From assembly GCA_021613535.1 (NCBI GenBank), contig CP075492.1, positions 15,314,001 to 15,378,000 of the forward strand: DNA of 64,000 nt, written 5' to 3'. The translations under genes and the position numbers were made by a program. Below, piece after piece: positions 1 to 64,000 of the stretch. The stretch comes from Adineta vaga (lineage: Eukaryota > Animalia > Rotifera). Under the pieces are notes generated by a model, which did not search any database, was not told where the DNA came from, and saw only the letters and a list, made by a program, of their open reading frames with translations. Every line of letters starts with the position of its first letter. The first letter of the stretch is position 1.

Positions 1-235
1 GTATATTGTGATTTATCCATTTCTTACATGTCCGATCATTGCTCAAAAGACATAAAAAAAATTTTGACATTGTTTTTGAACGTTTATTTTCAATAAAATC
101 TGAGAGATCTCAAAGAAAAGAAAAATAAGCAAAGCAAAAGTATAAGCGAATAAAACTGATATTGATTATGGTTTTTGTCAAGAAAAAGCGTGCTCAACAG
201 TCTATTTTAGTTTCGAACATTTACTGCTGTATGGT

Positions 236-894
236 TCAATTCGCTGTCGTTTTTTTCTGAATATATATTTCGATAAAGTTCATCATACGTGGTATCATAA
301 ATCTCAAAGCTGTTACTAAACCTCCAACAAGACCAATAATTGTTGTAATTATATAAATAATTGTATTTTTCACGGTAGAAACATAAGTACATTGTAATGG
401 CGAACATTCATTGAAATAATTCTCATACATAATTGTTTTATTCCATTGATCAATCATTAATTGATTAGTTACGTCTAACATCGTTGTATTTGTTGTAAAA
501 TGAATTAATAACGATGAATCTAATGGCGTCATATTTAATGCTGATGACATGGAATAGAATGATTCAACTGCATCAATACATGTTTGATTATAAAAACATG
601 GTAAATCCGATTTATTTTAAAAACCTGGAATCAACAATAACGGAATTCCTGTAATTGCATAATAAAACCCAATGAATGCCATACATGTTGGTGTATGATC
701 ACAATAACATTTCTTGTACATTTCCGATGGAAGTGTTATTACATTTTCATTAATATTAACTTATCATCATAAAATTATATAAGAGAAGAAAGCCGTTCAT
801 TTTGAAGTTCATGTTCATCCGTTGAAGGTGGTATTGAAGGAAATACATTAAGATTTTGAAAATAAACTTTTATTTCGCCAAAGAAGCGTCCCAT
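236..894 (-). pseudogene. Degenerate, internally deleted member of the 2-TM Cys-rich family also seen at 38042-42024
   Basis: N-terminal piece YFQNLNVFPSIPPSTDEHELQNERLSS resembles LKQLNLFKKYDATRNDPYELQTSRIAT (39414 module). C-terminal piece LMIDQW...YENYFNECSPLQCTY...IITTIIGLVGGL matches the end of each module. The middle is missing and contains stops. Confidence 0.7.
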
Positions 895-2577
895 AGAGTC
901 ACAAATGAGTAGCACTGAATACAAAATATTTTGATTTTTACAGATAATTATTTGAAATAAAATGAAGTGTATGAAAAGGAAAGATTTTTCTGTAATTATC
1001 GAGACTGATTGAGTGCTTATTATGATTAGAATCGTTCTTTTTTTCAACTAACATATACAATTTTAGTTTTCATTGATGTTGATTTTAACATTTTATCAAA
1101 AACTTTACTAACGTATAATTCAGTACAAGAGATAAAAAAACTATTTTAATGATCAAAATACATCGTATGGGCACAAAAATCACCTTAAATTACATTCTTC
1201 TGTCCATTTCTATGAACAGGATAAAAGTTCTAACGAATTGCATCATTTTAGATAGTTTATTACAGTCAATCTTGATTATATCGATCGGGTATGTTTTCTC
1301 AAAAAGATATTAGAAAGTCAACTTACTACTATTTTGTTAAATATGCTTTGTTTCAATGCACGTTACGATGAAAACCGAAGAGCAACTTACTATGAGTGTT
1401 AAAAGAACTACAAAATGAAATGCAATTCTTATCGAGTAAAAGAATAAATACTTCAGCGATGAATTTTTAATTATGACATTACGTGAGAAAAAAATACAAA
1501 CTACGAATGGTACCTAATCTTAGTATAATGGAAAGAATTGCACATTTCAAAACGAAAAAGAAAATTTGTATTTCTTCATGATTAATCTTCTGTAAAATGC
1601 AGGAACAGAAGTTCCTGAGCCACCTCAGTTTACAATATATTTGTATATACATAGGTTATCAACACAACTTCTCGGAATTTCAAATATTTGAATTAGTCTT
1701 CACGATGCTCTGTAAAAAGTTTTTTCGTTTGAATGGACTTCTACAAGACTTTCTGGTATTCTTGAATACATATCGAATTGAGCTCCATGGTTATTAATGT
1801 AGTTAAACTAGTAGCATCTGAATCTGTATCAAGCGTACATTTGAGCAACTGAATAAGCAAAAGATGGAAGGAACAAGGCAAGGCCTATATCGTGAATAAA
1901 TAATAAGTTTAAATTTTCTTTGTAAGAATAATCAAAATCAGAAATAATATAATAGCGGTTATTGGACGATCAATTTGAAGATCATCTTTGAACGTCTCTC
2001 GTTCATTTCAAAATCGATGAATCTAATGAGTTATTGTACTATATAAAGTAATACCTTGTCCACAATTGATAGCTAATTCGTCATTAACAATAAATTAAGA
2101 GGAATAAGAATTTATCTTCATCAAAGAATCACACCTTTCTTTCAAATTTGTTCCAATTTTAAACAGTAAAAAGAATACAATAGTTCTTGTTAAAAGAAAC
2201 ATTTACTTAATAATATCTTTGTTGCAAAAAAAGTAGAGCATTTAGAAAACATTTCTTTACAACAAAAAAAGATAAAGAAAAAAAAACTTCGTATATATGC
2301 ACGCATAACTACTCTTTCATAAAACGGTTCTAAAGAGAGAAAAAAACCTATTCTTTCATTACATTGATGTATAGAATATGAGCGGAATTTCTAGAATATC
2401 TAAAATAAATACGAAGAAGATAGATATAAATAAGGGTTAGAAATAATCCATCGCTTCCAAAAATCAACCATTAACGAATCACATCATTTACAGTCTACCA
2501 GTAGTTGTAATTATAACCTATAATAAGTATATAAAATCACGTCCTTTCGATGAACTTGAAGAATTTCTATTATAAGA

Positions 2578-3120
2578 TCAATTTCTAAGTTTCGTTCTGA
2601 CGATTTCAATATGATCTTCGACTAAGATTACGTTAGGATGCGAAGGTAGTAAAGAAGCATTACGATGAATTTGTTTTTGCTTTTTGTAAGAAAGATAAGG
2701 TTTGTTCGAAGTCTTCTTTGTGGCTGCACATAAAACCGATGCATTAATAGATTCTGCCGATTTGTGATTGATTCCTTAGAACTGATTTATTTTTTATTTC
2801 AAGTGCGCGATTGTATTGTTCGAGAACGAGATCATACTCATCTAGATAGACATAGATAATCATTACGTTGTGCTGGTGATAGCTTTTCTTGAATAATCAT
2901 GGCTTTGTTATATCGTTTTTTAGTGTCAGAATATACATTGACAGTACTGTTTTAATAAACAGCAATGTCAGCATTTCCTGTTTCTTATGTTTTGTAATAT
3001 ACATAATTGCAGTTTTCTTTAAGAGAACGCATTCTATTCGGTTGAATGTTTGCGAGTTCCTGGAACTAGTTGGAACTGATTTTGCTATGCACAACATCGT
3101 GAAGTACGGATGATTACTTA
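2578..3120 (-). pseudogene. Degenerate TPR-repeat C-terminal fragment (ART-TPR family type)
   Basis: Manual minus-strand translation gives YDLVLEQYNRALEIKNK...QIGRIY*CIG...FEQTLSFLQKA...LLPSHPNVILVEDHIEIVRTKL*, typical of terminal TPRs like those at the end of 7095-8924. Multiple stops and frameshifts. Confidence 0.5.
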
Positions 3121-3128
3121 AAATGAGT

Positions 3129-3446
3129 GATGTCATAATCCCATTACACCCAGTATCCATAAAAAAGCAACCAACTGACCACGTTACCCTATGCGGCATC
3201 CACTTCTCATAGTTCACTATTGCCTCTAAAGCAGTAAGAAGCGTACCAACTATACTATGCATATCGTTACCCCAATATCTGACTATATTCCTCAAGCTCA
3301 AGGATGGCTGTATTTTTGCTGGGGTATTGAAGTCATTACCCTTGGATCGAATGTGATAATATGAATACCAATATTCTTTCGTAGATCAACTTCAGGGTAT
3401 CGTGACGTTTGGCAGTCGATACCCAGTGTAATGGTATTATGACATC
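3129..3446. mobile_element. MITE-like element with 21-bp terminal inverted repeats
   Basis: 3129-3149 GATGTCATAATCCCATTACAC vs reverse complement of 3426-3446 GATGTCATAATACCATTACAC (20/21). No convincing coding capacity; no clear TSD. Confidence 0.6.
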
Positions 3447-4361
3447 TGTGCTTAAAATATCTAGTCTTTTATAAAATACAGATGGTCCAATGCTGTATCT
3501 TTTAGTATTCTATGGATCTTCTGGTAAATCCATTTGATGGTAAGAAAAGGAATTAAAAGTACTGATCGTCCAGAATGGAATATGCTTTGTTTGTAATTAA
3601 GCCATTGATACCGACACTCATATCCTGATGATAATCATTATTAAAGTCATTCATAAAAGAACCATTCTCTTGGCAATGATGCTGATTGCCAGGAGACCAA
3701 CTATAAATTTATGAAACAACTGCATATGAGTAATAAAGAAAGAATCTTCACAAAATAAAAATAACATTTGTACGAAATTATTTTTCATGAAAAGATCTAT
3801 TGTTTCTATCAAATAAGCGCGAGTAACAAGTTCATTTGTATCTCAATATGACTTCTAAGATTATTATAATTGATAGAAATAAGACATTAGTTTCAATGAT
3901 ATCTTTCATTCTTTTGTTGACGTCATAGAACTCTTAAGAATTAGTATCCTCATGAAAGGTTTCTCTTGATTAAACTGAACATTTCTAGTTCGATACTATT
4001 CATGCTGAAATCTGCATCTTCATTTTCGCTAATTGAATCGTAATTTGCTTTAAAACAATCACTCTCTTTTCGAGGTTCTTTTAAAACTGACTTAAAATTT
4101 GAAAACTAAACATTTTGTACATGTGAAAAAAAAATCTTATATTGATAGTAGAAACATCTCATTCTTCGTCTGGCGTTATTATTGATTGACTTAACCCTTT
4201 GAACTAGCGCCTGTGTTTCGTAACTCATAATATAAAATTATCAAAGTAACTTAATGAAAACAAATACGTCAGAATACATTTTTATCTAGTTATTAAAGCT
4301 TGAAGCGATTTAATAAGAATAAAAATAAACCATCGCATACTTTCTCATCATTTCATTCGAA

Positions 4362-5440
4362 ATGTCCGCAAATGACACAACCAGTAACGTTACTTTATTT
4401 ACAGTATCAACTACAACCGTGATTCTCGATATTATATTGAATCGATTTGTGGTTCTCTTCCTTTAGTATTTATTATTTTTGGTTCAATTGGATTTCTTGG
4501 AAATGTTCTTACTTATTTACAACCTGAACTTCGTTCAAATACATGTTGTATTTATTTACTTTGTGGCTCAATCGTCGATATGATGCATCTTTTTATCAAT
4601 TTATTAACAATTTATCTAGGTGGAATGTATGGAATCTATATTCCTTGGACAAGATTACCAAATCTGTGCAAATTTCAAATATTTATTCTTGGATTTTTAC
4701 CTCACTTATCAATTAATTTCTTATTGATGGCAATTATTGATCGATATGCTTCGACATGTAGTTTCACATCATCAATTCGTCGTATCAATCACCTTAAAAT
4801 GGTTCCATGGGTCATTGGTTTTTCTATTTTTACTAGTTTTTTAGCATTAACACGTCCTCTTATTTTCTATGAGTATACAAATATGTTCGGATGTATCGCA
4901 TCACAATCATTAACGAATAATATTTTATATATTATATTGAATGGTCTTATGCAACCAATAATAATGTTTGTATTCGTTATGCTGACCTTTCGAAATGTTC
5001 AACAGAGTCGTAAACGAGTCGTAAGTTGATTTCATGCCTTTAAAAACTAGACGAAATTTATTTTTTTTTAGGCAGGAACAGGAACAGAAACTGATGTACG
5101 TCGTACTCGAAATCAATTCATTAAAATGATCTTTACACAAATTCTTGCAACAGCTCTTATTTCATTACAATGGATGATTATGTTTGCATTATTTACTTCT
5201 CTTATCAATAATGTTCACAATTTTGAACAATGGTTTATTATATATTTTACTTATATTCTAACAAATTATTGTTATTATTTAAATAATGTGAAATCATTTT
5301 ATATTTCAATATTTACATCACATCAGTTTCGTAAAACATTTACTAAAGCAGTGATTACATTATTACCGCGTCAGTTACAGCACCGATGGCAAACAGAACA
5401 AGCAACTGTTCTCAATATAACTCTAACAAGAGTAAAATGA
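4362..5440 (+). CDS. Rhodopsin-like 7TM GPCR (2 exons; 1-nt frameshift near 4447)
   Basis: ATG 4362. TM1 IFGSIGFLGN, then CIYLLCGSIVD and MAIIDRY (DRY motif). Intron 5021-5071 joins in frame to ORF 5126-5440 (SFYISIFTSHQFRK). Confidence 0.8.
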
Positions 5441-5829
5441 AGAGAGCTCAAGAAAAAAAACTAATAATTTTATTTTCGTTGTAATGTATCGATGTTGTTT
5501 ATTAATCTATCGTTGTAATACATACCATCTGATGTTCCATGATTTATTTTTGTAGATCTGTTGGAAAGCAAGTCTGTTATTATTGAGAAATAAATGTAAA
5601 AGCATCGGAGAAAAAGTCATTAATAAATCACATCAATAGTATAGAATACAAGATGATTGTTTCCTTTCTATTTGATTATTCATAGGAAAATGTATGATTC
5701 TTATTTTTGTCATATTTTCTTACATTAACATATAATTGTCATAATTGATTTCTTTATATTTCTTACCTAAATTATGCACGATAGGAACATTGCTTGCTGT
5801 ATTTTATATAATTTCAAATCAATTATTCC

Positions 5830-6316
5830 ATTCATCTCAGTGGGAAGATATAGTTCGAGATCCAGTATCGAATGGGCTTTAAGATACGGGATGAAAAATA
5901 ATGTTTTCGGTGATTTATTGAATGTGGTGTTTGGAGAGGTGGAAGTTCAATTTTTGCTCGGGCTATTCTTAAAGCATTGAATAGTATACTAATCGACATG
6001 TCTGGTTAGCTGATTCATTTCATGGATTATTACCAAAGACGAGAACCATAAATGATAATATCATATATGGTCGAAAATGAATTATTTAAAGGTATTTATA
6101 TCTAAAATATTAAAAGAATGCGAATCTCTTTATATTTATTTAGGTTTCATTATAGAAGAAGAAGTTCAAACAAATTGTCGTGCATTTAATTTACTTGATG
6201 TTCATGTTCATTTTTGCAACGGTTTGTTTGTTGATTCACTTCCACATTGTAATATTTCTCAAATAGCTGTTTTTCGAATGGATGGTGATATGTGCGAATC
6301 AACGATACTATGGTGA
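5830..6316 (+). pseudogene. TylF/MycF/NovP-family SAM-dependent O-methyltransferase relic
   Basis: Across frameshifts: GD.IECGVWRGGSSIFARAILKAL..RHVWLADSFHGL; then, after a putative intron ~6091-6143, EEVQTNCRAFNLLD.HVHFCNGLFVDSLP...IAVFRMDGDMCEST. These match the TylF motifs E-x-GVWRGG, DSFxGL and RLDGDMYEST. Truncated at both ends. Confidence 0.75.
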
Positions 6317-7094
6317 TCAATCAGGACGTTATTGGAAAAAAACAAAAAATATTCAAATAGAAATGGATCGATATAAACCATTAATATGTTCGAGACTAAA
6401 GACAGTCGGAAAATATACTTAGTATGTACACTGGCACTGTTTTCGAAGTGTTGATTTTTTTATTTGCATAAACTGCTAACATTCCACCCATCTTTGTTTT
6501 TTTTTGTGAAGAAGAAATCGATAATAGGTAAAAGTGTGGAATATTTCGGGATTGAATTAAGTTTCCTAATATAGAACTCCTAATCTGATCATCTAACTAT
6601 TTTGTTTATACAATTACATAGTAACTTATCTTATTCATATTCTGTTGCTTCACTTTGTTTCTAATTCAGATTTCTCAATGTTCTTCCTTGTAATGTTTTT
6701 TCAATTCAACAAGAATACTATTATATCCTCTTAAAGACTCACTAGAGTACGGAACAAAGTATAAACATACAAGATTATGTATTTACGTATTTTTTTCATC
6801 TTATTGTACTATCAGTTTTCACTAATTAAATATAGAAATATGAATAAAATCTATAATAGGGTTCTACAAATGATGTTGTCTTTTATATTAAAAATATTGA
6901 TTGAAACTTGTTGAGCACTTTTCATTGGGATAAAAATCATTATTCCTGATTTTTACGAGTTTTGTTTCTAATTAATAAATATGTTATCAGATTTCGCTTT
7001 TATTTACCTGTGTTTAAAGAAAATGTTTATCGTCGCAGTCTTTATCTTATATCAACAAAGAAAGAGTCATAGAAAAAAGAAATTAGTCAGTCAA

Positions 7095-8924
7095 ATGGGT
7101 GATAGAAGAGATGATGCATACGAAACATACAATATTAAATGTATTTGGATGGATAAAGTGCTCGATGTTAACAATACTCGGTATCGTAAATTAATTAAAC
7201 GAGTAAAATCTTTTATGCATGATTTTATCACGTATCATGATGCTTCTGAATATATTAAATCGACTGAAAATCTCGATGGGAAAAACTGTTTGGTGATTAT
7301 TTATGATAGTCTTGAAGAACCGACGTTCTCTTGTATACATGCTATGTTGCAAATCGATTCGATTTTTATCTTTTGTGAAAATAAACAACGATATGAATCA
7401 TGGTGGAAAGATTATTCGAAAATTAAAGGTATTTTCACAGATGTTACACTTCTCTGCCAAGCACTCAATCAAACATCGATTCAATATGAACGAAATATGA
7501 TTCCAATTAGTTTTGTACATGATTCAACTGTCGATCGACTCGATCCATCATTTATGTACACACAGATTTTAAAAGAAATTCTCTTAACTATTGATTTCAA
7601 CGAAAAACATTTCAAAGAATTCATTCGTTATTGTCAAAAAATCTTTCATAGCAATGATCTTGAATTGAAAAATATCAAGAGTTTAGAAAAGGAATATTAC
7701 AGATCGACGCCTATTCGATGGTACACATGGAATGCATTTCTTTATCATATGCTCAATGGTGCATTGAGATCCATGGATGTTGATATTATCATTCGTATGG
7801 GTTTCTTCATTGGTAGTCTTTATCGACAGATTGAACAGCTTCATTTGGAACAATTAGGAACGAATTATTCGAATGGTTCATTTCTAGTTTATCGTGGTCA
7901 AGGTTTAAATAGAATAGATTTTGATGAAATGAAAAAGAGTAAAGGTAGATTAATATCATTTAATAATTTTTTATCGACAAGTAAAGATCGTACTGCATCG
8001 AAGAAATTCGCTTTAAAAGCTACAATTAATCCAAATCTAATTGGAATTCTGTTTATTATCAAAATTGATCCAAATCAATCAACAACATCATTTGCATCAA
8101 TTGCTGATCTTAGTTGGTATCCCAAAGAACATGAAGTTCTCTTTTCTATGCATGCAGTCTTTCGTCTTGGAGATATCGAAATAATGAAAGAAAATGATCA
8201 ACTCTATGAAGTCAATTTAATATTAACCAATGAGACAGATGAAGATCTTCTAGACTTGACTGCTCGTATGCGCGAAGAAATCAATTGCATTGAAAAAGGA
8301 TGGTTTCGTCTTGGATCATTATTGCTTACATTAAATCGTTTTGATAAAGCTGAAGGTGTGTATAACTTTTTACTCAAACAAAAATTGAATGAAGATGAAA
8401 AAGTTTCGGTCTATAATTCACTTGGTGAAATCAAAAGAAATCAAAAAGATTTTAAAAAATCAGTTAAATTTTACAAAAAAGCACTTGATATCGACAAAAA
8501 TTCAACCATTTACAATAATATCGGACTGGTTTATTACAATTTAGAGAATTATCGAAAAGCACTTGAAAATTACAACAAAGCTATTCGAAGAACACAATTA
8601 AACTATAATCTAAATGAAATTTATTTGAGTAGTATTTACAATAATATTGCTTTGGTATATGGTAAAATGTATGATTATGGAACGGCACTTAATTTTCATC
8701 AAAAAGCTCTCAAAATTCAAGAAGATCGACTTCCGGAAAATCATCGTGATATAGCGATGTCTTGTAATAATATTGGTATGATTTATTATTATATGGGCAA
8801 TTCTTCGGGAGCACATGCTTATCTTCAACGTGCAGTTAATATTGGACAATATTCATTAGAAGTGAATCATCCGCATTTCTTATTATATAAAGACAATTTT
8901 GAGCTTATGCTACAAGGAACGTAA
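7095..8924 (+). CDS. NAD:arginine-type (R-S-E) ADP-ribosyltransferase with C-terminal TPR repeats
   Basis: Intronless ORF with ART motifs VYRGQ, NNFLSTS and KEHEVLF. Several TPRs follow (YNSLG, YNNIG, YNNIA, CNNIG). Likely start is ATG 7095 (MGDRRDD); the ORF is open from 6981. Confidence 0.9.
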   Translation: MGDRRDDAYETYNIKCIWMDKVLDVNNTRYRKLIKRVKSFMHDFITYHDASEYIKSTENLDGKNCLVIIYDSLEEPTFSCIHAMLQIDSIFIFCENKQRYESWWKDYSKIKGIFTDVTLLCQALNQTSIQYERNMIPISFVHDSTVDRLDPSFMYTQILKEILLTIDFNEKHFKEFIRYCQKIFHSNDLELKNIKSLEKEYYRSTPIRWYTWNAFLYHMLNGALRSMDVDIIIRMGFFIGSLYRQIEQLHLEQLGTNYSNGSFLVYRGQGLNRIDFDEMKKSKGRLISFNNFLSTSKDRTASKKFALKATINPNLIGILFIIKIDPNQSTTSFASIADLSWYPKEHEVLFSMHAVFRLGDIEIMKENDQLYEVNLILTNETDEDLLDLTARMREEINCIEKGWFRLGSLLLTLNRFDKAEGVYNFLLKQKLNEDEKVSVYNSLGEIKRNQKDFKKSVKFYKKALDIDKNSTIYNNIGLVYYNLENYRKALENYNKAIRRTQLNYNLNEIYLSSIYNNIALVYGKMYDYGTALNFHQKALKIQEDRLPENHRDIAMSCNNIGMIYYYMGNSSGAHAYLQRAVNIGQYSLEVNHPHFLLYKDNFELMLQGT

Positions 8925-9093
8925 CCTTTTTTGTTTCTTCGTTTGTTGATTTAGGTGTTGAGATGATACTTGTGCGACTTTATCTATTCTTTTCGTCTTT
9001 TTCTTGAGATAAGTTTTATATTGACTCAAGAATTATAAAGTAATAAAAGAAAGTTTCATCATTCTTCATTTTCTTTTTCAACATATAACCATT

Positions 9094-11593
9094 ATGTCAT
9101 CAAAAGCAGTTTTAGCATCATCGACCAATACGAGTGTTAAGTCGAATAAATCCGAATCGAAATGGATTAAAGTTTGTTGATCTTTCAACTTAATCTCATC
9201 TGTATCGTTTTTCTTAGTATCGTCGTCCGCTGTTGTTCTTTTTATTGGGTATGGTCCTTGTTTTTATTATCGCTTTGATTGTTCTTCTAACAAAAAAGGA
9301 TTCTTGTGCAAAACCCACTCCAACTCCTCCATCACCTGCGGAATGGAATGCAAGTGATTATCAAACAAATTATGATTATTATCGACATTTTGATCAAAAA
9401 TCTGATCTAACACCGGCCGATAATCTACGAATGGATCGATTATCATCACCAAGATTTTGTCCAGGTGATAGTTCGAAAATAATCTATTTAAGAAAGCAAT
9501 ATCATATGCCGGATTTAAACGGTTCATCAACAACGTTACATTGGGTTGATATGAGTGAACCAATAAAACCAAATACAATACAATTAACTCGTCCAATATG
9601 GGGTATTCATGATCAACAAGTAAGATTAGAGAACGTTATTTGAAAATATTTCTATGAAAGATATTGTGTCTTTAGTTTTATTGGATCGATAAATCAACAA
9701 TTCTTTTTCTATCAAATCGTGGATCATCGAAACTTAATCAAATCTTTCAATTAAATCTTCCATCGGATGTATCAAAAGTCGAAAATTTTATTGAACCAAT
9801 ACAAATAACGGATTTTCCTTTAGATATTGACAATCTTTTAGTCAATCGTCAAGCTACTCGTCTTGCTTTCAGTTGTCAAGTCTATGCAAATTTAACTATC
9901 GAAGATACTGCTACTCGAGTAGCTTCCGAAAAAGAAAGTGGCAGTTTGGTCTATAAATTCGATAAATTATTCATTCGTCATTGGGATGAATATATGACAG
10001 GTTTACGTCATCATCCATTTGTTGCTTCAATCGAACGAGATACACATGGAACATATAAATTAAACTCAACATTAACTGATGTTCTCTTCGGTATTGATAG
10101 TGATTCACCAACGCGTCCATTCGGTGATGCGAAATCACAATGGTCATTTAGTGCTAGTGGAAATTCTTTTGCATTTACAAGACAACATGATGAAAAAAGT
10201 GAAGTCGCATGGTCAACTAATTTGGATATTTATACTGTTGATTTATCTCAATCGGTTAGCCGAATAAATGTATTACCTGTAAGAATCTTGCAGCTGATAC
10301 AGATCCAAAATATTCACCTACGGATGAAAATATCTTAGTCTATCGAGCACAATCAGTTCCTGGCTATGAATCAGATCAATTCAAATTGCAATTATACGAT
10401 GGTAAGAAAAATACTTGAGAAAAATAAACTATATCTTCTAATTTCGGATGTTTTTTTCTCAAGGTACGACAACAAAAACATTATTGGATGATTGGGATCA
10501 AAGTATTCAAGTTGCAACATGGACTAGTAATGGACAATCACTTTTTCTTGAACTAGGTGAACAAGCAAATCATGTTGTTTATCAAGTTCTTGATGTTCTT
10601 ACTTCCAATATAAGCGTGATTCATCGAGGATCTATCAATGGAACTTCACATGATATTAATCCTGATCCAAATGATGATCAAACATTCGTTTTGACGTATG
10701 AAAATTTAGTCCAACCAACAAATATCGTTTTACAAAAAAATACATTCTCATTTCCAGCTACTAAACATAACGAAATGTTAATCGATCGAATACGTTGGAG
10801 TCCTACCTATGAACCATTTTCATTCATTGGTGCACAGAATGATACTGTTTGGGGATGGCATGTTCCACCCATCAATGGTACTACTGGTTCAAAAGCACCA
10901 CTGGCTTTTCTTATTCATGGTGGTCCACAAAATAGTTGGTATAATACTTGGGGTCGTGGATGGAGTTTTCAATCATTTGCTGCTCAAGGTTATGCTGTTA
11001 TTGCGATCAATTTTCATGGTTCAGATTCCTATGGACAAAATTTTACAGATAGTATTACTGGTGAATATGGATCTTTACCTTTCGATGATCTTCAATTGGG
11101 ATTAACAGCTGCTTTAGAAAAATATACTTATATTGATGGTAGTCGAGCAGTAGCTTTAGGTGCAAGTTATGGTGGATATATGATTAATTGGATTGCTGGA
11201 CATCCAGAAATGAGTCAACGTTTTCAAGCACTTGTTAATCATGATGGTTTATTTGATATGCGGGAAATGGCGTATGCTACAGAAGAATTATGGTTTACTG
11301 AACATGATGCAGGTGGTTTTACGCAATATAATAATCCGGAAGCATTTGAAAAATTTAATCCCGTCAATCATGTAGCTAATTGGACACAACCAATGCTTAT
11401 TATTCAAGGTGGACGTGATTATCGTGTCGTTGATACTCAAAGCATTGGTGCATTTACAGCTTTACAACGTCGAGGCATTCCAAGTCGTATGCTTTATTTT
11501 CCCAAAGAAAATCATTGGACCTTAAATCCATTCAATTCCTTGGTTTGGTATCAAGAAATATTTGATTGGATGAAAGAATGGACACAAAAATAA
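9094..11593 (+). CDS. S9-family dipeptidyl peptidase (DPP5-like) with N-terminal membrane anchor; 4 exons; frameshift ~10257
   Basis: Motifs LFIRHWD, IHGGPQ, GASYGGY nucleophile elbow, DYRV (Asp) and ENHW (His). Introns ~9172-9217, ~9620-9675 and 10402-10463. The shifted frame NLAADTDPKYSP...PGYESDQ continues the propeller. Confidence 0.88.
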
Positions 11594-11631
11594 ATTCTTT
11601 ATTTTTTTGTATTTTTTCATCACAAAATAAA

Positions 11632-11712
11632 TTTGAGGGTGTATGGTTTGATGCACCCATCGTCTACACCCTTCATCTGCAGCAACTAAACTCAATCCTT
11701 CCCACCCTATTT
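11632..11712. repeat. Telomere-like hairpin element (G-rich arm...C-rich arm)
   Basis: TTTGAGGGTGTATGG...CCTTCCCACCCTATT, directly after the AATAAA of the peptidase gene. Confidence 0.5.
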
Positions 11713-12194
11713 TGTTTGAATAAAGTTTTTTTTGAACAAATTCTAACATCGATCGGACTTCCTACATACAAAAAGGAGATATATTGCAATAGCATGGCAA
11801 GGAATAGAAGACGTGCATCAAGGATAGTCACCACCATTGTTAAAAAGTGATAGAATGCACAAGAAATGAAAAGCTCATTTTTAACCTGAATATCAGTGAT
11901 CAACAGTATTCAAATCCATTTAAAGATATCGAAAGTTATGCAGTATGTATGCAAAGTTCGTCACTCACTTTCATCATGCTTCTTATTAGTGAATAAAAAG
12001 CTCATACTTTCGTCGATTTTGCATGATAGCCAAAAAATATGAGAGACAAGATAGATGACTGCGGTGATAAAAGTTTATTTGAATAGAACAATTCATATAT
12101 TTTCCTACAACTTTGTAAAAGAATTTTGTCCACAAGCATTTAGGAAGTTGTTATCTGTACAAATGATAATTCAGTTGAATATCTAAAATATGTT

Positions 12195-12572
12195 TTACCA
12201 AACTGGCGTCATTTTTGTTGGTTGTGTTTGATTATTATATGTAGAATACGGTGGAGGTTGATTATTCAACGGCAACTGATTAGAAGGTACTGCTTGACTA
12301 AAACCTGGTGGTGCATACGGATTTCCACCTTGCGCCGTTGTCAGTCGGTTTAATATCGCTGCCTGAGCTACTTTTTGTCTCTTCACTTGCATTATTGTAC
12401 AAACAATCGATACTACAATTAATATTATGAAGAAAACACCACCACCTACTGCAATACCTATAATCGCTTCCGTCGATAATGAACCAGAACCACTACTACC
12501 ACGGCTATAAGAACGTGCGGAGCATATCTGAATAACACAGATCGATAATAATGATAGAAAAAAAGCTTCCAT
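12195..12572 (-). CDS. Small single-pass membrane protein (signal peptide, TM, Pro-rich tail with PPPY; Shisa/CYYR1-like architecture), copy 1
   Basis: MEAFFLSLL signal, AIIGIAVGGGVFFIILIVVSIVC TM, QPPPYS motif. Reading frame is conserved with the paralog. Confidence 0.8.
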   Translation of the reverse strand: MEAFFLSLLSICVIQICSARSYSRGSSGSGSLSTEAIIGIAVGGGVFFIILIVVSIVCTIMQVKRQKVAQAAILNRLTTAQGGNPYAPPGFSQAVPSNQLPLNNQPPPYSTYNNQTQPTKMTPVW

Positions 12573-13483
12573 TTGCGAAGAAATATTTTGTTTGAATGAA
12601 GTATAGAAAAGAAAGAACAAACAAATAAATAGGTCACGATTTCGTTACTTATTGCTGACGTCAACGGTATTGCTCTGCGTCAACGGAGAACACACAAAAG
12701 CACATTTTAATGTAAACAGAACGCTATTTTTTTACTTTTCTTTTAATGATTTTGTCGATTTTTTCACGTCATCATCTCACAGAATGAATAGAGACCTTCA
12801 ATCGCAGTGACATACATATTGCTTCTCGACGAAAGAGAAAATGATGGCGGCAGACCTTTACTTTCCTGATTTTCGACGAGATTCTTCATTTGATAAGTTT
12901 TATTATTGAAAACAAGATGAATAAGAATAGTTGTTCAATAGTTATGAAAACAATCAGATAAATATTGTGCAAAAAATAGCATCAATATAGTTTTTGTAAA
13001 TTTTTTCTTTTCAATTACCAAGTCAATTATTAATGATCGATATCGCTAAATTTAAATAAATTTCTCTTCTTCAGATCGTTATTAGATTATTAAGCTTGTC
13101 ATTTCTTTTGCACATTACATATGATTCGTACTAATTCAAATCTACATGTCTCCCAACATCAATCATCGTATTTTCACTCTAATGCAAAATTTCTAAAATA
13201 ACTGAAAAGAAACTGAAATGCTTACATAGGTAGTTCGCATGTCATCATCAGTAGATTAATTGACTTCTTTGTACTAATGAGCAATATTATTCGTATTTCA
13301 GATATTTTTTTAATTTCAAGTGACTTTTTATGCATAAAAATCTAGAAATGTTTTTAATATTATAGTAGAATAATTCGTGTAATCGATATACGAACAAAAT
13401 CATTAGGCTTACCGACCATTTCAATTAGTCACCAATTATGTTCCAATGCATTATGTATGCAAAGTTCGCCAGTCGCTTTTATG

Positions 13484-14072
13484 AGGGGTGGACCATTTCC
13501 CTACGTCAGATAGAAATTGTTCCAGTTTCAAGAGAAATGGTTAAACTCTAAAAAGTCAAGCAGAAATTCTATTAATCCATTTCTTTACTGATAAGGAGAA
13601 ATGAATAAGACTCAGGATGGTATAAGTGAGATTTTCATTAATTCTTAACTACTCTTTATTATGATTTATTGAATTGAAGATTAATGGAACTGTTTGTTTA
13701 TCACACGGTAAAAAGAATTTTGTTCTGTCAAGGATGTGTAGGTTACTGGAGCGTATAGAAAAAAAAACAACGAAAACAATTAGATATACAAATTACGTTA
13801 GCGATTATTTCAAAAGAATATGTAAAAAATTGACGATAACCTGAACGAGCAACTAAAGAATTTTGTAAATTGGATGGTAGTAAAAAATATAAAGCACGTT
13901 AGATATATGTGGAATAGCATGTAATAGCTACTTCATTTATAATAGCTATATTTGTGCCGATGTATATCCTTTCTTTCCATTTCTCCTTGTTAAACACGAT
14001 TTTATGTGGGGTGAAGCATTTCTCCATAAACGGGAACAATATCTCGAACGACTGGATACCTTGTCCACTCCT
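13484..14072. mobile_element. Possible non-autonomous insertion in the second duplicate
   Basis: About 590 bp absent from copy 1. Bounded by AGGGGTGGAC (13484) and GTCCACTCCT (14063-14072), a 9/10 inverted match. Confidence 0.35.
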
Positions 14073-14225
14073 GGAGCAAAAAAATAGTCGACTGACGATG
14101 AAAATTTATTTGAATAGAACAATTCATATATTTTCCTACAACTTTGTAAAAGAATTTTGTTCACAAGCATTTAGGAAGTTGTTATTTGTACAGATGATAA
14201 TTCAGTTGAATATCTAAAATATGTT

Positions 14226-14573
14226 TCATCCAACTGACGGCATTTTTGTTGGTTGTGCTTGAGTATAAGATGGCGACTGATTAGAAGGTACTGCTTGACT
14301 AAAACCTGGTGGTGCATACGGATTTCCACCTTGAGCCATGCCCATTCGATTTAACATTGCTGCCTGAGCTACTTTTTGTCTCTTCACTTGCATTATTATA
14401 CAAACAATCGTTACTACAATTAATATTATGAAGAAAACACCACCACCTACTGCGATACCGATAATCGCTTCCGTCGATAATGAACCAGAACCACTACTTC
14501 CACTGCTATAAGTACGTGCGAAGCATTCCTGAATAGCACCAATCGATAATAATGATAGAAAAAAAGCTTCCAT
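14226..14573 (-). CDS. Small single-pass membrane protein, copy 2 (lacks PPPY)
   Basis: Paralog of 12195-12572 with a net 10-aa in-frame shortening of the tail. Confidence 0.8.
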   Translation of the reverse strand: MEAFFLSLLSIGAIQECFARTYSSGSSGSGSLSTEAIIGIAVGGGVFFIILIVVTIVCIIMQVKRQKVAQAAMLNRMGMAQGGNPYAPPGFSQAVPSNQSPSYTQAQPTKMPSVG

Positions 14574-14910
14574 TTGCGAAGAAATATTTTGTTTGAATGA
14601 AGTTTAGAAAAGAAAAAACAAACAAATAAATAGGTCACAATTTTGTTACTTATTGCTGACGTCAACGAATAATACATCAACTCACTTTTTAATGTATATA
14701 GAGAACACGATTTGTTACTTTTCTCAGAGTGATTTTGTCGACTTTTTTCACGTCGTCATCTCACAGGACGGAAAGACCTTCAATTATAGAATGTTATAGA
14801 TGTCTTTGTTCGATTGAAAAGAAAGTAATGAGTGTCGGAATATGATTGTTTTTAATTTCATTCATACTCACACCTTAAAAATGATCATTCTTGTGATACA
14901 GTCAATTGAA

Positions 14911-16950
14911 CTAAAACAGCTGATATTTTACAAATACAAAGAGAACAAAAAACAAATTAGTCGTATTGCAAGCGATACTCTTCAAATTAACAGCACTTGA
15001 TGAAGGCTTCAATGTTGATGAAAGTGTTGTTTGATTGGTAGTGCTCTTTATATTTGATTGAATCCAATCATAATAAAATGATAATCGTGTATAGATACCA
15101 GGATGATTTACATGAGCACAACCATCACCAAAACTAACAATTCCAACTTGTTCCCAATGATCGTCAAGCCATTGATGTATTGGACCACCACTATCACCTA
15201 ATGAGCATCACTATACAAATTTAGTTCACAAAAACAAAAAACTTCATCAACTGACCTTGACAAGAATCTTTTCCACCACCATCAACCATCGCACAAAACT
15301 GTCGATTAATATCAAAGATTGAATTCACACATCTTCGATCATCATTTGCTATTGTTTTGACACGTACTTGACGTAATTTTGTCGGACGATGATGACCCGA
15401 AGCTAATGTTCCCCATCCAATTACTGTCAAATCGTGTATCGACATTTGGATAATTAGCATTACTGTTTTGTGTTGGTAAACAAGTCAAACCCGCGTAAGT
15501 ATCCACTGAAGTCAAATTAATTAGTGGTGATATTTTTAGTAGAGCAATATCATTGATATATTTAGGTGCAGGTATATAATCTGGATGCGGTATAACTTCA
15601 ATAATAGAAACAATTTGAGGCGAAGGCAATTCTTCATCATGAACACCAATATGTACACTAACATGAATATGTGCGCCCGATTTTGGTAAACAATGAGCAG
15701 CTGTCAATATCCATTCCTCGTTAATGATAGATCCACCACAAGCGTGGCCCATTGGATGGGCTCGAAGTGATACAATCCATGGCCAACTATGTGGTTGAGC
15801 TGTTTCACCACCAACTATACGGCTGTGACTCGTCATGCTACTGTTATCTGAAGAAAATGGTGGTTCATCATGAAAAACAACGGGTACAGATGAACATCCA
15901 CATGAATAACTTGTATTACATTTAATTGTAATGGGAGGTCCTATTGAATAGATATGAATATTCACATAACTAATTTTTCTGATATTTACCAAGTACTTCT
16001 GGTGGGATAGTTATTGGTGATGTTTGTGGTCTGGGTGGTATTGTTGGTACCGAGGCTGGAGTCGATGGTGGATTTTCTAATATACCCCATATCCAATCAG
16101 CAAATGGTGCAACTCGAGTAAATAAACCTGTTGTAGTACATTTATTACGATAACTTGTAATACCAACAAGTTCATACTGTTGACTTTCATTAGAATAAAC
16201 CATCAATGGACCCCCCATATCACCTAAATAAAAATATACTTAATGTGAATCCGAGAGAAAGAAAAGAAACAGATCAATCCATACCTCGACAAGTACCTAG
16301 AACAGCAAAAGTTCAATTAAATTATGATTTAAAGAAAAACAAAGCCGTTTTTTACCAGCTCCACAAAGTTGTGTTGTTGAATTTGTTATACAGTGAACAT
16401 TTTCTTGAACAGTTACCTGTTGTAAGATTGTTGCTGTTGGAGTATGATTTGTACTACCCCAACCAATCGCTATCAAATTCATATTTTCCACTGATGTTAA
16501 ATCGGATAATGATATTGGTGAAACATCTTTCGTATTGAAATCAAATGGTGGATATACTCGAACTAATGCAATATCATTAAGAAGACCATCGAAAGTGTAA
16601 TTCGGATGTCGAATTAAATGTGAAATAGAAGTTGTTTGTACTGATGTTTCATTGTCACTATTAAGTTGATGTAGACCTACTTTAATCGTATAATACTGAG
16701 GAAAATATACAGCATCTTCAAAACAAGTGGCTGAAGATAATAAAAAAATATCAGAAATAATTACACCACCACAATTCCGCATCATCGTATTCAAAAAATT
16801 CAGACTTAAAAAGGCCATCCATGGAAAAGAATGAGGTGTAGCTTCAGTGCCATCAAATATTCTTTCATCAATTTGTTCACATTTATAAATGGGAACAAAT
16901 ATGAAGAGAAGAAATATTGTAAGAAATATAATTGTATCGTTTTTCTTCAT
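14911..16950 (-). CDS. Two-domain trypsin-like serine protease (inactive N-terminal + active C-terminal domain), probable GPI anchor; multi-exon; frameshift ~15430
   Basis: Signal peptide. Domain 1: RIFDG, SSATC, DIAL, GDMGGP. Pro/Thr linker. Domain 2: RIVGG, TAAHC, DIAL, GDSGGP. Ser/Thr stalk and hydrophobic tail [14 protein letters not shown] (stop 14911-14913). Confidence 0.88.
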
Positions 16951-18180
16951 CGATTCGTTTTGTTAAGTAATGAAAGAGAAATTGTAATTTCTTTTTTTCT
17001 TAAATATTGTTATGTCAAAATTTATGATGATAAGAAGTAACAACAACAAAAATACTGAAAGAAATGAGTAAGTAATATGATAAGATGTTATCTTTTCACA
17101 TGTGTTTTCAAAGACAACGCAAAACTGAATTTTCGTTGATTACTCATAGATTATGTGCATTCGAATGATGACAAATCGAAAGTTTCCTTTTTATCATCTT
17201 GAATATATGTCTAGTATTTGAATTTTCAGAAGTTGTACAATAGGTATCAGTGGAAATGAAAATAAGATATATTGACTTAACAATACCCACGTCCACGTCC
17301 ACCCTCGATTAATAGCAAAAGTTAATAAAATATCTTTCTATTGGAGAGTAAGGGTGTATAGGTACTGTGAACGTGAGTAATGTTCTCTTCATGTGTAGTT
17401 GCATTTATATTCTCTCTGAACCATGTTATCAATGTGAGTTATTGATTATTAATTGCAATTTCCTTTACAGTCAAAGATACTAATAGACAAAAATAACTGA
17501 AGACTGATTGATATTGCTTTCCGTTGGACATAAAAGATCGAATTTGGAAATTTGAAACAAAAAGTCCTTGTGTTGTCAATAAAGGTATGAATACATACGC
17601 GAATAAATCAATGGTAAAGAAAAGAGAAACGAAATAAAATAAACTTTGCAAATATTTGTATAAAACTATACAATTAATATTGTTCTATATTCAAAATTTA
17701 TGCTTACAACTGCATTGAGGATTAAAAATGGCCACTTTCTTCTTCAAAGCAGAACAAAATAGCTCGAAATATAAAAGTGTACTTTTCTTTTTTATTCATA
17801 TTCCAAACTCATTCATTCCTAAACGGAGAACAAGTTGGATGTATTTTATTTAGATATTATTGCTTTTGTCTTTCGAAACCAGTGTTCTGTTTTCTTTTTG
17901 ATGAATTACTTATTATTTGATCGAGTCTTGGAAAATTCCGCACTTCCATTAAAGAGGGAATTAACTTATGCTAAAACAGCATCATCGAACTTTCCTTTTT
18001 GTTGATTGAGGATAGAAAAACAAACATTGGGTTTTTTTCAAGTATACACATAACACATGCCAACGTGGTGGTGACAAGAGAACAGAACACGTTGCCGACC
18101 GTATAAAATATGAGCTATTAAAGTAAAAATAATATGCTTATAGATTATATTTCTTAGTGAATTACATACAAATAAACAGC

Positions 18181-21100
18181 ATGTCTCTATTAAGTTTACC
18201 ACCCGAAGTGTTACATCGTATTTTTGATTATTATGATATGAAAACGATTCTTCTATCAATTCGTTGTGTCTGCAGATATCTTCGCGATGCTGCTAATATT
18301 TATGATCGATGGGAATTGAAATATGATCCGTCTTCAACATTGAAATATCATATTTTCCCTCAATTTATTCAACTTAACAATATTGTCTCATTGATCATCG
18401 TCAATAACAAAACGAATAGAGATGATGTACTTTCTTCTTTCACAAAATATTTCAACATTGAACAATTTAATCGACTTCATTTCTTGACGCTTGATGGTGT
18501 CGAGTGTGAAATAGCAGCGAATTTGTTATCAAAAATTTCTTCTGAATCATTGTCTGCGCTTTGGATTCGTTTGAATGACGTAGAAAAATATGGTAATCTT
18601 TTACCAGCTGCTACCCGATTTAATCTTAGAAAACTCGTCTTGAAAAAATCTAATGTAATAATGGCATTCGATATTTCACGACTAATACAATGGCAACTAA
18701 ACCATTTAGAAATAGGTATTTGTACTCCAAGTGAATATCGTATTATAATCCAACAACTTCCTCATTTACAAACATTTGTCATGGAAGATTGCGTTGGAAA
18801 TAACGATATATGTATGATCATAAGTAGATCAGTTGATCAATCTTGTGCTCCAATATTGAAGTCTTTGACTTTTACCGATTGTTCTCTCTGTCTGGAGGAA
18901 CTAGAGCCGATACTTTCATGGACACCAAAACTTACCAATTTGAAGCTCGATTTCAATAGCAACTTGTTTGATTGTGCACTGAATGGCTATTACTTGGAAA
19001 AAATTATCAAAAGCAATTTGCCTTTACTACGTGAATTTACTTTTTTCTTTTCGTATAAATATTTCTCTCAGTCTGACAATCCTTCGAATAGCATTAAATT
19101 GATTATAGAACCGTTTCGAACACCATTCTGGCTCGAAGAAAAATGTTGGTATGTTACTTGTGACCAAGTATTTGAAACTCAAACGATCAGAATCTATACA
19201 ACACCAATAGAAATTAGACATGAATATATACCTTGGTTCAACGAACTAATCATTCCGTATATGTCATTTCATGAAAGGCGACTGTACTGGCGATTTGATC
19301 ACAATAGACGCTTTACGATGATAGATCGATTTATCGGAGATCATACCATGACATTTTCAGAACGTAGAATGAAACATGTGCATAATCCAGTCCGATGTGA
19401 AATATCGTCGACAGACAATATTTGTCGACTTATTCGAACATCATCCGATGAAACAAATGAAGAAACTGACAAAGAAGTATGTAATAGGTCTTCTTAACAT
19501 TACTATTATTTCTGTGCATAGGCATTGACGATACTAGATCTTAGCAAATGTAATATAGATGACAATACAGTACAAAATCTCACCGACGCTTTGGAACAGG
19601 ACAACGTAAGTCTGTCTATTATTCAATTTAGATACCTCTCAAATATCCATCTTTTTTTAAAATACATATAGACGGTTCTTACACTAAATTTGGCGAAGAA
19701 TAAGATTCAAGATATCGGTGCTCAATATCTTGCTAATATGTTAAAACACAATACAGTAATTTCGTCACAAATTTTCTCTTTTATTTCTCTCAGCAATTTG
19801 TTTGTAACTAGACACTCAACGTAATAGATCTTAGTGATAATGAAATCAATGATTTAGGAGTTCAACATCTTGCTGAATGTTTAGAATATAATACTGTAAT
19901 ATGATCATCTACTTTTTATTGCATCAGTATATGTTCTTCATTGTACAGACACTTACGACACTTAATATGAACAATAATTCAAGTCGATCTTGCTTAGCTC
20001 TCGAAGCAATTGTCAAAATTCGCATTGATACAGTAATATATTGATCTTCTCATTATCTATTTCCAAGTTTTATATATAGACACTGACTACACTGGATATT
20101 TCGAACAATCGAATTGGAAATATAGGAGCAGAGATTCTTGCTAACGCTTTACAATTCAACACAGTAACTTTTTTCTCTCTTGCATATTCATATATCTTCT
20201 TTGAACATATAGAAAATTACTGTATTAAATATCTCGAATAATAATATCGACGATACTGGAGTAGAATGTGTAGCAAATCTATTAAAAGACAATAAGGTAT
20301 AGTTTTTCAATGGTTATTTGTTCTTTCTTTTTCTCTTCCATGGGATCATTTCATAAATAGATACTCAATACAATCGATCTAAGCAACAATCGCATCGGCC
20401 ATCAAGGAGCTCAGTATCTTCTTGAAAGTTTAAAATACAATACAGTAAATTGATCTTGTTTTCTTTTGAATTTTTCTCATTTGCTTTACATAGACGTTGC
20501 TGACACTGAAATTAGGTGAAAATGAAACGCCGTATTGTATGATTGTGGAGAAAATTGTAACGATTCGTGGTGGCAGAGTAAGATTTCTATTTTTCTAACG
20601 CTATAATTTCGTTGCTGATTTCTTTTCGCGTGCAGACACTGACTACAGTGAATATTTCTAATCATCGATTAGAAGATAACGATGTACAACTTGTCATAGA
20701 TGCTTTGAGATACAATAAAGTATTTCTATTTTTCATTTATGTTTTGTTCATTTTTCTCTTATATAAACAGGCACTTATTTCGCTGTACATGTCTAAAAAC
20801 CAGATTGGATACCTTGGAGTTCAATATCTCACTGATTTCATACGACAGAGCACGGTAACATTTCATAACTTATCATCTCTTTGTCTAGTCTTTTTTCTTT
20901 GACTCACGTACAGACATTCACCACCTTAGATTTAAGTACCAATAAAATAGAAGACAAAGGAGCTGAAACTCTCGCCGATATTTTACGAAATCAATCGGTA
21001 ATCAATATTTTACTTTTTATTCTTCAAAATATAGATTTCATCTGGAAAAAAAACAGACACTAACAACATTAAACATCTCGAATAATCAAATTAGTGATCA

Positions 21101-22079
21101 TGGAATAAAATATTTAGCGGACGCATTAAAACATAACAAAGTATAGTAATGCTTTTGTCATCAATATATCAATTACATTCCGCTCATCATGTAGACACTT
21201 ACCAAACTGGACCTTAGTAGTAATCGAATCGATGCGTTTGGAGCACAATATCTTACAGAAGCTTTGGAATGTAATCAGACATTAACGAGTTTAAACATGT
21301 CGAACAACTCTATTGGACCAGAAGGTGCACAATTTTTTGGTAATACAATACGAAATACTAAGGTAACTTTCTTGACTTTCATTCTTTCTCTAATTCCATT
21401 CTTTCTACCTATATTCAGACTCTGATAGAACTGAGCTTGTCGAACAATCGAATCGGTGATACTGCCGCACGATATCTGAGTGATGCTTTAAAAGAAAATA
21501 CAGTAATCTTCTATTGGAACATAAATTCGATGTCTTAATTCCTTTTCTATATACATAGACATTAACAATAATTGATCTCAGTAGCAATAAAATTGGACCC
21601 CAAGGTCTACTAGGTCTAGCAGATGCTCTAAAAAATAATACAGTAATCCTTTAACTCTTTTCTCCCGCTTTATACTATATTCAATACATATATGTAGACA
21701 CTTACTTCATTGTATTTCCGAAACAATCTGATGCAACCCAAAGATGCAAAATATCTTGCTGGTACTTTAAAATGTAACAACGTGAGTGTTTTGTTTTTAT
21801 ACATAGTATCGAGTGTATTCAATGCTTCTTTTGTTCTATTATACATAGACACTAACATTCCTAAGCCTTCAAATGAATGAAATTGGTGATGATGGAGCAT
21901 TGCATCTTGCTGGTGCTTTAAAAGATAGCAAGGTAATTATCTTGTTTGCTCTTTATCGATTTGATCTAGAATGATATTTTTGTTAGGTCTTAAAAACGAT
22001 TTGTTTGGGCAGAAATGGTATTTCAACAAAAGTATGGGATGAATTGACATCGATTGATGGAAAAGAAATATTGAATTAG
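18181..22079 (+). CDS. F-box protein with about 19 RI/NLRC3-like 28-aa leucine-rich repeats
   Basis: F-box LLSLPPEVLHRIFDY...IRCVCRYL in a large exon 1 (to 19476). Then a run of 84-nt phase-0 exons, each TLxxLxLxxNxIxxxGxxxLxxxLxxNx, separated by ~45-70 nt introns. Stop 22077-22079. Confidence 0.88.
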
Positions 22080-22203
22080 TTATATTCTCTTCAATAAATA
22101 TTCATGAACCTTTTTTTTGCACACTTATCTCTATTCAGCCTCAGTTCAGAAATATGTTTTTTTAATTATTCTTTTATATTCACGAAAAAAATAAACTTTT
22201 GAA

Positions 22204-22407
22204 TTAATAGTTTGTTAGTGAAATTTTTGAAATCTTGAGAGTGTCTGTCGGTGTCCCATAAAGTGCATTAACATAAGTAAATCGTTGAATAACTGGTCGT
22301 TTACGTCTTTTGTCCCGTCGAATCTTTTCACGTTCTTCATGTACTGGATCAATACCAAAACAATATTTCAATATATCCATTATAATAACGAACATAGCAA
22401 CAACCAT
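22204..22407 (-). pseudogene. Orphan C-terminal fragment (last TM + tail) of a large membrane-protein family
   Basis: VVAMFVIIMDILKYCFGIDP...KRPVIQRFTYVN reads as a real TM plus basic tail but begins abruptly at the hairpin at 22408. Family identity is uncertain. Confidence 0.55.
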
Positions 22408-22482
22408 CTTGGGGTGGGTGTGGCTATGGATATTCTATGTATCTCTCACTCCATACCTTCATCCACAACTTCACATCCTCAT
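22408..22482. repeat. Telomere-like hairpin element
   Basis: CTTGGGGTGGGTGTGG...TCCACAACTTCACATCCTCAT, abutting the truncation point of the 22204-22407 fragment. Confidence 0.55.
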
Positions 22483-22728
22483 CAGCAATTTCAGATTTAG
22501 TATAGAAATTCATAATGACCAGGAGAGTAGTCGGCAACGGTAAATTTTATTTGATTTACGCATTTACATATTAGGTAAAGATGGCGTCGTAGATAAAAGC
22601 TGTTATTATAGGTAATATACTTACCAATAGGAGATATCGTTACGTTAGTCAAATAAAAAGAATTAAATACTTTGTTCACATTCTATAGAAACATATATTG
22701 CTTTTCTCTTCTTGTAGTAAACATAAAA

Positions 22729-24537
22729 ATGACAGCAAAAAGTGTAAATCAACGTGAATGGTACACAGTCGTTTATGGTTCAAACCAATTTACGTTACCT
22801 ACGCGATATCAAGAAGTATCTTTAATTGCAGAAGGACGTAATAGTGTTGTAGTGTAAGTTAACCAATTTATTTTATCTCTATTTTGTGATTCATCAAAGT
22901 GTTTCTATAATTAGCCGTGCTACAGATACAGTATGTTTTATTATAAATATAAAAAAAAGAAAGATATAAGAATATATTTCATTGTAGGAAATAAATAAAT
23001 ATGTAGCAATTAAAAAGATAATTCATCCTTTTCGTATTTTATATGTGGCAAAACAAACTTATAGAAAACTAAAATTACTGATACATCTCAATCGTGATGA
23101 TACACTGGTTTGTACAAATCATTCCTTCATTTTTGACTTCAAATCGTATATATTTTTTTTTATGCAGGTTGTACCATTGTACAATGTATTTACACCTGAA
23201 AGAGAACTTAATGATTTTCAAACATTGTATTTTATAAAAAATTCTTTTTTTCCTTTCTTTATCATGATGATTCAGATATTTGGTATTCAAATATATCGAT
23301 TATGGTCTGGATCAAGTCATCAGATCTAATATGGTGCTCACAGAAGACCATATCAAACATTTTATTTATTTACTTCTTTGTATTTTGAAAGTATTGTTAT
23401 GTTTTCTTCTTGGATAATTCTTAAATTGTTTCTCTCTTTATTTTTGTTTTGATTGTTTAGTTTATTCATTCAGCTGGTATTTTTCATTGCGTAAGTAGAA
23501 GATAGAAATGAAAGATTAGTATTTTTGCTGTTGTATTAAAATAGCGTTTGGCACCAAGGAACTTTAGAGTCAATAAATATGCAGCTATTAGTGTAAATCA
23601 TTGTAAAATGAGATTGATATACCTATTATGTTTCTCTATTTTTACACAGATTTCCGATTTTGGAAACGCCTCGGATCCTTTTGGTAACTCAAATACTTCT
23701 ATTGGCAGATATATCAGTAATACGGTTCTTATTTTATGACTAGATGAGCGTTCTTTCGTTAGTTGGTGGAGGGCACCAGAATCATTATTTGATGGGAATT
23801 TTTGTGACGATAAACTTGATGTGTGGTCGATTGGTTGTATAGTGGCCGAACTCATTCTGCGTAAACCTCTTTTTCGTGGAACCGATATCGTTGATCAGGT
23901 AAACAAAATATTCGAGATTATTGGTACGCCGCACTCGACAATATTGGACCACATTTGTCCCATATGTTTGTATATTCAAAGAAAAAAAGCATATAAAAGA
24001 ATGTTTTCCTGTACTTAAATCTTCATCGTAGACGTAGCTAATTATATTAGAAAATTGCCACTGAAACCAAGAAGAGATTTTAATGAATTGTTCGGATATA
24101 AATATCATTCAGCAGGAAAAATCTCAACGTCTGGCATATCAGCAGAAGGTCAATTTATAGGAACCAATATAACGTTCATGTATTATATTTCATTGTAGGT
24201 ATTGATCTCCTTGATAGTCTGTTGACTTTTGATCGTCGTATACGTCCGACTGCTGAAGAAGCCTTAGGTAAATTATCACTAGAAAAATCATCATTTGTTT
24301 TGTTTTTTTTAGCTCATCCATATTTGAAGGAATTGCACGATCCTACGGATGAACCAACTTCGGAATATATAATTGATGAAGATCAAGATGAAAGTTACAC
24401 TATAGAACAATGGAAATGTACGTTATTCGAATTGTGAATTTCAATATAAACTCGGATGACTTCTTATTTTAGCAATAGTATGGAAAATGGTAGTAGATTT
24501 TGTGCCACCAACATCGATCCATGATGTCGACGAATGA
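22729..24537 (+). CDS. p38-MAPK-like protein, predicted pseudokinase; many exons
   Basis: Spliced translation: LPTRYQEVSLIAEG, VAIKK, AKQTYRKL, FIHSAGIFHC|RLAPRN, ISDFG, WWRAPE, DVWSIGCIVAEL, LTFDRRIRPTAEEAL|AHPYL..HDPTDEP. Includes a 16-nt micro-exon at 22915-22930. Confidence 0.85.
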
Positions 24538-24889
24538 GATGTATCAATCGATAACTTATTTGATAAAAAAAAAACTTCAATTCTCCAAACATATTTTATT
24601 TTAATTAATATAACCTCTACAGTAGTATATGATGATCACTCGCCATCTCTGTGTCTTTAAGAGTTTTGATTCACTCTTTCTTGCAATTTATAATGTTTTT
24701 ATGTATGACGAAAATCATTATTAATGTGATAAAAGGAAGAAAAAGAAACGATGTAAATTGTATAGCGAAATTCCATCGTACTTGTTTCGTTCTCTTATAA
24801 ATACACACGCAGCTTTTTACCTTTTATGAGAAGACATAAAGTTGCACCACTGATAAGAGAATACACGTGTGCTAGAAGAAATAACATCA

Positions 24890-26267
24890 ATGTCGAGAGA
24901 AGTTAATCTATCGTTGCATACAATACCGATCGAATTAGTGTATTATATTTTGGATCATTTGGATGATGTAACTATTTTATTATCCTGTCGAAATGTTTGT
25001 ACAAGGTTGAATGCCATTACGGACACATATCGTCGATATCAGGTTAATGTTTTTTCGTTATATAGAATTCTATATTGAAAAAAATTATCATAGATATTCA
25101 ATACACTTTATCTCGGAGGCGATCAAGTCGGTACACAAAAAGCAAAACATATTTCTGATATTTTACTAGGAAATCAAGTAACATTGCGTTTGTTTTAAAT
25201 TTATTCCTTACTTGTTGTTTTTCATCTAGACAATCACTAAAGTTTATCTGCAAAAATGTCAAATTGATTCACAAGGAGCAGAATTTCTCAGCACTGCTTT
25301 ACGTCACAACAACGTACTATTTCTCTTCTCGTTCGAATACTTACTTCATTGATTTATATACAGACACTCCTTACACTTCAACTTCAATCTAATCAAATTG
25401 GTTCACAAGGAATCAATCATCTTAGCAATGGTTTACTACAAAATAGAGTAATATTTCTTCTCATATTACGAATAGTTCGTTATTTTATATAGACACTCAC
25501 AACTCTCAATCTTGCAAGTAATCAAGTCGATGATGAAGGAGCCCAATATCTAAGCATCGCTCTACTTAAAAACAACGTATAGTGGTATTTTCTAGTTTTA
25601 TATCACTATCCATTTTTTCCACTATAGTCTCTTACTACACTTGATCTTCGATTGAATCAAATAACTTCACAAGGAACACAATATCTCAGCAATAGTCTAG
25701 TGCAAAACAAAGTAGTACATTCTATTTTGTTTACTGTTCAATTATCAACTTATATAGACACTTTTGACACTGCATCTTTCATGGAATAATATTGGTGATC
25801 AAGGTGTGGAATATTTAAGCAATACTCTATTAGATAACAAAGTAAAACTTTAGTTTCTTGCACTTTTCTTCAACATTTTCTATAGACACTGACCACACTC
25901 GGACTGGAAGGTATTCAACTTAGTGATCAAGGTGCTGAACATTTAGCGAATGTTTTACTTCAAAACAAAGTAACTTGTTTAATTACTCTTTACAACTTAT
26001 TCCTTTTTCTCGATATTTTAGACATTGACTTCACTTCGTCTTCGAGAAAATCGAATGAGTGCTCAAGGAGCAGAATATCTATGCAATGCTTTATTAGATT
26101 ATGAAGTAATAGACTACTTGTTTTCTTTTCATTCGACGAATTATGTATTGTTTTCTGTACAGACCCCCATGTCACTTTATCTCAATTTAAATCACATTAA
26201 TGACGATGGGAAACGATATGTCAAAGAAATTTTAAAAATAAAGCCTGGAATAAGAATAATTTTGTAA
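24890..26267 (+). CDS. F-box protein with about 9 one-per-exon LRRs
   Basis: F-box LHTIPIELVYYILDHL...CRNVCTRL. Followed by 84-nt exons such as TLTTLNLASNQVDDEGAQYLSIALLKNN. Confidence 0.88.
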
Positions 26268-26321
26268 TCGATTTGAGAAACAAACGATAATCTTTTGATT
26301 TTGATAAATAAAGAGAATAAA

Positions 26322-26342
26322 TAAGGGTGTGCACATCCCTTA
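26322..26342. repeat. Minimal hairpin of the same family
   Basis: TAAGGGTGTGCACATCCCTTA, a near-perfect palindrome right after AATAAA downstream of the F-box gene. Confidence 0.45.
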
Positions 26343-27769
26343 GTTTCTAACAGCTGCATAAATTTCTGTTTCTTTATTTGAAAAAAAAAATACAACTAAA
26401 TCTATAGATTAACCGATTCCCAGGCAGATGGTATCACCAAATCGTTTAGAAACGATAGGCTTATTTAGTTATTGATATATTAATTGAGTAACCATATAGG
26501 AAGATCTTCCTGTAAATCCAATTCACCTAAAGCATAACAGTTGAACTTTAGGAAAGATAAGCGTTTCAAATCACGAGAATTTCTCTTCGCTCGTTTTATT
26601 TGTTCTAAATAACTATGTACTTGTACTTCAGTATATCAAGGAACAATTGCCAATTAATTTTATACTCAAATTTGAAATGCCTAATTGATGCCATATTTAT
26701 AAAGGTATTCATCTGTTCGTATGTTATTTCGTCATCAATCAGTCTTAAAATTAATGTGTCATTAATGAAATGGAGTTTAAAGAAACTAATTTTTGAAGTA
26801 TTTACTGTTGAAGCCAATTATATGGTAGACGGTAAAATTGTTCAGCAACCAATGACGTCATATTAGATGATTGTGATTCAAGCCAACGAAAATTGTCAAC
26901 CAGGATTACTTTAAATTTATAATGTTCAATCTTGGATTTTTCTATGAACGATTCGACAATATTGCTAAAAAGTAAAATGTCTGTGGTGATATTCCAGATG
27001 AGATATTTTAATGTTTTTATTTCAAATAATAGTATATATGACGAATTTTATCTCAACTAAACACTCTTAAATAGTCACTCGACAATCATAAATATTGTAA
27101 AATAAATCGACAAAATAATGTATTAAACATTGTTCAATTGTAATAAACAAGTTTTCATTTTTATCAGATAAAGTTAAGGATTTGATATGTTCAATATTCA
27201 TTGGTAACTATCAAATAAGATCGAAGTTTGTTTTCTTCGACGAAGAAGATGATTAATGCTGTAAGTTATATCGATACAGCGTCGATATAGCATGATGTAC
27301 AATCACATGTAAGAATGTAAGTTCTATCGGTTTCGCGCACTGTTTTTATACGTAACCGAAAGCATATCAACTGATAACGATGAAAAACGAGAATTTCACT
27401 ATTTTCTGACAATAGAAGAAAAATTACAATTCTTTTTGTAAAAAATACAGTGGGAGTATGAGAAAGTACAAAACTGATATACATCGACATCGTCAAGATA
27501 AAATCAAAATTTTTTATACAAATAATTGATATAATTACGGGCATATTACAATTAGAATTTGAAAAAATACAATGCTGCATATTTCTAAACAACAATTCGA
27601 TTGAAAATATAACTACATCAGCATAGTAGTCAAAGTAATTCACGGCTATCAGAATATTTAGTTTTGCAAATTAGTCGAATATGTATGAATAGATTTTATT
27701 ATGATCTTGAAAGTAAATAGAAAACGATTTTTGTCTTGATTTTGTTTGATTTTGATGTTAGCTGATCAT

Positions 27770-27985
27770 TTATTTTTTAGGTTTACATTTATCATACTGT
27801 TGTTGTGCACGATCTCGTTCCAGTTTTGCTCCGTCATGATCTCCTTGTTTTTCGCGTTTATCACCTTGACGATCATGGTAATAGCCGTGAATTGCTCCGC
27901 GAACACAACTTTCCTCTTTATATCCACCATTCCATCCCATTACTTTATCCAAGCCATCACTAAATAGCTCGATCTTTTGAGTCAT
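27770..27985 (-). CDS. Small hydrophilic hypothetical protein (71 aa)
   Basis: ATG-initiated ORF, richer in GC than its flanks, with charged composition (DRQGDKREKQGDHDGAKLERDRAQQQYDKC). No family recognised. Confidence 0.5.
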   Translation of the reverse strand: MTQKIELFSDGLDKVMGWNGGYKEESCVRGAIHGYYHDRQGDKREKQGDHDGAKLERDRAQQQYDKCKPKK

Positions 27986-28545
27986 TATTCAAAGTTGGCT
28001 TCTTCTTTTGGTCAGACATTCGATCAATATAATGTTTTCAAGAATTAATATTTTTAATATAGTTGCAAAACCAATTGGAGACTGAATAGAATAGTTGTAT
28101 ATATATATAATCGCAGAACGAAAATGACTTGGCTCTTTCCTTCTACTATTTCTTTTAGTTAAATATGAAAGATGGAAGTTGGAACTTTCCAACAAAAACT
28201 TTTGAGGTTGTTGATTTAAATATGAATGAGTAAGTGAATGAATCATTCTAAACGAACAGAAGAAGCAGATTAAAAACAAAGGAGTCCTTCCAATTATTCA
28301 CGAGAGATATAGTTAGAAGACTTTTGGAAAGAATATGCCCAATAAAGTATAGATATTCTTCAGCATAAATACGGATAACTAGTAGGAAGATAATCGTAAG
28401 ATGAAAAGAAGAATTAAATCTATATCTATCAATAATGAGTCAGGTGAATATGACGTAGATATTCTCTTCAAACGATATCCATATTCAATCTTTTTATTCC
28501 TTATTTCTGACTGGAATGTTTTTATTTGCAAATAATTCACTTCTG

Positions 28546-29137
28546 TTATTCAGTCAAAGAGTCATTATTTTCATAAAAGTTCATCGAGATACTTCCAAAA
28601 AGAGAATCTTCAAAAGCCATCAACTGTTGCAAAAAACCAGAGTTTGGTGAAATGTGTTTTCGAGCCTGAACCAATAGTTCGTAAGATTCTCGTAGATTTC
28701 TTTCTTTTTTATGCATCAAATATGCTAAAACAAAACAAGGAGATCGACTAACACCCATATGACAATGAATAAGACACGCAGAATTGGGCGTAGCCTATAG
28801 AAACAAAAATGTTAATTAAGTTTCCTGACAATGTTCTTGTAATATACTTGATCAATAAAACTAAATATCTGTTCGAATAGAGGTAAGATATCTTCCGAAG
28901 ATGAATCCTTTACGGGACATTGAAGATAAATGAAGGAATCAGGATATATATTTGGAGAATCAGTTAAGTTTACAATATATCTGAAAGATGAAAGTAGTAT
29001 CAAAATGATCTGTGACTATGAAATACTCACTTGATACCAATTTTGAGAAGTTCATCTTTGTTGCGAGTAGACGAATATGAGCCAAGAAATAGATGGGGCA
29101 AGATCTGTGAAGGAATTTCCCAATTGGTAGATGCCAT
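28546..29137 (-). CDS. Atypical dual-specificity protein phosphatase (3 exons)
   Basis: PSQILPHLFLGS...IGIK|YIVNLT...VKD...FIDQ|ATPNSACLIHCHMGVSRS (HCxxGxSRS active site), AYLM, ISPNSGFLQQL. Confidence 0.9.
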
Positions 29138-29511
29138 CAAAATGGATAAGTATATTCGTACGAAAGAATAAAATTAAGTATCTGATTAGATAAATGAAAA
29201 AAAAATTCTATAGAACAATCTTGTTTCGTCAATGGTTTTATTGTGAAGCAAGTACGAGAAGAATTTCATTTCAGCGTAACCTGGTTGTGCAATACATTCG
29301 AAAATAACAAATTACGCGAATGATTCATACTATGACGTATCCGTGAACGTGTGAGTAAAGGTGCATATCTATACATCAATTTCACTCGTACTCGGCTTTT
29401 AACAAATATCTTATAGGATTATCTAAATATAGTGTATCAGCTTGAAGAAAAGATAAATGACTTGTTTTATTCTTTACTGAAAATCTGTTTATTTCGAATA
29501 AAATACTAAGT

Positions 29512-30570
29512 TTATAAAATTTTAACTACAATTTTTCCAAATCCAACTTTTCCTTGTTTTATTTGATTGAGAGTATTTTCTACTTCTTCGAGTTTAATTA
29601 TTTTATTTATATATGGTTTTAATTTTCCATCTTCCATCTATTTTGCTCCTTAAAGTAATGTATCATGAACAAGTGTTTTTAATTGTGCTCGTTCAGCTCC
29701 TAACCAATAACGTGCCATATCGGCATGAACAACGTTTGCTTTTCGTTGAGCAACATTGTTCGCTTCTGAACTGCCTTCTTTTCCAAACCCACCAAGAACA
29801 ATCCATGAGCCACCTTCTTTTACAACTTGAGTTGATTTTTCAAAACTTGATGGAAGATAAGTTGAATCATAAACAACATTGGCACCTTGTCCTTCTGTTA
29901 ATTCAAGTACACGATCGACAATATTTTCTTTGGCATGATTGATAACATCATTAACTTTATATTGTTCTTTGAGAATCTGTATTCCATCATCTTTTGATGC
30001 TGATGTAATCACTTGTTTCGCACCACGTATTTGAGCAATTTGTACACTAAAATGACCGACACCACCTGAACCACTAGGAATAAAAACTGATGTTGTTGAA
30101 TCAATATTAACTTGACGAAGACCATCCATAGCAGATAAAAATGCAATACCAAGTGTTGCTGCATCTTCATGACTAATCGTACTAGGTTTCTTGGCTAATC
30201 CATCAACTTCTCCAACAGAATATTGTTGAAATGCTCCACCACCATTACTCGAATCGAGATTTAAAATGCCAAAAACTTCATCACCAACTTTTAAATATTG
30301 AACATCTTTTCCAACTGCAACAATTCGACCACTAACATCATAACCTGTTGTTGCTGGTAACTTAACGTTAGCAAAATTAATTGCTGCCATTTTATAATCA
30401 ACTGGATTAAGAGAAACAGCATGGTTTTCAATTAAAACTTGATTAGCACCTAATTCTGATGATTTGATTACTGATGCTGATGTTGTCCATTGAAATGCAT
30501 TTGTATCACTTACTCTAACCCACTGTAAGGCTGATTGAATTGTTGGTAAATTTTGTTGAACAGATGCCAT
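29512..30570 (-). pseudogene. MDR-superfamily NADPH quinone/enoyl oxidoreductase with two in-frame stops near the C-terminus
   Basis: AVSLNPVDYK, GYDVSGRIVAVG, GSGGVG. The frame continues after TAA and TAG as MEDGKLKPYINK...GKIVVKIL*. Intronless. Confidence 0.8.
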
Positions 30571-32289
30571 GTTATTCAAAAGAATTTTATCGAAAAATTT
30601 ACTCGTATTATTTTATATGTTATAAATAGATGTGTAATGATGGCAATGCAAAATAGAAATAGAAAAACATTAGGTAGACAGTAAGTCCGTCCATGTTTTT
30701 TATATGTTGATTCATAAGGAAAGAAAAGAGAGAAAAGCATGAAATACCATTATGTTATTTATAGTTATTATTGTTGCATAGAAGATATCATGGTATTTAG
30801 TTGAGTCAATCTAAAAAAAGCATTTTCAACTATTAAGTTAGTCGCCGTTTATCAATGGTTTATTTTATTTTATTTTGAATATTAGTCTTCAAGTATTAAC
30901 GCATATTTTGTCTATGTGACAAATGTCGCGTATTGTAGAAGTCTCGAACCGCCTCGTCTGTATTTACTATTCATTACATACATCATCGATTTGGATTAGA
31001 CATCGATTGTACTTTAGATATCACTTGACAACTTCCATTTCTTTCTTTAAAATTATGATTTAAACTGGTTAACAATAGTGCATCTCTCTATTGCATGTAT
31101 ATTCATGGTCATATAGCTTCGCGATCTCCATGACACTTCTGTGCATTGTCAGATAAATGAGCACTGTTGTCTATAATAAATATATTTGCGGATGCGGGTA
31201 ACATATTTACACCCCATTTCGTCCTCATTCTCATGTCTGCTAAAAAAATACCGATCAAATATATCAACTGCACGAGGTATGCGACTATTGTTTCTTTTCT
31301 TCTTCTACACCATATGCATGCACAAACACGTGTGTCGTACTCTTGTACAACATGGGAGATAAATTATGAATGATTTGTATAGGGCACTAACCATGTTTTT
31401 CTCCGTTCTCTTTGTTGTTTATCGAAAAATACCAACCAAACATATTGACAAAGAAGCAAATTTGTTGACTTCTAGTGGGAAAAAACCATCAGTGAATAGG
31501 AAAATGTCGTGTATAAAAGACAGAGATTTGATCAAGATATTATTAAGTGATACTCGACATAGAAACCAATACAATATCCTTCGATATACTTTCAACTTTT
31601 GCTGTTTTACTTATTGCAATGTAGTGAATAACTGTGAACAAGTTAATCAACGACATATATCAATAAAAAATGTGTAGTAAAAAACAATAAAAGGTTCATT
31701 TCTATTTACGCATTGTATCATACAATGATTTGTATTGAATTAGATACAGATTAATCTATTTTTCTTTGATCTATTTTCAATATTATATGTCTACTTTTCC
31801 TATAATTCTAATCAGTCACTATAGCATGTTGTATTTTTCCTTCTTGCTATTCATTCTGACTTTATCTATTAATTTTATCCTTTTCTCCTTACTGGATATA
31901 TTATATTTTGTCCTTGTTAAGGCTCCGCATGGGATGGATATGGGATGCTGTAAGCTGACGTCTGCAGGCAAAAATTCAGGAGCATTGGTCGAATTCATCT
32001 AGTTGTACGGTAGTTTTCATTTAGAACCCTAAACCTACAATGCGTATATGCATCTGACTCATATATGTTGTCCTTCTTATCTTTATGATTGATTATAGAT
32101 AAGAAGAAAGAAACGAAATAGAAGTAAATCGCATGTACACACAGTTATTCTATAAAAATTTCTTAGTCTGTTTAATCTTCTTTCCTTTGTATGACGCGTT
32201 TTGTAAATGATAAGTTATCGGTTATTTCCATAGTATATGGTGAGAAAAATCCAAGAATAGTTTTTTTCCCACTAAATGACTAGCTCCAC

Positions 32290-32417
32290 TATAAAAAAAG
32301 GTGAATGAAGTGATAGTTTACTAATAAATTATTACTAACGGTAAGGATTCACCACGGGAGCAAAATATCCAAGATTCTTGCTCATTTTGATAAGTACGAA
32401 TAAACTTCTTGTTTCAG
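32290..32417 (+). promoter_or_regulatory. TATA box and putative 5'-UTR intron of the toxin gene
   Basis: TATAAAA at 32290. Candidate donor GTAAGG at 32341 and pyrimidine tract TTCTTGTTTCAG ending 32417, 19 nt before the ATG. Confidence 0.5.
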
Positions 32418-32436
32418 ATTTCTATTAGCAACAATT

Positions 32437-32676
32437 ATGAGCAACCCATCGAAGGGAGTCCCGGTACCTGGTCAGAGTCCTATATGGACAGAATTGAAAC
32501 ATTATCGAGGCCAGATAAAATCCAACGACAAAGTCGATAAATTTTATGAATGGGATTATACACATGGCGACATTGAAGTATACAATAAACGAGGTGAACA
32601 CTTAGGTACTATGGATGGCAATACTGGTGATATGACCAAAAAAGCTGTCAAAGGTCGTAAAAAGAACTTTGACTGA
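32437..32676 (+). CDS. Stand-alone colicin E3/CdiA-CT-like ribosomal RNase toxin domain (79 aa)
   Basis: YEWDYTHGDIEVY..RGEHLGTMDGNTG...KGRK aligns with colicin E3 YEWDSQHGELEGY...GQHLGSFDPKTG...KR. The D/H/E catalytic positions are retained. AATAAA at 32714. Confidence 0.88.
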   Translation: MSNPSKGVPVPGQSPIWTELKHYRGQIKSNDKVDKFYEWDYTHGDIEVYNKRGEHLGTMDGNTGDMTKKAVKGRKKNFD

Positions 32677-32772
32677 GCCGATATAGTGTTCACTTATATA
32701 TACTCGATTTACAAATAAAATAAAATAAAAATTATGTTCGATTTACGCTCGTTTCAATTATTGAGCTGATGG

Positions 32773-32839
32773 AAATTAGGGTGTGCGTAAGAATAGTATA
32801 TTTACAGATCAATCCCACCGACACTTTCATCCTTAATTT
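32773..32839. repeat. Telomere-like hairpin element between convergent genes
   Basis: AAATTAGGGTGTG...CCCACCGACACTTTCATCCTTAATTT. Confidence 0.45.
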
Positions 32840-32853
32840 ATTGCGATCGATAG

Positions 32854-35800
32854 TTAAATAAAAGAATCGTCGTCAATCTTGATTTCAGTTGGTATGAATT
32901 GTAGATGACTTAAATTTTCTATCGGAGGTGTTAATTGCATCGAGTGACGGCGAGGAGTAAATTCAATTGTTTCACCTGAATAACGTGGATATAAAACATC
33001 AGGCGAACTCATTTCAGTTCGAAGTGAAGGAGTACGTTCGCTATTGTGAATCGTAAGATAATTTATTTCATCTTCTTTTGTCCATGTAAATACAATACAA
33101 GATAGGTTTAAGCGATAAGAAGCCGATGACTCAAGTGATATGAACGATGGTGAAGTAATATTGATGTCTTTATCATCCAAAATATGTACAAGTGTTCCAG
33201 CAAGAAGAAATAATCTATCATTCGTTCTTAAATTGACAATCATTTCCGATTTGTGTTTCAATAATATTGCTTTTTCATATAAGAGTAATTTCATTTGAGA
33301 ATGATTTTCTTTTAATTCTAGCTGATATTTATTAATCAGCATTTGAAGAGTAATTTCTATGTAAATTTCATAACACATCGTCTCATCAGCTAACCAAGTA
33401 TCCAACAAATCTGTATCGATAACAAATGCTTCTACAAGTCCACTACTAACAGTACATGTGTTTTGAAATTGAGAGATTTCTATCCGAGAAAATAATGTAT
33501 CGATACCGACAATATTACCATTCATATAATAGATTGGTATCTGATCAATTTTACATTCAATAATACCACGAATGATAAGATATGCAGTTGAAACTGGTTG
33601 ATTCTCTTCTAATAAAATCGTATCTGGTTGAAACCATCGATGTTTGCTTTTCATGATAGATTTCCAATGGAGTTTATCAGTTTGAGAAAGTGTTTTAAAA
33701 ATTGATAATAAATCAAATGGATCTTCGATAATTTTCTTTTGATCTACAGATAATTGAATCGTACCATATTCTAAATTGAATATTTTATTTTCGATAAATT
33801 TACGAATATGTGTATATTCATTATCATCAAGTATTCCCGTTTCAAACAGATGAATAATAGCAACTGATTGTGTTTAAGAAGCATTTGTGCACATCGTTTT
33901 GTCATTTGAGCAGTCCAACAAAGTTGATATGATCGTCGTAAATCATGAAGAACACGTGCAGCATGAAGTTGAAATTTCTTTGATTCTTGACAAACTTCGT
34001 TCATTATTTGTTCATCGATTGTAGCTAATTCCGGAAATAAAAATAAAATATTATCGATTCGAGTTTTAGCTGAATGAAACGCAAGTGTTAATTCAATAGT
34101 TAAAAGTATATGATCGAATAAGAGTTTATTTGTCCATTGATTGATAAAATCAAAACAATTCAATCGCATTGAATTTAATACTACCGATGATAATTGAAAA
34201 TGTTCAATAAGAAGTTGCCAATGTAATTGAAATGAACGTTTTTGTTTTGCTTGTTCAACTGATTTAATAAGAATATCAAGTGTTCGTCGGTGAAGCATAC
34301 CAAGATACCATTGTTTTTCATAATCGATTGACATAGCTGTTAAAAATCGAATGACAAGTTCATTTCGAATATTTTGTTGACGTTCATTATTGATATTATT
34401 TATTGAAATTGTTTCAAATTGTTGATCGATATTTGTATTCAATGGTTGAGAAGATTCTTCCGTTAAAATATTTATTTCTTGATCAATAATAAGATCTCTT
34501 TCATCATTTAATTCCTTTAATAATCTCTTTGGTAAATATTCATCAAGTACCTTCCAATCAACTTCAGCAAATTTTTCATCTTGTTTCATTTGTAATAATC
34601 GAGAAAATGTATCTCGTTGCATGTGTTCAAGAGCTTGTGATAGAACTATTTGGCTTTCTTTTGCTCCTAAAATAGTTCATATAAAACATAGAATTAACAA
34701 GTATATGTTACATACCTTGTTTTAAACCAAGAAAATGAACAAAAAATTTGCTTGTAGTTCCATTAATGATTAAAGTAAGAAGTGCAATCATAGATACATG
34801 AAATAAAAAATGATGTCGTGTTACACTATCAATTCTTGTATCTAAATCAACCATTAATACTAAAATAAGTGCCATACTACCTCGTAAACCACTCCATATA
34901 AGAACAAGACCATCTTTCCATGATATATGTACACCACTTCGACGAATTAATGGATAAAGAAGAATAACTGTCAATGCACGTCCAATATGAATAACAACAT
35001 ACAAAAGAATTGAAAATATAAAATCTTGTGCAATAATAGTCGTTGCTGTATTAACTAATGATTTAGCTAAGATAATACCGGTCACAGTAAAAATCATAAT
35101 ATTAATCAAATAAGTAGCCATTCGCCAAGTACTAACCAATGAAATTTGTACATTACTACTGATACAATATTTATGTTTGGCCATATACAAACCCATTGTA
35201 ACAAGTGCAAGAACAGCAGAAACACCTAATTCAACATCAGCAATAAAAAAAATGAGATAAGATATAGCAAATGTAAATGAAATTTCAATTTCAAGTTCAT
35301 TATTGATTCGATTGAGAATCATAACACAAATAAAACCGGAAATAAGACCAAATACAGGTCCACCTGAAATATAATAATATAAATAGAAAGAATTAGAAAA
35401 TTATTTAATTCAATACCAATACTAAATTTAACAATATCCGTTGTAATTAATCTTGCGTTATATGTTTCACCAACAAAAATTTTTTTAAAAATCAAAAAAA
35501 TAACAAATGCAGAACCATCATTTAATAATGATTCGAAATCAATCAATGAAGCCAATGATTTACTTGCACCGGAATCATGTAATAATGCAACAACAGCAAT
35601 TGGATCTGTTGCACAAAGGATACTACCGAATAAAAGGCCAGTTAACCATGACCATTGATATGGAAATACGTAAACACTAAAAATGGCAATAATAACAGTA
35701 GAAATTAATACACCCGGACCAGCTAAAAGAATGGCTGATAATAGTTGATGTTTAACTAGATAAAAATGACCATTAAATGATGAATCAAAGATTAGTAGAG

Positions 35801-36077
35801 GTAAAAAAATATAATAAATAAGATGAGGATGAATTTCACTCAGTTCAATTTCTCCACGTTGAAAATTATTGGTAATGTTTTTTGAGTGTGTTACAATTAA
35901 ACCAATAATAAAACTGAGAATAAGAATGGTAACTGTAAAAGGAATTGGAATTTTATTTTTTAAAATTTTTGAAAGTATAATTTTGCTCAAACATGCTGCT
36001 AATACGGAAAACGATAAGAATAAAATAACAACACCAATATTTTTTTCTGTATGTTCGTCGACACTCGTCGTATTCAT
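32854..36077 (-). CDS. CPA1 Na+/H+ exchanger of SOS1/SLC9C type with C-terminal cyclic-nucleotide-binding-like domain (3 exons; frameshift ~33869)
   Basis: FLPLLIFDSS, ATDPIAVV, ESLLNDGS, WSGLRGS, INGTT. Introns ~35365-35419 and ~34668-34714. A helical cytosolic region is followed by CNBD-like YLIIRGIIEC...GNIVG. Confidence 0.85.
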
Positions 36078-36463
36078 ATCGATGCGAAGAACTTATGGTG
36101 ATCAAATATTATGAGGTAAATACTGGTTAACAAAAACGTATCCTTGTTATACGTTTATTATATTCAGTGCGATGATGCATGACACAATTGGATGTTATAT
36201 GTACGTGATGACGTCTTATAATGACTATGGGTGAGTGTAAAAAAATTTTTTCTGTTCTTTTTCTTTTGTTTCATGCTTTATGTATTGATACCTGTTGAAT
36301 CCTGTTAACAAGAGCATATTGTGAGGGACTATCACGATTTACTTTTATCCACAATCTAAAGTTGTATCCATATAAACTCATATTTGTATTATCGAAAACG
36401 AGAGACTTAAACAGACTATAAGAGTTTCACACTCTAAAGAGTAAGAGATGAAAAGTATAAGTT

Positions 36464-37100
36464 TTAAGCATTGTCAGTAGTACTGTGCTCAGATAAATGA
36501 TCAGTACATCTAATAATGATAAATTCAGTTGGATATAATAGTTCCCGAACTGCAGCTAAACTTTTTAAATGCTCAGGATGCATTGTTTGCAATACTTTCG
36601 GATTGAGAGCAAAACAAATAAATATCATACGAACACATGACTTGAGCATTGCACTCACAATTAAGCTGAATAACAAACTGATTAAAAGACTTATGGAACT
36701 CGAAATTAAAATAACAGCGGTTTACGTCGTCTTATGACAAATATTCTTTGAATGTATGTTCCATAATAAAAACAATTATCCATAAAATAACAGTTGAGAT
36801 GATGACTTCTATCAAATTAATTATGCACAAACATAGACCTATAAGAGTGTCGTTGACAATTATATCCCACCCATTTGCTTCCACTAACTGAATGGTAGTT
36901 TGACTGGTCTGATCAAATGGTTGACTTTTGGTAAATGCTTCGCATTCAACATATTTCTGTTTTCCATCCTATATCGTGCATCTAGAAGCATATTCGAAAA
37001 TTGTGGACATAAACAGATTGCTTGTAAAGAAGTAGAAAATACCACAACCACACCTTCAAGATATATTTTATTGTTAAATGACTAATAGTAAAAGAATTTT
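36464..37100 (-). pseudogene. Degenerate choline-transporter-like (CTL/SLC44/Pns1) fragment
   Basis: QLVEANGWDIIVNDTLIG and SCVRMIFICFALNP..LQTMHPE resemble CTL/Pns1 C-terminal motifs. Stops are present. Confidence 0.45.
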
Positions 37101-38041
37101 GACTTTTAAAATCACTAATATTTCTGCTACTGTTTAGTTAACAATCCTGTGATGCATACGAAGAGAGAGTAAAAGTTAAAAAAAAGCACATTTTAATTTT
37201 TAGGTGATTGCTTATGATTATTCGATCCAACACAAACTGCACAGTCAAATCGTCTATAAACGAGATGTTCGTTGAATTTGATAGCTTCATTGATTGACGG
37301 TGTGGATGTTGCTCTTGCAATTTCTCATACCTACCTTCACATCCTCAAAACGTGTTTTCTTCAAATATGAAGCACAACAGAGATTTTATTAAACATAGAG
37401 GCACCTGGTTACTTCGGATGGCAATGAAATGTATATTGTTTTTTCAACCAAAACTTTCAAATAATTATAAACATTTTCTCTCTTTGGTGTATTAATAGCT
37501 ATATTTGACTTCATTACTGAACTCTGAAAAAATAGATGAAACCGATCAGTAAGAAGTTAGTAATATCTTCGGATTTAGTAAATGATTAACTGAAAATTCT
37601 ATCTTAACCAAACCAATGGTGAAATCTATCAATTGATCTCAACAAGACGTTCTTTTGTTAGTGCAAAACCAAAGTAATTTAAATAACACATCCGATATTT
37701 TTTTTTCAGTTCTATTTCTTCCATAAAAACCATTTTCTTTATATTTTTTCATCGTTATTCTATCCGATCTAGAAAAAAAACTTTTTCTTTTCTGTTGAAA
37801 ACTGTTTTATGAAGCGGTTATAGTTGTTTCATTTTTTCCTGCTATTTCATCAAGGTAATCTAATCGATTATTCTAGTGCGAGTCTCGAAGTGAGCTATTG
37901 CAATTCATTAGAAAGTTAGTTTTCAGTTTTGTGAAATAAGGTACTGCGCATTGACGTCATGGCTTTTAAATCAAATAAAAAAAAATATCGTTAGCAATTC
38001 ACCCAGAAAAAGAATCTTTCTTTTTGTTGCTGTTTATATCC

Positions 38042-63241: not shown

Positions 63242-64000
63242 ATGGCACATTTCGTCACCAACATCGAAGCAAAAACTGATGTGACAGAATCTACTAAAGT
63301 AAAAATCGAACAATGTGAAAACTCCATCATAAACTCTGGTACAAAGTATGTCGTTGAGGTTTGTTCTACAAACTACTCAATAATCATTGATTAGTGATCA
63401 TCATCTGTCTTTGTTTCCCTCAGTTAGTAGCAGGACTTTCATCTTATGATCTTGTTTGTTTGGGTGTTGGTAAAGGTGCCACTGCTGTCTATTCTAACCA
63501 AACTAGTAGTTCATTTGCTCTCGTACGTCGCTCAACTAACGAATGTATTCTTCTTATCGATATTGGTTTTGGTTCAATATTTGCTTTGCAAAAATATCTC
63601 AAAACTGCTAATATTAAACCTCGACAAATATTCGTTTCCCATAATCACACAGATCATAGTGGAGAATTACCTGTGTACATAGCTAATGAAGTTTCAAAAT
63701 CTATTGTTCGAATTTATTGTTACGCCTGTATTCAACCTCGTTTACGTCATTATCGTTGTGCTGAACTGGATTCAGCAACAACAGATCTTCTTCAAAATGT
63801 ACAATGGATTATGTGTAATGAATTACAAGATATTGAACTTGACTCTGGAGATCCAAAATCAAAATTAAAAATACGTGTTCAGCAAAGTCAACATAGCGAG
63901 CTATGTGCTGGGTTCGTTCTTTACGAAAATGATCAACCAATTCTTAGTTTTTCTGGAGATTCAGGTTTCAATCCATCATTTTATGCATTTCTTTGGACAG
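63242..64000 (+). CDS. Metallo-beta-lactamase-fold hydrolase (RNase Z/phosphodiesterase-like), runs off the window
   Basis: After an intron: LVCLGVGKGA, LLIDIGFG, FVSHNHTDHSG (HxHxDH), QHSELCAG, FSGDSG. Confidence 0.85.

Follow-up and report, generated by a model that had tools for sequence, protein, structure and literature searches.

Bacterial antagonism genes have been redeployed in animals before, as with the domesticated amidase effectors (dae) and insect cdtB; the first is a peptidoglycan amidase, the second a DNase, and neither must reach a ribosome. For colicin E3 (ColE3), whose C-terminal domain is an rRNase, the proposed active site consists of D55, H58 and E62, and a second histidine (its H72) is better conserved (PMC3482391). 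This domain (ColE3-CT) is toxic to such a degree that it could not be cloned on an inducible plasmid, and four members of its Pfam family (PF09000, Cytotoxic), picked for their distance from ColE3, each proved toxic to E. coli and cleaved 16S rRNA at the site that ColE3 uses (PMC9304027). The same site is cut by CdiA-CT ECL (PMC9086364). Ribotoxins equivalent to ColE3-CT are described as unreported in eukaryotes (PMC9304027). A duplicated, bacteria-derived 'Cytotoxin' family carrying the Pfam Cytotoxic domain has been described in Rhizophagus irregularis (Li et al. 2018, PMC5982333).

The gene analyzed here encodes a colicin E3-like rRNase of 79 residues and lies in a 64-kb stretch of the genome of the bdelloid rotifer Adineta vaga, hereafter the window. 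A preliminary description, made from the letters of this stretch, had presented it as a single domesticated toxin gene of bacterial origin, unaccompanied by an immunity gene. The locus was compared with its relatives in rotifers, bacteria and fungi, among them six further rotifer-type loci for which DNA was available (L001-L006).

Toxin domain and predicted active site

The protein (pI 9.2, 9.1 kDa) has no signal peptide, and its ORF carries no N-terminal delivery or receptor-binding domains. The profile search proposed in the preliminary description returned PF09000 at 49.7 bits (E 4.7e-13), above the curated Pfam cut-off of 22, and the five PDB sequence matches are all colicin E3 (best E 1.1e-6), which bears out the assignment of the ORF as the toxin domain alone. 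In the ESM Atlas, PF09000 clusters and one hemagglutinin cluster were retrieved and nothing else; NCBIfam held no family for the four toxin rows that were tested. A structural model was built with AlphaFold2 from an alignment of 17 rows (pLDDT 89). When this predicted structure was submitted to Foldseek, the top five matches were all ColE3 chains (E 2e-4 to 1e-3), and no other structure had an E value under 0.001. Comparison of the model with the ColE3 RNase using VIA gave a Z score of 9.0 and an rmsd of 3.4 Å with 79/79 residues aligned, at about 30% identity in the structural alignment; CdiA-CT ECL came next with a Z score of 5.3, all others scoring 3.7 or less.

In the alignment to chain 1e44_B, residue 29 of the window protein pairs with residue 44, so that D40, H43, E47 and H55 correspond to D55, H58, E62 and H71 of ColE3. 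All four are present, and the catalytic motif is intact as first described. Within the rotifer clade of 45 rows delimited below, Y37, D40, H43, E47, H55 and R74 are retained in 45, 43, 45, 45, 45 and 44 rows, respectively; the complete set is kept in 42 and a single residue is changed in the other three. These three are two Rotaria rows with G at D40 and one secreted-type row with Y at R74 (P0020, P0021 and P0174), and they are possibly inactive copies. Since the key residues are kept in 42 of the 45 rows and distant PF09000 members cut 16S rRNA, the window protein is predicted to be likely active as an rRNase. A protein that has kept the fold and lost the rRNase activity, for an RNA-binding or other role, or a gene in decay, is very unlikely. 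The roughly 30% identity to ColE3, the changed residue in three rows and the branch of the window copy (0.14, longer than that of its sister) would fit such a loss, but the predicted catalytic residues are complete in the window copy as in the 42 rows, and the distant family members that were assayed were active (PMC9304027).

Gene layout and genomic surroundings

The predicted TATA box, 5'-UTR intron signals and polyadenylation signals are found where they had first been noted (Table 1), and the layout recurs in the closest orthologue for which DNA is available (L001-L003, one coding sequence, 81% identical to the window gene). In L002 the TATA box precedes the donor by 50 nt (51 nt in the window) and the acceptor precedes the ATG by 19 nt, as in the window. 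The L002 5'-UTR intron measures 121 nt and its interior cannot be aligned with the window intron; only the acceptor and exon-2 UTR align upstream of the two genes, over 29 nt (0/2000 shuffles). A single occurrence of the TATA/intron/ATG pattern was counted in the 64 kb, against 0.12 expected from shuffles; as the pattern was drawn up after both loci had been inspected, its recurrence in L002, rather than the shuffle count, is the real evidence for the layout. AATAAA is also present within 70 nt after the stop in L001-L006, a weak sign by itself, the DNA being AT-rich. An upstream signal-peptide exon was considered for the window copy and rejected, the sole ATG ahead of the donor (32305, 15 nt downstream of the TATA start) being followed by a stop after two codons.

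Table 1. Coordinates of the features of the toxin-domain gene, its neighbours and its family members (window positions unless a locus is named)
Feature	Position	Strand	Basis or remark
Predicted TATA box, TATAAAA	32290..32296	+	sequence; counterpart 50 nt before donor in L002
Short first exon, non-coding, without ATG	32320..32340	+	start presumed about 30 nt after TATA
Predicted 5'-UTR intron, 77 nt, GT-AG (GTAAG...TTTCAG)	32341..32417	+	same position in L002
Exon-2 5' UTR, 19 nt	32418..32436	+	equally long in L002, with identity over the first 14 nt
Stand-alone colicin E3-like rRNase domain (PF09000 / Tox-ColE3)	32437..32676	+	ORF of 79 aa; profile and model
Codons of predicted catalytic D40, H43, E47, H55	32554..32601	+	alignment to 1e44_B
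3' UTR stretch conserved with distant member L004	32681..32724	+	37 matches in 46 columns
Predicted polyadenylation-type signals AATAAA at 32714 and 32724	32714..32729	+	sequence
L004 3' UTR match	L004 590-635		partner of window 32681-32724
Convergent neighbour, Na+/H+ exchanger (PF00999)	32854..36077	-	Pfam match
Divergent neighbour, zinc-type alcohol dehydrogenase / quinone-reductase-like ORF	29650..30579	-	
Family member with predicted signal-peptide exon	L006 862-1275 (also L005)		

The 3' UTR of the window gene is closer to that of the distant member L004 (0/5000 shuffles) than to that of the orthologue L002 (254/5000). A stable fold was looked for in this stretch and none was significant (z -0.48, -0.90 and 1.25). 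The synonymous distance of the window gene is also smaller to L004 (dS 0.44) than to L002 (dS 0.91), although protein identity ranks the opposite way. A conserved regulatory element, uneven synonymous rates, or an old gene conversion or exchange between bdelloid copies may account for this anomaly. A simple recombination breakpoint joining L002-like and L004-like parts was rejected, the informative synonymous sites being distributed 8:8:2 and interleaved.

The surroundings are eukaryotic, and the adjoining exchanger contains introns, as had been reported; both are of the GT-AG type (35416-35364, 53 nt, and 34715-34667, 49 nt). The exchanger gene also shows a frameshift near 33870 (33865-33880, minus strand) with no room for an intron, indicating either a pseudogene or an assembly error. 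Neighbours in L002, L004 and L006 are likewise of eukaryote type (F-box, DJ-1/PfpI, a weak GPCR match and NHL repeats). Orthologues were found (L001-L003), but synteny is not conserved in the loci compared: neither the exchanger nor the dehydrogenase adjoins the gene in L001-L006, where the only matches to the window neighbourhood are paralogous F-box/LRR genes. Elsewhere in the window, TPR-repeat genes were noted at 6972-8924 (+), with a matched ADP-ribosyltransferase domain, and at 42923-45157 (-), similar by eye. A GH28 polygalacturonase (48733-49968, -), an S9 peptidase (9218-11593, +) and a weak TIR_2 match (51903-52265, +) are candidate foreign or immune genes. The window also holds a broken reverse transcriptase resembling a retrotransposon remnant (59513-61048, -), a small membrane-protein gene present as a duplicated pair (12195-12644 and 14226-14603, -) and three related long ORFs in tandem (37979-42024, +), one of which was scanned and had no Pfam match.

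Relatives in rotifers, bacteria and fungi

Relatives were drawn from the best 150 of 954, 120 of 515 and 120 of 232 matches of the respective searches, the second of these, a profile search, adding further metagenome members. The nearest named relative of the window protein is from Adineta ricciae (87% identity), and further annotated relatives belong to Rotaria sp. Silwood1, Rotaria sp. Silwood2, R. magnacalcarata and Didymodactylos carnosus. According to the NCBI taxonomy these animals span the bdelloid orders Adinetida and Philodinida; the gene, described at first as a single one, is instead a member of an old family present across two orders. The Adineta and Didymodactylos proteins are already labeled colicin E3-like in UniRef.

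A first FastTree phylogeny was computed on 267 of 276 proteins, the nine without the domain motif being dropped, and contained a clade of 45 rows (support 0.91) in which the window protein was joined by every one of the 10 named rotifer rows and by 34 rows without a taxon name. The same 45 rows were recovered in a second tree of 345 of 357 proteins (support 0.76), and no named bacterium fell inside the clade among the 345 domains. An IQ-TREE analysis was then restricted to 95 rows and 78 columns (25/45 rows of the clade, 5/11 of the fungal type and 65/211 others). It recovered the rotifer clade, lying among bacterial relatives, with a support of 99/86 for the clade, a value to be read with the facts that the clade was defined after the first tree, that the columns are few, that the bootstrap had not fully settled and that the tree is unrooted. 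This placement agrees with the bacterial origin suggested in the preliminary description. The family likely derives from a single acquisition from bacteria by an early bdelloid rotifer. Substitution rates calculated by the Nei-Gojobori method, another check proposed beforehand, gave a dN/dS of 0.117 for the window gene against L002 (bootstrap 0.04-0.26), which is purifying selection relative to the closest orthologue. Values of 0.12-0.22 were obtained in 5/6 pairs, window-L002 included; for the window gene against L004 the value was 0.62 (0.30-1.34), indistinguishable from 1.

Outside the rotifers, the closest relatives among the best 150 of 954 matches come from bacteria (about 55-65% identity), and GC3 is higher in the toxin-domain gene (0.36) than in four long ORFs of the window (0.12-0.23). 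Both observations would fit bacterial contamination or mis-assembly, but an identical protein is found on a 20.35-Mb contig (20,354,754 bases), annotated relatives exist in A. ricciae, three Rotaria taxa and Didymodactylos, and the eukaryote-type neighbours of L002, L004 and L006 accompany a conserved intron layout. In view of the long contig, the five named rotifer taxa and the intron layout, contamination is extremely improbable and was rejected.

Among the best 120 of 232 longer matches (173-2000 aa), the relatives that come nearest outside the rotifers are Rhs, hemagglutinin and HINT-linked tips. None of these 120 is named as rotifer or falls inside the 45-row clade, and no fused rotifer form was found among them, a result that says little about other genomes. 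Immunity ORFs were sought by a positional rule, as the first ORF of at least 55 aa whose start lies between 40 nt upstream and 120 nt downstream of the toxin stop. The bacterial loci examined were L007-L037, some of them redundant; L038-L040 were left out as weak matches. An overlapping downstream ORF, whose start precedes the end of the toxin stop codon by 1-29 nt, is present in 31/31 bacterial loci versus 0/7 rotifer-type loci. In the window and L001-L006 (seven loci, four distinct) no immunity ORF is adjacent, the longest ORF being of 30 aa; the absence first claimed for the window is borne out. From their position, the bacterial ORFs would be immunity genes; DUF6980 was recognized in one of the four that were scanned. 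The small ORFs that overlap the toxin ends in L007-L037 fall into at least three unrelated types (DUF6980 and two without a Pfam match among those scanned) and are candidate new immunity families of bacterial Tox-ColE3 genes. The 31 bacterial downstream ORFs were also compared by tblastn with the window and L001-L006; a single match, obtained from two identical queries (21% identity, E 0.003) and located 10 kb away, was judged to be due to chance and rejected as a nearby immunity homologue.

The bacterial toxin had been described as normally fused to delivery domains and paired with an immunity gene. A putative immunity ORF accompanies the toxin in the 31 loci, but the toxin frame is closed at only 79-122 codons in 7/31 of them. 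Since such short toxin-immunity cassettes exist, a fused protein is not required as the donor, and a stand-alone cassette is a plausible source on the evidence of these loci.

The statement that a signal peptide is lacking was found to hold for the window copy; a sister sub-clade has a predicted signal-peptide exon. In L005 and L006 (one coding sequence), the ATG opens a hydrophobic exon of 17 residues (mean hydropathy 3.2). After it come a phase-1 GT-AG intron of 84 nt and a second exon whose frame stays open across the domain; the hydrophobic exon probably encodes a signal peptide. These rows group with R. magnacalcarata rows that are labeled partial in a sub-clade supported at 99/100, of which four other members start with a similar acceptor-like read-through. 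Rows of Adineta, Rotaria and Didymodactylos have the form without signal, and it is among these rows that the signal-peptide sub-clade is nested. The start of exon 2 in L006 faintly resembles the window 5' UTR read in frame; a common ancestral intron at the two loci is a speculative explanation.

Proteins from Rhizophagus irregularis and R. diaphanus combine a hydrophobic N-terminus, a Cys-containing linker and a colicin E3-like domain, and to judge by this composition they look like secreted effectors. A variable number of Cys-rich repeats precedes the domain in Rhizophagus and related proteins (P0026, P0205, P0283, P0151 and P0227). The fungal branch is separate from the rotifers (96/91), and a clade uniting the two is not rejected (AU p 0.205); independent captures by fungi and rotifers are favoured by the free tree and are not claimed as shown. 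The rotifer sub-clade with a predicted signal-peptide exon and the putative secreted-type versions in mycorrhizal fungi are new here.

Possible roles and known counterparts

The analysis established the family, the fold of the model, the residues, the clade, the selection relative to the closest orthologue and the absence of an adjacent immunity ORF. On the role, we favour tentatively, with somewhat less than even confidence, a domesticated decoding-centre ribotoxin deployed against microbes that are eaten or that infect the animal. The gene would be transcribed by Pol II and its 5'-UTR intron spliced; the protein would cleave rRNA, independently of metal, at the equivalent of A1493/G1494 in the small-subunit decoding centre. 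The host would be spared through 70S preference and/or inducible expression and not through an immunity protein. The small basic protein would meet microbial ribosomes after breach of the envelope, in the gut or in infected cells, and members of the signal-peptide-exon sub-clade would be exported. For the window copy, the step of reaching microbial ribosomes is the weakest.

External targets are suggested by the signal-peptide-type forms of rotifer-type loci and of Rhizophagus. The occurrence of such forms in two eukaryotic lineages favours an antimicrobial role, together with the precedent of horizontally acquired insect RIPs. In contrast, the slow change of the conserved family counts against an effector engaged in conflict, because such effectors often evolve fast. 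The window copy, with no export signal or translocation domain, would also meet host ribosomes first, which argues against the antimicrobial reading, as do the cleavage of 18S rRNA reported for ColE3 (PMC4639596), the dN/dS of the window-L004 pair and the three rows with a changed residue. The insect RIPs are infection-induced and modify parasite rRNA (10.1101/2023.02.09.527842), and acquired genes are up-regulated in bdelloids challenged by a fungal pathogen (PMC11258130). In the latter study, the 13 supplement files searched out of 16, a set without the main expression table, contained no colicin or PF09000 entry.

A self-directed ribotoxin is an unlikely alternative that nevertheless deserves real weight: a silent or scarce cytosolic protein would, on infection or stress, cut the 18S decoding centre of its own cell, stopping translation or killing the cell in a manner resembling abortive infection, possibly with reversal by RNA ligases. 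The wide distribution of the unsignalled form, within which the signal-peptide sub-clade is nested, is consistent with this, and the 3' UTR stretch shared with L004 might allow strict regulation; however, a signal-peptide branch makes little sense for cleavage of the animal's own ribosomes. Cell loss is moreover costly in animals with a fixed cell number. ColE3 reportedly cleaves the 18S rRNA of isolated eukaryotic ribosomes in vitro (review, PMC4639596), 98 eukaryotic RtcB2 repair ligases are known for which damage to the 40S decoding centre is predicted (PMC9304027), and RNA ligases rank with the most strongly induced genes of bdelloids under fungal infection, but those ligases belong to other families (PF13563 and others) and are not enriched in desiccation (PMC11258130).

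An active RNase exapted outside defence, digesting the ribosomes of food bacteria or serving rRNA turnover or quality control, is slightly less likely than the self-directed ribotoxin. A routine role would agree with the long retention, the purifying selection and the slow change of the gene, and bdelloids do eat bacteria (E. coli was fed in PMC11258130), but a single rRNA cut yields little nutrient and the characterised PF09000 members in the table of PMC9990079 are all toxins.

Returning to the antimicrobial ribotoxin, a broader version is entertained with slightly more reserve. Bdelloids would possess the first animal family of decoding-centre ribotoxins, a single ancient capture freed of its immunity gene, with cytosolic and secreted branches, used as an innate-immune weapon, the same domain having been captured independently by fungi. 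Bacteria pair colicin E3-type domains with an immunity gene; bdelloids keep one unguarded by a neighbouring immunity ORF, under purifying selection, across two orders. Such a host must either tell 70S ribosomes from 80S at a site that is nearly universal or keep the gene under tight control, and either answer would be informative. An animal ribotoxin family, if confirmed, would supply the missing eukaryotic source of the decoding-centre damage predicted for RtcB2 repair, and the rotifer and fungal families make the question of eukaryotic decoding-centre ribotoxins testable with a 79-aa protein. The surprise is tempered by precedents for domesticated toxins in animals, by the fungal transfer noted in 2018 and by the abundance of transferred genes in bdelloids, the highest of any animals (PMC13342648). 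A literature search that excluded most subscription papers turned up no account of a rotifer colicin-E3 gene, and supplementary lists of transfer candidates may contain it.

Compared with known systems, the rotifer gene shares its Pfam family, fold and D/H/E/H residues with the C-terminal rRNase of colicin E3 and with Rhs, CdiA and WXG tips (CdiA-CT EC16, pyocin S6), but it differs from colicin E3, Rhs and CdiA by the lack of a delivery domain and of an adjacent immunity ORF, by its animal host and by its eukaryotic promoter, intron and polyadenylation layout. CdiA-CT ECL (PDB 4NTQ) has a similar fold (rmsd 2.4 Å over 58 residues) but only 12% identity, and belongs to another sequence family. 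The 'Cytotoxin' family of R. irregularis has in common with the rotifer gene the Pfam domain and a transfer from bacteria to a eukaryote; its proteins differ in being fungal, with a hydrophobic N-terminus and Cys-containing linker, and in forming a separate branch, and rRNase activity is not discussed in the passages concerned of PMC5982333. Insect RIPs (PMC5431988; 10.1101/2023.02.09.527842) are likewise foreign anti-ribosome toxins in an animal, under purifying selection and proposed as immune effectors, but they are N-glycosidases acting on the large-subunit sarcin-ricin loop and belong to an unrelated enzyme family. The domestication of a foreign toxin by an animal is thus already known, and what is new for animals is the class of enzyme and its predicted target site.
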